Virus record (IMG/VR): IMGVR_UViG_3300033489_000004
Location: 39,403-103,402 of that record
DNA length: 64,000 bases
Reading direction: 5' to 3' (one strand)
Origin: a virus
Below, piece by piece: positions 1-64,000 of this stretch. The notes below the pieces were generated by a model. The model searched no databases. It worked only from the letters and a program-made list of their open reading frames with translations, and was not told where the DNA came from. Within the stretch, counting starts at the first letter, position 1; every line of letters begins with the position of its first letter. The position numbers were made by a program, and so were the translations under genes.

Positions 1-581
1 GAGTTATCCACTTACCTTCTCGGTGGCTACAAACCACCCAAATAACTAAACAAATAATAATTGCAATCATCTTTACCTCCTAATACTATTATAACATACT
101 TTACGCTTTTTGTAACTATTTTATTACGCACCGCGTAACCTAAATCATTTAGAGCGTAGCTCGTCGGCGACTACCTAAAAACCCCAGCTAGAAAGCTTGA
201 TAATTTACTTGCCAACCAATCTATAACACAAAGTAAATCAAACAAAACAACTAACGGCCAGATAAAAACAAAAAATCCAGAATCTAAATAGTCTTCTACA
301 TAGTAAGGATCTCTAAAAATCCCAACAATAAAATAAATATAGCGCCTAATCCTCCTCTAAATCTAATCCCCTAGCTAACTTAGCACACGCTATTTGAAAA
401 ACACAACACATACAAGTACTAACTTCAGCTTCTTGACAAGCGGCAAACCAAAAATCTAGGGCATCCCTCTCTCTTTCAGTTATCTTGATAACCCAATTTT
501 TTTCAACTTCCATTTTTTCTTATCCTCCTTTCCCATAAAAAGGGCAGTATAAAATATCACTTACTCTATCATACATTCCTA

Positions 582-764
582 TTATTTACAAACCCCCTTA
601 TTAATACAGTTATTTAGGATATGATCACTACAGTTACTACAAAGGGCAAGATCTTTTTTATAGTGGGGATTATCTGTAAGTTTGTCTTGATATTTGAATG
701 TAACAGTAACACAAACCCGTTCAAAAAACTCCCCACACTTGTCACAACGAAATCCTTTAGGCAT
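582..764 (-). CDS. small Cys-rich (zinc-ribbon-like) hypothetical protein
   Basis: ORF track; CDKC...CSNC pairs; AGGAG upstream. Confidence 0.6.
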   Translation of the reverse strand: MPKGFRCDKCGEFFERVCVTVTFKYQDKLTDNPHYKKDLALCSNCSDHILNNCINKGVCK

Positions 765-906
765 TTTGATTACTCCTTTCCTTTATAATATTTTACTTTG
801 TTATTATAGTCAATACACACACCTAAACAGTTTTCTCTACAAATTTTATCCTTCATAGAGTCATGGTCTTTAAACCATTCTTTTATTTTCAGTTATGTGG
901 TAATTC

Positions 907-1155
907 TTAACAATTGCCCCCTCTAAAAAATGGTTTTCGTCGATATCTACCTAAATAGCCCCCCAATTTACGGCCACACCAACCAATACCACAAACAATT
1001 AACCAAGGGACTGCAAAAGCCCAAAAAGCAGTAAGAAATATTACAGTCATTCCAAGATCAAAATTAGAGTAATTTTCTTCTTCATTAAGCATTACTGCAA
1101 GCATACCAATTAAAAACCCCGCTACCAAATAAAGAGTTAAACCAAAATACCCCAT
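907..1155 (-). CDS. hypothetical membrane protein
   Basis: two hydrophobic stretches; AAGGAG RBS upstream. Confidence 0.6.
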   Translation of the reverse strand: MGYFGLTLYLVAGFLIGMLAVMLNEEENYSNFDLGMTVIFLTAFWAFAVPWLIVCGIGWCGRKLGGYLGRYRRKPFFRGGNC

Positions 1156-1358
1156 TAGTTCTCCTTTATATTAGCTTACTTAATAGTCCCACACACAGGA
1201 TCAAGAACATAAAATCGACCACCATAAAAATAATACTACGTAGAAGAGATATCAAAAAAAGACACATTCTATCATTCTGACTATTTAATTGAGTACTCCA
1301 GGCCCACGTTCCTAAAAATAATATAAGGGTTAGCATTAAATTTTCTCCTTTTTATTTA

Positions 1359-1387
1359 ATACTACCACAAATATCTTTATTAATCAA
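1359..1387 (-). promoter_or_regulatory. sigma70-type promoter
   Basis: minus strand TTGATT-N17-TAGTAT with extended -10 TG. Confidence 0.5.
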
Positions 1388-1992
1388 GGTATTTTTACAT
1401 TTAATAGGGGGTTTTTTAACATTTAAAATACAGTTTTTTCATAAGATAGGTCTGTACACCTAAAGTGTGCTGAGAGACCTATTTCCCCTGGTTATGTCTA
1501 TGATAGGGGGTACATCTAATAGCTAGTGCAATATAATTAAGCATTATAATGCATCTGACCTGGTCTTTAACAAGCTGGACTATGAAAATCGAAACCTTGA
1601 CACTATTAATGTAACAGTTCTACTGTCATATAGCAATCTTCTCAGCCTACATAGCCTCAGACTTAATGATCTTGATTCTAAGCTACCTTTGTTCTTGCCT
1701 TGGTATTACCCTACCTGTTTAGTATTCTCTCTTCTCTTGTTATTAGTGTTGGCCGGTTTCATGTGAAACCAAGAGATTCCCGGATATCATACTGTCCGAG
1801 AGTCTCTAATATTGATTCTGACAGGCTTTTATATATCCCCGGTATATTACCCTTAAGGGCAAAGAAAAAGACCCTCAAAGCTAACTCTAAGGGTCTTGAT
1901 TGTTCGTCGTGCTTTGCCTCTATCTGTATGGGTCTCCCCCTGCCTCAAGAATATCAGCGCAACACTCGCAAAGTATATACATTTTCGACCTC

Positions 1993-2858
1993 CTAACTGT
2001 TCGCGATTTTCCTAATAATGTTGATACTGTCGGCAACATTATAGGTCTGTTTTTCATTGATCTTGGTTATGTGAATATTCCAGGTTTTGAGTTTGTGTGC
2101 TCCAATGTCCTTCGCCGTATTGTCATTCTTTGCGATTACCAGGCAAGATCTGCTCTGCTGATTGTTGTCAATCACTCGATAGAGATCCATTTTTCATCCT
2201 CTCTTAATTATGGTGCTGTTGTTCGTTCGCTATCTGAGATGATACTATACGTGTTCGACCCCCCCCAATATTTCGTGTAGTCCGTATTCTTTTACGACTA
2301 AGCTCCCTCGGACATTCGCCGATACTCTCACCTGAAACCCAAATTCTGACAGTTCGATAATGTAGTTCGGCTGCGGTAGCAACTTTTGGTGGATGATCTT
2401 TTGTGCTTTAATTCTTTCTTCTTGTGTCATGATTCAAACCTCCTAAAGATTTTTGTCAATTACTAATTCACAGGTTTCCCCGCAGATTTTTTTGTGCTTA
2501 CAATCGGAGCAGCATGAATCTAGGCAGTCGTCGTACCGGCAGTCCAGCATTCCCGGATGCTGACAATCTAGACAACCGGGAAAATCTTCCGAGGGTATGA
2601 CATACTGACAAAGCTTTTTTACTTTTGCTTGCCGTTTTGCTTTTGTGCTTTCCATTGTTACCTCCTTTTCATTTCTTTACTTAGTTGTTCATTTGCGATT
2701 TGGAGTTCTTTCAAATAGTTGTTTGGATCGACTTCCACCGCCCGCAGTTTGCCATTGACGATAGTTACCACCTGTGATCTTCTAGTTCCCTTTTCTAGAC
2801 TTTTGATGTATTCCTTGTCAAGTTTGACTGCCATTTTCTTTCCTCCTAGTATATACAT
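1993..2858 (-). CDS. run of four small hypothetical genes (1993-2190, 2245-2430, 2443-2655 Cys-rich, 2658-2858)
   Basis: tightly packed minus-strand ORFs, each with a GGAG/GAGG RBS. Confidence 0.6.
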
Positions 2859-2882
2859 CGGTCTATGATCAGAAAAACTTTA
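2855..2882 (-). promoter_or_regulatory. sigma28-type promoter
   Basis: minus strand TAAA(GTTT)-N16-ACCGATGT upstream of the small-gene run. Confidence 0.55.
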
Positions 2883-3153
2883 GCCCTGTATATAGTATTC
2901 GACGCTGGTCTTCCATTTACCTTTATTTTTCCGGGCTTTTGTCTTAATACTTCTTGTGTTTTGATTATCTCAGCATACTATATATTGTGTATATTTTACC
3001 AGGCTTTGCCCTGTTTTGTTCAATACCTGCTAGATGAGTCGTTGAGAGCAACTCTAAGAGGTTTTTATGGTATGCTTAATGGTTTAGTATTCAAGGTAGA
3101 TTTTCAAGGGCTTAAATCGCAAATAAGAGCCTCAAAATTTTTGGTTTTAACTA

Positions 3154-3181
3154 TTAAGTTTTGCCCGGAAAATGTCGATAA
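3154..3181 (+). promoter_or_regulatory. sigma28-type promoter
   Basis: TTAA(GTTT)-N16-GTCGATAA. Confidence 0.5.
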
Positions 3182-3355
3182 TATATTTATATGTCAAAAT
3201 ACCTTGGAGGTCAATTTGAGCTTGTCAGCAGAGGATAATTTGTCTATTTGTGCAAATAAATATTTGGGCTTTCAGCTAGGTAAGCTTTAGCCCAAGTTCA
3301 GGTAGGCAAGCAACCAGAACAGAACTGAACAGGAATTCAAAAAGTTTCTAAAATG

Positions 3356-3396
3356 AAAAAAGGACCGATTTTTTATTTTCGGTCCCTTCTTCTTTT
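3356..3396. terminator. probable bidirectional intrinsic terminator
   Basis: GGACCGA (3362-3368)/TCGGTCC (3379-3385) stem with an A-run on the left and a T-rich tail on the right; lies just past the 3' end of 3420-3710. Confidence 0.65.
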
Positions 3397-3419
3397 CTCC
3401 ACGAGGCGGTACAACTTTT

Positions 3420-3710
3420 CTAAAAATTTTGGTTAACTGTATATTGAGCCAACAACAGATTATTTAATGTATCTTTGTCAAAATCTTTTTTCTTCAAATT
3501 CCTATCAATTGCATCTCTTAATTGACGTCTAATAAAATATAGATCGTCAATTTTTACCGGCTTAAAATTTTCGTACATCTTTTCATTATTTAATGTAATT
3601 GTAACATCTTTTACTATCTCTATTGCTTCTTCAAAGTCATCCCCATCTATATTAGTTACTAGTTCTTTATCAAAACCATTTGTTACACACTTAAAATTCT
3701 TTTCACTCAT
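3420..3710 (-). CDS. hypothetical protein
   Basis: ORF track; AGGAG RBS. Confidence 0.65.
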   Translation of the reverse strand: MSEKNFKCVTNGFDKELVTNIDGDDFEEAIEIVKDVTITLNNEKMYENFKPVKIDDLYFIRRQLRDAIDRNLKKKDFDKDTLNNLLLAQYTVNQNF

Positions 3711-3821
3711 TTTAACTCCTTTTTTCGTATCGTTGACAACTATTTACATAAAAAGATTCATCTTGATATGTTTTGGCCGTTATACAATTCTTTTTATGCT
3801 TACAATCATAAGAAGGAAAAA

Positions 3822-4094
3822 TTAACTATTTCTTGTCAAATCTTCTTGGGCTTCCTTGCAAACTCCCCATAGCTCCTGATAATCTGCTATTGCGACTGCC
3901 CATTGCAAAAGATCAGTTCGCAAGCTTGCGTTTTCAATTCCCTGAAAAACTTGATCTTCTACGTATTTTTGAATTTCTTTAGCTGATTTGAATTGTAGCC
4001 AATGATTATAAGTTGTCTCATCATTTGTTAGCCAAAGATTAGTCAGCCATGTTGCCTTGTCTTTGTAACCATTATACTCTTTACACATTTTCAA
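3822..4094 (-). CDS. conserved phage protein (YNG..TW..NLW..NDE motif family)
   Basis: YNGYKDKATWLTNLWLTNDE resembles a widespread phage early-protein motif. Confidence 0.6.
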   Translation of the reverse strand: MKMCKEYNGYKDKATWLTNLWLTNDETTYNHWLQFKSAKEIQKYVEDQVFQGIENASLRTDLLQWAVAIADYQELWGVCKEAQEDLTRNS

Positions 4095-4130
4095 ACTCCT
4101 TTTCTATCGGCTTTTTACTTCTTAATAGTA

Positions 4131-4158
4131 TTATCGGCAAATTAAGCAAAAACCTTTA
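4131..4158 (-). promoter_or_regulatory. sigma28-type promoter
   Basis: minus strand TAAA(GGTT)-N16-GCCGATAA. Confidence 0.7.
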
Positions 4159-4426
4159 GACTATTATAAATCTCATTTCTGGTAAGCTCTCCAGAATCTA
4201 ACTTTTTCAAAAGTTCTTTTGCTTCTTTTCTTTTGCAAGGTATAGAGGAAAGAATTCTGCTTTCCTTGCTTATAAATTCTGGTAATGTCAATAAAGCTTT
4301 ACAATATATCGGCATAGCTAAAAAATCAATATTGTGCTTCTTTTTGAATTCATCCTGCAATTTTGCATGGTTATTATACCACGTTGTTTCTTTTTTGTAT
4401 GTTGTTTGGCTTATATCTCTTCCCAT
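4142..4426 (-). CDS. hypothetical protein
   Basis: ORF track; AAGGAG RBS. Confidence 0.65.
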   Translation of the reverse strand: MGRDISQTTYKKETTWYNNHAKLQDEFKKKHNIDFLAMPIYCKALLTLPEFISKESRILSSIPCKRKEAKELLKKLDSGELTRNEIYNSLKVFA

Positions 4427-4446
4427 TTTTTACTCCTTTATTTTAG

Positions 4447-4474
4447 TTATCGACACAAACAAGGAAAATCTTTA
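4447..4474 (-). promoter_or_regulatory. sigma28-type promoter
   Basis: minus strand TAAA(GATT)-N16-GTCGATAA. Confidence 0.65.
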
Positions 4475-4507
4475 ACATTATTTTAAACAAATTTTTTCAG
4501 AAAAGAC

Positions 4508-4534
4508 TAAAGTTTTTTGAGATTTTGTCGATGT
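4508..4534 (+). promoter_or_regulatory. sigma28-type promoter (weaker)
   Basis: TAAA(GTTT)-N15-GTCGATGT. Confidence 0.5.
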
Positions 4535-4575
4535 ATCTTTATAATTTTAGTCAAAATCTAATCTTAGAGTAACGT

Positions 4576-4603
4576 TAAAGATTTTTACTGGTTATGCCGA
4601 TAA
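4576..4603 (+). promoter_or_regulatory. sigma28-type promoter
   Basis: TAAA(GATT)-N16-GCCGATAA, about 30 nt upstream of ATG 4635. Confidence 0.7.
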
Positions 4604-4634
4604 TAAAAATAATACAATATAATCAGGAGTTATA

Positions 4635-4961
4635 ATGCAAGAAAAAAGCTGTGAAAACTGTTATAGAAGGTACTGCTTGCACAAAAACAAATTTGTGCTT
4701 TCATGCAGTGACCATTTACCAGAATACAGAACCAAAATAGAAAAGCCAGGAATAAGAGAACGGCAGTTTTCAATAATTCAAAAAATATTAGAGAATAGTT
4801 CAGAAATTACCTTTTCGGATTTAACAGCCTTAGTTAACCGAGAAGTAAAAACATGCAGGCAAACAGTAAGCAAGCTAGCTCAGGATATCGGGCAGGTAAC
4901 GGGGCATAAAAAGCAGGGACATGTCTTGAAAAAACGTCCTATATATGATAGAATTAAATAG
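4635..4961 (+). CDS. hypothetical protein, possible HTH DNA-binding
   Basis: N-terminal Cys cluster; helical TFSDL..LV...CRQTVSKL pattern; AGGAG RBS. Confidence 0.55.
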   Translation: MQEKSCENCYRRYCLHKNKFVLSCSDHLPEYRTKIEKPGIRERQFSIIQKILENSSEITFSDLTALVNREVKTCRQTVSKLAQDIGQVTGHKKQGHVLKKRPIYDRIK

Positions 4962-5040
4962 AAATGCCAAGTGATTTTTAACAAACTAAACAGGACTTAA
5001 CAAGTAAACAAAAGTTAAAAAACGGAAAAGGAAAAATCAA

Positions 5041-5214
5041 ATGAAACTAGGATATATTAAAGTAAGGAAAACCAAAAAGGGATACAAAGCAAAATTATTG
5101 AACGGCAAACCTATTATGAAAAATCATTTTGAAGAATTGCCGGGTTTTGTAAATCAAAAATTTGCAAGACGGTATGTGGAAAGTCACTGGGAACTACTGA
5201 AAGAGTATAACTAA
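5041..5214 (+). CDS. small hypothetical protein (MKLGYIKVRK...), below the ORF-track cutoff
   Basis: manual translation; AAGGA upstream. Confidence 0.5.
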   Translation: MKLGYIKVRKTKKGYKAKLLNGKPIMKNHFEELPGFVNQKFARRYVESHWELLKEYN

Positions 5215-5239
5215 AGCTTTTTGCTGAACTTGCCGATAA
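5212..5239 (+). promoter_or_regulatory. sigma28-type promoter
   Basis: TAAA(GCTT)-N16-GCCGATAA upstream of ATG 5273. Confidence 0.7.
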
Positions 5240-5272
5240 TAGAATTAAGAAGCAAATAAGGGGGAAGTAAAA

Positions 5273-5644
5273 ATGGAATTAGCATTTAATATTTTAAAGG
5301 GGGAAGTATTAACAGATATTACTATATCTGAAGATAAAGAAGAAATATTTTTTGAGACAATAGAAGGGGAATGTTTCAAACTATGCCATCTCCAAAACTG
5401 ATGTGAGTCTGTTACCGTAGAAGATATCTGCGGAAATTTAGATGACTTAATTGGAGAGCCTATTCTCCTTGCAGAAATGGCCACTACCCAGACTAATCCA
5501 GAAGGAATAAGTAAAGAATATCAAGATAGCTTTACTTGGACATTTTATAAATTATCAACAAATAAAGGATCAATTACCATAAGATGGTATGGAGAATCAA
5601 ACGGATGTTATTCAGAAGAAGTAGATTTTGTACAAGTAAAATAG
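5273..5644 (+). CDS. paralog of 11449-11808 with an in-frame TGA at 5399-5401 (candidate selenoprotein, otherwise a nonsense pseudogene)
   Basis: manual translation MELAFNILKGEV...[32 protein letters not shown]...[34 protein letters not shown] aligns over its full length with the paralog. Confidence 0.75.
5404..5449 (+). promoter_or_regulatory. candidate bacterial SECIS hairpin
   Basis: CCGTAGA/TCTGCGG stem with AGATA loop starting 20 nt after the TGA; lower stem TGAGTC/GACTTA. Confidence 0.4.
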
Positions 5645-5655
5645 AAGGAGTAAAA

Positions 5656-5901
5656 ATGAGTTTAGCAAAGGAACTAGACGGAGCACGACTTGTTAAGTAC
5701 GACGATCAACTTGATGCTGTAATTGTTTGGTTCGGCGGGAGCGGTATAACAGCCTATACTTCAGAAGGAAAAGAGTTTGCTTTCTGGAATTTACATTCTG
5801 ATAAAGATTTTCCAACACAAGAAGAAGTAGAAACAAATATTGCTAGGCATATCAAAAACCAGGACTATTTAGAATTGTACTCATGGGAAGGAGCTTATTA
5901 G
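5656..5901 (+). CDS. hypothetical protein (likely start MSLAKEL)
   Basis: AAGGAG RBS before ATG 5656; the longer track start overlaps the 5273 gene. Confidence 0.65.
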   Translation: MSLAKELDGARLVKYDDQLDAVIVWFGGSGITAYTSEGKEFAFWNLHSDKDFPTQEEVETNIARHIKNQDYLELYSWEGAY

Positions 5902-5902
5902 A

Positions 5903-6103
5903 ATGGCTATAGTAAAAAGTGTAGGTGTATTTGGTGGACCTCTTGGAAGTTATGGTTTTAGAAGGGGTAAGTGGTTGGCGGCACTAGAGGACGGAACAAA
6001 ATTTGAGTTTTTCGCTTCTATCAGCCACAGCTTAGATTTGTGGATGCAAGAAAAAATGCTAATAGAGAATGCACAAGCAAAACTAGATAAGGAAGTAGGT
6101 TGA
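5903..6103 (+). CDS. hypothetical protein
   Basis: ORF track; coupled to the upstream gene. Confidence 0.55.
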   Translation: MAIVKSVGVFGGPLGSYGFRRGKWLAALEDGTKFEFFASISHSLDLWMQEKMLIENAQAKLDKEVG

Positions 6104-6158
6104 TTATGGGTCTTTCAATGGAAGAAGTAAAGGCAAAGAATCTATATAGAGGAGATGC

Positions 6159-6485
6159 TTTAAAATAGATAAAGTAATACGAATAGGAACAATTCCCTAT
6201 GGAGACAGTAGAAAAAGTATCTACTGTAAAATTAAGTTTACAGACGGAAAACTTAGTATTTCCGGTGCAGTAGACCCTAGATCGAATAATACCACAATTA
6301 CCTGTGGACAAATTCAGAGCATAATACAAATAGCTTTAACTAATCAAGATATCCAGTATGCCAAAGACTGGAACAATGAGCTTGTTGTGGCTTTTCTTAG
6401 CGTTTGGAATCGCTGGCACCCAAAAGATATAAGTATAAGTTCAGTTACTTGGAAGTGTAAAAATAAAATCAGTATGTGGGCATAA
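6159..6485 (+). pseudogene. open frame lacking a canonical start; resembles a conserved phage protein
   Basis: FKIDKVIRIGTIP...YCKIKFTDGKLSISG...CGQI...WNRWH; GAGGAG upstream but the adjacent ATG is out of frame. Confidence 0.45.
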
Positions 6486-6968
6486 AGGAGGAAAATAAAA
6501 TGGATCTTAAAGACTTACCAAAAGAATCTCAGTGCTATGACTGCAAACATCAAAGGAACTGTATATCAGCTACAATGTATCAAGATGAAGGATTTTACTT
6601 TAATTCCTGCCAGAGGTATGAGACATCCGGCGAGCACCAGTTATTTATCGGCTCATTGCATGACGCACAAGCTCATTGTAAATGTGGATGGCGTTATGCT
6701 GTTTCCGGTTCGCGAACCAAGGATGAAATAATGGTAGAGTACCTAAAGCACATAGGAGAATACTATGAGCAAAAATGATTATTCTGTGACTGTGGGCGAT
6801 TGGTTTTATAGTGAAAAAGACGGCAGTTATTATCACTTTTGCCCAAAATGCAAGACGTATAAGAAATGTGTATCAATAACTGATATAGAAGAATCTAGGC
6901 ATTACCTAGAATGTAAGCATTCTGTAGTTGTGAGTATACTAACAGGTAACACTGTAAAGGAGAAGTAA
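6476..6968 (+). CDS. two small Cys-rich hypothetical proteins (6476-6778, 6765-6968)
   Basis: ORF track; CxxC motifs; RBSs. Confidence 0.55.
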
Positions 6969-6970
6969 TA

Positions 6971-8326
6971 ATGGATAAGCCTGTATGTTTTACAGCCAGC
7001 AAGAAGGATTTACAAACAGCTATCTCCAAGGTAAAGTATGGGATTAACAAAAAAACTCCTTTGCCTATCCTTGGAGGTTACTTGTTTGAGGTCAGCGGTG
7101 AGCAAGTCACTGTGAGGTCAACTGATTTAGAGGTTGAGATAGAAACCAGCGTAGAAAATGCACAGCTAAGTTCTGATTATCTTCCTGGAGGACGTTTTGC
7201 AGTTGATGCACGAACGCTTGAGAAGATTTTGAAGACACTGCCCAACGAAGAAATAGAATTGCATTATTGTGCTGAAGAAGAAGATTCTTGGAGTCTTGGA
7301 ATTTCTACGAAGGATACAGCATTGCATATTTCTACTCTTAATGCCGAAGATTTTCCACCTAGCTTGGCACTAGAAAAAATAGATTTTCAAGCTGTTGTAA
7401 CCGAACTAGCTTTAGTCGCCGCACTAACCAGAGTTCTTCCGGCTGTTAGCACAGATGATACACGACAAGTTTTAACCAATGTTTTGCTCAAGTACAAGGA
7501 TATGCACATGCACTTAGTGGCTACAGACAGCTATCGACTTGCACAAGATCAGATAGAAACATATGAGGCTGAAGTATTCACGAACAGGAAACCAGTTGTG
7601 CTTGTTCCAGCATATGCTGTTAGAAAGTTGTTAAAAATCATGGGCAAAGAGGGTGAAGTTCTGATTAAAATAGACTTGGGTGTAACTGGAAGGATAGAAT
7701 TTATCGCTCAAGATGCACGGATGGTAGCAAGACTAGCAGAAGGAGAATTCCCGAAGTACGAACAGCTCTTGCCAGAGTTTTACTATCTGGATGTGCTAGT
7801 CGATAGGCAAGCATTACTGTCCGCTGTCGAACGAGCAAGTGCAATATTGGAAACACCAAGAGCAAATTCTTATAGTGAAAATCCTTACTTTGTTCAACTT
7901 GAAACTGGAGGCACGAAACTGTATTACCCATTGACCATTACAGCGAAGCAAGAGGATAATACAGTTGTAGAAGAAGTCAAAGCCATCGTAGAAGTGAATT
8001 CTCGACTTGCAAAAGAAACAGCCAAAGAAGAAGCTAACTTGCTAAAGTTGGAAAAAAAGTACTCGGCTACAATCGAAGATGATACAGATTTGCTAGTTGG
8101 GTTAGAAATGTCTATGTCTAGATCAAAAAGTAATATTTTGAAAATGAAAGCTATTCAAGATAAAAGTGTCTGTATAGGTTTCAATCCAGATTTTCTACTT
8201 GACGGTCTAAAGGCACTTGAAGGGGATACAATTTCGCTACAACTAATGTCAGCGGAAAATCCTGCCCTGTTGGAATCGACTACAAACTATTCATATCTGT
8301 TAATGCCTGTAAGATTAGGAGGATAA
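6971..8326 (+). CDS. dnaN: DNA polymerase III beta sliding clamp, with an insertion in domain III
   Basis: PILGGYL, STDLE, A.STDDTR.VL, ATDSYRL, RL.EG.FP.Y, GFNPDFLLD.L, C-terminal YLLMPVR. Confidence 0.92.
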   Translation: MDKPVCFTASKKDLQTAISKVKYGINKKTPLPILGGYLFEVSGEQVTVRSTDLEVEIETSVENAQLSSDYLPGGRFAVDARTLEKILKTLPNEEIELHYCAEEEDSWSLGISTKDTALHISTLNAEDFPPSLALEKIDFQAVVTELALVAALTRVLPAVSTDDTRQVLTNVLLKYKDMHMHLVATDSYRLAQDQIETYEAEVFTNRKPVVLVPAYAVRKLLKIMGKEGEVLIKIDLGVTGRIEFIAQDARMVARLAEGEFPKYEQLLPEFYYLDVLVDRQALLSAVERASAILETPRANSYSENPYFVQLETGGTKLYYPLTITAKQEDNTVVEEVKAIVEVNSRLAKETAKEEANLLKLEKKYSATIEDDTDLLVGLEMSMSRSKSNILKMKAIQDKSVCIGFNPDFLLDGLKALEGDTISLQLMSAENPALLESTTNYSYLLMPVRLGG

Positions 8327-8511
8327 AAATGTTAGGAATTATGATCTTGATTGGATGGCATGTGTTTTGTATCGGTATAGCAATAGCTCTTTGGAGTCAA
8401 CTAAACAGAAAAGAGGAATAATGACTAAGAAGAAAACAAGCAGACTAAAAAAGCAAAGAGATTTTTCAATTAAAAAGGTGTAAGAGTACGCTAAAGCAAA
8501 GGAGCTAGTAA

Positions 8512-8769
8512 ATGCCTAGTGAATTAGTAACAAATAAGCGGTATAGCAAGATATTACATCTGGAGTGTTTGCAGCGGGTGTATTTTGAAAAATTGGCCGG
8601 TTACTCTAAAGGATTGAAAGACGTGTTGGCAAAGTCTGAACGAGAGTTACCAGACCGACAAGAGCGGTTAGCGCGTTTTCCACAAGTGATAGATGACGTA
8701 ACAGCCGATTTAAGAGAAGTTACAACCAAATTAAACCTTTGTATTGATTTATATTTGAGAGAAGGTTAA
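8512..8769 (+). CDS. hypothetical coiled-coil protein
   Basis: ORF track; AAGGAG RBS. Confidence 0.55.
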   Translation: MPSELVTNKRYSKILHLECLQRVYFEKLAGYSKGLKDVLAKSERELPDRQERLARFPQVIDDVTADLREVTTKLNLCIDLYLREG

Positions 8770-8770
8770 A

Positions 8771-9223
8771 ATGTGTACTGTAAGAGTTTCTGGTATTAAA
8801 AACAGTAGCTTTAGTCAAAAAGATATTGAAAAAATAGTAGCCAAGGTAGAAAAATATTTAGGCTGTAATTTGCTTGAAGTTACTGTTGTATTTTATGCCA
8901 ACCGGGGTTTTTTTGGTCGGTATACTAAACACATAAATATAGTTGAACTTACACCAGAGAAAATTAAAAAACTCAGTAAAACTAACATACAAAAAGGATT
9001 TGGACCAAGCGAAAAGGTGGTTTTAGCACATGAGGTAGTTCATGCAATACAACATCAAAAGGAAGTACTCGGTTCTCCAGTATGCTATAAGGGAAATTTA
9101 GTTGAATATTATGAAGATAGTGGGGAATTTGAAGCTCAAGACACAGCAATTATTTTGTTTGGAACAAAAGAGGAAAAAGAAATATGGAAAACCGAGATAA
9201 AGGATAAATTATGCCTAAAGTAA
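8771..9223 (+). CDS. putative zincin metallopeptidase
   Basis: VLAHEVVHAIQ (HExxH) plus downstream E.EA. Confidence 0.65.
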   Translation: MCTVRVSGIKNSSFSQKDIEKIVAKVEKYLGCNLLEVTVVFYANRGFFGRYTKHINIVELTPEKIKKLSKTNIQKGFGPSEKVVLAHEVVHAIQHQKEVLGSPVCYKGNLVEYYEDSGEFEAQDTAIILFGTKEEKEIWKTEIKDKLCLK

Positions 9224-9290
9224 CCAATTTTGAAACCATTGTTCTATTTGATTAGTTACAAGAAAAAAGAAACCCCGAGAAAGGAAAAAC

Positions 9291-11091
9291 ATGGATATCA
9301 AAAGCTATGGGAGAAAGACAATGGATAATAAGGTAAAAGAGGCTGTAGAAAGGTATCAATGTTCTGGTTGTGTAACTGGATCTGATACTACCTGTTATTT
9401 ACATGCGGATGATTTAGGATGTGTTTATCATGTCGTAGGAACTAGCCTATTAGGAGTAGGGAATTTTTATCTTGGAATGCCTCGCGGTTTTGATAGACTG
9501 GGGATGGCAAAAACACCTATTCAAATATTTAAAACATTAAAATATGGGTGGAAATACGGTAAATTTAATGCTCCTGTTTGGAAGTACTTAGATAACTACG
9601 GTAATACCCTAGTTAGAGGAATTATGCCCAGGTTAAATCTACCTTTTTTGCACATTTTCTTAGGGGATTTTATGAAAGATATTGACTGTATAGAAATAAC
9701 AGCAAAAGATATGGAGGAGATGGATTAATGTATAAAGATTTAGATGGTAAGTTTTGTTCAGAAAATAAGGTGCTTGGGTATGATAGTATACATACTCCAA
9801 TTAGAGCGGGCTATCAAGGTTATGTATCCTATGATAAAGATTTTCCTAATCATTTTATTGCTGGAACATCTTTACCAGAAAAGGGAAGTTTAATATTTCA
9901 AATATCTTTTTATGCTAAGTCTGGCAAGCAAGCAATAAGCGGAATTCAATATCTTACCAGTTTAGCAAGAAAGCATAGTCCTTGGAATAAAGCTAGTCAA
10001 ATCCCAAGAGAAAGGATAAATAATGTACTCTAAAGACTTTGTATTGAGTTGCCCCGGTGTATACTGGAAAATGGAAAAAGGTCAGTATTATATGGTAACA
10101 TCTCTAAGTAGGATCGGTATAGTTTACAGGGCGGATTGTTGAAAAACATAGGAGGAATAATGATTGATTGGAATAGCTTTATTGCCGGTGTAACTATAGG
10201 TATTTCTATAGCAGCTATTATGTTTAACATAATAAGGTGGAGGTTAAGATGAGTTATAGCTATGAGGAGATAAAAGACAAAAAGTATCTACCTGGGATAA
10301 TATGTCCCCATACACCATAGGTATACAAACATGAAAAATGATTATATAGTAATAGAAGAGATATTAAACAGAAAGTTTGGTAGAAAGGTCTGTTATGCTT
10401 GTGGTAATATCCAGGAGCACAGGTTAATCTTTTGTCGTATTTGTGGCCGGAAATTTGGGTGGACACATCCCGAATGGACAGTACTGGAAGCAATAAAAAT
10501 AATTGAAAACAGTAATGGTACAAGTGGCATAACTATGGATTTCTTTTATAATATTCAATATGACAGGTATCTAAAAGCAGTAACGACCCAAGATTTTTAT
10601 AGGGGATATGTAACAGCAAGAATAACCTAGGGTAGTTTAAAATTAATTTTTGGTAACTAGTAAAAATGTCAGTATCAAATTAAACAAAATTAAAGAAAGG
10701 TACAGTTGGTAGCCTAATGGAATATAATTATGAAGAAGCAAAAGACAAGTATAGAGACCCAGTATTTAGACTTCTAAAGCAGGGGGTATCTACAAAAACT
10801 ATAGCTTTTAGTCTTTCTTTGCCGGAAATAATAGTAGAGGAGTTAGCAAATGAATATTATGTTGAACTTTTACTAGAAGCTAAGAAAAAAGGAAAGCCAG
10901 AAATAATGGGAGGGTTTTTATCAAGAAACTATAACCAAGATTTTTTTCTTGAAAAAGACTATGTTCAGTTAACAAACGACGCAAAAGAACTATTTGAATT
11001 ATGCAATGGAAAGGAACCAACAGAAGAAGAAATAAAAGTAGAAGCAAAAAAAGGTGTTGCAAGATTAGAAGAATATTTGAAAGAAGTATAA
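9291..11091 (+). CDS. hypothetical phage genes (9291-9728, 9728-10033, 10331-10630, 10717-11091)
   Basis: ORF track; co-oriented with overlapping start/stop codons. Confidence 0.6.
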
Positions 11092-11448
11092 AATGAAATT
11101 AATCATAAAAGTGCATAGTCCTGTTAGGGTGTTTACTAGTATAGTCGCCGACAACCCAAAACCTGATGAGGTAGGTTCAGAGAAATTCTTGATAAGGATT
11201 TAACAAACCTTCACTTTAATCTAGCAGACAACGCTACAGTGTTTTTTCAAAAAGGCTTATTAGAAAATTCGGCTATAGAAATAATAGAGGAGAATTAAAA
11301 TGAAAAAACAAGTAGGTAGTTTAGAATTTTTTATCTTTTTTCGTCCAACAGGATATTTTTTTCTAAGGAAGGGGTACCGTGTTTATAGGTTGAAAAAAGG
11401 ATCTTTAATAGATATTGGTGCCATTACTATTGGATACGAGGTAAAACA

Positions 11449-11808
11449 ATGAAAAAATTTGAAGATTTGGTTGGCAAGGTTCTCTCAAACGTGGAGAATA
11501 ATTCAGATGAAATTATTTTCACGCTCGAAACAGGTGAGAAATACAAACTCTATCACAACCAAGATTGTTGTGAGTCTGTTTCTGTCGAAGATGTCATTGG
11601 TGATTTGAATGTTTTGATTGGTTCGCCTATCCTCATGGCGGAAGAAGCATCACAGTCAGAAAATCCCGAAGGCCTCTCTATAGAAGACCAACGGAGTTTT
11701 ACTTGGACATTCTATAAATTGGCAACAATCAAGGGGTATGTCACAATCCGCTGGTATGGCGAAAGTAATGGCTATTACAGTGAGTCTGTTGATTGGGGCG
11801 TTGCCTAA
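11449..11808 (+). CDS. conserved phage protein with HxQDCCExV motif
   Basis: [14 protein letters not shown]...TWTFYKL...[13 protein letters not shown]; paralog at 5273. Confidence 0.8.
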
Positions 11809-12283
11809 CCACGTGGAGACATTATTATTGGGTTAGAAAGGAAAATGAGATGACAAAACGAAAGAAAACTAAAATAAAAATAGAAACCTACTTTAATCTA
11901 TATATTTGTGCCCCGACCCTAAAAGAAGCTATAGCAGAGTTGAAAAAAGCAGTAGAAACTGCTAAGATTAAGATAACGGCTTTAAAGGATTTTGTTAGAG
12001 TAAATGACATACACTACTATTTTGATGTAGGGGTGAGAAATGAAAAATCATAACTGGGTAGTTTCATTTATTGATAAAAAAGAAATAGTAATATCTGCTG
12101 GAACAGCCATAGAGGCTAAGATATTAGCTCAAGCGGAGAGAATAAACCTGGGGGAAACCTTCTGTGTAAATAAGGTTGAATTGGGGGAGGGCTAATGGAC
12201 TTACAATGGTTTGTTGACGTATTACAGACTGTCTGTATAATAGGAGTATTTGTTTTGGTGTGCATTCAAATAAAGGATAAGTA

Positions 12284-12514
12284 ATGAGAAAAGCCCCTAG
12301 ATTTTTGGTTAACCAGGATTTTGAAAATGCAATAAGAGACAATGAAAGATTCCGAATAATTGACATAGGACTATGGAAAGAAGCCGGTTTCACAGAAGAA
12401 GAGATATCAAATTTGTTGGTGGTTAGTCAGTCTGAGGTAAGAAGATGTATCAGAAAAGTTAAAAATCTAGTGGGAAAAGGTAGTGTAAAAGACCTGTTGA
12501 CAAACCTAAAATAG
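12284..12514 (+). CDS. small sigma70-region-4-like HTH protein
   Basis: GFTEEEISNLLVVSQSEVRRCIRK resembles an HTH. Confidence 0.5.
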   Translation: MRKAPRFLVNQDFENAIRDNERFRIIDIGLWKEAGFTEEEISNLLVVSQSEVRRCIRKVKNLVGKGSVKDLLTNLK

Positions 12515-12525
12515 TGTGCTAGAAT
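12497..12525 (+). promoter_or_regulatory. sigma70-type promoter
   Basis: TTGACA-N17-TAGAAT with extended -10 TG. Confidence 0.7.
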
Positions 12526-12545
12526 AAAAAAAGAGGTAATTAGGA

Positions 12546-13615
12546 ATGGCAAAATCAAAATATGGTACGCTGGTTGTATATCAAGATGTAAACGAAGTTA
12601 TTATTTGCCGCCTGGAAGATGAAAAACAGATGGTCAAAGAGTATTTTACAGAGGGGGGTAGGGTTTTAGAGGAGTATGATAAAACTGAAATAAATGATGC
12701 TGTGCCAGTATGTTCTAAGGTACTGCTATTTTAGGGAGGAACTATGAGTACTGACGACGGTATTTATATAGCTAAGTTTCTAGATGGTTTTCGAGTAACA
12801 TATTCTCAAGCAATACGTAATATAGACTATTATCCCGAAGGAAGTAAAGAACGAAAGGAGGAACTAAAACGGTACTTTAAATATAGCCCTATATTTGAAA
12901 CTGTGGGAAGAGCCGAAAGATTTGCACGTTTCTTAAAACATAAAGAAACAACCGCTTACTGTAAGAATCCGGAATATGGTATAAGTTATATTGGAGAGTA
13001 TGAAAGTTGGGAATAAAACAAAATAACTGATAATGTTAGATAAAGTAGGTGCATTGAAAGTGTTCTATAAGAATATGTCCTGGAAAGCTTGGAGTGCCGG
13101 AGTAAGCTATGTTAAAAAAGTAGTTAACAAAGCTAAAGGAGAGCAAGATGAAGATTAGAGATTTAAAGCATGGACAAAGCTGTACCTGTGTTATTGACGA
13201 AACTTGGGTTGATGATGCTAGAATATCTATTAATGGCCTTAAAGTATTTATTTGCCAAAATGTTATACGAGGAGTAATGGCAACAGACCAATTAGGCTAT
13301 GAGTATGGTTGGATGATTGGTCATGTTGATGATGGGGATTTAGAAGAAGTTATAGCCTCTTGGGGTGTAACGGACTTTAAGCTTGTAGAAGACGAAAAAC
13401 CTACAACTACAGCAGGACTTGATTTTATACGAGGGAATATTTCTGCGGCAACAACCCCGTTAAAAACAAGTGTATTTGATCTTGGAATGGGTAATAGACT
13501 AGAAATAACTAAACCTAAAATCAAAATAATTAATAAGTATACAAAAACAGAAAATAGTCTATCTGATAGTGAGATAATAGCCCTTCGAGACGTTTTAAAT
13601 AGGCTATTTTCATAA
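12546..13615 (+). CDS. hypothetical phage genes (12546-12734, 12744-13016, 13148-13615)
   Basis: ORF track; RBSs. Confidence 0.6.
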
Positions 13616-13677
13616 GGTGATTATATGTTTGTAATTGAAAAATACTATAAACCAATAAAAAAAGTTTACTCAAAAAT

Positions 13678-13705
13678 TAAAGTTTAAGACAAAAAATGCC
13701 GATAA
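13678..13705 (+). promoter_or_regulatory. sigma28-type promoter driving tRNA-Leu
   Basis: TAAA(GTTT)-N16-GCCGATAA ending 7 nt before the tRNA 5' end. Confidence 0.7.
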
Positions 13706-13712
13706 TAGAGTT

Positions 13713-13797
13713 GTCCCAGTGTTGTAATTTGGTAGCTGAGCAGGACTTAAAATTCTGTGGCCATAAGGTCGTGCTGGTTCGAGTCCAGCCTGGGACA
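13713..13797 (+). tRNA. tRNA-Leu(TAA), CCA not encoded
   Basis: acceptor GTCCCAG/CTGGGAC, anticodon arm CAGGA-CTTAAAA-TTCTG, long variable arm, T arm GCTGG-TTCGAGT-CCAGC, discriminator A. Confidence 0.9.
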
Positions 13798-13954
13798 CGA
13801 AAGGAGAAACAACAATGAATATGAGTATTAGTTTATTTGGTTCTGGTGGATATTTTCATATTTGGATATCCTTTAGAAAACAAATTGTTCTATCTATTAC
13901 TATAGATTCTTTGTTTGTGGAACTAGTAGTATTTAATAAAAAAGTAGTAGAAAA

Positions 13955-15688
13955 ATGGTTTTAAAAGACAGAGAAATTCTTTATGATGAAGACGCGATAT
14001 TAGCAGATAGGATTATTTCTGTTATTGAGCTAAGAAAACGTTGGATAACAGTAAAGTTTCCTTGGGACTATACTATATACGCTAAAGTGTCTTCTCTACC
14101 GGTGCGCCAATGGGATAAAGCTAATAAAGTATGGAAAATTCCCTGTGAACTATCCTCAATTAATCTCCTGCTTGATTATCTGAAAGATTTTCCTATTTCT
14201 GGAAGCTTCGTTAAGCTATATGAGGAATTATTGACAAAAGAAGCTAAACTAGCTACACAAAAAGAAAAACTAGCAAATACTCAAAATAATCTGTCTACTA
14301 AACTCAATATTGATTTGAAACTAGCCCTTTTTCCTTTTCAAAAAGCCGGGGTTAGCGCAATTAATGTAGCTGATGGTAAAGTATTACTAGCTGATGAACA
14401 AGGTATTGGCAAAACATGTCAAGCCATTGCTTATTGTCACCAGCATAATCTGAAGACTCTTGTAGTATGTCCGGCTTTTCTTCGCTATGTTTGGGACGGG
14501 GAAATAAAGAAATTTACTAATAGAAGCGTAAAGCTTTTGGATAAAGAAAATGTTAAAAATCAAACAGACTTTACGGTTGTGAGTTATACAAGTTTAAAGA
14601 AGTATACAAAAGAATTACTGAAGCAGAATTTTGACTGTGTTATACTGGATGAGGCAACCCATATAAAAAATCCCCGCGCCGCCAGAACTAAAGAAACCCA
14701 CAAACTAAAAACAATAGATAAAAGATTAGTTCTTACAGGAACCCCGGCTTTAAATAGACCTGCTGAATTATTTAGTCTTCTTAATTTTATAGATAAGGAT
14801 AAGTGGAGTTCTTTTTGGGAGTTTGCAGCTAAGTACTGTGATTTGAAATTAGTAGAGTTTGATAAAAAGGATGGCAGCCATGTTAAATTTTGGGACTATA
14901 ACGGGGCCTCTAATCTAAAGGAATTACACGAGGAACTATCTACTGTAATGATTAGAAGAAAAAAAGAAGATGTCTTGCCGGATCTTCCAGAAAAGCTTAT
15001 ATCGGATATTTATTTGGATCTTCCCCCAGAGGGAATAAAAGAGTATAATCAAGCCTATGATGATTTTATAGGTTATCTAAAAGAGCAGGGAAAATTGCCT
15101 TCAGATGAGCGAGATTCTACAGCTATTCATCTTACTAAGCTAACTACTCTGAAACAGATATTGTCAAACTATAAACTAGAGTTTGTAGAAGAGTTTATTG
15201 AAGAATTGGGGGATTCTAAGGCACTAATATTCTCTCAGTACCTAGCTCCATTATATGCTCTTCAAAAGCAATATAAGGATTCCTCTGTAACCATTACAGG
15301 AAAAGACTCTGATAAGATTAGAGATATGCGGGTTAGGCAATTTCAAAATGATGAAAGGATTAGATTGTTTTTAGGGAGCATCAAGGCTTCCGGTATGGGT
15401 ATTACACTTACAGCAGCAGATAAAGTCCTGTTTATTAATCTATTATGGACTCCAGCGGATCACGACCAGGCGATGGACAGATGCCACAGAATAGGGTCAA
15501 AGAACTGCATAAATGCCTATTTCCCGGTATTTCGGGGAACTATCGAGGAGGATATATTGGAAATCCTTAACGAAAAAAGAAAAGTAATCTCCCAAATACT
15601 TGGAGAAGAAGACAATAGAAAACTCCGAAAGGATGTCTATAAAAAGTTTATTAGTAAGGTTAAGAAAAGAGAGAAGATTACAGAATGA
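13955..15688 (+). CDS. SNF2-family (SMARCAL1/HARP-like) helicase
   Basis: LLADEQGIGKT, ILDEATHIKN, LTGTP, GITLTAAD, WTPADHDQAMDRCHRIG. Confidence 0.92.
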   Translation: MVLKDREILYDEDAILADRIISVIELRKRWITVKFPWDYTIYAKVSSLPVRQWDKANKVWKIPCELSSINLLLDYLKDFPISGSFVKLYEELLTKEAKLATQKEKLANTQNNLSTKLNIDLKLALFPFQKAGVSAINVADGKVLLADEQGIGKTCQAIAYCHQHNLKTLVVCPAFLRYVWDGEIKKFTNRSVKLLDKENVKNQTDFTVVSYTSLKKYTKELLKQNFDCVILDEATHIKNPRAARTKETHKLKTIDKRLVLTGTPALNRPAELFSLLNFIDKDKWSSFWEFAAKYCDLKLVEFDKKDGSHVKFWDYNGASNLKELHEELSTVMIRRKKEDVLPDLPEKLISDIYLDLPPEGIKEYNQAYDDFIGYLKEQGKLPSDERDSTAIHLTKLTTLKQILSNYKLEFVEEFIEELGDSKALIFSQYLAPLYALQKQYKDSSVTITGKDSDKIRDMRVRQFQNDERIRLFLGSIKASGMGITLTAADKVLFINLLWTPADHDQAMDRCHRIGSKNCINAYFPVFRGTIEEDILEILNEKRKVISQILGEEDNRKLRKDVYKKFISKVKKREKITE

Positions 15689-16023
15689 GCTTAAAACTTC
15701 TTGGTAGGGACGAAAAAGGTAGAAAAAGATATACTGATAAATGTGGGTATGTTAAAGTAAGAATTCAAACAGGTAGGACAAAAATAAATATAAGGGGTCA
15801 AGTGAGAAAGATAACTAAATTAAGATTTGAGCATAAGCTAGTAATTGAGGAAGCTTTAGGTATTGAGCTTCCTTCTTATACGTCTATTCACCATAAAGGT
15901 ATTAAATATCCCATCGGTAGTCGGAAAAATAAGCAAGACAATAGGCTTATCAATTTAAAAATTTACTACAAAGATGACCATTATAAAAAAGAGCACCAGC
16001 TTGAAAAGATAGGCACTAAGTAG
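15685..16023 (+). CDS. HNH homing endonuclease
   Basis: EHKLVIE...IHHKG...KQDNRLINL. Confidence 0.75.
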   Translation: MSLKLLGRDEKGRKRYTDKCGYVKVRIQTGRTKINIRGQVRKITKLRFEHKLVIEEALGIELPSYTSIHHKGIKYPIGSRKNKQDNRLINLKIYYKDDHYKKEHQLEKIGTK

Positions 16024-16029
16024 TATAAT
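16001..16029 (+). promoter_or_regulatory. sigma70-type promoter
   Basis: TTGAAA-N17-TATAAT upstream of 16060. Confidence 0.65.
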
Positions 16030-16059
16030 AGTATTAGAAGTTAAAAAATAGGAGGTATA

Positions 16060-16686
16060 ATGTACAAATTTCTTAAAACAGGAATGAAAAGCAGTTTTGG
16101 AAATCAGGTTTGGAAAAAGAATATTTGGTATACAATTGACGGCCCATTGTCAATTTGTAACAAAGGATTTCATTGTAGTAAAGAAATTCAACAGGCATTT
16201 TCTTGGGTGCAAGGAAGGTATCTTTGTATTGTAGAGGTTAGAGGAGATAGCATTATTCACAAGGATAAGCAGTGCTGGTCTGAAATGAGGGTTACAGAAG
16301 CCTATCCTTGGAAAAAGAAAGACTCTGTAGCCATAGCTATCTATGCTGCTGAATTAGTTATTGATAATTTTGAAACGGAATACCCAAACGATAATAGACC
16401 AAGAAAAGCCATAGAAGCAGCAAAGGCATACTTGAAAAATCCTTGTAAAAGAACCAAGGATGCTGCTGCTGATGCTGCTGATGCTGCTCATGCTGCTGCT
16501 GATGCTGCTCATGCTGCTGCTCGTGCTGCTGCTTGGTCTATTGCTAGATCTGCTGAGTCTGCTGCTTGGTCTGCTTGGTCTGCTTGGTCTATTGCTAGAT
16601 CTGCTGCTAGATCTGCTGAAGTACTGCAGCAAATTGAGGGGTGGTTTCAAAATTGGCTACAAGAGAAAAGAGCTAAAAATGTATAG
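16060..16686 (+). CDS. conserved phage protein with Ala-rich low-complexity C-terminus
   Basis: C.KGFHC, D.RPRKAIEAA, then AAADAA repeats; GGAGG RBS. Confidence 0.75.
   Translation: MYKFLKTGMKSSFGNQVWKKNIWYTIDGPLSICNKGFHCSKEIQQAFSWVQGRYLCIVEVRGDSIIHKDKQCWSEMRVTEAYPWKKKDSVAIAIYAAELVIDNFETEYPNDNRPRKAIEAAKAYLKNPCKRTKDAAADAADAAHAAADAAHAAARAAAWSIARSAESAAWSAWSAWSIARSAARSAEVLQQIEGWFQNWLQEKRAKNV
16459..16620 (+). repeat. GCT-rich tandem repeat encoding the Ala tract
   Basis: (GATGCTGCT)n, (TGGTCTGCT)n, AGATCTGCTGCT units. Confidence 0.8.
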
Positions 16687-16728
16687 CTTTTATAGAGGAT
16701 CTAAAATAGTATTAGGAGGATAAAATAA

Positions 16729-17019
16729 ATGGTCTCTTCGTTTCATCGAGGGCATAAAACAATAACAGGCAAAGATCTAAGGTGGAGATATGCCGACACA
16801 GAAAGATTAGTCCCTATTAATCCTTCAAAAGAAAGGCCCTGTAAACTATGTGGCAAAAAGCCAACTAGGGGTGGTGATGATTGGTGTCTTGGACATCTTC
16901 CAGGAGTTTTGTTTGCTTGTTGTGGTCATGGTGTTGAAGAAGGCTATATTCTTTTTGAAAACGGCATAAGAATAAGCGGAAAGTTTACAGTAGAAAGATT
17001 TAATAAAAGGCGTAAGTAA
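16729..17019 (+). CDS. conserved phage protein
   Basis: RPC..CG...D.CLG.LPGV..ACCGHG. Confidence 0.65.
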   Translation: MVSSFHRGHKTITGKDLRWRYADTERLVPINPSKERPCKLCGKKPTRGGDDWCLGHLPGVLFACCGHGVEEGYILFENGIRISGKFTVERFNKRRK

Positions 17020-17789
17020 TGAATCTTAAAGAAGAATTTCTAAATGAATTGAAAGTTATTGGTTTTTCAAGATATACGACAATTAACTATAGTTCAGATA
17101 TTTCCAAACTGGAAAAAAACGGACTAGAAAATATTGAATATAACAATCTACGAAATATTGTATTAGAGACATTAGGAAATATTCCCAATCTTCGCTCAAG
17201 ATCAAGAGCATTAAGTTGCTATAAATCCTTTTCTCGGTGGCTATATGACAACGAATATACGGATAAAGACACTTTAAAGTCCCTAAAGTCAATCAAAGTA
17301 CCTAAAGTCCTTTTAAAAATTCCTAAAATTCAAAAAAGACCTATTCATAGTGAGTTTAAAAGCAAAAATTCGTTATATCAGACAATTATTGACACTCTAG
17401 AGCAGACAGGGGTGCGAGTAGGGGAATTGAGTCGATTAACTTTAGGAAATCTTAAAGAAGAAAGTATTATTGTATTCGGTAAAGGTTCTAAGGAAAGAGA
17501 AATACCTTGCAATAAAAAATTAGTCCTAGACATTCAAAGGGAATTGGGGATACATAAGCATTTTCCCTCTACTTCACAAATATTTAGGATCGTTAAGAAA
17601 TATCTAGGGGTATCGCCGCATAAGCTACGCCACAATTTTGCCAAAAAATTAGCTGCTTCTGGGGCTAATGGTTTTACTATAATGCAACTGCTTGGGCATA
17701 GCTCAATTTCAACCTCTCAGATTTATATAAATCTTGCAAATGATAAAAGCCTAAAGAAAGCTGTTGAAAAAGCTAATGAGAGAACGTAG
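17019..17789 (+). CDS. compact XerC/D-like tyrosine recombinase
   Basis: TGVRVGEL, GKGSKER, PHKLRH, LLGH, QIY: full R-K-H-R-H-Y set. Confidence 0.9.
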   Translation: MNLKEEFLNELKVIGFSRYTTINYSSDISKLEKNGLENIEYNNLRNIVLETLGNIPNLRSRSRALSCYKSFSRWLYDNEYTDKDTLKSLKSIKVPKVLLKIPKIQKRPIHSEFKSKNSLYQTIIDTLEQTGVRVGELSRLTLGNLKEESIIVFGKGSKEREIPCNKKLVLDIQRELGIHKHFPSTSQIFRIVKKYLGVSPHKLRHNFAKKLAASGANGFTIMQLLGHSSISTSQIYINLANDKSLKKAVEKANERT

Positions 17790-17961
17790 TTACTCAAAGA
17801 ATAAAAAATGTGTTGATTGTAATAAACTAATTAGTAATAAATCTACTCGATGCAATAGATGTAGTACAATATTTTGCTATAGTAGAATAAAAACAGAGTA
17901 TAAAAATAAAGATTGGCTTTATCAAAAATATATAACAGAAAAAAGACAATTGAAAGCATAG
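17764..17961 (+). pseudogene. truncated N-terminal remnant of an HNH endonuclease
   Basis: KCVDC..I...S.RC..CS matches 49342-49911 and KDWLYQKYITEK matches 22767/45747; no HNH core. Confidence 0.55.
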
Positions 17962-17984
17962 CAAAAGAGTTATAAGGAAGAATA

Positions 17985-18989
17985 ATGCTTAATCTTGATA
18001 AGTTAAAAGAAAAGTTTAATAGTTTAAGCGGAAACTATTCTTTTCAAACCAATAAGTTGAGACCCAAGGATTTTGATTCATATATCGGAAATTCTAATGC
18101 CAAGAATCTAGTACAGATGACTCTATTATCTTGTCAAAAACAAAATAAGCCGTTCCCCCACGTTTTAATTGCAGGGCAGTCGGGGACAGGAAAAACATCC
18201 TTGGCTATGCTTATAGCCGCATACCAGAAAGGTTCTATAATTGATTGTCAGATGCCCGTGAATTATGACGAATGGGTTGCTTCTATAGTTAGAATCCCTG
18301 CTCGGTATCCTGGCGACGGTTTTTCTGTACTAATAGCTGATGAGATCCACTTACAATCCCGAAAACAGCCAGAAACACTTTATTCTATACTAGAAGAAAA
18401 TTTTATCATTATTAATGGGGAAAGATGTTATGTTCCTTCATTTACTGCGGTCGGGTGTACTACTGAAATAGGGGAGATAACCCCCCCGCTTAGAAATAGG
18501 TTTTCTTTACTTATACAATTAGATAAGCTAACCCTAGAAGACATGAAAAAAGTAACCTTGCAAGGAGCAAATAAATATGATATTGATATTACAGATAAAG
18601 CAGTTGAGCTGATAGCTAGGGTTAGTAATAGTATACCTAGAGATTGTAATAGCTATTTAACGCACTGCCTAAATCTTTCAAAGGCATTAGAATCAAATAG
18701 TATAGATGAAGAAACAGTTCAAACAGTATTTTCTCTCTTAAAAGTAAATGAAGATGGGATAGATCTTTCCTGTATTAACTATTTGAAAATCTTGCGAGAT
18801 GTTTTCAAAATGGAAAAGACAGGGATTCGTACTATAGCAGCTACCATAGGGGAAAATCCTGCCACTATCGAGCTAATAATAGAGCCAAAGCTACTGAATT
18901 TGGGCTTGATTGTTAAAACTCCTCGTGGTAGAATGCTAGTAGACAAGGGATTAGATTATCTTGAGTCTGATAAAGTAAAGGAGATTTAA
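17985..18989 (+). CDS. ruvB: Holliday junction branch-migration ATPase RuvB-like
   Basis: LRPKDFDSYIG, GQSGTGKT, DEIH, PLRNRF, IEPKLL, KTPRGR. Confidence 0.88.
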   Translation: MLNLDKLKEKFNSLSGNYSFQTNKLRPKDFDSYIGNSNAKNLVQMTLLSCQKQNKPFPHVLIAGQSGTGKTSLAMLIAAYQKGSIIDCQMPVNYDEWVASIVRIPARYPGDGFSVLIADEIHLQSRKQPETLYSILEENFIIINGERCYVPSFTAVGCTTEIGEITPPLRNRFSLLIQLDKLTLEDMKKVTLQGANKYDIDITDKAVELIARVSNSIPRDCNSYLTHCLNLSKALESNSIDEETVQTVFSLLKVNEDGIDLSCINYLKILRDVFKMEKTGIRTIAATIGENPATIELIIEPKLLNLGLIVKTPRGRMLVDKGLDYLESDKVKEI

Positions 18990-19185
18990 TGATTAGAGAA
19001 TTAGCTGTTTATGAAGTAACAATAGAATACAATAACCATTTGTCTCCAACTATAACGGAAACAATATCCGGGGACAGTATTACAGCAGCTGAGGGTGTGT
19101 TAAACTATTATTCTAATCTTAAAGATTAGATTGATAAAGTAAGTGTAAAATATGTTAAGAGAATCTATAAGGAGAGTGTTTAGTT

Positions 19186-19569
19186 ATGTCAGGGTGGATG
19201 GATAATGCTGTGGTAGGATCTATTGCAAGACAGTACAACTATTCTACGGGTTTTAGTGCCTTAGCTATAGAAGAAAAGAAAATGGCTACCACACTAGAAA
19301 ATAGAGCTGTAGCTGATGGTCAGGTGTATAAACCATTAGGATCTCTTGATCAAATAGAAGTTAAGTATATGTTTGATGGGAATTTTACAGCTTGTATTGT
19401 ACTTGACCAAGGTAAAGAATCTGTAGGAATTGCAAAAAGAGCTGCGAGCCTGGACAATTATAATAAAGAAACTGGTAAAAAGGTGGCTTTCAGGAGCGCA
19501 GTAAACCATCTTTTGGGTGTTAGTAATAAATACACTAGACAGCATAGTTCTAGGAAATACTATGGATAA
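19186..19569 (+). CDS. hypothetical phage protein
   Basis: VGIAKRA..DNYNKETGKKVA is a common phage motif. Confidence 0.6.
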   Translation: MSGWMDNAVVGSIARQYNYSTGFSALAIEEKKMATTLENRAVADGQVYKPLGSLDQIEVKYMFDGNFTACIVLDQGKESVGIAKRAASLDNYNKETGKKVAFRSAVNHLLGVSNKYTRQHSSRKYYG

Positions 19570-19880
19570 AAAGGGTTCCGATTGTGTTGGTATTTGGATA
19601 AATGGATCTAGGATAACTTGTCCTAACTGTTACACAATAGTAGAACCAACACAACAACATATAGCAAAATGCCCCAATTGTCTAATAAGTTATGAGGGAC
19701 AAAACTTGAAAAACTTATGTGATAAAAGGATATCCAAATGAGTTATATAAATAGTTTTCTATCCCTGCGCTGCTCATGCGCCAGGCGTTCGGCACACAGA
19801 GAGAAAAGGAGTAGGGGATGAGACAAATGAAGCATAGAGCTCTTGTCGTTCCCCTCAGACAACTTTCTGAGTCACAAATG

Positions 19881-19992
19881 ATCCCGTTCGGTAATCTTTG
19901 AAGCAAAAAGACTTGCGTTCGCCAAAATATTACCGCACGGTAAGTTATTGCTTGACAGGCACTCAATAGTGTGATATATTCCCTATCGGTAA
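19881..19992 (+). promoter_or_regulatory. sigma70 promoter plus three palindromic operators
   Basis: TTGACA (19952)-N17-TATATT; ATCCCGTTCGGTAA 19881, TTACCGCACGGTAA 19930, TTCCCTATCGGTAA 19979 (49-nt period). Confidence 0.7.
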
Positions 19993-19993
19993 C

Positions 19994-20242
19994 ATGAATA
20001 CTAAAAATCCAGAGCAGCTTGGCGCTGCTATTCGCGCAAGGCGCAGACAGTTGAAGGTTACCCAGAAGGATCTGGCGATGACCTGTGGTACGGGTTTGCG
20101 CTTCATTATTGACCTTGAGAAGGGCAAGCCAACCTGCCAAATCGGAAAAATCCTACAGGTTCTCCAAGCCCTGGGGCTCAAGCTCCAGATTGTTAGCCCT
20201 GGCGTTGACACCGGCCAAGGCGAGAAGTCATGGATAAATTGA
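19994..20242 (+). CDS. hipB: HipB-like XRE antitoxin (y4mF family)
   Basis: IRARRRQLKVTQKDLA..CGTGLRFIIDLEKGKPTCQIGK; overlaps the hipA-like ORF. Confidence 0.85.
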   Translation: MNTKNPEQLGAAIRARRRQLKVTQKDLAMTCGTGLRFIIDLEKGKPTCQIGKILQVLQALGLKLQIVSPGVDTGQGEKSWIN

Positions 20243-20658
20243 TCGTTTATCTGAATGCCGAGAGGGTCGGAAGCCTCGAACAAGACGATAGTGGCTTGCT
20301 GCAATTCTCCTACGATCAGACATGGCTTGAAAAGCCGAGTGCCATGCCTCTCTCTCGTTCACTACCTCTCCAAAGCGAGGTGTTCTCGGGGAAAAAGGCC
20401 AGGCCTTTCTTTGCCGGCATACTACCCGAAGAGGGACCACGAAAAAAGATAGCAGAGATCCTCGGAATCAGTGACGCAAATGACTTTGCAATGTTGGAGA
20501 GGATAGGAGGTGTTATAATGAAAGATATACTAGAGTATCCTTGTGGGTTAAGTGGGGTGGATGCAGTAGATTGTGAAATAATATACAGCAAGTGTGGTAT
20601 CTGTTGTGCTGAGTGTGAAGGACCCTGTGATGAAATCTGTGAAGAATGTAAATTATAA
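20230..20658 (+). CDS. HipA N-terminal (Couple_hipA/HipS-like) domain without kinase, in frame with a Cys-rich phage peptide that has its own start at 20518
   Basis: FSYDQTWL...PLSRSLPL...FFAGILPEE..R...NDFAMLERIGG, then an abrupt switch to VIMKDILEYPCG. Confidence 0.8.
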   Translation: MDKLIVYLNAERVGSLEQDDSGLLQFSYDQTWLEKPSAMPLSRSLPLQSEVFSGKKARPFFAGILPEEGPRKKIAEILGISDANDFAMLERIGGVIMKDILEYPCGLSGVDAVDCEIIYSKCGICCAECEGPCDEICEECKL

Positions 20659-20670
20659 AAAGGAGTAGTA

Positions 20671-21009
20671 ATGGAGACTAAAAATGCTAAGATTACAGGT
20701 ACTATGTTAGGAATAGAAGATCATGGAATATTTACTTGTTTTATTTGTCTAGAATATGGGGGTAGTGGTCAGGGTTTTGGGGGACATGCTTTAGACGAAT
20801 ATGATAAAGAAGCAGATACTCGTATTGGTGTGTCTGGAGGAATAGAGTATATCAGAAAAGTTTTAGAAGTAATAGAAGTAGATTCTTGGGAAGAGTTAAA
20901 AGGAAAATACTGTAGAGTAATAGTGGATAATTTTAAAGTATACTCAATAGGGAATATCACTAAAGAAAAATGGTTTGATCCACAAAAGGACATAAACTGG
21001 AAGGATTAA
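20671..21009 (+). CDS. conserved phage protein
   Basis: NAKITGTMLGIEDHG...QGFGG...WEELKGK.CRV. Confidence 0.7.
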   Translation: METKNAKITGTMLGIEDHGIFTCFICLEYGGSGQGFGGHALDEYDKEADTRIGVSGGIEYIRKVLEVIEVDSWEELKGKYCRVIVDNFKVYSIGNITKEKWFDPQKDINWKD

Positions 21010-21029
21010 GTTGAAAATGGTAGAATACT

Positions 21030-21895
21030 ATGATTAAGTGTACTCAGTTAGATAATAAAACTTGTGGCCGGTATCCTTGTGAATATGGACATACCCGCTG
21101 TTGTTATTATTGTTCTAGATTAGTAACATGTTTTGCCAGAGATAATGGATGGAAACTTTGTAATAAGATCTATAAGATATTAGCTAGTAACATTTCTATT
21201 GGAATAAAGGTAAAGGGTGAGTGCAGTCTATGTAAAGAAGGTTTTGATAGTAACCAGAGTCTCATAAAGCATTTAAAATCTAAAAGACACATCACAAAGG
21301 TATTGAAAGAAATTGAAAATGGTTAAAATAAAAGGTTGGCTATTGAATGAGTTATTACTGATAATGCCGGGTTTAATATTAGGAACTATTTTTTGTGTGG
21401 CTATTATTAATTTTGCTGTATTATTAGCTACAGAAAATAAGCCTAAACCTAAAAAAGAGGAAACAAAAATACGGCAACTTCAAAAAGAAATAGAATATCA
21501 AAATAAAGTTAACTATAATCTTCAATGGAAGTATGTTGATTTACAACATCAAAAAGATACGGTAGAATTGTACTTGTGGCAATATGGTACGAATCAAATT
21601 ACCAAAGAAGAACTAGCTGCAAAAATAGAGGCCATAGAACCTAGAAGTTTCTTATTAAAGATTAAAAAACACAAATTAAGCTGGGAGAAATAATGAAAGG
21701 AGCATTAACATTATGTGTTTAGAATATATAGGTGGTTTGTTAAGACACTGTTTTAATTGTATACAGAGTGAAAATAAAGAGAAACTTCCTAATAGTATAG
21801 ATAAAGCTAAAATAATTCACCGACTAAACGGAAGTGAGTGTGCTGTTATAACAAAATACTATCTTGATAAAGAAAATCTAAAGAAGCATAGATGA
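21030..21895 (+). CDS. hypothetical genes (21030-21326 Cys-rich/C2H2-like, 21313-21693 membrane-anchored coiled coil, 21713-21895)
   Basis: ORF track; motifs as noted. Confidence 0.55.
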
Positions 21896-22554
21896 AAATG
21901 AATAGCATAAAACTGTGTGTCCGCGATTTAAGCGACTGTATTGAGTTTCCAATATGGCCGGTGGAACCAGAAAAGAATCAGGAGATAAGAGGTCATATCT
22001 GTTTTCCACCAAGAGGAAGAAGCCACGACTTAGTTTATGTTGAAGGACAAATGGCAAGACTAATAGATATAGGAATAAAGGAAATAACTATACATACCGC
22101 AGGAATTAATCTAACAAAGCTAGTAGAAATCGCTGATTTTGCAAACTATCAAAGAATAGCTCTTAATATTGAAAATCGAAGAGATGGAAGGACAAGCAGA
22201 ATAAAGAATTTAGAAAAAATTCTTTGGGCTACCGAGGCTGGCCTAACGCTAGACGTGGGGCATACAGAAGCCAACGGAAATACCGAAGAATATATCAGAG
22301 AATTTGGAGACCTAATCAGAAACGCTCATCTATATAGAATTGAAACAGCTAAAGGACATCAACCTTTTGAGGATTATGCTGATTTCAAAGAGTTAGCTAA
22401 AAAGCTATTCTTTCTTGAAAACCTTAACTGGGTAGTAGTTGAAGTAAATCAAGTAAACCAAATAGTTAAGTGGTGGGAAAGATCTCTTAAAGAGCTTGAA
22501 AAAATACAAAAAGACGCAATAAATGACGCTGGAACTTATCTTGAGGATATGTAA
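21892..22554 (+). CDS. xylose-isomerase/AP-endonuclease-2-like TIM barrel
   Basis: ITIH, NIEN, TLDVGH, NAHL, GHQP, VVE. Confidence 0.7.
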   Translation: MKMNSIKLCVRDLSDCIEFPIWPVEPEKNQEIRGHICFPPRGRSHDLVYVEGQMARLIDIGIKEITIHTAGINLTKLVEIADFANYQRIALNIENRRDGRTSRIKNLEKILWATEAGLTLDVGHTEANGNTEEYIREFGDLIRNAHLYRIETAKGHQPFEDYADFKELAKKLFFLENLNWVVVEVNQVNQIVKWWERSLKELEKIQKDAINDAGTYLEDM

Positions 22555-22766
22555 TGAAAAAGATAAAGTGTACCTACCGTAATTCTATTTCGCCTTACTA
22601 CTGTACTCTAAGTAAAGGTGAATATAGAGAAAATATAAACTATTTTTGTCCGATACGAGAGAATAACTGCTGTATACTGTGTGTTTATCAATTAAGATGT
22701 CCAGATATTTGTAGGAAAGCTGAAAAGGAAATATAGTATGAGCATTCTGATAGTTGGGGATAAGAA

Positions 22767-23267
22767 ATGGGAAAATTAATCAAAATAAATAGAAGTTGGT
22801 TATATCAAAAATATATCGTTGAAAAATTATCCACATATAAAATAGCAAAACTATGTTCTTGTAGCAGCACAACAATAGCCAATAAACTTAATGAATTTAA
22901 TATCCTTATTCGTTCTACTAATGTAAAAGAAAATAATGGTAAATGGCAAGGGGGTAAATATTTAACTGGCAAAGGATACATTAGAGTTAAAGAATATAAC
23001 CATCCTTTTACTGCTAGCTATAGCTATATTTTAGAACACCGTTTAGTAATAGAAAGGTATCTAAGAGAGATGTGCCCCAATCATCCAGCTTTAATAGAAA
23101 TTAACGGAGAAAAATATCTTAACCCTAAATGGATAGTTCACCATAAAGGAACTAGATACCCCTTGGGCAGTATTGAAAATAAGCAAGATAATAAAATAGA
23201 TAACTTAGGGATATATAAATCTAGTGGATTACATACTAAATATCACCACAGTATAAGGAGATATTAA
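22767..23267 (+). CDS. HNH homing endonuclease
   Basis: WQGG, EHRLVIE, HPALIEI.G.KYL, VHHKG...QDN.IDNL. Confidence 0.8.
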   Translation: MGKLIKINRSWLYQKYIVEKLSTYKIAKLCSCSSTTIANKLNEFNILIRSTNVKENNGKWQGGKYLTGKGYIRVKEYNHPFTASYSYILEHRLVIERYLREMCPNHPALIEINGEKYLNPKWIVHHKGTRYPLGSIENKQDNKIDNLGIYKSSGLHTKYHHSIRRY

Positions 23268-23843
23268 ATGAGTATTCTTGTTATCGGAGACTGTCACGCA
23301 AAAATAGCAGCTTATTTTAGTATAGTCAAAGACTACGATAGGACTATTCAGGTAGGGGATTTTGGGTTTGCTCCCGCCCATAACTGGCATCTGAATACCC
23401 TAGATCCTACTAAACATAAGGTAAACTTTGGTAATCATGATGATCCAGCATTTTTAAAATCTCCCCATAGTTGTGGCGACTTTAGTTTCTTTGGGGATAT
23501 TATGACTATTAGAGGGGCCTATTCTATCGACAAAGCTTGGCGAATTGAGGGGTTTAGCTGGTGGACGGAAGAAGAAATGAATTATGAAGAAATGCAGAAA
23601 TGTATTGATGTTTATCTGGAAGCAAAACCAAGGGTAATAGTTAGCCACGACTGCCCTGAAACCACAAGAAAGATAATGTTTAATATCCAAAATAAGACTA
23701 AGACTTCTACTGGACTTGAGCATATGTTTTCTATGCATCAGCCTAAGCTATGGATATTTGGACACCACCATGTTAGCAGAGATGTAGTTATCAATAAAAC
23801 TAGGTTTATTTGTCTAAATGAATTAGAGCCATTTTTGATTTAA
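23268..23843 (+). CDS. calcineurin-like metallophosphoesterase
   Basis: IGDCH, QVGDFG, GNHD, SHDCP, FGHHH. Confidence 0.88.
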   Translation: MSILVIGDCHAKIAAYFSIVKDYDRTIQVGDFGFAPAHNWHLNTLDPTKHKVNFGNHDDPAFLKSPHSCGDFSFFGDIMTIRGAYSIDKAWRIEGFSWWTEEEMNYEEMQKCIDVYLEAKPRVIVSHDCPETTRKIMFNIQNKTKTSTGLEHMFSMHQPKLWIFGHHHVSRDVVINKTRFICLNELEPFLI

Positions 23844-23853
23844 AGAAGGAATA

Positions 23854-24312
23854 ATGAAAAACCTTAAACTTAAAAATAATAGAAAATACAGTATTAAAAG
23901 AAAAGAAGTTATTGAAGTAATTAATAGAGTATATAAAGAGGAAGGTCTTGGGTATCTTCTTTATGAATACCCTTTAATTATTGAATTTGGCAAATCTCCT
24001 ACTACCAATACCTTAGATTGGAATAGAAAAAATAGCCCAATAGAAATTTGCCATCTAGCGGGTAATAAAAAGACATGGAAAAAAACTCTTGTACATGAGC
24101 TATACCATTGGATGGATTTTAAAGCTCATGGGAAATGGGATACTAGACAATATATTAAACATATTAATGGACCCCTGCATAAATACTTTTCTAATTTCCA
24201 TGAATTTTCTGCAGAAGATTTAGCTATCCGATTATTTGGAGATCAAGATGATAAAGTACGGTGGAGTAAGATTAAAAATGAAGTAAGAAAAAAACCTAAG
24301 CTTTATAATTAA
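23854..24312 (+). CDS. putative zincin metallopeptidase, similar to 8771-9223
   Basis: LVHELYHWMD...HEFSAED.AI.LFG. Confidence 0.6.
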   Translation: MKNLKLKNNRKYSIKRKEVIEVINRVYKEEGLGYLLYEYPLIIEFGKSPTTNTLDWNRKNSPIEICHLAGNKKTWKKTLVHELYHWMDFKAHGKWDTRQYIKHINGPLHKYFSNFHEFSAEDLAIRLFGDQDDKVRWSKIKNEVRKKPKLYN

Positions 24313-24319
24313 CCTAATC

Positions 24320-24592
24320 TTAATCTTTGTAAATACTAAAGTACCAATAATACTCAGGAAACCTGTCTGTTAGTAGTTTATTAACTTCTTTAATAGAAAG
24401 CCCACTTTCTCCAGGATAATAAATAGTCCATTTATCTATGGTTCCCCTTCTAGACCCGCCAATTTTTTCTTTAAGGTATTCTATAATCATTCCTATCATT
24501 TGCTCTCTTATCTCATCTGTTTTCTTTATATATTCTAGTTTTGTTTCTTTCAAAGACATTAGTTCTTTTTCCCAAGGAGTATTAAGTAGCAT
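24320..24592 (-). CDS. hypothetical protein
   Basis: ORF track; last gene of the leftward block. Confidence 0.55.
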   Translation of the reverse strand: MLLNTPWEKELMSLKETKLEYIKKTDEIREQMIGMIIEYLKEKIGGSRRGTIDKWTIYYPGESGLSIKEVNKLLTDRFPEYYWYFSIYKD

Positions 24593-25061
24593 TTTTTCCC
24601 TTTCTATTTAGTAGCTCAATACTCAAATCTCTTACTTCATTAGTTATGCCGTAATGGGGGTTACAGCTTATCCAATTAGAAGCCAAATCCTTAAAAACAG
24701 CCTCATCATCTAGTATTACAAAAGAGGATACCTCCCGTGAGATCAGCCATGCCTTAATTTCTTCCTCTTTGTTTCCTGTTAGTGCTGGAGTATTGTCTAT
24801 ATAATAAGGGTGTAACCCATACATCATAAATTGAATCTTTAATGGAATATCCAGCGAATGACTTGACAAGTCAAATCTTCTGCTAGAGTGTAAAACAATA
24901 TGTGCTTTAGTTTCGTGCCTAATTTTTGCCAGGTTTTCAAGAGATTTTTGGCAAAAAATATTATTATAATCCCAATTATCACATTGATTAATATCACGAA
25001 GCTTAACTCTGGCACGTTCTGTGTTTAATACACCATCAATATCTAAAAATATTATTCTCAT
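24582..25061 (-). CDS. HAD domain protein of the Swiss-Army-knife RNA-repair type
   Basis: IIFLDIDGVLN, IVLHSSRR, EEIKAWL, FVILDD. Confidence 0.85.
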   Translation of the reverse strand: MRIIFLDIDGVLNTERARVKLRDINQCDNWDYNNIFCQKSLENLAKIRHETKAHIVLHSSRRFDLSSHSLDIPLKIQFMMYGLHPYYIDNTPALTGNKEEEIKAWLISREVSSFVILDDEAVFKDLASNWISCNPHYGITNEVRDLSIELLNRKGKNAT

Positions 25062-25231
25062 TACTTTTTCACCACCATTTCCGTGAACGGGCAAATAGAT
25101 AAAACTCTACATTTACTATGATTACTACAGACAATATTTACCACACTAGCTTCTTTAAGCTCATACTCTATAGTTACTTGTTTTTCTAAATTATGACAAT
25201 AATATGGTAGGATATTCATTATTTCTCCTTA

Positions 25232-26245
25232 TTAAATCCAAGACTCCATTTCGTATATAAAGTAATCAATTACATCATAAATAAATTCATCCCAGTACTT
25301 TCTATTAACTTTATCGGGTAGCCTACTTTCTTTTGCTAATAACTCTAGTTCTTCCATACGTCGTTCTAAATCAGGAGCTACCTCTTTTTGATAGTGAAGT
25401 TTACCTTGCTTAATATCTCTCAAATACCCTGCTTCTTTAAGTGGAAAAATGATAGTACCTTCAGTTAATATTTGTTTTACTTCTATAGAGGCGCGAATTG
25501 CATGACTACAAGCTTTAAAATCTATTCCCTTGTTCTCTGCTGCTTGCCTTGCTCTCTCACCATAATTATCATAAAAGTTTTTTACTATATCATAAGCATA
25601 CTTTATTCTAGCTGATTCATCTATACATCTTCCACATACTTGATAGAGTCTTCTCTGGTTTGTATCTTTTGGATTTGGATCTAGTCTGTGTATATGTTCT
25701 CCTTCAGGTAATTCGTCCCAAAAGAAAGTTAGTTTTGTATCAAAAGCTTTGGGCATTACTGCATTAAAAAAGTCTAATACTTTCTTAGCGTCGTTAAGCC
25801 TACTTCCCTTTATTCCATATTTTGAAGCTTGCCGCCTGGCATACCCAACAAAAGCTGACAAATTTCTGGTATAAAACTTCGACCGATTTTTAACAATTTC
25901 ATCCCATATAGGGGTCTTCTGCAGGATAAACTCGTCTGGGGTATGTAACATATCCATCTGAATAGTTTGCCCATCACAGGCCAGTTTCAAAAATTCATGT
26001 ATAGAAAATAATTCTACATCAATATCTTCTGCTGTGTTCTTATCATCTTTATTTTTCTTGGTAGTTAAAGATATATTTCGGGGTATCCTACCTAAATAGA
26101 TTTGTTCTTTTGAAGGTAAGAAAATGCCCTTAAGATCTATATCGGAGTCTTTAGTATCACAGCCGTAGACCTGCGACCCGCCTTGCATAAGAGCGATAAT
26201 ATTCAATTTTTTTATTTGGTCTTCTATATTTTTTGGCAGCTTCAT
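25232..26245 (-). CDS. phage nucleotidyltransferase (Pol-beta superfamily, T4 NrdC.11-like)
   Basis: GSQVYG..T.DSD.DLKGIF, F.GYA..QA.KY, K..SHA.R. Confidence 0.8.
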   Translation of the reverse strand: MKLPKNIEDQIKKLNIIALMQGGSQVYGCDTKDSDIDLKGIFLPSKEQIYLGRIPRNISLTTKKNKDDKNTAEDIDVELFSIHEFLKLACDGQTIQMDMLHTPDEFILQKTPIWDEIVKNRSKFYTRNLSAFVGYARRQASKYGIKGSRLNDAKKVLDFFNAVMPKAFDTKLTFFWDELPEGEHIHRLDPNPKDTNQRRLYQVCGRCIDESARIKYAYDIVKNFYDNYGERARQAAENKGIDFKACSHAIRASIEVKQILTEGTIIFPLKEAGYLRDIKQGKLHYQKEVAPDLERRMEELELLAKESRLPDKVNRKYWDEFIYDVIDYFIYEMESWI

Positions 26246-26937
26246 TATCTCACCCCATTAATATCATGGTCATCAATCATTTCTATGCCATCAATAACTG
26301 TAAGTGGGTCTACCTCACGAAGCAAACTAACAAGTATTCTAGCTATTTCTTTTTCTGTAGTTACCTTAGAGAAATCTATTTTATATACTAACCTAGCAAT
26401 TACTTTAGCCATACTGTTTGCTTGTATTGTATATCCTTTGGATAAAAATTTTCTCATCCTTAATATTGATCCTCCAGCATCTTCATTACGGTCTGGAGCC
26501 GTATAGTTTAGCCTTCTTGCGGCTAAATCTGGATAAAACATATCAGAACAATAACCCACCCACTTCTTATCCTGCAGACCTATTACAGCTTGGCAAATAG
26601 TATAATCAAAAGACTCTACTAGCCCTGTTGGAGTTTCGTATAACCAACGGGTAATAAACTGAAGAGGCATTCTGGAAGAAGTAAGTACAGTTATAGCATT
26701 ATCAGTTTCGTGTATGCGACCTTTACGGTTTAAAGCTATTTCTTGGGCGGCATATTTCAACATATCTTTACCGGGTCCAAAAATATCAATATCTGATACC
26801 CTTTCTCCTGCAATAGTACTGCGTATAAATCCTCCGGCTACCATTAAGGTAGGATACTTCACAAGTAAATCTCTTATATCTTTTGGTAGTCTTGACACAA
26901 TAAAGCATACATCACTTTCAATTAATGGTTGAAGCAC
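26245..26937 (-). CDS. minimal class-II nucleotidyltransferase (CCA/poly(A) polymerase head-like)
   Basis: VAGGFIRS, SDIDIF, FDYTICQ, R..KF..KGY. Confidence 0.6.
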   Translation of the reverse strand: MLQPLIESDVCFIVSRLPKDIRDLLVKYPTLMVAGGFIRSTIAGERVSDIDIFGPGKDMLKYAAQEIALNRKGRIHETDNAITVLTSSRMPLQFITRWLYETPTGLVESFDYTICQAVIGLQDKKWVGYCSDMFYPDLAARRLNYTAPDRNEDAGGSILRMRKFLSKGYTIQANSMAKVIARLVYKIDFSKVTTEKEIARILVSLLREVDPLTVIDGIEMIDDHDINGVR

Positions 26938-26938
26938 A

Positions 26939-27277
26939 TTATCCTCCTAAATAGCCTCTTTTTTTTAATACCTCAAAAAGATACCCGTTTGCGTTGAATA
27001 TCAAACCACAGATAGCGTCCTCTAACCCTTCCCTACTGGCAAATCCCCTATGCTCTAACCACCAATCTAAAAAATGCCTCCAACCACTTTTCATATAGAC
27101 ACTTAAACCCATACCATGCTGCCAATTATCTGAATCTCTAAGTTTTCCATCCGATTGTATTCTATGCTTATGAAGGTACTCGCTATATCGTTGAATTACT
27201 ATAGGATTCATAAAACCTTCCGGGTCAATTTTATTCTTATCATCGTCCCTGGTACTGCCACTTTTAAACATCCTCAT
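26939..27277 (-). CDS. dATP/dGTP diphosphohydrolase-like (DUF5664-type)
   Basis: F.SGSTRD, RDSDNWQ.GM, Y.KS..RH, EDAIC..IFNA. Confidence 0.65.
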   Translation of the reverse strand: MRMFKSGSTRDDDKNKIDPEGFMNPIVIQRYSEYLHKHRIQSDGKLRDSDNWQHGMGLSVYMKSGWRHFLDWWLEHRGFASREGLEDAICGLIFNANGYLFEVLKKRGYLGG

Positions 27278-27663
27278 TTCTTATCCTTTATTTATTCCAA
27301 GGAATATGCCCTTTGGAAAATCTTGTTTTTAATCCATTTCCGTTTCATAAGTAGATATAGATTCTATATCATCTACTTTAATCGAATATTCCTGTAGCTC
27401 CCTGGTTATCCAAGAAACATCCCCTGTTCTAATATATACCCCGTCACAAGGATCAAACCAATCTTTTGTTCCGTCTTTAAAAATAATTTGGATTCCTTTA
27501 CCCATTAGGGTGCACCCCACAGGCATTTGGATCTAATACCTTTATTGCCATCTTTGTCATTGAACCTTTTTTTGGTTTGGGATTAACTGGCCAATCAATA
27601 CTGTAAGTATAGATAACAGACTCATTTTCCGCAACCTCTTGGCCCATAAAATATTTTCATTAT

Positions 27664-27957
27664 TTATCTTCTCCGTTCTTTTATATACTTACCTAGTACT
27701 ATTTTAGCACAATGTTGGCATAAATCAAAACCGACAATTGTCCCATCTCCAAATATTGACCCATATCCTCCAGTTGTTTGCCAACTAACAACTTCTTCCC
27801 ATTCAACATAATCTTCTGGAAATATTGTTATACCACATTTATCACATTGTATAGAGGATAATGCATATCGCTTTTCTGTAATTGTCCTATACTTTTTCAA
27901 TGTCTTATATCTCCTAAAATTGCAATTCACTGTGGGGTAAATACAAGCGATTTCCAA
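27664..27957 (-). CDS. hypothetical phage protein
   Basis: CDKCG...GGYGSIFGDG...DLCQHC. Confidence 0.65.
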   Translation of the reverse strand: MEIACIYPTVNCNFRRYKTLKKYRTITEKRYALSSIQCDKCGITIFPEDYVEWEEVVSWQTTGGYGSIFGDGTIVGFDLCQHCAKIVLGKYIKERRR

Positions 27958-28418
27958 AAACCCATTTAAAAACCACTACAGCTTCTTCTATACTGGATAC
28001 TACTTTAGACGCTTTTGCACCTGTCCATTCAAAAGCAGCTTCTTTTTTATTCATTCGATCTCTTAGTTTCGGCGCAACTACCACAACGGGAATTTTTACT
28101 ACATAATGAGCAAAAGCAAACTCAAACCAAGTTCCAGAAGATGGGGTATCCCCTGTTAATACCAGTAACCCATCAGAAGCTCTAATATCGGCTTCGTCTC
28201 TGGCAACTATTTGCTGTACTTCAAAAGAAGCTTTAGCTAAATCCATTACTGTTTTTCCCTCTTTTAATTGTACATGTTTATGCCGTAATGGATCACATAC
28301 AGCAAATCCCTCACTAGTAAAGAGTTTCTTTGCTAAATTACGTTCCTCCGCTACTTCGTTATATGGCCTACCTTCCATATTTCCGCTAAAGATATACGAC
28401 TCTAAAATTTTTATTCAT
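27914..28418 (-). CDS. nucleoside 2-deoxyribosyltransferase-like protein; full length needs a +1 shift at CTT-TAG (28391-28386)
   Basis: DPLR, IV.RD..DI..SD, S.GT.FE; GGAGG RBS and ATG 28418 give MNKNFRVVYL, and the +1 frame continues SGNMEG. Confidence 0.7.
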
Positions 28419-28439
28419 AGTAGTCTTCCTCCAATCTTA

Positions 28440-28886
28440 TCATCCTTTATCAATAATCTTGTATCTATCATCATGACTAAAGTTATAATACACAATAGGC
28501 TCTACCTCAGACCATTTCAAATTTCCATTACCACATCCTGGGCGAGGTATTACTATATTATCTATTCTTATATCAGAAAGCTTATCTATTAATTCAGATA
28601 ACTCCTCAGAAGATCTATTAATTAAATCTAAATCTGCTGTTTCATACCAATTATACTTTACAGGAAAGCTAACAATCCTATGGGGGAGAAAAAAACAATG
28701 GTTGTCGTAGCTTTTTACTAAATCACCAAGTAGTTTGGGAAATTCCGGATATCTTTGGGTTGCTTCTAAAGCACAACCCCTACCCATAACTAGTTCCCCA
28801 TTATTCTTTATAGTTCCATTAGTTGTTATACAGATAATATTGTTTTCATTATGGTAATCCCAAAGGTTTCCTTTAACTAATTTCAT
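28440..28886 (-). CDS. macro domain (ADP-ribose binding/hydrolase) protein
   Basis: ITTNG, VMGRGCA, SFPVK, PRPGCGNG.L.W. Confidence 0.85.
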   Translation of the reverse strand: MKLVKGNLWDYHNENNIICITTNGTIKNNGELVMGRGCALEATQRYPEFPKLLGDLVKSYDNHCFFLPHRIVSFPVKYNWYETADLDLINRSSEELSELIDKLSDIRIDNIVIPRPGCGNGNLKWSEVEPIVYYNFSHDDRYKIIDKG

Positions 28887-30061
28887 ACTCTAAACTCCTT
28901 ACTAGCTGCTATGAACTGATGGATTACGTTCGTCTCAATGAGGTTTATATCTTCTGTAGCTACTTTATCAAAATGCTTAACACATTTTCCATAGTAAAAC
29001 GCTACAAATAACTTTAAAATTTCTTGACTTAACTCTGCATTATCACTTTTATTATACAGCATTATGAATTGAAATACAATAGTAGGCCATAGTTTATCCA
29101 TCATAGAAAGCATTAACTCCGTAGACTCCAAATTTAAGAAAGTTTCTGTTATTTTTTTAAAATGACTTAAAGTTTTTTCAAGTATACTCATTATTGATAG
29201 TACTGTCAAGGTTACATCCGGTTTTCTCTTATCTACAGCAAATACATCTATTGGCACACCCATAAATTTTGGTATTTCCCTAGGGTACCCAGTTTCCTTC
29301 CACTTATCTTTATTATCTAGAATAATATTAAACAAAGTATCCGCCACTTCCATAAACATCTTACCTAAATCTGTGGGAGCTTTTTCATCATGTATTTTGT
29401 TGCCCAAAGCTGCCTGGTTCATACTAAATGCATCTAATATAGCTGTGGAGGTTAACCAGATATCTATTCCAAATTTAGCTATTTTTGTTGACCACACATT
29501 TTGTTTTAGACAATGCTCAACAAATTTCTGTGAAAAAGAAAAATCTCCCCCAATGGGTTGCTGTAAATCTCTTTTAAATAGCGCATTTATAAGAGGTCTT
29601 ACGAATAGTCTTGTTATAGTAGCATCATACTTGTTTCGGTAGTAAATTGGAGTTACCATATCCACATTACGGCTTAAAATGGGCTCTACAAGATTAAATA
29701 CCCAGTCTGGTGTAATACTTCTTAAATCAGCATCTACTGTTACAATAGCTTTTGCCCCTAGCCTTTTAGAAATCTCAAATATTTCTCTTATTGCAGAGCC
29801 CTTGCCTGGAATTCCTATATACTTAGTAACTATCTTATCCGATATAGTTAGCAAATTGTTAGCTACACAATAGGTTGAATCAAAAGAGTTTCCGTCAGAT
29901 ACTACGATTACACTTTTTTTTGTTGCATAATATTTTATTAAACCCTCATCAACAGCATTAATAACATTGGATATAGTATCTTTATTGTTAAAGCTGGGTA
30001 TGCCAATTACAATATCACAGTTTTTTATGCGATTTATTTGTTTAATATTATCAGCATCCAT
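28883..30061 (-). CDS. glucosylglycerate/mannosylglycerate synthase-like glycosyltransferase
   Basis: VIGIPSFNN, GKGSA, DADLRSI.P.W, P.Y.R.KYDATIT, QPIGGDF, FGIDIW.T. Confidence 0.75.
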   Translation of the reverse strand: MDADNIKQINRIKNCDIVIGIPSFNNKDTISNVINAVDEGLIKYYATKKSVIVVSDGNSFDSTYCVANNLLTISDKIVTKYIGIPGKGSAIREIFEISKRLGAKAIVTVDADLRSITPDWVFNLVEPILSRNVDMVTPIYYRNKYDATITRLFVRPLINALFKRDLQQPIGGDFSFSQKFVEHCLKQNVWSTKIAKFGIDIWLTSTAILDAFSMNQAALGNKIHDEKAPTDLGKMFMEVADTLFNIILDNKDKWKETGYPREIPKFMGVPIDVFAVDKRKPDVTLTVLSIMSILEKTLSHFKKITETFLNLESTELMLSMMDKLWPTIVFQFIMLYNKSDNAELSQEILKLFVAFYYGKCVKHFDKVATEDINLIETNVIHQFIAASKEFRV

Positions 30062-30062
30062 T

Positions 30063-30548
30063 TTAATCTCCTAAATAATAAAACCATTTCTTTAGTATGT
30101 CAAATCCTTTAAGGGCTTCCTCTAGCATTTTAGTTTCTTCAGTATGTGCTTTTACTAAAGCTTTCTTATCCCTATAGTCTACATTGTCATAAACTGTCTC
30201 GACATTGTTTACTTTAGCAAAATATTTAGATATTTGCTCTAGTATCTCTGTCCATTCTTCATCTGTTGTCCCGTTACCAGGGTATGCCATATGATTATCT
30301 TTAAGATATTCAGTACTTTCACTAATTATCTTAGCTAGGTAATAACATAAATTCCAACAGTCATAAGGGCTCCACCCATACCTACCTCTCTGTATAAACC
30401 ACTTTATTTGTCTGTAGTGAGATTTTATATCAAATAGCCCAATAGCTTTTCTTCTAATACTATAATATACCTTTTCCCACATTGGAGTCTTATCTAATCT
30501 ATCCATAACTTCTTCTAGAGTACGGCCTTTTTCTTCCTTACTTTTCAT
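30063..30548 (-). CDS. conserved phage protein
   Basis: WFIQRG..GWS..D.WNL..YL...EEW..IL. Confidence 0.7.
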   Translation of the reverse strand: MKSKEEKGRTLEEVMDRLDKTPMWEKVYYSIRRKAIGLFDIKSHYRQIKWFIQRGRYGWSPYDCWNLCYYLAKIISESTEYLKDNHMAYPGNGTTDEEWTEILEQISKYFAKVNNVETVYDNVDYRDKKALVKAHTEETKMLEEALKGFDILKKWFYYLGD

Positions 30549-30840
30549 TAGGACACCCCCAAACTTCGTAAATACCTTCCTTATTTATTTCTACTTTAAG
30601 TGTAATTTCTCCTGGCTTTGGTGGAGTATAGTTCTCTATAATCCATTGTTTAAATAGAGTTTCTTTAATAATATTTAGTTTTTGTAACGCTCCTCCTGCT
30701 GTTTCCCCATCAGCACAAAAAAGCAAACTCCCTAATTCAGGCATATATGCCATATATCCCCCACCTTCTTGTTCAGATATTTTATTAACAACTATAAGAT
30801 ATGGAAGATTCGTATAGTAGTCTAACCTACCTATTTTCGT
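30538..30840 (-). CDS. orphan HicB-like antitoxin (frame open upstream of ATG 30753; probable non-AUG start)
   Basis: LDYYTNLPY.I.V.....EGGGY.AY.PELG....ADGET...AL...PP.P. Confidence 0.65.
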   Translation of the reverse strand, partial: TKIGRLDYYTNLPYLIVVNKISEQEGGGYMAYMPELGSLLFCADGETAGGALQKLNIIKETLFKQWIIENYTPPKPGEITLKVEINKEGIYEVWGCPNEK

Positions 30841-31168
30841 CGTAATCTCCTGCTAATGTTTTAGGTTTTTTACTTGCTCTGTGGTCATCAATAATCATCC
30901 ACATAAGGTTTTCACACTCCGTTTTTCTATTACATCTTGGAGGACATAGTTTACAATCTTTGCAATAATATCTAAGATTGATTGTCATTAAAATATCTTC
31001 CTCACTTAACTCAATAAAAGCTTTTTCTAGATGGTTCATATGTTCTAATGTTTTAGTTTCTAAATCTTTACAAAATTTGGCTAAGATGCAAACACCACAG
31101 TTTCTATGGGCACCACAATATTCTATAAGATATCTCAAATGTTCTACATTAACCAAATCTACGTTCAT
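30827..31168 (-). CDS. Cys-rich hypothetical protein with an internal repeat
   Basis: two LRY..C..C..C...C.L units. Confidence 0.55.
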   Translation of the reverse strand: MNVDLVNVEHLRYLIEYCGAHRNCGVCILAKFCKDLETKTLEHMNHLEKAFIELSEEDILMTINLRYYCKDCKLCPPRCNRKTECENLMWMIIDDHRASKKPKTLAGDYDENR

Positions 31169-31480
31169 TTTTGTCTCCTTAAATATCTAAATCTATCCCA
31201 GTATCTACAAGATATCCAGTAACACCAACCCCACATTCTTCAATTACCTTAAAATCAATATGTACATCAAGCACAAGAATCCCTGTCCTTCTTGTAAATT
31301 TGTTATTTTTTTTCTTGAATAAAACTAGAAATTTCTTTAGATAACTCTTCCCTTTTCTTTACAAGTTCATCTACTTCCACTGTTCTCCTCCAAAATAAAA
31401 ATTACTGTCTTCTAGTAATATTGTAACATATTTCCTGTAAAAATACTAGCTTTTATATTCCAATTTTTAAATAAAATAAT

Positions 31481-31567
31481 GTGGCACAGTCAGGACTCGA
31501 ACCTGATTTCCATGCTGGAATCGAACCAGTCTGCCTTCATCAAAGCTGCAACCATGCTCTGTGCCAC
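31481..31567 (-). ncRNA. tRNA-like RNA with two T-loop hairpins
   Basis: terminal stem GTGGCACAG/CTGTGCCAC; CTGG-TTCGATT-CCAG and TCAGG-TTCGAGT-CCTGA; TGnTATAAT promoter directly upstream (31574-31582). Confidence 0.6.
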
Positions 31568-31604
31568 ATTTTTATTATAACATATTCAACTAGTTTTAAC
31601 AACT

Positions 31605-32111
31605 CTAAATACCTAGCTTATTCCAAGTTTCCTCATCTACTATTCCATCTGCTTTTAAACCAATAGACCCTTTATATCTAGCTACCACTCTTTTAGTTCT
31701 AGGACCGAAACTTCCATCTACTGCTAAAGGATATTTATGTTTTCTAAGAGCCGTCTGTATCTCTCGTACTACTTGTCCTTCATATCCATATCCAATAGGT
31801 TCTGTATATTCAAACTTAAACTCTTTATTCGGGGGTTTCCAGTTTTTCATAGCTGTTCTTGTTCGCTTATCTACTTTTCCAGTTACTTCTAGTCCTGCCT
31901 CTTCTTGAAACTGTTTTATTCTATTTTCGGTGTCTAAACTATAAATCCCACTCTCGTTGACATAGTATCCAAGCTTATTAAGAAGTTTTTGAATCTCCTT
32001 TACCGCTTCCCCCCCTACCCCTCGCTCTAATATAGTGTTAATTTCTTTTGCACTTCCTACAGTATTCTTTTTAGTTATTCCAACTTCTTTATTTTTTCTC
32101 TTCTTTGTCAT
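31605..32111 (-). CDS. peptidoglycan-binding protein (two PG_binding_1 domains, no catalytic domain)
   Basis: G.AVKEIQ.LL..LGY...GIY...T...I..FQ; DGSFGP.T...GL.ADGIV...TW. Confidence 0.85.
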   Translation of the reverse strand: MTKKRKNKEVGITKKNTVGSAKEINTILERGVGGEAVKEIQKLLNKLGYYVNESGIYSLDTENRIKQFQEEAGLEVTGKVDKRTRTAMKNWKPPNKEFKFEYTEPIGYGYEGQVVREIQTALRKHKYPLAVDGSFGPRTKRVVARYKGSIGLKADGIVDEETWNKLGI

Positions 32112-32128
32112 TAGTCCTCCTAGTAATA

Positions 32129-33055
32129 TTATCTAAGATATACTTGATTTACAGATACTCTCGGATCTCCGGCAATAGGTCCAACAACCAAATGTAAAGA
32201 AAAATTTCCTATATCTTGAGGAAACTCAACTTCAACTGGTCTGTTGTCTTTTTCAATGGGTGTCCAGAATGACCAGGAAATTGTTCTCTTCTTATCTTTG
32301 GCAGCTATAACATACTTATAACTTCCGGCCACACCATCTTTATCCAAACGTACCGTCATAAATACTCTAGCTATTCCTAGCTTTCCTAAATCTCCTGTAG
32401 ATAGTCCGTCATACCAAAAATGTCGTCCGTCTTCCCTATCCTCTATTGTTGGTATTGCTTGAAATGACATATTATCATCCTCCTCAATATCTTGTTCTTG
32501 ATAATTTACTTTCAAATATTCGCATATTCCATTAACTAATCCCTTAGCATACTGTTCTCTCCAATCGGGGTTAAGTAATAGTCTTCTATCGTCTGGATCA
32601 CTGTGATTCATAATCTCTATAAGAGCTGCTGTAGAAAAATTCTTTAGTACCATCAAATCAGTTCTTAATCTACTAGCATAAAAAGGTACGTTAGCTACAG
32701 CACAAGCTTTCTTAGTTATTGTCTCTCCAAAATGTTTGCCTTCGGAAGTTCTATATAGCATAAGGCTTCCGGTATATCCACGACCATCATTATTCTTATT
32801 TCCGGCACTATCTGTATGAAAACTAAGAAATAGTTTAACACCATCTCTTTTTGCTCTTGCTATAGCGTCTCTAAGACCAGCAAGATTTCCTGATCCTGTT
32901 TTTTGATTACCTCCCCAGTAACTTCTGATGTCTAGCCCTTGTTTGTTGCCCAAACGGACAACTCTTTCTGCTATATCATTAGTTCCCACTGCCTCATTCC
33001 AATCTCCTGAAACATTAAATCCCTGTGAGCTGGCATTTAAAGCAATGATTGTCAT
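32129..33055 (-). CDS. N-acetylmuramoyl-L-alanine amidase (Amidase_3) endolysin
   Basis: NEA, FLSFHTD, DLMVLK, AALIE..NHS..DD; start at MTIIAL after GAGGAG. Confidence 0.75.
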   Translation of the reverse strand: MTIIALNASSQGFNVSGDWNEAVGTNDIAERVVRLGNKQGLDIRSYWGGNQKTGSGNLAGLRDAIARAKRDGVKLFLSFHTDSAGNKNNDGRGYTGSLMLYRTSEGKHFGETITKKACAVANVPFYASRLRTDLMVLKNFSTAALIEIMNHSDPDDRRLLLNPDWREQYAKGLVNGICEYLKVNYQEQDIEEDDNMSFQAIPTIEDREDGRHFWYDGLSTGDLGKLGIARVFMTVRLDKDGVAGSYKYVIAAKDKKRTISWSFWTPIEKDNRPVEVEFPQDIGNFSLHLVVGPIAGDPRVSVNQVYLR

Positions 33056-33721
33056 ATTAAACATCTCCTCTCTTTTGTGCAAAACATACAAGCTATGAGT
33101 TTGCACTGTTTTCAAATAACTGTAAATTCTCTATAACTACAATTTGGATGTGTGCCATAGGCATCCTTATCAAGGATTAAGATAGCTACTTTTTCTAAAT
33201 CATATTCCTCATCAATTAAATCATAGACAGTAGCTTTAATTGAAGCCTCTTTTATGTGTTTAGTACACCATGCCTTTACATTTTTTCTATCTGTACAAAA
33301 ATCTGCAATATGTATAGGTATTCTCTTTTTACATCCTTCATGCTCACATAGTGCTTCATAGCAATCACACACAATATCTCCTTTCTTTTAATGTTATATT
33401 ACTTCTGCTACACAGTAACTTCCACCCATATAATAAAAACCATGTTTAAAAACTTCTTCAAAACTACCGAAATTCTCAAAAGTTTGATTAACATGAATAC
33501 TTTTTTAATTTTCAACCCAATATTTCTTTTCCTCGTTCATATATCCCAGATGGTTCATGAAAAACATTATACCGCATATTTCTTTCTCTTAAAACTCTTT
33601 GTGCTTCCCATCTTGACTGATATAGCCAGGGGTTACTATCTAACTCACCATCTAATTTAACATAATGCCATTTTCCAAAAGCCCATGTCACAAGCACAAA
33701 CGACATCTCAACCTCACTTTA

Positions 33722-33943
33722 TTAATCTTTGTCAACTTTATCACAGTTTTTTTCTATCTGTTCTCGTCTTTTGGTACTTGCATAGAATCCACTTCCCTTA
33801 AAGATTATTGAGTTTAATAAAAATACCCTATTTATCTTATGTTTACACTCAGGACATTTAGGATGTTTGGCCGCCTTACCGAAAGGATAGTCCAGTATAA
33901 AGTTATTTTTGCACTTATTACAATAATATTCATACTTACTCAC
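33722..33943 (-). CDS. FmdB-family zinc-ribbon protein
   Basis: YEYYC..C...CPEC...R.....IIFKGSGFY. Confidence 0.85.
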   Translation of the reverse strand: MSKYEYYCNKCKNNFILDYPFGKAAKHPKCPECKHKINRVFLLNSIIFKGSGFYASTKRREQIEKNCDKVDKD

Positions 33944-34215
33944 TTAAATCTCTCCTATTTAATAATTTTTCTTCGGAAATTTTTATCACATACAGTACAA
34001 TAGTATATAGTCTTACTCTTTTTTGTTTTTCGTTTTCTTATTTGCTGCTTATTGCATATAGGGCATTTAACCATTTACGTCCTCCAGCTCTTCACGCCAC
34101 CAACTACAATCTTCCTTATAGTCTATTAGACAATCATAGTATAGCACACATTCCTTACATACAAGATCTCCGTACCTATTACTATCTTGTAAACTCATTA
34201 CTCTCCCTTCTCTTT

Positions 34216-35373
34216 CTACCTCTGTCCTTTACGACCTAAGTCACATGGATATAAAAAACTTAAGGGCCTTTTTTTATTAACACCAAAAACAAGCTGCATT
34301 GGATCTGATTCTGAAGCCAACTCTTCAGAAAACTCGTCCATACCTGTAAGTGACCCTCCACGGAAAACTGGTATTGTGCTTACATCAAAAAGACCATAAT
34401 GGTGCCAATGACCATAAGCAAAAGCATTAAATTGATGGTGCTTATACCAGCCTAAAAATTTAGACTTACCCGCAGGGGTTTCCGGCTGCACAGGAGCATA
34501 GTGTCTAATGTGAAACTTCCATCCCTGCACCTTAAAATTTAGATAGTCTAATTGGGAATACTCAAGGGATACGTTTTTATTCCCCAATGACCTCATCCAA
34601 AAATCCAGCACCAAAAAAACCATTATATCCCAATTAGCAAGAGGATCTACCTCTTTGCCGCTCTCTCTTATCTCTCCATGATTCCCCTTTACCGCTTTTA
34701 TATCTACCGCTAATTTTCTTTCTAAAAGAGACAATACTAGTTGCTGTAAATATTTTATTACTACCATTACTTGAAACGGTGGGGCTAGTTCTGACTGTGT
34801 TTGTTGTGTTGCATATATTCCCATTCCATCCGGCAAATCTCCAGTTATCATAATTAGAGCATTTTTTATAGGTGTTCCCTGTCTAATATGTAAATCCAGA
34901 AGACTCAATATCTGATTAAAAAGCCAATTTATTCTTATTTGAGATATCTTTTCATCGTATATAATAGCTCCAAACTCATCTCGAATAACTTTTCCTACAT
35001 GCCAATCCGTTAAATGAATAATCATAGTATCCCCATTGACATGAATACTGTTTTTTTCTAACCTTTTATATGGCTTTGCTCCTTTTAATTCCCCCTTTAG
35101 GGCATCAGTAACAAGAAGAGCATTATGACTAACTTCTCTTTTATTTTTTTGTGGGTTAAATAGCTCTTCTGTACTATCTATTTCAGTTTCCCTATGTACT
35201 ATATATCCTTTCTCCTGTATATGGTCAAGCCTATTTTTGATAGAATTCCTAGTAAACCCTAACCCAAACCTACCTGCCATCTCCTCTGCTATTTTTCTTT
35301 GGGTTAGTTTTTCCTTTGCTAGTTCGAGTAAAACTTTATCAAAACGGGGGTCAGCTTCCCAACCTATATGCAT
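34216..35373 (-). CDS. phage metallophosphoesterase with N-terminal HTH
   Basis: TDWHVG, ITGD, GNHG, GHWH, GGSL.G.DEF. Confidence 0.8.
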   Translation of the reverse strand: MHIGWEADPRFDKVLLELAKEKLTQRKIAEEMAGRFGLGFTRNSIKNRLDHIQEKGYIVHRETEIDSTEELFNPQKNKREVSHNALLVTDALKGELKGAKPYKRLEKNSIHVNGDTMIIHLTDWHVGKVIRDEFGAIIYDEKISQIRINWLFNQILSLLDLHIRQGTPIKNALIMITGDLPDGMGIYATQQTQSELAPPFQVMVVIKYLQQLVLSLLERKLAVDIKAVKGNHGEIRESGKEVDPLANWDIMVFLVLDFWMRSLGNKNVSLEYSQLDYLNFKVQGWKFHIRHYAPVQPETPAGKSKFLGWYKHHQFNAFAYGHWHHYGLFDVSTIPVFRGGSLTGMDEFSEELASESDPMQLVFGVNKKRPLSFLYPCDLGRKGQR

Positions 35374-35568
35374 AATATTCCTTTCTTTTAAACATCTTGT
35401 TCTGGAGGATTTTCTTGAATATAGTCATATATATTGTCTACATGAATATATTCTTCTGCTATTATTTGAAGAATATCCCCAGCAAGTTCCTCCGCAAAGT
35501 CTTCATTAATTAGAAAACTTCCTTCAGCATTATCAAAAGTCAGTTTTTCTATAAGAAACTTTTTTATT

Positions 35569-36501
35569 CTATCCTTCATTATTCTCCTTAAATAGCTCCT
35601 TTTCTAGATAGTTTTTGTAAGCCTGGGGTATTCTGCCACATATCATCCTGCTTATTTGTTTCCAATATTTATCAAATAGCATTTCTTTAATTTCCTCCTT
35701 TGCCTCAGAATAAATATCTTTTGGAATATGCTTAAGTAGATTTCCTATGTCTCGTGGACTTCCATCATAAGTACCATCTTCCCTAAGATGCTGAATAGAT
35801 TTCCTTAAACGAGCTTCATTAAAGTATTTTTCTACAATCTTTTCTTCTAATGATGTCGTATTACTTGACTTCCGCTTATCTCGATGGTCTTCCTTAAACT
35901 CTTGTGACACTATTTTAGCAAATATAGGCCGACCAAATTGATTTAGTTGGTTATAGTTTTTTATAACTATTCCCTCAATTTTTGTTCCCCCCATAAAACT
36001 CTGAGTATCTAACAACTTATCCAGTTGCTCTCTAGACCCTATTTTTCCTTTATACAACACAGGTACAAGTGGAACCCCTAATTCTAAAGATAGTTTTGAT
36101 AGCTCGTGTTCTTGAAACTCGGCACTAACAAAATCTAGTCCATATTCTTCTATCCTACCCACATTAAATAAAACAATTGGAAAAGTATTTTTATATTTTA
36201 GTACGTTATGGTTTTGGCACATTTCTCCAAATAGTGTAGTTCCACTGGGCAATAGTTTTAACAATTTTTCTTCTTTTTCTTTAACCCAATTAGTAAAAGG
36301 AGTAAACATTTTAGCATCCGGCACATCAGAATCTAAAGATAACTCTCTTTTATGACTACCGACTCTAAGTTTTCCATTATCATTCATTACCCGACAGTTA
36401 CATCCGTCACATTTTTCAGTAACTTCTACCTGGTCTTTAAATATCTCCTCAGTACCCCTTTGACCAAGAACCATTATCTTAGGATAGGTAGAAAAATTCA
36501 T
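35569..36501 (-). CDS. RNA ligase (Rnl2 family)
   Basis: TEKCDG.N, FGE, VPVLY.G, EGIVIK, AKIV..EFKE. Confidence 0.85.
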   Translation of the reverse strand: MNFSTYPKIMVLGQRGTEEIFKDQVEVTEKCDGCNCRVMNDNGKLRVGSHKRELSLDSDVPDAKMFTPFTNWVKEKEEKLLKLLPSGTTLFGEMCQNHNVLKYKNTFPIVLFNVGRIEEYGLDFVSAEFQEHELSKLSLELGVPLVPVLYKGKIGSREQLDKLLDTQSFMGGTKIEGIVIKNYNQLNQFGRPIFAKIVSQEFKEDHRDKRKSSNTTSLEEKIVEKYFNEARLRKSIQHLREDGTYDGSPRDIGNLLKHIPKDIYSEAKEEIKEMLFDKYWKQISRMICGRIPQAYKNYLEKELFKENNEG

Positions 36502-37066
36502 TTTAATTACCTCCCAACAATTCCAGAAAACTTTGCTTTTGAACAATGTTTTCCAATATAACCCTGTTTAATACAAATAGCAATACAAGAAGAGCAATCG
36601 ACTGTTTCTGGCCTTCCCTCTATTTCTGCTATTAGCCTTTGTAATTTAACTCTTTCTTTTTTAAGCACTTTTTGTTCTTCTGCTAAAGTAGATATAGTAT
36701 AAGAGTTTCTTCCTAATTTCGTTGTTACTGCTACCAATTCTTTTTGTAAAACAGAAGATATTTTTTCAGATACCTTCTTACTTATATTCATTAAACTTCC
36801 TCGGCAGTATCAACAAAGTCTAATATCATATTAATTATTGTATCTTTACTGTACTTACTTAATTCTTTATACATACTTTCTCTTGAAATACTTCCCAAAT
36901 AGTCATCATAATCAACTGTGGAATATTTTAAATCCTTTATTTGTAAGTACCCCCCAAAGTATCCAAGCTTTATTTTTGATTCTAGTTGTAGAGATTTAGC
37001 TTTTCCACACATAATATTTACTCCTCATCAATACTCCTTTATGCTAACAAAAGTTAAGTTAGCAAA

Positions 37067-37795
37067 CTATTTTTCTTTTATCTCTTCTATTATACCATCT
37101 AATATATATTCTTGCAATACTTTTTTTGTCATTGCGTGAAGCTGTAAAGATGTCCATGACCATTGCTGTATTTCTCTTTTATGGCACTCGATTGCAAATC
37201 CGGGGTCCTCACCTTGCTGATGATATTGATATCTTACCCCACTTAAATACACTTTTTTACTCATAAGAGCTACCGCTCCCGTCATGTCCACAGGTATTAG
37301 TACGTTTCTAATAATTGGCTGTATATGTTTGAAATGATTTTTTTGGGCTCCCCTTAAATTCATTATGTTTCCAATATGGTTTGGTTTATCTTTTCTAGCG
37401 AAGTGCAAGTCATTCCAAACTAAGGCCCCAATAAAATCCTTTTCAAAGCTCAAAAGATTTTTAACAATTTCAGGGACTACTAACACATCACTATCCAAAC
37501 TAAACATATAATCAAAATCATTGTCTCTGAAAGCTATGTCCAACATCTTGTTTCTTATCTTAACAAGACTATGATATCTTCCACTTGTGCGCTCTGCCGT
37601 GGACTCTACTTCATTGTATTCATAGACTTCCCCATATTCCTCCAACAAGGCAATAATGCTCTTATCATTATTATTTGATAAAAATATTGTTTCCTTGTTA
37701 GGATAGTCTATTTTAGATATAGCTCTAAGAAAATAGGACAACAACCATTTTTTGTTGTGAATAGGCGACATAATCACAATTCTAGGATATCCCAT
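37067..37795 (-). CDS. GT-A glycosyltransferase
   Basis: IRN, FSLDSDV, VDMTGA..L, GED.GF. Confidence 0.8.
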   Translation of the reverse strand: MGYPRIVIMSPIHNKKWLLSYFLRAISKIDYPNKETIFLSNNNDKSIIALLEEYGEVYEYNEVESTAERTSGRYHSLVKIRNKMLDIAFRDNDFDYMFSLDSDVLVVPEIVKNLLSFEKDFIGALVWNDLHFARKDKPNHIGNIMNLRGAQKNHFKHIQPIIRNVLIPVDMTGAVALMSKKVYLSGVRYQYHQQGEDPGFAIECHKREIQQWSWTSLQLHAMTKKVLQEYILDGIIEEIKEK

Positions 37796-37938
37796 CTGTG
37801 CTAACCGTCTTTCTATTGGTTAACAGTTGTTAACCATCTATACCAATTTTCATTATTTCTATCCTACCATCTGGAAATACAAATCTTATTAGTAACATAT
37901 TCTTGATACAGTTGTTCTTTATTTAGCAATATGTCCAT

Positions 37939-38532
37939 TTAGATTCCTTTTATTATTTTAATAGATTTCTGTGAAGCTAAATAGTCTGACATAGCTAGGA
38001 TATCTGCTAATCTTCTTAATTCAGGATTTAAAAATCCCGAAATAGGGCAAGATTTTTCAGCCCAATGGCTCATATGGACCATACATAGCATAGAAATGAT
38101 ATTAGACCCTCTAAAAGAATTTTTTCCTATTATCTCTGCTGATAATATTGGATGTATATCTGCTCTTGAATTATCTCTTGACCATCCTGTAGCGTCATAG
38201 TATTTCCATTTCTCCCCCTCAATAATTGCTGTCCCCAATTTTGCACTGACATTCCCTTTTTCCACCAATCTGCTGTTTCCTATATCGTGTAAGAGTGCAG
38301 CAGACTTCAATAAATCAGCTTCATTAGATAAGACACTAAATTCCCTTATATGCATTTCTACAAAAGCAAATGTTTCTATGAGATGATCTTCCATTGTCTC
38401 ACCTTGATGGTGCTTTCCACTCACAGAGGCAGGGGCCTCTTTTATTGTTTCATAATGTTGATCTATAATCTTTTTGGTTCCTAATCTTATGACAGGATTT
38501 TCTATTCTATCAATACATACATAAATACTCAT
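37939..38532 (-). CDS. HD-domain hydrolase
   Basis: PAS.SGKHH, H, AALLHDIG, HP, HM, DYLAS. Confidence 0.8.
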   Translation of the reverse strand: MSIYVCIDRIENPVIRLGTKKIIDQHYETIKEAPASVSGKHHQGETMEDHLIETFAFVEMHIREFSVLSNEADLLKSAALLHDIGNSRLVEKGNVSAKLGTAIIEGEKWKYYDATGWSRDNSRADIHPILSAEIIGKNSFRGSNIISMLCMVHMSHWAEKSCPISGFLNPELRRLADILAMSDYLASQKSIKIIKGI

Positions 38533-38882
38533 TGATTCTCCTTAGCTGCCCAATATGCTATCATATTTTGGAAACTTTTATTCTCTGTTAATTCTGGAAG
38601 CATAATTGGAACTACTTTTTTATTTAAAGCAAAAGCCATTCCTAAGTCAAATAAAAATCCCTGGCTTTTTCCGTCCCAAAAAAGATGTATTGCATCTGCC
38701 TCGATTAAAGCTTTTTTGTTATCCTGACATATTCTTAATCCTATAATATCCTTTTGGTTTGTATCTCTTGCAGGATAGTAAACAAAATATCCACAGTTTT
38801 CCAGTGTCTTTATATGCTTATTTATTTTTTCCCTTATTTCTTTTGTAGCATTTCTTACAGGACAAATTATAAATATTTTCAT
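38529..38882 (-). CDS. nucleoside 2-deoxyribosyltransferase-like protein
   Basis: FIICPVR, YYPARDT.Q, S.G.LFDLGMA. Confidence 0.75.
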   Translation of the reverse strand: MKIFIICPVRNATKEIREKINKHIKTLENCGYFVYYPARDTNQKDIIGLRICQDNKKALIEADAIHLFWDGKSQGFLFDLGMAFALNKKVVPIMLPELTENKSFQNMIAYWAAKENQ

Positions 38883-39778
38883 TTAATTCTCCCCATATAG
38901 TCTTTAAATTCACATACTTTATATAATCTTCTATTTACCCATCTAGCAAAATCTATTTCTTTTTTACTTTGAATTTTACTTGTTTTATTATAAGGCATAA
39001 TATAGGGATCAAAACCAAAATCTCTTACTAGTTTAAATCTTTCATAATCTTCTTCAAATATGGAATTAAATCCTATTAATATGTAAATCATTATTCTATA
39101 GGGCTTAATATGTTTTAATAAAAAAGTCATCTTTTTTATAAACAATCTCTTATATTTAATGTCATCAAAAGCAAAATGTATTTTATTGCTCTTAAACGTA
39201 TGGTTTCTAGTCATTGTATTGGCAAGCATTTCTGAATTTTCTTCTGCTAATAATCTAAAATCAAGTCCCTGACTTATGTTAACTTTTATTTTGTTATCTA
39301 TTATATACTGTAAGTTTTCTTTCCATTTAGGTGAAGCCAAAAAATTATTATCCAATAGTATCAATTTTTTATGCTTTTCATTCATAAATTCTACTATTGA
39401 TGCATGGTCTTGTATCTCTCCCTCTTTCTCCGGCACAACACAAAATTTACATCTATTAATGCATCCACGACTGGTAAAACCCATACTATAATCAATGCTG
39501 TATAAAGAATAATCTGGCATTATATACTCTACATTATCTGGAAGTTTTCTATTTAAGTCTATCCCACTTCCTCCCATAGCAATTTTCCAATTATACTCAT
39601 GTTTTAAATTTAAGCTTTTTTGTAAAGATCCTTTAAATATTGCAGAAGCATACACAAAATCAGGATTTTCACATTCGTTAAGAAATACCTTATTTCCTAT
39701 GCTTTTATGATAAGCAGATAATTTCATAAGAGCTAAATTTGGAATTTTTGAATCAATATCAATAAGTAATATCTTCAT
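38879..39778 (-). CDS. radical SAM protein (phage type)
   Basis: PNLALMKLS.YHK, SRGCINRCKFC.VP.KEG, LLDNN. Confidence 0.85.
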   Translation of the reverse strand: MKILLIDIDSKIPNLALMKLSAYHKSIGNKVFLNECENPDFVYASAIFKGSLQKSLNLKHEYNWKIAMGGSGIDLNRKLPDNVEYIMPDYSLYSIDYSMGFTSRGCINRCKFCVVPEKEGEIQDHASIVEFMNEKHKKLILLDNNFLASPKWKENLQYIIDNKIKVNISQGLDFRLLAEENSEMLANTMTRNHTFKSNKIHFAFDDIKYKRLFIKKMTFLLKHIKPYRIMIYILIGFNSIFEEDYERFKLVRDFGFDPYIMPYNKTSKIQSKKEIDFARWVNRRLYKVCEFKDYMGRIK

Positions 39779-40350
39779 TTCAAACTCCTATATAGTCTAT
39801 TTAACTTCTGAAAATCCTCATAAAGCAGGGGAAAATTATTGGGGTTGTATACTGCATATGCCGGATGGTAGGTTACAAACAGTAGTCTTTTCCCTTTATA
39901 TACTTTTCCATGTCTTTCTTTCATTGGCTTTTTAGTTTTTAAAAACCATTCCGCAGCTACTTTACCAAGAGCACAGACAATCTTTGGATTAACTATCTGT
40001 ATTTGTTTTGTTAGCCGTTCCCTACAAGCTTCTATATATACTTGATCAGGGTCTTTACCACCTAATGGCTTGCAAAGACAAATGTTAGTAATATATATTT
40101 CTTCTCTATCTATTTCTATGCCTTCAAATAACTCATTTAGTACTCTACCGGCATCCCCAATAAAAATTCGGGATAACTTGTCCTCCTCTGCGCTAGGACA
40201 TTCTCCAATAAACATCAGATTTGCGTCTAATTTTCCTTCTCCAAAAACTACGTTCGTTCGGGATTTGTGTAAATCACATAAAGTACAGTTATCATACTCT
40301 TTTTGAAATTGCAGCATCCTAGTAAACTTAGGAGGATTTATTAGAGTCAT
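39775..40350 (-). CDS. family-4 uracil-DNA glycosylase
   Basis: C..C.L..SRT.VVFGEG, FIGE.P..EED, YITN...C.P, TYHPA. Confidence 0.9.
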   Translation of the reverse strand: MTLINPPKFTRMLQFQKEYDNCTLCDLHKSRTNVVFGEGKLDANLMFIGECPSAEEDKLSRIFIGDAGRVLNELFEGIEIDREEIYITNICLCKPLGGKDPDQVYIEACRERLTKQIQIVNPKIVCALGKVAAEWFLKTKKPMKERHGKVYKGKRLLFVTYHPAYAVYNPNNFPLLYEDFQKLNRLYRSLK

Positions 40351-40762
40351 TCTTACCCCCGTTTCTAATCTTAGATATATCAATATTATAACCTTTAAAT
40401 ATATACTCAATACTGTCCGCTAGTACCTTTACATCTTCAAAATTTTCCATGTTTATGATTTGAAGATAGAGTAACCACATCAAAAATAAGTCATATTCAT
40501 CTATCTTAACAACTAGATCCTTTGTATTGTTTGTTTCTATTATACTAAATACTCTATCTACCCCTAGCTGAGAAACCACATATCTTCTAGCTTCATCGTC
40601 TGAGGATAATCTAACTAGATATTCTGTTTTCTCTAAGCGTTCAGCTAGTCTAATCTCTAACTCAACCTCTATATCCAACAAAGAGCAGGTATTATTAATC
40701 AGAGTTATGTCCTGTATCATCGGAATAAACTCATCAATAGTTATCTTTTTGGCCCACGGCAC
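40328..40762 (-). CDS. hypothetical protein
   Basis: ORF track; frame stays open upstream. Confidence 0.5.
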   Translation of the reverse strand: MPWAKKITIDEFIPMIQDITLINNTCSLLDIEVELEIRLAERLEKTEYLVRLSSDDEARRYVVSQLGVDRVFSIIETNNTKDLVVKIDEYDLFLMWLLYLQIINMENFEDVKVLADSIEYIFKGYNIDISKIRNGGKNDSNKSS

Positions 40763-40832
40763 AAAAGTTTCTAGTGTATTTTTTATTTCCTGGTATGTGT
40801 ACCTATTTTTTCCATCTGACAGATAACTAATT

Positions 40833-41558
40833 TTAATCCCTCTTCTCTTGGTATATTCTATTAGCTTCTATAAGATCGCTTTCTGTGTCCACCTCAATTA
40901 CTCCTGGAGTTGTTTTAGTGTGCATATTTTCACAATGCAACATCTTTGTCATCGCATCTTCGTAGTATTTATTTTTAGGCATCTTATGCATATTTTCTAG
41001 CAATAATTCAGTAAAACTACTTTCAATTCTATAAATTCCTATTGCTTCTGATCTGCCTCTTGTTTCTTTGCCTATTTTATCTATCCTATACCCTTTTCCA
41101 AAACTATTATAGTCACTAAAATCAACCACTACTTCTTCTCCTGAAAATTGGCAGTCTTTTTTCCTTACCCTATCTATTCCGACATAATTGCCTGCTTGCA
41201 TAAATTTCTCAATATGCTTAGTTTTAAAATAGACATCCCCATTTATTACTAGTGTTGTACTGGCATCTTTTTCTAAGGCTAGTTGAAGTGAGTATAGGGT
41301 ATTTGTGTCATAATAATTTGGGTTATTGATTAAGCGCACACTCATTGGATATTTAACAAACTCTTTAATTTTTTTTTCAAACATAAAAGCCAAATGACCA
41401 ACTACAATATCTATGTCATATACTCTGTTATCATATAGAGCCTTTAATTGGTGTTCAATAAGATTATATCCTCCAACAGTTAGAAAAGACTTTGGAAAAT
41501 AGTTTGTTATGGGCATCAATCTTATGCCTGCTCCTGCTGCCAAAATTATTGCTCGCAT
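40833..41558 (-). CDS. sugar/phosphocholine cytidylyltransferase-like NTP transferase
   Basis: AIILAAG.G.RL, PK, N..Y..TN..YSL, NGDV, YYED, EVDT..DL. Confidence 0.85.
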   Translation of the reverse strand: MRAIILAAGAGIRLMPITNYFPKSFLTVGGYNLIEHQLKALYDNRVYDIDIVVGHLAFMFEKKIKEFVKYPMSVRLINNPNYYDTNTLYSLQLALEKDASTTLVINGDVYFKTKHIEKFMQAGNYVGIDRVRKKDCQFSGEEVVVDFSDYNSFGKGYRIDKIGKETRGRSEAIGIYRIESSFTELLLENMHKMPKNKYYEDAMTKMLHCENMHTKTTPGVIEVDTESDLIEANRIYQEKRD

Positions 41559-42553
41559 AGCATCTCCTCTATTTCATGTTTTGCACGTAAACAGGATTTT
41601 CCATCTGTAGGACGATAAAAACTATACTCAAATAATTCCTTCCGCCGTTCAGAAAATCTTTCTGGTTTATTAAAGCTGTCTTCAATTAACCAATCTAAGT
41701 TATCAAAATCATTACATACATATCCACATTGCCAAGCATAGGTAGTTGAAGTAATGTCGTTAAAATTAGGAAATAGTGATTGGGCATTTGTAAAAATAAT
41801 TGGGATAGCAAACACCAAAGACTCATATGTTACAGAGGATACCCCTGTAACCAACAAGTCAGAAATTTCAAGATATTCTAGTATCCTATAATCTGTAACT
41901 AACTTAATATTGTCATGATTTGAAACTAGCCGGTTAAGTATAATCAAAGAGTCAATATTAGAAGACTGCTGTATTAATGTGAGCATCCCTGGATGGGGTT
42001 TTATTATCAAATTATGCCTCTTAGTAATAGCTATTTCAGATAATGTTTTAATTACCTGCAGCATTTCTCTAAAATTAGTATCCCATGTAGGGGCATATAC
42101 AATAGTTTTGTTTTGGTTATCAAAAACATTAAGCTTATTCCTAGTTGTATCCTTTAAACGATCAAATTTCATGTAGCCGGTTATTTTACAATTAGACCCT
42201 ATTTGATTTCTTTGCTTCAGTCTATCCCAATCCCTTTGACCAGCAAGTAAAACTAGGTCATACTCTTTTAAAGGAAGACCTAGTTGGTACTTTTTATCAC
42301 TAGTCCCGTGGTTTGAAAATATTGACTTACAATTTAGCCCTAACCGTACATCACCTGGGTACACCACGGCATCTAGAGTACCCCATAAGTCTTTCTGTAT
42401 AGTAGAAATATCTGAAGAAATATAGGCATCTTTATGGGCAGATAAAATATCAGAAGAATAAGAAATTATCCTGCCAGGGAGTACTGATATCAAATCTCTA
42501 CAATGATCATAGTAATGATTAGGAGCTTTCTCTACAAAAAACCCTATTTTCAT
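41546..42553 (-). CDS. CDP-glycerol glycerophosphotransferase (TagB/F) family
   Basis: HG.SDK, TGY.KFD, VYAPTW, IKPHP, SD.L.T..SS...E. Confidence 0.8.
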   Translation of the reverse strand: MKIGFFVEKAPNHYYDHCRDLISVLPGRIISYSSDILSAHKDAYISSDISTIQKDLWGTLDAVVYPGDVRLGLNCKSIFSNHGTSDKKYQLGLPLKEYDLVLLAGQRDWDRLKQRNQIGSNCKITGYMKFDRLKDTTRNKLNVFDNQNKTIVYAPTWDTNFREMLQVIKTLSEIAITKRHNLIIKPHPGMLTLIQQSSNIDSLIILNRLVSNHDNIKLVTDYRILEYLEISDLLVTGVSSVTYESLVFAIPIIFTNAQSLFPNFNDITSTTYAWQCGYVCNDFDNLDWLIEDSFNKPERFSERRKELFEYSFYRPTDGKSCLRAKHEIEEMLCEQ

Positions 42554-43125
42554 TATACTGGTCTCCTTCTTTGAAACAAAAAGAAATCCTCTAATCTCCA
42601 AACCTTATTCCCTGTCTCTTGTTTCCAATAATACCCATTTGTCATTCTTCTTAACTTAGTAAAGCCACATCTCTTAAATATCTCAAGCCAGGTATCTACA
42701 GGAAATACCGACCAATGAGTTATATGCTCCATTTGTACTTTGTCAATATATGAAGGTATTATAGCCAATATATATCCTCCTGGCCGCAATACTTTATATG
42801 CTTCTAGTAAAGCAAGTACTGGGGTAGGGCTATGCTCCAATGTATGACTGTAAAAAATCATATCGAAACTATCTTCAGCATAAGGTAAATCGTGCATATC
42901 TGCCTTAAAAACTTCGATAGATTGTGGATATATGTCGATAGATACTACTTCAATACCGGGTAGTAATGGTGCTAATTTACCATAACCAGATCCAATATCT
43001 AATAAAGTTTTTACATCTTCAGGAATCCAGGGAATAAGCTTCTTATAAGATTCTATGCGTCCTTCATGCGCAAATTGATAAGCCTCTTTCTGTATTTTAT
43101 TAAGAGATTCTATTCTTTTATCCAT
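42553..43125 (-). CDS. SAM-dependent methyltransferase
   Basis: LDIGSG.G, DMH.LP..D.SFD, H.LEH, LRPGG. Confidence 0.85.
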   Translation of the reverse strand: MDKRIESLNKIQKEAYQFAHEGRIESYKKLIPWIPEDVKTLLDIGSGYGKLAPLLPGIEVVSIDIYPQSIEVFKADMHDLPYAEDSFDMIFYSHTLEHSPTPVLALLEAYKVLRPGGYILAIIPSYIDKVQMEHITHWSVFPVDTWLEIFKRCGFTKLRRMTNGYYWKQETGNKVWRLEDFFLFQRRRPV

Positions 43126-43333
43126 TTTTCTCCTAAATATCTTGATTAAGATATCCTATAACATTATTCCAATCAAGACTATACTCTTCAATGAGAGCTA
43201 AAAAAGCCCCTTCTCCATAAGCTACTTGTTTTCCTTCGGCAATTCTGCATTGATTCTCTACAACCATAGCTGCACATCTTATTTGTGCTGCAGCAGCTTG
43301 AGAAATAACTAATGCTTCTGTTCTAGTAGACAT

Positions 43334-43948
43334 TTAAATAACCCCCTTTCTAGCTTCTCCCACTATCCAAATTGGATTTTTTTCAGGGGCAATTCTAATT
43401 GTAACATCGTGACTAGCAAATAATTTTAACACATCAGAAACTTTGTACTGGCGAATGTGTTCTCCCAAGGGGTCAGGAAAAATATCTTCTAAAGGGACTG
43501 AAAACAGCAATATCCCATCTTTCTTTAATGCTTTAAAAGCTATTTCAATAAGTCTTTTGTCATCTTTAACGTGCTCAAATATCTCATAACAAACCACAAT
43601 ATCAAAATATTCCGTCCATCTATTTAAGTTATCTTCTACAAAATCTTTTTGTAACGTAACTTTAGTTCCTATCTCGTCTTTTAAATAAATTTTAGCCTTA
43701 GTTAAATAACTCTCTGAAATATCACATGTAACAATATGTCTAGCATACTTAGCAATTATCTTTGTACATCCCCCAGTCTGCGACCCTGCTTCATAAACTA
43801 TAGCATCTTTATAATAAGGAATATGCGGTTTAATCCTTCCCCAATCTTCAGTAATATGTTGATTACTATATCCTTGCTTTCCTTGTTGCTCATAAAATTC
43901 TCTATATTTTTCTTTTGATTCTAGATGTTCATACATTATCCTATACAC
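43334..43948 (-). CDS. SAM-dependent methyltransferase
   Basis: EAGSQTG, DIS, FD.VVC.E.FEH, LK..G.L..SVP. Confidence 0.8.
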   Translation of the reverse strand: MYRIMYEHLESKEKYREFYEQQGKQGYSNQHITEDWGRIKPHIPYYKDAIVYEAGSQTGGCTKIIAKYARHIVTCDISESYLTKAKIYLKDEIGTKVTLQKDFVEDNLNRWTEYFDIVVCYEIFEHVKDDKRLIEIAFKALKKDGILLFSVPLEDIFPDPLGEHIRQYKVSDVLKLFASHDVTIRIAPEKNPIWIVGEARKGVI

Positions 43949-44757
43949 CTCTCACATAAGGGTATTTCACTTCGTTTTTTAGTTGTGTGCAATTCCCTAA
44001 ATTCCTGTGCTTTTTTTCCATTCCATACCTCTTCTATAGTTTGAATATTCAAATCCCCAAAGACAACCTCATTATTCACAGAATTGCAGCAACTTTGTAC
44101 TTTGCCATCCCACGCAACCGAAAGATAGTAGTCTAGCCGATTGCAATACTTAACTTTATCTATTGGTTGTTGTCTTCCACGAAGCCCTCTAACATCCCAG
44201 GGTATGTGCGTTTCTATCCTACCAGCATATGGAAATAATTTGTATAAATACTTCATACTTGCTTTATTATCTTCTACAACATTTGCTGTAATAAAAATAG
44301 GTATCTTTAATTCAACAGCATCAAAAAGATACATAGCATTATAAAAAGAGTTGTTATAGTCAATTCCCATAACTTTTTCATAACTATCTTTATTTCCCCC
44401 ATTGAAACTAATATAAATAGCTTTAATAGCTTTTGATTCGGCAATATCCTCAATAAGACTATTCCCTGTAACACAGCTTTTTCTGTGTAGTAGGCTACCA
44501 TTAGTATAAAACATTATTTGCTGTTTGTCAAATATTTTAAGAAACTGTTCAAAATTATTAGTGATTGTCGGCTCATTCCAGCTATTAAGGATAACAACTG
44601 TGTCTTTAGTTAGCTGATTAGCAATAATTTGTGCCAATTCTATAGACATAACGCCTTTTTTGCGAGTTATGTGCTTTCTAATACAAAAACTACAATGTCC
44701 GTTGCAAGATAAATTGTTTTCTATTGATACTACACTAGGAAAACTTAGAGTTCCCAT
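43936..44757 (-). CDS. radical SAM/SPASM protein
   Basis: CNGHCSFC, NEP, YTNGSL, DG.V..CC, G.L....I.EVWNG, C..C. Confidence 0.85.
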   Translation of the reverse strand: MGTLSFPSVVSIENNLSCNGHCSFCIRKHITRKKGVMSIELAQIIANQLTKDTVVILNSWNEPTITNNFEQFLKIFDKQQIMFYTNGSLLHRKSCVTGNSLIEDIAESKAIKAIYISFNGGNKDSYEKVMGIDYNNSFYNAMYLFDAVELKIPIFITANVVEDNKASMKYLYKLFPYAGRIETHIPWDVRGLRGRQQPIDKVKYCNRLDYYLSVAWDGKVQSCCNSVNNEVVFGDLNIQTIEEVWNGKKAQEFRELHTTKKRSEIPLCERCIG

Positions 44758-45006
44758 ATTAATCTCCTGAATTTATGTGTAATCTTCTAGCCATAATTTT
44801 TGTATACTCTTCATCTGTAATTAGTTTAAGCAGCTCTGAAACACAGCGTAGTTCTGGACATCCTGTTTGTTCACCGGATTCGTCATATCCATACTTACAA
44901 TCACAAAATTTTGGTGGCTCTGCTAACAACATCATGTCATATACACATCTTTGTCTTTGCATCCTAGTAATTACCTGTAGTAAATACTTCCTACCTCTTA
45001 TAAACA

Positions 45007-45750
45007 TTATTTATCTCCTTGGTTTTTAATTGCCCTTTCTAATGCTTTTGGATATTTTCCTTCATAGGGTTTTGTGACCAGCTTATACACATAATCCCCT
45101 TTATTTAAGAAATTCCAGTCAGGTTCCCCATCTATTAAATCTGTATGTCCATAACCAACATCCCCCCTACGGTTATCCCTATATTTCAAACCCACCGCAT
45201 AATGGATATGAAACAATGCCACGTCATCCACATAAGTGATTCTTCTATTGTCAAAATTTTCTAGTGTACAATGGTGCTTATCAACATATCTTAGGTTTGG
45301 GTTATTTTTCCACAAACAAAGATGATGGCCTTCCCAGCGAGGGTCCACCGGATGATTAAGGCGCACTGTTTTAAAATCCTTCCAAAAGCTTACAAAATTA
45401 AAAGCATATGCATACCTATAAAGACCCTCCTTAAACTCTTTAAACGAATCACTTATGACTTCATCAATATCTAATGATAAAACATAGTCCATTGTACAAT
45501 TATCTAAAAGAAGGTTTCTGCACTCATCTTCTTTCCAATCTGTGCTATAAGGGTTTCCTTGCTGTGGCTTTACAATTAGTTTTATATTTAAGTCTTTTTG
45601 TGCTTCTTTAATAATATCTATGCTATTATCTGTGGAATCCCCATCAACAACTATTATTTCATCTGCCCACGGTGCTACATTCTCTAGCCAAAAAGGCAGA
45701 AACTGAGCCTCATTAAGACAAGGGGATACAACACTAACTGTTTTTTTCAC
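45007..45750 (-). CDS. GT2 glycosyltransferase
   Basis: P.LNE, EIIVVDG.STD.S, RN, LSLDIDE; GTG start after GGAGG. Confidence 0.85.
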   Translation of the reverse strand: MKKTVSVVSPCLNEAQFLPFWLENVAPWADEIIVVDGDSTDNSIDIIKEAQKDLNIKLIVKPQQGNPYSTDWKEDECRNLLLDNCTMDYVLSLDIDEVISDSFKEFKEGLYRYAYAFNFVSFWKDFKTVRLNHPVDPRWEGHHLCLWKNNPNLRYVDKHHCTLENFDNRRITYVDDVALFHIHYAVGLKYRDNRRGDVGYGHTDLIDGEPDWNFLNKGDYVYKLVTKPYEGKYPKALERAIKNQGDK

Positions 45751-46556
45751 TTGATGCCTCCACAGCAGGTGCAAACTTTTCGTCTTTTAAATTCCGCGTT
45801 TTCTTTTAATAACTTTCTAATCTGCTCTTGTAAATCTTCATTTCTTTGTCCTGGAGGATGGTTTTTTCCTCTAATACATAGTTCTAAATTATCTGCTCGG
45901 TTATCCTCTCTAATTCCGTTAATGTGATGTACTTGATATCCTTTTCTAAGATACTTTTCTCCAGCAATTTCTATTAGAGCTGGATGATTCGGGTTTGTTT
46001 TTCTTAGACGGTTTTCCATTACTAAACGATGTTCTCTTACATATCCACGGATACTGGCAAAAGGATGTTCTGGATTATGCAATAGTATATAATCTAAGTT
46101 ATTAATCCTTCCGCCCTTCCAACCGCCTGCTTTTTCTTTAACTCGTAGCCCTTTGCTGGCTTCACTTAATGACCTAACTTTTATGTTAAACCTGAATAAC
46201 CTTTTCCTAATTGTTGCAGCAGAGCAATCGGCTATTTGAGCTACCTCCTTTGGGGATAATTTTTCACTTATATATTTTTGGTAAAGCCGTTCTTTATTAT
46301 TAAATAAACTGACTATTTCATAATAGTTATTATTAATCTCTTTTTTAGTTCTCCTTTTGATTTTAAACTTTTGCATCCAATAATATACTTGTTGATTATT
46401 GCAGTTAAGTTCTTTAGCTATTAGGTAAGCATTTTTAATTTTATACTGCTCTTTTAGCCATTCTTTATCCCCTAACATTTTTAATTTTGGATTTAATCCC
46501 TCTTTGTTTATAAGTCTTGCTTTATAGCAAGTTATTTTTTGTATATTAGTGGCCAT
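45747..46556 (-). CDS. HNH homing endonuclease
   Basis: WKGG, EHRLVME, HPALIEIAGEKYL, VHHINGIREDNR.DNLEL. Confidence 0.85.
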   Translation of the reverse strand: MATNIQKITCYKARLINKEGLNPKLKMLGDKEWLKEQYKIKNAYLIAKELNCNNQQVYYWMQKFKIKRRTKKEINNNYYEIVSLFNNKERLYQKYISEKLSPKEVAQIADCSAATIRKRLFRFNIKVRSLSEASKGLRVKEKAGGWKGGRINNLDYILLHNPEHPFASIRGYVREHRLVMENRLRKTNPNHPALIEIAGEKYLRKGYQVHHINGIREDNRADNLELCIRGKNHPPGQRNEDLQEQIRKLLKENAEFKRRKVCTCCGGIK

Positions 46557-46557
46557 C

Positions 46558-47205
46558 TTATTTCCTTTTACAGTAATACATTATTCGCCTAGTTAGTATT
46601 TCTTTTTTCTTCTCTATGGTAAACCCAGTATATTCTAACATTGATTCCATTGCCTTTTTAGAGGGCATAAACAATGCTGCTGGATAAGGTTTAAATATTA
46701 ACAATCTCTCATCCTCTAGCCCATCATGCTTTATATACTGAATTTCTAATACTAGTGTGCCGTCATTTTTAAGCCAGTCATAAATCTTTCTCAATACAAG
46801 TATCGGATTTTCAACGTGGTATATAAAAGCTAGACATAATATATAATCAAATTTTACACTTGGGTCTATATCTACTTTTTCTATATCCTTATGTAAAAAT
46901 TGTACTTTGCTATTTAATTTTTCTTTAGCCCACCAAGCTTGTTTTATATATAAATCTCCAAGCTCTACCCCAACTACAGTCTCAGCCCCTAGGCTCTCAC
47001 AATAGAAGCTTTCGGCTCCAGCATTTGATCCAATATCCAAAACATTCTTGCCCCTTAAATCCGTAGGAAGCCAGTCTTTCACTTCTTCCAATCTTCCAGA
47101 GGGATCATAATTAGAATCCCCCATAGTTTTTACCCCATTAATATCTATGTTATGATACCAAACTCCTTGAGCTTTAATTTCTCGTTCTAATTCATCTTTA
47201 TTCAT
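46558..47205 (-). CDS. CmoB-like SAM-dependent methyltransferase
   Basis: WYH.I, L.GK.VLDIG.N.G, FD..LCL..IYH..NP. Confidence 0.8.
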   Translation of the reverse strand: MNKDELEREIKAQGVWYHNIDINGVKTMGDSNYDPSGRLEEVKDWLPTDLRGKNVLDIGSNAGAESFYCESLGAETVVGVELGDLYIKQAWWAKEKLNSKVQFLHKDIEKVDIDPSVKFDYILCLAFIYHVENPILVLRKIYDWLKNDGTLVLEIQYIKHDGLEDERLLIFKPYPAALFMPSKKAMESMLEYTGFTIEKKKEILTRRIMYYCKRK

Positions 47206-47683
47206 TATCTCTCCTTAAAAAATCTTCTATTGATTTTGAATTACTAATCTCTATTAGTCTTTCATCTTTGGGAAATTTCTCCCAATTCTCATAAAATTTT
47301 CTATTTTTTCTCATAGGAAATTTTTCAGGTACTTGATTAATCCACTTATCATGATTAATTACTAGTCTAAAAATTTTGTAGTCTACGTTAAGATTATCTG
47401 CCTTATCTACAAAAATATCTAATACTTCTTTAGACATAAAGTCTACCCCCTCAACTACAATATCTAAAAAAGTATAGTATACTGATCCAAAAATTATCTG
47501 GCAAGCTCTATTAACTAAATCAATTCCTGCGGGGGCAAGTCTTGGAAATTTCTTATACATATTATCAATATTATGAAAATTATCAAACATAAAACCTGCT
47601 ACAGGAAGATTCCTTTGTAATTCTTTTAACAAAGTAGACTTGCCACTATGGGGCATCCCTGTAATAATAACAAGTTTGTTCAT
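47198..47683 (-). CDS. P-loop kinase
   Basis: ITGMPHSGKST. Confidence 0.7.
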   Translation of the reverse strand: MNKLVIITGMPHSGKSTLLKELQRNLPVAGFMFDNFHNIDNMYKKFPRLAPAGIDLVNRACQIIFGSVYYTFLDIVVEGVDFMSKEVLDIFVDKADNLNVDYKIFRLVINHDKWINQVPEKFPMRKNRKFYENWEKFPKDERLIEISNSKSIEDFLRRDNE

Positions 47684-47685
47684 CT

Positions 47686-48762
47686 TTATCCTAACTTCTT
47701 AATTTCTTTAACCAGATGATTAACCCGTTGGTCCCAAGTATCCTTCTTTACTTGATTACGCACTATTTCAGAAAAACCTTCCACTAAAGAATCCTTATAA
47801 GCTTCTTGTACCCTATTAGGCCAATTTTCAAGACTTTCTGAAATATAAATAACTTTTCCTTGTCTTTTTAATTCTATTATTTCATTCAAAGGAGAAGAAA
47901 CTATGGGTTTACCTGCTGCGCAATATTCGTAATACTTAACGGCATTACAAGCTTTCATAATTGGCAGATTTTCATTAAAAGGAATAATTCCCACATCAAA
48001 ATGTCGCATATACTGCATTGCTTTTTCATGCTTTTGTTCCCCATATAAAAATATGTTTTCTCTTTTTCTAAGGGCTTCGATATTAACACTAGAGTTACCA
48101 ATTAGTACAAAATTCCAGTGAGGAAGCTTGGCTGAAAGGTTAGCAACTATCTCTTGATTAAACCATTCAGCAATAGCTCCAACATAACCAACTATTTTTC
48201 CATATGGTAAATCTTTTGGTTTACTACTTGTTATACCAAGATTTTCCCAGTTACATCCATTACGAATAATAACTACGTTATCAGAGTACTTTTTTGCCTT
48301 TTCATACAGTCCTATAGAAGTACAGTATACTAAATCAGAGGACTTAAATAGTTCAACTTCTTGTGCATCTATTATATCTTTAACTACATTCAAATCACTA
48401 AACTCTGTATAGTCGTCCATACAGTTATACAATATCTTGTACGGTTTAGTATATTTTAATATTGGCTGCCAGTAGGGATAATCGAATAAAAATATGGGTT
48501 TATCTATATTTAACATCTTCATTACAGCATTTAAAGAATCAGCTACTTCCTTTGGGTCTATTCTTAGGGCATGTCTTACTAGACCACTTCCTCTAAGACT
48601 ACCTAGATATAGCTGATTTCCAACTCTAGTTACTCCCTCATTAGAAAGGTTGGCGTCAACATATACTAAAGGATAGTGTTTCGCCAATAGTTTGGCCATC
48701 ATTTGCGGTCTCTGCTGCCTAAAAGTCCAGGGTATGCCCCCAAACTGCACTATAGATTTCAT
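47686..48762 (-). CDS. GT4 (GT-B) glycosyltransferase
   Basis: QRPQ, YNCMDD, RNG, GYVGAI..W, DVGIIPF, KYYEYCAAGKPIV. Confidence 0.85.
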   Translation of the reverse strand: MKSIVQFGGIPWTFRQQRPQMMAKLLAKHYPLVYVDANLSNEGVTRVGNQLYLGSLRGSGLVRHALRIDPKEVADSLNAVMKMLNIDKPIFLFDYPYWQPILKYTKPYKILYNCMDDYTEFSDLNVVKDIIDAQEVELFKSSDLVYCTSIGLYEKAKKYSDNVVIIRNGCNWENLGITSSKPKDLPYGKIVGYVGAIAEWFNQEIVANLSAKLPHWNFVLIGNSSVNIEALRKRENIFLYGEQKHEKAMQYMRHFDVGIIPFNENLPIMKACNAVKYYEYCAAGKPIVSSPLNEIIELKRQGKVIYISESLENWPNRVQEAYKDSLVEGFSEIVRNQVKKDTWDQRVNHLVKEIKKLG

Positions 48763-48929
48763 TATACCCCTTTTCTGCGCCATGATTTGAATACTTTATA
48801 ATTAAATATAGAAAAAAACCCCATTTTCTTATCAACTATAAGACAAATAACTATATAGCTTTTTAATTTAAAGAATAAAAATATTTTATAACTTGTAAAT
48901 AACTCAAATAAAAACTCCATATCTACTCC

Positions 48930-49025
48930 TTAAATAGTAACTTCTATTATCGGCACTAGTTGTTTTCTTGCATACTTTATACAATTATATGTTCCGCCCT
49001 TACTTATTCCATCATAAAAGGCTAT
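48930..49025 (-). pseudogene. C-terminal remnant of a SLOG (YspA/DUF1273-like) protein
   Basis: IAFYDGISKGGTYNCIKYARKQLVPII with no start or N-terminus. Confidence 0.5.
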
Positions 49026-49310
49026 TTCTATTTAAAACCCCCACAGCATATATCTACTATTTTAAATCAGGGATATTCTATTTAACTCCAACTAAACATA
49101 TCAAAAAGCAGGCATTTTTTACATAGAATTGGTGTAATATAAGCAGTTACCTGTCTTTTGTCCCCAATAAAAAGAATATCCTCTTGCTCTTCTCCAATTT
49201 GTTCAAAATCATGGTTACAGTTACTCTGTTGTTTTAATATAGAACTAACAATTTCAGTAAATTTTCTATTCGTGTTATTCATAAATAAGCTCCTGTAACT
49301 TTCTTCTATA

Positions 49311-49339
49311 ATTATATCAAATAACATAACTATAGTCAA
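49311..49339 (-). promoter_or_regulatory. sigma70-type promoter
   Basis: minus strand TTGACT-N17-TATAAT with TG; precedes the gene starting at ATG 49282. Confidence 0.65.
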
Positions 49340-49341
49340 CT

Positions 49342-49911
49342 TTAATTATCAAATCCTCCACAACACGTGCAAACTTTATGGCCTATTGGGTGGGTTCGAC
49401 TCCAAAGTTCTAAGTTTTCTATTCTATTATCACTTCGTTTTTGGTTTTTGTGATGGACCACATATTTTGGTCTAAGATATCGCTGACCAGCTATTTCTAT
49501 TAGAGCGGGGTGCCTAGGGTTTGTTTTTCTTAACTGCGCCTCCATTACTAATCTATGCTCAAATACGTAGCTAACCTTACGATTTTTATTTTTGCCATAG
49601 GGATGACCCTGTGTGTATACAACAGTATATCCTTGGTTTGTTGTTTTACCGCCTTTCCAGCGGGGACTATTTTCTCCGCCCTTCTTTTTAAAGTTACTGG
49701 AACATTTATAACATCTAATAGATCTATCGTCAATTATTATATTACAATCAATACACTTATTCTGCCCCAAGCGATGTTTATTCTTATCATACTGCTTCTT
49801 TTGTTTTAAAATTTTTTCTCTATTACATTGGTAATATTTATGAGAAGATTTATTGCAAGATTCTTTATGCTCTTGATAATATTTTTTCCAATAATCTTTT
49901 TCTAAACTCAT
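49342..49911 (-). CDS. HNH homing endonuclease
   Basis: WKGG, EHRLVME, HPALIEIAG, VHHKN..RSDNRIENLEL. Confidence 0.85.
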   Translation of the reverse strand: MSLEKDYWKKYYQEHKESCNKSSHKYYQCNREKILKQKKQYDKNKHRLGQNKCIDCNIIIDDRSIRCYKCSSNFKKKGGENSPRWKGGKTTNQGYTVVYTQGHPYGKNKNRKVSYVFEHRLVMEAQLRKTNPRHPALIEIAGQRYLRPKYVVHHKNQKRSDNRIENLELWSRTHPIGHKVCTCCGGFDN

Positions 49912-50597
49912 CCGTATATCAATTCCTCTAAACTTTGAGCGTCTTGTTCCAATAGATTATGGTACTCTTTAAGATATTCCAATGTTATGACCCCATTCCA
50001 ATTAAATTTATGTAATATCTTTATTACTTTTTTAAAGTCTATTCTACCGTTTTCTATAAAACAAGGTAAATGCTGCTTATTTCCAACTGTATTGCTAAAG
50101 TGAAATACTGAAATAATTGGTAGATAATAGTGAATATCCTCTTCATCTTCTCTAGTATGGCTAAAATCATAACATACTCTAAAACCATAGTACCGATTTA
50201 ACCAATCAAAATTTCCCCAACACCCCCATCTTTTCTTGCTTCCAAAAGTCTCTATACATATGTTAAAATCCCCCAGAATCGACTTTATTAAGTCTAGACT
50301 ATGTAGAGTACTATCTGTATGTAATTTAGCAAATGAGGGGTGAATTACTATGTTATCCACTAACAATTCATTACCTAATTCTTTAAGCTTGTATAGAATA
50401 GATTCAAGTTGAGGGTCTGCTACTTTGAAGTGTGGAGCATGAATTGAAAAAACCTTTAGTTTTTCTTGCTTAATCTTCTGGATATACCCCCGATTTTTTG
50501 TGCTAAGAAACACCTGTGTATCAACAAAAGCGAGTTCAATTTTGAATCTGCAGAATTTTAAGTAGTTTGAATCCATCCTCACAGCAACTTCTAGCAT
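49908..50597 (-). CDS. xylose-isomerase-like TIM barrel
   Basis: SIHAP, IVIHP, IE, CYDFSH, FHFSN, HLP, LEY. Confidence 0.75.
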   Translation of the reverse strand: MLEVAVRMDSNYLKFCRFKIELAFVDTQVFLSTKNRGYIQKIKQEKLKVFSIHAPHFKVADPQLESILYKLKELGNELLVDNIVIHPSFAKLHTDSTLHSLDLIKSILGDFNICIETFGSKKRWGCWGNFDWLNRYYGFRVCYDFSHTREDEEDIHYYLPIISVFHFSNTVGNKQHLPCFIENGRIDFKKVIKILHKFNWNGVITLEYLKEYHNLLEQDAQSLEELIYG

Positions 50598-51229
50598 AAT
50601 TTTTTCTCCTTGTGTGGACATTCTCCATAGTGTCCTTTAGCCATATTACAGTTATAGCATAATATCTGAAACCCCTCTGGAAAATCATTTTTAATTAGCC
50701 AACCAATGATTTGTTGCCCGCCACCCACATTTGCTGTTTTCCTGTGCTCTGCACCATCGTTATTTATATGGTCTATTGTAAGAAACCTTATCTCTCGTTC
50801 TCCACAACAAGCGCACTTAGGAGGATTGCCACTATAATGATTAAAAACTCTCAATCTACGTTTTTGGCAATACTCCCTCATCTGCATATGATTTTCTTCC
50901 CAACGTCTTTTATTATAACCAAATATTTTTCTGTTCTCACTTATTTTTTCCTTATTCTTTTCTTGGTATTGTCGCTGTTTTTCTTTTAACTTTTCTTGAT
51001 TTTTTAAATAGTAATTCCTTTTTTGCTCTTGCAATCTAGTTTTATTCTCAAAATACCATTTACTTTTATATTGTTTTTCTTTTTCTGTTATTGGTTTGCC
51101 TTTCCTATTTTCATTAATCCTATCTTTATTTTCACTATAGTATTTTTGCTTGCACTTTCTTACATACTCCTTATTATTAAATCTCCATTCTTTCTGGTAT
51201 TCTTGTGAGGTTTTATTTTTATACACCAT
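50591..51229 (-). CDS. HNH/endonuclease VII-like homing endonuclease
   Basis: helical K/Y repeats then CACCGE..FLTIDH...Q.LC.NCN. Confidence 0.8.
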   Translation of the reverse strand: MVYKNKTSQEYQKEWRFNNKEYVRKCKQKYYSENKDRINENRKGKPITEKEKQYKSKWYFENKTRLQEQKRNYYLKNQEKLKEKQRQYQEKNKEKISENRKIFGYNKRRWEENHMQMREYCQKRRLRVFNHYSGNPPKCACCGEREIRFLTIDHINNDGAEHRKTANVGGGQQIIGWLIKNDFPEGFQILCYNCNMAKGHYGECPHKEKKLC

Positions 51230-51239
51230 ACTTCTATCA

Positions 51240-52007
51240 CTATTCCATCCTTGCTATGCCAGGTTCTTCTGGAAAATATTTTTTTAATATCCTCAAACTT
51301 TTAGTAAAGTATTCTGCTCTTCTTATCCTTGTAGCGTCTTTTGAAGAATCTAAACTTGCCTCATGGTGGTGTACTATTATGTGTGGTATGTACCAAGTAG
51401 AAAAACCTAATTCTTTTGCTTGCAAGCAATACATAAGATCCTCGCAGTAAAAACGCATCTCCTCACAAAAGCCTCCAACAGATTCAAAAACATCCCTTCT
51501 GGTGAAAATCGCTGATCCCCCAATATATTTAACTTTCTCTGGTTTACTATACTTTGCGTCCACATAATCCAATGACTTGTTCCATCCCCTTAGTGTGTTA
51601 TTAAAATCTACCCCACATCCTTTACTTCTACCTTTTTTATCTACAAGCTTATATCCCAATACTCCACAGGACTTATGCTTTTGCATAAAAGAAACAGAAG
51701 CCTTGTCATATGCTTCTGTCGTCTGAGTATCATTATTTAAAATTAATATATGGGGAAACCTACCTACGTTAACTCCTTGATTAACTGCCTTAGAATACCC
51801 AAGATTTTCCCTATTAAAAATGACTTCAACTTTAGGGGAGGCCAAATTTTTCAGATAATCTATCAATTCTTTGTTTTTTGAAGCATTGTCTACAATCGTG
51901 ATAGTATAGGGCAGGGTTGTGTTTTGTTTTATAGAAGCTACTAAATCTTTTAATTCATCTAATAGCTCATAGCTGATAATACAAATGTCAATTCCTATTT
52001 CTTTCAT
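51240..52007 (-). CDS. GT2 glycosyltransferase (rhamnosyltransferase-like)
   Basis: IVDNAS, N.GYS.A.NQG, LNND, GGF.E...YCED; start at MKEIGID. Confidence 0.85.
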   Translation of the reverse strand: MKEIGIDICIISYELLDELKDLVASIKQNTTLPYTITIVDNASKNKELIDYLKNLASPKVEVIFNRENLGYSKAVNQGVNVGRFPHILILNNDTQTTEAYDKASVSFMQKHKSCGVLGYKLVDKKGRSKGCGVDFNNTLRGWNKSLDYVDAKYSKPEKVKYIGGSAIFTRRDVFESVGGFCEEMRFYCEDLMYCLQAKELGFSTWYIPHIIVHHHEASLDSSKDATRIRRAEYFTKSLRILKKYFPEEPGIARME

Positions 52008-52096
52008 ACAAAAAATTCCCCGTTTCCTAATTAAGCTGAAGTCACCAAATAATGACAACTTCGTAACTCGCTCTACTCCTGATAGATGAGCTATAT

Positions 52097-52218
52097 TTGA
52101 GGCTGCCTGCTTTAGATAAATTCGGCAGGTTCACTCTGATTTTGGTGTTACCAACACCTACTAACAGAGCTACGAAGAGTGATAAATTCTTCTAGACCCT
52201 ATTTGGTCACAGCCTCAA
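52097..52218 (-). ncRNA. candidate structured RNA (multi-stem junction)
   Basis: closing stem TTGAGGCTG/CAGCCTCAA, three internal hairpins, own promoter TTGACA-N17-TAATAT at 52224-52252. Confidence 0.5.
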
Positions 52219-52273
52219 TTATTATATTACCACAGCACTTTTTATTTGTCAAGTATTTTTTATAAAAACTTTA

Positions 52274-52368
52274 GGAAGCTGGTAGGAATCGAACCTACTA
52301 AGACTGTATCAACTAGTTTACTCAGCCTACCACCTGTCGGCTCCATTTGCCGTTCGGATACAGCTTCC
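52274..52368 (-). tRNA. atypical tRNA-like RNA (8-bp acceptor, long extra arm, distorted anticodon arm)
   Basis: GGAAGCTG/CAGCTTCC, D arm TCCG/TGGA, T arm GTAGG-TTCGATT-CCTAC. Confidence 0.6.
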
Positions 52369-52410
52369 TAGTCACAGTTTAATCCTTGGGGACTTCCTAT
52401 GACTAATACT

Positions 52411-52439
52411 ATTATACCAAAAAACAAAATTACTGTCAA
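52411..52439 (-). promoter_or_regulatory. consensus sigma70 promoter for the tRNA-like RNA
   Basis: minus strand TTGACA-N17-TATAAT with TG. Confidence 0.75.
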
Positions 52440-52647
52440 GTATTTATTCCATCATATTTCATTCTTAATTCACACATGTCTTTTCTAAACTCCGTTAATC
52501 CCTTACAAATACCAAAATATTCGCAATTTCTACATGATTCACATATTCCTTCCTTATATGCTGATAACAAAAGATTGGACATATGTTTAATAAAATCAAA
52601 AATTAAATATATATCTATTGTTGTTAATATTAATGTTAATAATAGCA

Positions 52648-54183
52648 TTAATAATCTCCGATTCCTGAATTAATAGAAAAACCACTAGCTTCTCCCCCTG
52701 CTGGGGGTACATATTCAGTTATTTCAAATGTCACTGGAGTATTACAAGTCCCACCTGCTGGATTAGTAACAACCAAATCCCAAGTACCTGTCACTGTTCC
52801 TGTTAAATCAAAACTACAGGTAAGTTCTGTATCCGAGCTAACAACTATACTTGTTGCGTTAATATCCGACTCTCCTAGTTTTGTAAGTTTAACAGCGGCA
52901 CCATACCTAAAATCTGTCCCTGTTATTGTTACAGGCACATTTCCATTATTAGCCCCCGTCGCAGGATCAATACCTGATTGTACCGGTGCTGTTGTAATAG
53001 ACAACAAATCAAACATTAAATCATACTGTGCTCCGTTAAGTCTAGTCCAGAGTACCCCTAGATAGTCTACTAGTTCTCCACGCATTTCTAGCAATGGATA
53101 ATATTGTGTAGCTGAAGCATTATAAATAACTGTCTTAGATCCAAAAGAAGGAGTCCCTGCTACTGTACTTGCTTTATAAACCACATCATTATTTGAATTA
53201 TCAACATAAGCAATATATATATTACTATCTGATCCAAAACCAATTGAAGGTTCTTTAAGATTGCCCGTTGTGTCTAGTGCTGTTCCTGTAGCGTTATTCC
53301 ATGTAGTTGCTCCTGTAGAATAATTATAATGAATATCTAAATCTGTGCCTTCCCCCGCTACTATCCAAGCTCTATCATTGCTATCTATAGCTAGTTTAAC
53401 TTCCCCTGTAGGAATCGCATTATTTGGATTAATTACTGTATCTTCTCCCGCTGTTCCGTCCCGTTTTTTCCAATTACTTGCTGTATCCGCATCAGCAAAA
53501 GCACAAGACTTATAAAACACGTCTATAGATCTATAAACAGCATGTAATTTATCAGTACTATCTATAGCTATTCCAACATTAAATACCCCCGTAGCATTAA
53601 TAAAAACAGCTACAGCACTACCTAACCATCCTCCATTATAACGATTGTAGTAGCCTGTAAATACATTAGATGCATTATAGCCTGTAGTAATAAAAGCAGG
53701 TTTGCCATCGAAAGTTAGCACTATTGATGGATAGTACCCCATTTGAGTAGTTCCTGGTCCACTATTAGGTTGATCAAAACCTTGTGTAGATAGATCAGCT
53801 TTTTTCCAGCTATTCGAGTCATCTAAATTATCCAAGTCTACACAACAGGAATAAGCAACCGTCCAAGCAGATGTAGACCTATCCGACCAGACAACATGAA
53901 GCCGATCATTTGCATTATCTATTGCTAATGAAGGGCGTAACTGGCTATAATTACCTTGATTAAAAATAAAGCTTGCGCTATTTCCAGCTAAACCTACCGG
54001 AATACCCCAAGAAGTACCCAGAATATTTGAAGATTTAACCAGCCAAACTCGATTGTACGATCCATCATAGTCCATCCAAGCCAAATAAAAATATCCATAC
54101 TTATCCCTAATAACTTTTATCTGACTAACTTCTTGTGTTCCGCCCTCTGTCCCTATATTAGCATCAATTGTTTGTGCCGCCAT
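52648..54183 (-). CDS. beta-propeller (BNR-like) plus IPT/TIG virion or tail-associated protein
   Basis: repeated PSLAID..D.LH.V units; C-terminal I.P..G......VTITGT.F...GTWDLVVTNP. Confidence 0.65.
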   Translation of the reverse strand: MAAQTIDANIGTEGGTQEVSQIKVIRDKYGYFYLAWMDYDGSYNRVWLVKSSNILGTSWGIPVGLAGNSASFIFNQGNYSQLRPSLAIDNANDRLHVVWSDRSTSAWTVAYSCCVDLDNLDDSNSWKKADLSTQGFDQPNSGPGTTQMGYYPSIVLTFDGKPAFITTGYNASNVFTGYYNRYNGGWLGSAVAVFINATGVFNVGIAIDSTDKLHAVYRSIDVFYKSCAFADADTASNWKKRDGTAGEDTVINPNNAIPTGEVKLAIDSNDRAWIVAGEGTDLDIHYNYSTGATTWNNATGTALDTTGNLKEPSIGFGSDSNIYIAYVDNSNNDVVYKASTVAGTPSFGSKTVIYNASATQYYPLLEMRGELVDYLGVLWTRLNGAQYDLMFDLLSITTAPVQSGIDPATGANNGNVPVTITGTDFRYGAAVKLTKLGESDINATSIVVSSDTELTCSFDLTGTVTGTWDLVVTNPAGGTCNTPVTFEITEYVPPAGGEASGFSINSGIGDY

Positions 54184-54196
54184 TTTTATCTCCTAT

Positions 54197-55723
54197 TTAG
54201 CTAGTCAGCGATTGTTTCGTGCGTACCCAAACGCCCAGGTCAGCAGCAGTATGTGTATCATCTATTGTTTCTATTTCCGTTGTGAGAATATCGTTCTTAA
54301 TCAATGCTGTTGTAGTTGGTGTCGCTGACTCATCTGCATTTGTTCCGTTTGCAATAAGTGGTTTATCCCCATCTGATGTGAATATAGATACTCCATTTTT
54401 AAGCACATCTACCCTAACTCCAGAGCTTACCGGCGTCGCACCAGCTACTGGGGCTGTTTTAACTCTGGCATATACCTTGTCTATCGTTAAGTTTGTTGCT
54501 GGAAGTATCTCTATGTTGCACACTTTGATTGTTGGTGTAGCCAGTGAATCATCCCATAAACTTCCAGGTACAAAGAATACAGGGGAAGCCCATACTTTAT
54601 TTGTTCCTATAACAAAGGCAACCCACGAGGCACCGTTCCATAAGTATAAAATTTCGTCTTCATTATCCCAGTATGCCTGTGCTGTAGCGGGTGTTCCTGG
54701 TGCTGTTGATGCTCTATGAAAAACTAGATTTAACCCCTGATACTTTGCAAAATCTAGATTTGCATCCAATGGAGTTATGTGGCTTGTTGGTAAATGTCCT
54801 TGTACTTCTGAAGCTAAGTTTACTTTTGGAGGACTACCATATGTAGTATCTGCTCCTAATGGCATACCATACCCAGGGTCTTGATAAATATCCTCTTGAT
54901 TTAAGTCACCAACATCACTATCTTCTAGCAGAGAGTAAGACCCATAATTACCACTAATAGTTGTTCTATATATTCTATATCCAGTAGCCCCCGCCGGATA
55001 CCCTGAAAGAGTAATAGTTACTTTATTTTCACTATTAGTTGTATTAGCCGAAGGTAGTCCCTCTGTCACATTTGCATCCCCTGTATCATTATATGTTGGT
55101 GAAGCTACGACTTCTTGGTGTGTATAGTACCAATGACCACTGTCTTTTTTCCTATAGATATTCCAGTGGGTTGCCCCTGAAGGAGCTGACGGAAACGTAA
55201 TAGTAATCTTATTAGTAGAAGTCGTAGTTGGTACTACAATAGCTGCGGGGTCTCCAGAAAATGTCTCCCCATTACTTTTTACTGCACTTAAAGTATACAT
55301 ATAAAATCCGGCTGTTAAAGTTCCTCCTGTTGTAGTAGTTGCTAATGTTGGTTGTGTTGGTGTAGAAACTGGGTCCGGCATCTGTATAGTTTCTTCTGGA
55401 CTAGCTACTGTTTCTCCTGTAGCATCATAAAAAGAAACTCTATAACACATTAAAAGACCAGCGGGAATAGCTCCCCCGGAAGCTGCCTGCACTAACGATA
55501 TAGTTTCACTGGGAGTAGCTTCATTAAGAGGATTAGTTAATCTAGTATCCCCCGTATGCTGATGAGAATTAACCGCAACATTAAGTAGAGCATCTAAGAG
55601 TACTCTATCTCTATCTGTAAAAGCATAGTCATTTGTAGTTGGGGATTGTCCTCTTAATCTTTGAAAACCAAAGTAATCTGTAAGATAATCTCCAGAATCC
55701 CCCACCCATTCATTTTCTGGCAT
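54197..55723 (-). CDS. tail fibre / baseplate-associated structural protein
   Basis: Thr/Gly-rich GG.L..G.Y.Y...GET...GAT..NIYR repeats; position in the tail module. Confidence 0.65.
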   Translation of the reverse strand: MPENEWVGDSGDYLTDYFGFQRLRGQSPTTNDYAFTDRDRVLLDALLNVAVNSHQHTGDTRLTNPLNEATPSETISLVQAASGGAIPAGLLMCYRVSFYDATGETVASPEETIQMPDPVSTPTQPTLATTTTGGTLTAGFYMYTLSAVKSNGETFSGDPAAIVVPTTTSTNKITITFPSAPSGATHWNIYRKKDSGHWYYTHQEVVASPTYNDTGDANVTEGLPSANTTNSENKVTITLSGYPAGATGYRIYRTTISGNYGSYSLLEDSDVGDLNQEDIYQDPGYGMPLGADTTYGSPPKVNLASEVQGHLPTSHITPLDANLDFAKYQGLNLVFHRASTAPGTPATAQAYWDNEDEILYLWNGASWVAFVIGTNKVWASPVFFVPGSLWDDSLATPTIKVCNIEILPATNLTIDKVYARVKTAPVAGATPVSSGVRVDVLKNGVSIFTSDGDKPLIANGTNADESATPTTTALIKNDILTTEIETIDDTHTAADLGVWVRTKQSLTS

Positions 55724-55999
55724 CTAGTTCATCTCCTTTTTCTTAAAATAAAGTCTACCAAATTCTAACTACCTGCTTATCTACATCTAAAACCATTCTT
55801 CTAACTGCTCTCTGTTCTTTAATTATTTTGGTGACTGTTTCTCCAATAGACTCTGGAGAATGTAAGTCTCTTAGTGTTACTACTTTATCCTTAAGTACTA
55901 CATATTTACCTGTCTCATCCAATGGTGTATCTGATACTTCTCTCAAAACTTCTTTAACTATTCTCTTAATAAATCTTTTAATCATTATAATCTTCTCCT

Positions 56000-57190
56000 T
56001 TATCCTCTTATTCTTTTTACTGTCGGTCTATACCAAGATGTTTGTACTCCCTTATGGTGTTGTCCCTCATTTGCTACACTTGTTGTCCATCCCTTTAATT
56101 GAGCTGATCCTTCTACTGGAGGTTCTTGCCAAACACCAAACTTGGAAAAACGTACATTTAAATCGTATGCAACATTTTGTGGATCATCCCAAACCCCCGC
56201 TCCACCACTCGCCAATACGTTTGTAGAAACCCCACCTACTACCGGCCATCTTGCCCACATAAGACTAGGGTCTCCAGGATTACCCAATAGTTCAATAACT
56301 TCGGGTGATTGCCAACCTGCCCCAGTTCTTTCTATATAGTTTATATCTAAACTAGCATCCAAATAAATGCAAACAATTTTTCCATCCGCCGAACAAGATA
56401 TTGATGGTCGTGTACGCAAAGGAGTAATTTCAAAAATCCAGCTTACACCCGATTTATACCCGTAGTTATTTGCGCCCACGGCCACTTCCCATACAATATG
56501 AATAACATTACTCGCATCTACTGCTATGCTAGGAGTACCGACCGAAGAGCCGGAAGCAATTGTTTCATACGTACCCCAAACTCCAGTTGCCCCTGGTGAT
56601 CTTTTATTGTACCTTACGGTAGTACCCCCTGAAAGGGTTGTCCATATCGCATGTAACCAATTATTAGAATCTACGGCTATTACAGCATCATATGACCGTG
56701 AAATACCTCCTGAAACAGTTTGTACTGCTGTCCACGTACTCAATGCGCTCGACCACATTCTATGCTTTAGTGAGTAACTATTCCATTGACCTTGCGCGTA
56801 AACAACATGAACATTATCTTCAGAATCTACTGCAACACAGTTTATGTATATTCCACTAGCATCTAGCGTTAAAGAACTAATAAAGCCGACACCTGGTCTA
56901 TAACGCGTATAAAATACATCTCCGGTATCTGCTGCGTGATAATAGACTATATGTAAATCATCAGTACTATCTATTGCCATTGCTACTGCTGTAATCTGAT
57001 TCACACCTGCCTGACTAATCAATTCCGATACCCATGTTACTCCATCATCGTCAGAATGTGCTAAAAACGTGCTGGGATACGTGACTGCCTTATTCTGGTA
57101 ACAACACCACAGTATGCCCTGACTATCTCGGACTAAACACCGTTCGTTGACACTACCTGTATTTGCGACAGAATATACTGAATAAGGCAT
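56000..57190 (-). CDS. beta-propeller structural protein
   Basis: repeated AIDS.D.LH.VY / AVDS.N..H. Confidence 0.65.
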   Translation of the reverse strand: MPYSVYSVANTGSVNERCLVRDSQGILWCCYQNKAVTYPSTFLAHSDDDGVTWVSELISQAGVNQITAVAMAIDSTDDLHIVYYHAADTGDVFYTRYRPGVGFISSLTLDASGIYINCVAVDSEDNVHVVYAQGQWNSYSLKHRMWSSALSTWTAVQTVSGGISRSYDAVIAVDSNNWLHAIWTTLSGGTTVRYNKRSPGATGVWGTYETIASGSSVGTPSIAVDASNVIHIVWEVAVGANNYGYKSGVSWIFEITPLRTRPSISCSADGKIVCIYLDASLDINYIERTGAGWQSPEVIELLGNPGDPSLMWARWPVVGGVSTNVLASGGAGVWDDPQNVAYDLNVRFSKFGVWQEPPVEGSAQLKGWTTSVANEGQHHKGVQTSWYRPTVKRIRG

Positions 57191-57711
57191 CTAGTTCCAC
57201 GACCCATCTTGATCAAATATTAGATGACATTTCGCTTGAATTGAGTAATGTATATCAATGTCAAAATCCCCCGTAGCAGTCGTGCTAATCCTAAATTTAC
57301 AAGCCGAATATAGTCCCTTGCCGCCCATTTCAAAATCTGTTATTGATAGATCGGGCTCTTGCACAACTCCATTAATATATAATCTAGCATAAAGTGCCAT
57401 TAATCCCAGCCTTCCCCTTTTTCATACATTAAATGACATTTTCCCTGCATTCTATATGTAATATATATTTCAAAACTTCCGGATGCTTCTATAATTGCTC
57501 TTAATTGCACCGCTTCATAAAGACCTTTGGTATCCATTCTCCATCCAATAGGAGGAAGCTGTACTTTAGTTACTGTTCCCGTTTTTATCTCATAGCCAAA
57601 CACAATATTTGGTTTTTCCATAAAACGAATAAAACCAAATGGAAGAAGAGGAGTATCAGTAGAAGAATTCCCTGTTCCAGTAAATCTAAGGGAACCATAC
57701 ACTTCCCTCAC
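57191..57711 (-). CDS. two small related tail proteins (57191-57400, 57400-57711)
   Basis: shared M..KGLY.A...R......F.I.I.Y..Q.KCHL.....W. Confidence 0.6.
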
Positions 57712-57792
57712 CTGCTCTCTTAAATAACTTCTTTTGCTCTCTTCGGCTTTACGAAAGTCTAAAATTTCTGGTATATCTATTATAATCTCCTC

Positions 57793-59580
57793 CTAACTTA
57801 TGGGAGTTCCCGGCTCTACGTTTCCGACAGGTTCCGGAGGTTCCAAATCAAAAGTATCTAAAGTTATCTCCCAAGACCCATTTTCCAGATTCATAGTGCT
57901 ACTTAGTCCTGTTATCAATGCCTTTGTATTTATCTTAGTTCCATTTTCAAAAATATCCACTATATGACCAACATCATACCTATTTTCCCCATACACAGTA
58001 AGACTTATGGTGTTATTATGTATATTAGACCAAAAATCTATTAGCCTTGCCATTTCCGCACATTGCCCCTCATTTTCAAGAGCTTCATCAGAATGAGTTG
58101 CTATTCTTATTTGTCCTCTCATTGGGGTAAGAAAATGGTTTGGTTCAAAACTTGCATTAACTATCTTTAATTCATCATAATCAATTTCTGTTCTCCCCGG
58201 TACATGTTCTACCCAAGAAGTGGGTACTCTAGAGTGTATTTGATTCCATCTATTACGAGCGGCTAGAGTAAAGAAATTTCCTACCCATCTATCCGAAGGA
58301 GATCTTCCTCCATAACTCCACCTTTTAACTTTATAGTAGTTTCCGCTTTTACCTATTATTTCGTCCCCCCACACAGGGGCAGAGGTATTTGTTATAAATG
58401 ACCTAATAAGCCCTTCTTGAATCTGAAAATTCTTAACCGCATTATAACATTTCATACCATAATAGTTAGCACCACTTCCACGTCTTTCCGTAGGTATCCA
58501 AGATATGTTGTCCCAGCTATCAGATTCACCAGCAGACATTCCAGCTACCCAAGACTTAAAATTATTCCAATCATCGTCATTATGCCAGTGATAAACCCCA
58601 CCAGATTGCTTTGATTTATTACCAAAACAATAATTATGTGTAATTTGTCTATTTTGATAATCAACATGTTGTATATCCTGTGGGGGAATAATGTTAATAT
58701 TACCAACTCCTCCTAGAGTTTTGCCGTAAACTAGAAGTTTACTTCTAGCATAAGTATCTATAAGTCTTCTACTTACATTGTTTATATGGATACCCTCAGT
58801 TATCATATACTGAGAATTAGGAATAACCGATCCACTAATTGGGGCGTGTTGAAAATGAGGTATTCCATCAACATCAAAATACAAAGAATACCCAACTATC
58901 TCTTTTACTCTTGTTATGATATCAATAAGCATCATTTGAGACATTTCTTCAAGAGTAATCATAACTCCAGTAGATTCTACATTCCAGCTATCCAATCCAG
59001 CTATTCTAAACACACATTTTACAACTTCAGATAAATCATTATAGGCTACCCACCTATCTGTATTTTTGTATATTTCATTTTGCTGTTTATCATTTTGTGT
59101 GCAAAACCCAATAGGATAATAGGTATCTGGTATAATTGGGGGGTAAAGCGTTTGCTCAAGTAAAAGTTTTCCTAAATCTCTACATCTAATAGTAATCAAA
59201 TCTGGAGGATTATTAAATACTACCTCATCAATTAACCAAGTTCCTGTTTTTTCTAAAGAAGTGTCATATCCTTGATATGTCTTTATTAAAGTATTTGGCA
59301 CTAATGCCGGATAAGAAATATTTCCCCAATCTTCGTCATTTCCTAGTGGGTGCAATTCGTTATTAGGATCTAATACAGTTATTTCACAGGTAGCTGCATC
59401 AGAGGCATACTCTTTATTTATTTGTATAGACTGTACTCTTGGTAGAGTTAATTCTACGGCCCCTTGATTCAAAGCCCTATAACTTATCCCATTATTTGGT
59501 TGAAAGCCATGCTCTACTTCTATTATAGCTCTTGGATAAACTAGAATACTGCAAGAAGATTTCCCAAGAAACCTAGCCAT
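57793..59580 (-). CDS. baseplate hub / tail tip protein
   Basis: follows the distal tail gene; G...ID.V, I.CRD.GK.L, FD.DG...F, G....DVG..V.I. Confidence 0.7.
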   Translation of the reverse strand: MARFLGKSSCSILVYPRAIIEVEHGFQPNNGISYRALNQGAVELTLPRVQSIQINKEYASDAATCEITVLDPNNELHPLGNDEDWGNISYPALVPNTLIKTYQGYDTSLEKTGTWLIDEVVFNNPPDLITIRCRDLGKLLLEQTLYPPIIPDTYYPIGFCTQNDKQQNEIYKNTDRWVAYNDLSEVVKCVFRIAGLDSWNVESTGVMITLEEMSQMMLIDIITRVKEIVGYSLYFDVDGIPHFQHAPISGSVIPNSQYMITEGIHINNVSRRLIDTYARSKLLVYGKTLGGVGNINIIPPQDIQHVDYQNRQITHNYCFGNKSKQSGGVYHWHNDDDWNNFKSWVAGMSAGESDSWDNISWIPTERRGSGANYYGMKCYNAVKNFQIQEGLIRSFITNTSAPVWGDEIIGKSGNYYKVKRWSYGGRSPSDRWVGNFFTLAARNRWNQIHSRVPTSWVEHVPGRTEIDYDELKIVNASFEPNHFLTPMRGQIRIATHSDEALENEGQCAEMARLIDFWSNIHNNTISLTVYGENRYDVGHIVDIFENGTKINTKALITGLSSTMNLENGSWEITLDTFDLEPPEPVGNVEPGTPIS

Positions 59581-59610
59581 GTAATATCACCTGTTTCATT
59601 ATACCTACTT

Positions 59611-59958
59611 TTAATTTAAAATACGCAGCACCAGAGTACCTGTATAATAATGCTGTGTATTCGTGGCAAACTGTCTTTGAAGACTAAGAGACTCTATTAA
59701 AACAGTAAAAGAATCATTATGATCATCTACTAAAGTAAGAGTTCCGCTAGTGTTATACCAAGTCTCAAATTGTTCCTTTGCTGCTTCTGAAATTGCCACT
59801 ATCTCACAAGATTTAGTGGGAGTTTCCGGCTCTCCCTCTTGTAATACATCTTCACCTTGAAGTATACCGATATAATTTATTCTTTTTCTTCTGTCCGTTG
59901 TCTCCCCTATTGGATTTAGCTCGAGGGGGGTACCTCCAAGTGACCATTTAACTGACAT
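59611..59958 (-). CDS. distal tail protein-like
   Basis: size and position directly after the tape measure gene. Confidence 0.55.
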   Translation of the reverse strand: MSVKWSLGGTPLELNPIGETTDRRKRINYIGILQGEDVLQEGEPETPTKSCEIVAISEAAKEQFETWYNTSGTLTLVDDHNDSFTVLIESLSLQRQFATNTQHYYTGTLVLRILN

Positions 59959-62900
59959 TAGTACCTCCTAGCAACAAGACTTCTTGCTCTTGCTTCGTCA
60001 GCTATTTTTTTGTTAACGTTCTTAGACAAAACATCATCTAATTTAGTTAAATCAACATCACTAGATACAAATATAGTAACTTCTCTATTATCTACATATC
60101 CTCCACCCTGTTGTTGATACCCGCCTTGCATACTTCTTCTTATCTCATATATTGTTGGCAGGGTTATCCCAGGAAGATTAAAAGCTTCTCTTTTTTCACT
60201 TTCAGCTTCCTCTTGAAGCCGCATTAGCTCTAACCTTAACTGATATCCTTGTTCTCTTGTAAGTTCTGCACCTTCAGCCAATTTTCTTACTGCCTCTATC
60301 TGTTGCTGGACAGTTATTTCCCCAAGTTCTCTTCTCATATCAAGAATAGTTTTTTCTTGGTTATAGTAATCCATTCTTAACTGTTTAGCTTTTTCATAAT
60401 TTGCTGTTTCTTGTCTAAGTGCTTGTGCTTCCCCTTCCATATTTCTAACCCAGGGAACTTCTGCTTCTGATCTTTGTAATTCGGCCCTAGCTTTTTCAAG
60501 AGGCTCAAGAATCCTAGCTTCTCTTGCTTCATCTACAGCTTTCTCTAAATCATGCAAATCTGCGTGTTCTTGAAGCCTTAATTCTTCTATACGTGATAAA
60601 ATACCTAATTGTTTTACTTCATCTTTTTCTAAAGCAAGCATTTCATATGCGTGCTGTATTTCCATTTGTACTCTTTCTAGCGGTTTTTTCCTACTAGCTA
60701 GGGATAAAGAAAATCTAGCCTCTACTAATTGTTTGTTATATTCTTCTTGTTTTATTACAGCAGCATTTTCAGCTTGAAGAGCTGCTTGTTCTTCTTCAAA
60801 AGTATCCGCTGTTTCTTTTAATAATTTTGCTGTTTTAAAAGCTATAGCTATTCTTTCTTGTTCCGTTCTAGCTGCGGATTCCTGCGTTTGTAATAAAAGT
60901 TCCTGCTGTGCTACTTGAGCGTCTAAATAAGCTCTTTTTTTGTCCTCTAATACTTTAAGAGCATTATTTTTTTCTACTGCTCCCCCAGCCCTATCTACCT
61001 CATTTTTAGCTATCTGTAATTCTATTTCCGCTATCTCTACCCCGCTTTTGGCAAAAGCTAAAGATAGTTGTTCTTCAGACCTTACTTGATTTTTTCTCGA
61101 CTCTTTAGCCGCTGCCCCTGCTTGATATGAAGCTGCCTTAGCATTATTTAATTCTTCTTCAGTTGCCCTATTTTGATCATGCAATTTTTTAATTCTGTTA
61201 TATTCATCTGTTGCTTGTCTTTGTGTAGTTATAGCAGACTCTAATTCCCCTGTTCCCGCATATTCTGCAGCGGCTTTAGCTAAATTATTTCTAGATTGAA
61301 TAATAGCGGCTTGTTCTTTGTTAAATCCCTGTACTGCTTTAATCCACTCCTCGGAACCTTCTGGAAGTTTATTTAAAGCCCTATTAAAATTTTCTTGGTA
61401 TTCAGCAAAGGATATTAATCCAACACTATATTCATTTGTTGCCGTAGTTAAATCTATAGTAGCATTTTCCACAGCCTCGATTTCTTTTTTAGATAGGTTT
61501 TCTATTCCAGCTAATTTAGCTGCCATTTTTTCTTCTTCTATCATTGCTTTTATAGTAGACTTTTTAAAATCCCCCGACTTGCCCATCTCTTTTATCATTG
61601 CTATTTTTACGCCTGAATCACTTAATTCTTTTCCTGATTTCTTTTCATATTCTTTTTTAATCTTATCTTCCGTTTCCATATAAACTGCTTTAGCCTGAAG
61701 TTCCGCCTGCATATCTTGTTTTGTTTGTTCTAATGCTTGTTCTCTATTATCTAATAATTTTTTCATTGCGACTTTAGATTTTGTTTCTGGAGTAGCTTCT
61801 ATTCCCAATAATGCTTTAAGGACTTCCTTATTATGTTTTTGCCAAGCTTCCATTCTTTCTTTTGCACTTTTTGCTTCCGCAATTTCTGGTCTAAGTGCTC
61901 CAGCAACATCTAATGCTGACGCCGCTCTACCGGGCACAACTGCTGGCCCTTTTATAAACGCGGTTGTTCCTGCGGCATAGCCCATTTGGGCTACTTCCCC
62001 TACTCCCGCTTGTACCCCCCCTGGAGCTGGGATAGGTAAAGTAATTTTTCCAGGAATATTGTTTAATGTATCAAATAAGCTACCAGCAGCATCATTAACT
62101 GCTAATACAGCTCTTAATAAGGCATCAAAAGAATCTACCATTTCTCCTATTGGATTAGTTACGTTAGATGCACTAGCAAATCTATCTATTGTAGCATTAA
62201 GTCTTGCCATTTTTTCAGAGGTGGTATCCATTATCAAAGAATATTCTATAGCTGCACTTCCAGCAGCTCCATAGGTTTCTTTTTGCATTGCCATATAAAC
62301 ATCTTGGTTTTTAAGTAGGGTTGCCATTATGCCCCTACTTCTTCCTTCAGCAGCTAATCTTACAATAGCCTCTTTTCCTGCTTGATTTTGTTTAGTGTAT
62401 GCTTTAAATAAGTTGTTTATTCGTTTTTCCAAACTAAGAGAAGTTCCATCAGCTTTGCTCATTTCTGCGCCTAAAAGTGCAAGTTTTCCTTTATTCTTTT
62501 CTAAGTATTCGGGAAGTCTTCTAAATAATGTTGCTACCTTAGATGGCTGTTCTCCTGTCATCTTCAAAGCAGCAGCAGATAAAGCCATTGTTTGTTTTAA
62601 ATCCCCCCCATAGGTCTTAATAATGCCACCAGACCTAGCTAATACTTCCATCGTACCAGAAATATTTGCACCATATTTATTCTGCAAAGCATTTAATTGG
62701 TCTACTACATCTATAAGATCTTGTCCGCGCAACCCCATAGAATGATAAAGAGCCGTTAAATACTTAGTAGAATCAGCTAACTCCATTTCTCCAACTTTTA
62801 CTGCCAGTATTGATGCCTGTTGCCCATATATTATATCTGTCATACTTCTTGTAGTTTTCCCCCATTCAAATGTAGCATCTATGACATCTGTAGTTGCAAC

Positions 62901-63551
62901 ACCAAAAGCGTGAGACATATCAAATATTTGGGTTGTTATTTTACCCATATTAGTCGCATCAATTACTCGCTTTAAATCTGCAAAATGTTTCTCTAATTCC
63001 ATACTCCTTTGAGTTAATTCAGAAACAGCTCTAACCGTACCAAATACTGCTCCAGTTGCTATTGTCCATAAAGCTACCTTACCAATAATGGACCCTAGTG
63101 TATCCGCACCAGTAAAGGCATCGGTAAACCCTTTTTTGGCCTTTACTCCCGCTTGTCCAGTATCTCTTAAATATTGATTTACTTTACTTTGTACTTTAGC
63201 TGCTTCTCTAGCCTTAGTAATTGCCTCCGGGTGTATTCCTAGTTGTTTTGCCGCCTGTTGATTTATAGCTAAGGATTTCTGCTGCGTTGCTGTTAAGTTA
63301 CTGGTAGCAGCATTTCGTTTATTTAGTGCTGCTGCTACTTCATTTACCTGCTTACCAGTTTTTTCAGCCTCTTTGCCTACTGCCGACATCTGTGTTGCAG
63401 CTTGCTTTCCCCCTGCTGCTCCACCAGCTAATCCCTGCTGTACTCCTTGTTGGGCTTGACTCATTTTTGCTGGTAGGGTAGCTATTGCAGCGTCAAGTTG
63501 TTCCATATTAGCAAGAAACGAAATCACAAATGAGTGTGTTGTATCCGGCAT
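59958..63551 (-). CDS. tail tape measure protein (TP901-like core)
   Basis: 1197 aa, Ala/Glu/Lys-rich helical; downstream of the chaperone frameshift. Confidence 0.88.
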   Translation of the reverse strand: MPDTTHSFVISFLANMEQLDAAIATLPAKMSQAQQGVQQGLAGGAAGGKQAATQMSAVGKEAEKTGKQVNEVAAALNKRNAATSNLTATQQKSLAINQQAAKQLGIHPEAITKAREAAKVQSKVNQYLRDTGQAGVKAKKGFTDAFTGADTLGSIIGKVALWTIATGAVFGTVRAVSELTQRSMELEKHFADLKRVIDATNMGKITTQIFDMSHAFGVATTDVIDATFEWGKTTRSMTDIIYGQQASILAVKVGEMELADSTKYLTALYHSMGLRGQDLIDVVDQLNALQNKYGANISGTMEVLARSGGIIKTYGGDLKQTMALSAAALKMTGEQPSKVATLFRRLPEYLEKNKGKLALLGAEMSKADGTSLSLEKRINNLFKAYTKQNQAGKEAIVRLAAEGRSRGIMATLLKNQDVYMAMQKETYGAAGSAAIEYSLIMDTTSEKMARLNATIDRFASASNVTNPIGEMVDSFDALLRAVLAVNDAAGSLFDTLNNIPGKITLPIPAPGGVQAGVGEVAQMGYAAGTTAFIKGPAVVPGRAASALDVAGALRPEIAEAKSAKERMEAWQKHNKEVLKALLGIEATPETKSKVAMKKLLDNREQALEQTKQDMQAELQAKAVYMETEDKIKKEYEKKSGKELSDSGVKIAMIKEMGKSGDFKKSTIKAMIEEEKMAAKLAGIENLSKKEIEAVENATIDLTTATNEYSVGLISFAEYQENFNRALNKLPEGSEEWIKAVQGFNKEQAAIIQSRNNLAKAAAEYAGTGELESAITTQRQATDEYNRIKKLHDQNRATEEELNNAKAASYQAGAAAKESRKNQVRSEEQLSLAFAKSGVEIAEIELQIAKNEVDRAGGAVEKNNALKVLEDKKRAYLDAQVAQQELLLQTQESAARTEQERIAIAFKTAKLLKETADTFEEEQAALQAENAAVIKQEEYNKQLVEARFSLSLASRKKPLERVQMEIQHAYEMLALEKDEVKQLGILSRIEELRLQEHADLHDLEKAVDEAREARILEPLEKARAELQRSEAEVPWVRNMEGEAQALRQETANYEKAKQLRMDYYNQEKTILDMRRELGEITVQQQIEAVRKLAEGAELTREQGYQLRLELMRLQEEAESEKREAFNLPGITLPTIYEIRRSMQGGYQQQGGGYVDNREVTIFVSSDVDLTKLDDVLSKNVNKKIADEARARSLVARRY

Positions 63552-63594
63552 TATTACTCACCTACTTTCTGTAGGTATTCCATATTAGTCCTTT

Positions 63595-63888
63595 CTAATC
63601 CACCTGGACAAATTGATCATAATTACCCCGTCCCTTTTTACCAAACCTGCTATCAAACCATTTTTTAAGCTTTTGATCATCCATCCAAATACTCTTTGGT
63701 GGTCTGTCTTCATCAGATAAATGCTCATACCAACTTAAAACTGTTTTAGCGTGCTCTATAGCTCTTGTTATTGTCCAGGGTAGTTCTAGTATCTTTGTTA
63801 TTCCTTCTGGAAATAACGTATCCAAGTTATTAAAACTTTTTGCGATGCCAATTAAATTTAAAAAGACATCACTATGAGCTAGTTTTTT
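63595..63888 (-). CDS. tail assembly chaperone, frameshifted C-terminal part (GT-like)
   Basis: -1 frame open from slippery A AAA AAC (63888-63882) into the 63595-63825 ORF; PP..IW.D...L..WF motif. Confidence 0.8.
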   Translation of the reverse strand, partial: KKLAHSDVFLNLIGIAKSFNNLDTLFPEGITKILELPWTITRAIEHAKTVLSWYEHLSDEDRPPKSIWMDDQKLKKWFDSRFGKKGRGNYDQFVQVD

Positions 63889-64000
63889 ACATCATTCTCC
63901 GACATATTACCTCGTAGAGAATAATACTTGTCTATTAACTGCATATAAGTATCCCCGAAGATATTATCCTTCATCTCAGAGACAGAATTAAATAGCCTCT
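63879..64000 (-). CDS. tail assembly chaperone, N-terminal ORF (partial)
   Basis: ...RLFNSVSEMK...ENDVKN*, ending GTA AAA AAC TAG. Confidence 0.75.
   Translation of the reverse strand, partial: RLFNSVSEMKDNIFGDTYMQLIDKYYSLRGNMSENDVKN

Follow-up and report, generated by a model that had tools for sequence, protein, structure and literature searches.

A probable selenoprotein gene of the DUF7448 family on a tailed phage

Known selenoprotein systems and the phage locus

The selenoproteins catalogued in the literature that we searched belong to cells or to a few eukaryotic viruses, and none to phages. The poxvirus homologs of glutathione peroxidase are selenoproteins of eukaryotic viruses: they are virus-encoded and need the Sec machinery of the host, as the phage gene described here would. 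However, they use a eukaryotic SECIS together with SBP2/eEFSec and are captured host genes of known function, whereas the phage gene has a bacterial-type hairpin inside the open reading frame (ORF) and belongs to a virus-specific family, DUF7448. Papers worded in terms of phage or viral selenoproteins dealt with eukaryotic viruses or human selenium status, none of them with a phage. In the literature searched we found no published report of a phage selenoprotein and no mention of DUF7448 in connection with selenoproteins; phages also go unmentioned in BSepDB and deep-Sep, the bacterial selenoprotein resources of 2025-2026, and in a 2026 review.

The bacterial SECIS is located within the ORF (PMC1802603). 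The phage gene resembles the SelB-read selenoprotein genes of bacteria, the prototype of which is E. coli fdhF, in having an in-frame UGA at the position where homologs have Cys, in the stem-loop that lies 16-37 nt beyond the UGA and whose small apical loop has a G in one of its first two positions, and in the occurrence of Sec and Cys forms within one family. It differs from them in that it is carried by a tailed phage without Sec machinery and in that the DUF7448 hairpin lies in several codon registers, depending on the lineage. Anonymous Sec/Cys families, such as the hypothetical proteins GOS_A, GOS_B, and GOS_C, were described in the GOS survey (PMC2398784). The logic is shared, namely environmental DNA in which a TGA aligned to Cys goes together with a SECIS-like hairpin; however, the GOS families were treated as cellular and are mostly UxxC/CxxU proteins with thioredoxin-like folds (PMC2398784), whereas DUF7448 has a vicinal U-C pair in an all-beta viral fold; the comparison goes by these descriptions. 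The tRNA-SeC gene predicted in Basilisk-like Bacillus phages (PMC6145125) also ties phages to the Sec system, but what was predicted there is a tRNA, and no selenoprotein gene was described, whereas the phage studied here has a candidate selenoprotein gene and no tRNA-Sec.

The window, that is, the whole 64-kb stretch of DNA analysed here, comprises the last 64 kb of the 103,402-bp IMG/VR record IMGVR_UViG_3300033489_000004 from an uncultured virus. CheckV puts the completeness of this record at 57%, and the tape-measure protein, sliding clamp, and helicase that it encodes identify the source as a tailed phage. On its + strand, a gene of 123 codons (5273-5644) extends from an ATG at 5273 to a terminal TAG at 5642-5644. 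A first-pass annotation, made from the sequence alone, had described this gene as intact except for one TGA, as preceded by a ribosome-binding site, and as having the TGA on the first Cys of a CC motif. Reading the sequence together with its translation confirmed all of this: the TGA at 5399-5401 is the sole internal stop, GGGGGA is present at 5260-5265, 7 nt 5' of the ATG, and the readthrough product contains HLQN-U-CESV where a paralog encoded by the same phage has HNQDCCESV. Joined across the UGA, the product matches the Pfam model PF24240 (DUF7448) over residues 10-119 with 82.8 bits (cut-off, 27) and phrog_2650, a family of unknown function, with an E value of 2.5e-38. All 15 family-invariant residues are kept, 13 of them downstream of the UGA.

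We estimate at roughly 85% the probability that 5273-5644 is a phage-encoded selenoprotein gene in which residue 43 is Sec, made with host machinery; the estimate draws on sequence comparison and on the predicted fold of the product. When a ribosome reaches the UGA at 5399-5401, host SelB carrying Sec-tRNA(Sec) would bind the downstream hairpin (5415-5433), Sec would be inserted as residue 43, and translation would run on to the TAG at 5642. The resulting DUF7448 protein would have 123 residues, an all-beta fold, and a vicinal Sec-Cys pair (U43-C44). The phage would contribute the message and the hairpin, and the host would contribute tRNA(Sec), SelA, SelB, and SelD; both the dependence on SelB and the insertion of selenium are what we infer for this gene. 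In such a phage selenoprotein family, host recoding machinery would be exploited, and host range and fitness would be tied to selenium availability. Standard gene callers systematically split UGA genes of this kind: with translation table 11, 5273-5644 falls into ORFs of 42 aa (5273-5401) and 55 aa (5477-5644). By pointing to one Cys of the CC motif, the Sec position would offer a first clue to what DUF7448, a large viral family of unknown function, does, and a natural SECIS of about 20-30 nt in a small, easily expressed gene would make a handy reporter of SelB specificity.

The hairpin behind the UGA and its recurrence in the family

The SECIS-type stem-loop of the window gene (5404-5449, + strand) was delineated by folding and assessed by synonymous shuffles, covariation, and a covariance model. 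Its upper stem consists of 7 bp (CCGUAGA at 5415-5421 with UCUGCGG at 5427-5433) and closes on the apical loop AGAUA (5422-5426), which is separated from the UGA by 20 nt. The lower stem, in which 5404-5409 pairs with 5444-5449, is a single-sequence prediction, and the comparative support described below covers the upper stem only. The minimum free energy (MFE) is -13.9 kcal/mol, with a z score of -2.1 relative to dinucleotide shuffles; the hairpin alone has -9.4 kcal/mol. The bacterial SECIS consensus specifies a loop of 3-9 nt with G in position 1 or 2, an upper stem of 4-16 bp, a distance of 16-37 nt from the UGA, and an MFE of -7.5 kcal/mol or lower (PMC13188914). Judged by these published values and not by bSECISearch, the window element agrees with the consensus on every count: its loop is 5 nt, its stem 7 bp, the G is at loop position 2, the spacing is 20 nt, and the energy of -9.4 to -13.9 kcal/mol lies within the limit. 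The G in its loop precedes an A, where the commoner next base is G or U. Thus, the hairpin is present as the first-pass annotation had drawn it (7-bp upper stem, AGATA loop, 20-nt spacer, and lower stem), and its remark that the Cys paralog lacks the stem was also correct: the matching stretch of the paralog folds differently, with a z score of -0.13.

The combination of UGA and hairpin is not peculiar to the window: 37 further distinct relatives share the UGA with the window gene, nearly all with a hairpin behind it. They were collected in several ways. An initial DNA pattern, TGA followed by back-translated CESVxVED, led to L054, a divergent and G+C-richer homolog in a viral contig whose TGA occupies the same codon, and among 51 loci collected by protein similarity was one more phage with TGA there, present in four samples. 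A second pattern, in which only TGA-TGY and an FTWTFY motif 126-144 nt downstream were fixed and the hairpin zone was left free, returned further lineages from viral contigs as well as 104 stretches from metagenome contigs and 25 from genome contigs. Two loci, L073 and L210, matched patterns by chance and do not belong to the family. After sorting by frame and family context, distinct DUF7448 homologs had TGA at this codon in 38 cases and Cys (TGT/TGC) in 47, the Cys forms coming from the similarity search and from out-of-frame pattern matches. When the TGA was moved to the second, equally conserved Cys codon as a control, the pattern matched no member of the family in viral contigs. In a protein library with 4,170 DUF7448 cluster representatives (E <= 0.001), the CC motif is present in 94 of the 99 top representatives with the FTWTFY anchor; three of the remaining five were mislocated by the script. 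Because many independent assemblies share the TGA, sequencing error is irrelevant for the family as a whole, although this is not strictly so for the window contig.

A few members of the collection deserve comment. L172 (JAMOVR010000225.1), a 1.9-kb contig of a "Heimdallarchaeota" metagenome-assembled genome (MAG), encodes the same Sec-form protein as the metagenome contig L157; it most likely belongs to a phage and was binned into the archaeal MAG by mistake. The metagenome contig Ga0193951_1048374 (L070) has an extra in-frame TAA 22 codons past the UGA, probably because the copy is dead or was misassembled. Another sequence, L052, looks frameshifted; thus, broken family members exist at a low rate.

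The stability of the hairpin zone was compared between the two forms by re-drawing synonymous codons with matched third-position composition over codons +3 to +17. Sec forms fold more stably than their recodings (mean z score, -1.75), whereas Cys forms do not (+0.30; Mann-Whitney p = 1.4e-11). A simplified SECIS scan, with a hairpin energy of -5 kcal/mol or lower and the same loop rules, was passed by 31 of 38 Sec forms versus 5 of 47 Cys forms. In the commonest register (columns 14-21 and 25-32 of the 54-nt alignment; 27 Sec forms), 93.5% of cells are paired and the loop is GUG or GUU; these commonest loops match the G[G|U]N core of the bSECIS consensus. Double-sided changes number 24 in this register versus 6.4 expected, a count reached in none of 500 shuffles, with compensatory changes in five of eight pairs. 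Slid controls gave 10-51% pairing, and in Cys forms these columns reach 59% pairing, with double-sided changes not in excess. The register of the window gene is shared by six Sec forms (the window, L071, L128, L164, L055, and L157); their upper stem is 97.6% paired, with compensatory changes at two pairs, versus 64% pairing at these columns in Cys forms. The hairpin lies in several codon registers among the Sec lineages, and no one covariance test spans all sequences; a signal that resides in structure fits this diversity.

A large clade of Sec forms (L040, L057, L067, L076, L080, and others) has the motif Y-x-x-D-U-C-A/E-S-C-D-I/V-V-D-I. An extra Cys at +4 forms a CxxC with the second Cys, Tyr replaces the usual His at -4, and Val, encoded by GUN in the hairpin loop, stands at +7 where Cys forms have Glu. 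Since the loop is a Val codon at a position where Cys forms have Glu, the hairpin signal has also shaped the protein; the RNA signal and the protein sequence of this clade appear to have shaped each other.

Alternative readings of the UGA codon

When Sec forms were compared in pairs downstream of the hairpin, the median dN/dS was 0.12 and the highest value 0.31; pairs that include the window gene range from 0.07 to 0.29. Thus, the codons 3' of the UGA are under purifying selection. Together with the recurrence of the TGA in 38 distinct sequences, independent homologs among them with co-varying hairpins at the same column, and with the agreement with the SECIS consensus, this came out in favour of the selenoprotein interpretation that the first-pass annotation had put forward. 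Global recoding of TGA, as in genetic codes 4 and 25 or in late-gene recoding, was considered and rejected: TGA terminates 12 of 109 long ORFs of the phage. No other credible readthrough was found in the 103 kb, where the remaining 15 TGA-joined frames look non-coding. In the phage that carries L054, an HNH endonuclease gene (7982-8611, - strand) directly upstream of the Sec-form gene ends on an ordinary TGA.

The two ORFs that table 11 yields (5273-5401 and 5477-5644) could be taken at face value, with the UGA as a true stop that releases a 42-residue peptide and the C-terminal half made from an internal ATG at 5477. This is the least probable of the readings that we considered, because the 25-codon stretch from the UGA to this ATG is conserved as protein in all Sec forms, with G54, D58, L59, and P63 nearly invariant, no ribosome-binding site is present 5' of 5477, and the product is predicted by AlphaFold2 (pLDDT, 90.7) to form one compact all-beta domain that extends across the UGA. 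Only slightly more credible, and still very improbable, is a pseudogene or an assembly error, that is, a change from TGT or TGC to TGA in a redundant copy while the paralog at 11449 does the work. A single base change indeed turns either Cys codon into TGA, the phage has a Cys paralog that could in principle make the window Sec copy dispensable, and broken members such as L070 (TAA) and L052 (apparent frameshift) do occur. However, the rest of the window gene is intact with every invariant residue kept, and a matching SECIS would not accompany a random nonsense mutation. The window hairpin is far more stable than its synonymous recodings (z score, -3.19; none of 300 recodings as stable). When a covariance model was trained on the other five members of its register, with the window left out, positions 5399-5452 scored 70 bits, versus 52 bits for the best Cys form and 35.8 bits for its own Cys paralog. 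Relative to L071, the nearest Sec form in sequence around the UGA, the window gene is 93% identical in DNA over the 18 codons from the UGA on, with the same codon at 14 of 16 shared residues, versus 75% identity and the same codon at 17 of 28 in the highly conserved C-terminal core; dN/dS for this pair is 0.16. In the complete 43.9-kb phage with terminal repeats that carries L054, the Sec form is the sole DUF7448 gene, and therefore a decaying duplicate is an unlikely explanation for the family.

Recoding of the UGA without SelB, by hairpin-stimulated near-cognate readthrough (tRNA-Trp or tRNA-Cys) or by a suppressor tRNA, would make residue 43 an ordinary amino acid. We hold this to be improbable, if less so than a stop or a defect. 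On the one hand, the hairpin, the conservation of the UGA, and the constraint on the codons after it show that translation continues and not which residue is inserted, and the phage has an odd tRNA-like RNA at 52273-52368. On the other hand, the UGA is always found in place of the conserved Cys and of no other codon, a pattern that is the classic Sec/Cys signature. To our knowledge, no hairpin-driven mechanism for reading UGA as Cys exists in bacteria. None of the phage tRNAs carries a UCA anticodon, no UCA triplet occurs in the tRNA-like RNA, and both the loop content and the distance from the UGA match the SelB-type SECIS consensus (PMC13188914).

For the preferred reading, insertion of Sec, the machinery would have to come from the host. 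Neither the 103-kb genome nor 25 other loci yielded a tRNA-Sec in ARAGORN and Rfam searches, and no SelB is encoded on five phage records; therefore, the phage would have to depend on host machinery. Two matches to the tRNA-Sec model RF01852 (46.4 and 39.6 bits) proved to be ordinary tRNA-Leu(UAA) genes, which are located at 37601-37684 of the record (- strand) and at 13713-13798 of the window (+ strand). The first match scores 59.5 bits on the general tRNA model and the second is assigned there at 40.2 bits; they come to just below the tRNA-Sec threshold because of their long variable arm. Genes for tRNA-His, tRNA-Pro, and tRNA-Glu are also on the phage, upstream of the window. The tRNA-like RNA (52273-52368, - strand) is 96 nt long and was called tRNA-Thr(ggt) by ARAGORN; its acceptor stem is 8 bp, its T stem is 5 bp and bears a UUCGAUU loop, and its extra arm is long. 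It is preceded by a near-consensus TTGACA-N17-TATAAT promoter at about 52411-52439. Although tRNA-Sec is its best Rfam family, we rejected this assignment, given a score of 21 bits (gathering score, 47) and the lack of a UCA triplet. Without this triplet it cannot read UGA by normal pairing, and its participation in recoding is even less likely than the conditional Sec/Cys system considered below.

Several observations bear on the host. Relatives of the phage helicase are 26-33% identical and come from phages of many phyla, and at the DNA level similarity extends over only about 100 nt of the conserved gene core in Bacillus phages. One of the Sec forms, L188, is on a phage-like 9.6-kb contig with SbcC-like and RecT-like genes that was binned into a Desulfobacterales MAG, and this MAG contains a full-length SelB (389 bits). 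The presence of SelB is weakly consistent with reading the UGA as Sec, by way of the binning of this contig.

The Cys paralog, the promoter motif, and the fold

What is special to the window phage is that a Sec copy and a Cys paralog occur together. The paralog (11449-11808, + strand), which contains HNQDCCESV, belongs to the same family and has no hairpin; its product is 59% identical to that of the UGA gene (E value, 2e-46). Among 73 full-length proteins, the tree of which is poorly resolved, a single clade unites 23 Sec forms while about seven more are scattered; eight changes between Cys and Sec are required on the best tree, with weak support, and a single origin of the Sec forms is compatible with the strongly supported branches. 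The window Sec copy is placed among Cys forms, and the paralog groups with the Cys form L010 (support, 99). Since they are in different subclades, the two are old paralogs and not products of a recent duplication. The suggestion of the first-pass annotation that the phage might make a Sec version while keeping a Cys copy fits these observations: both genes are in the phage, they are old paralogs, and the phage has no Sec machinery of its own.

The Cys paralog may serve when selenium or the Sec machinery is missing, although our confidence in this role is low. A broader proposal, that phages encode their own selenoproteins and that the window phage runs the Sec/Cys pair as a conditional system, is in our judgement doubtful. 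Under it, the UGA copy behind a sigma-28-type promoter would give a catalytically superior selenoenzyme only where Sec machinery is active and selenium is available, the old Cys paralog would cover the other cases, and the UGA would act as a read-out of the selenium status of the host.

The first-pass annotation had also assigned the gene a promoter of its own at 5212-5239. A motif is indeed there, namely a perfect match to the sigma-28 (FliA/SigD) type, TAAA-N16-GCCGATAA, on the + strand 33 nt before the start codon; as a sigma-70 promoter, the same stretch gives no match. With at most one mismatch, this motif occurs five times in the window (4131-4158 and 4447-4474 on the - strand; 4576-4603, 5212-5239, and 13678-13705 on the + strand; four perfect and one with a single mismatch) versus 0.48 expected, and none of 100 shuffles reached five. 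Going by the consensus, 5212-5239 would be an active promoter, and the motif type hints at a flagellated host.

The AlphaFold2 model of the UGA-gene product superposes on the DUF7448 protein of Bacillus phage BigBertha with a TM score of 0.87, and the fold is widespread among phages and giant viruses. A Foldseek search of the PDB with this model returned nothing at E <= 0.001, and a profile search of PDB sequences gave no matches. The nearest structure by VIA-align is 8owu, a PIM7-like polymorphic-toxin immunity protein, with a Z score of 6.6 that is below the level deemed meaningful (rmsd, 2.9 over 90 residues; 7% identity); 5v77, an uncharacterised Neisseria protein, has a Z score of 5.8, below the level that goes beyond a common arrangement. 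With the Cys paralog as query, a protein atlas returned hypothetical proteins only, and no Pfam families were found among nine neighbouring genes.

Mammalian thioredoxin reductase has a vicinal Cys-Sec redox centre in the sequence GCUG. The adjacent Sec and Cys predicted for the phage protein resemble it, and a selenenylsulfide is conceivable, but the likeness goes no further: Sec comes before Cys in the phage protein (U-C), its pair lies within the chain and not at the C terminus, and the folds are unrelated. In known families, Sec stands in for a catalytic or redox Cys (PMC2398784), and for this reason the reactive residue is likely to be the first of the two Cys in the CC motif. That U43 is a reactive nucleophile or redox centre is our guess, held with low confidence, and cycling of U43-C44 through a selenenylsulfide is speculation. 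In two library proteins, P0057 (513 aa) and P0136 (273 aa), DUF7448 is fused to other domains, an RtcB RNA-ligase domain and a YopX domain; these fusions are single cases and possible functional leads.
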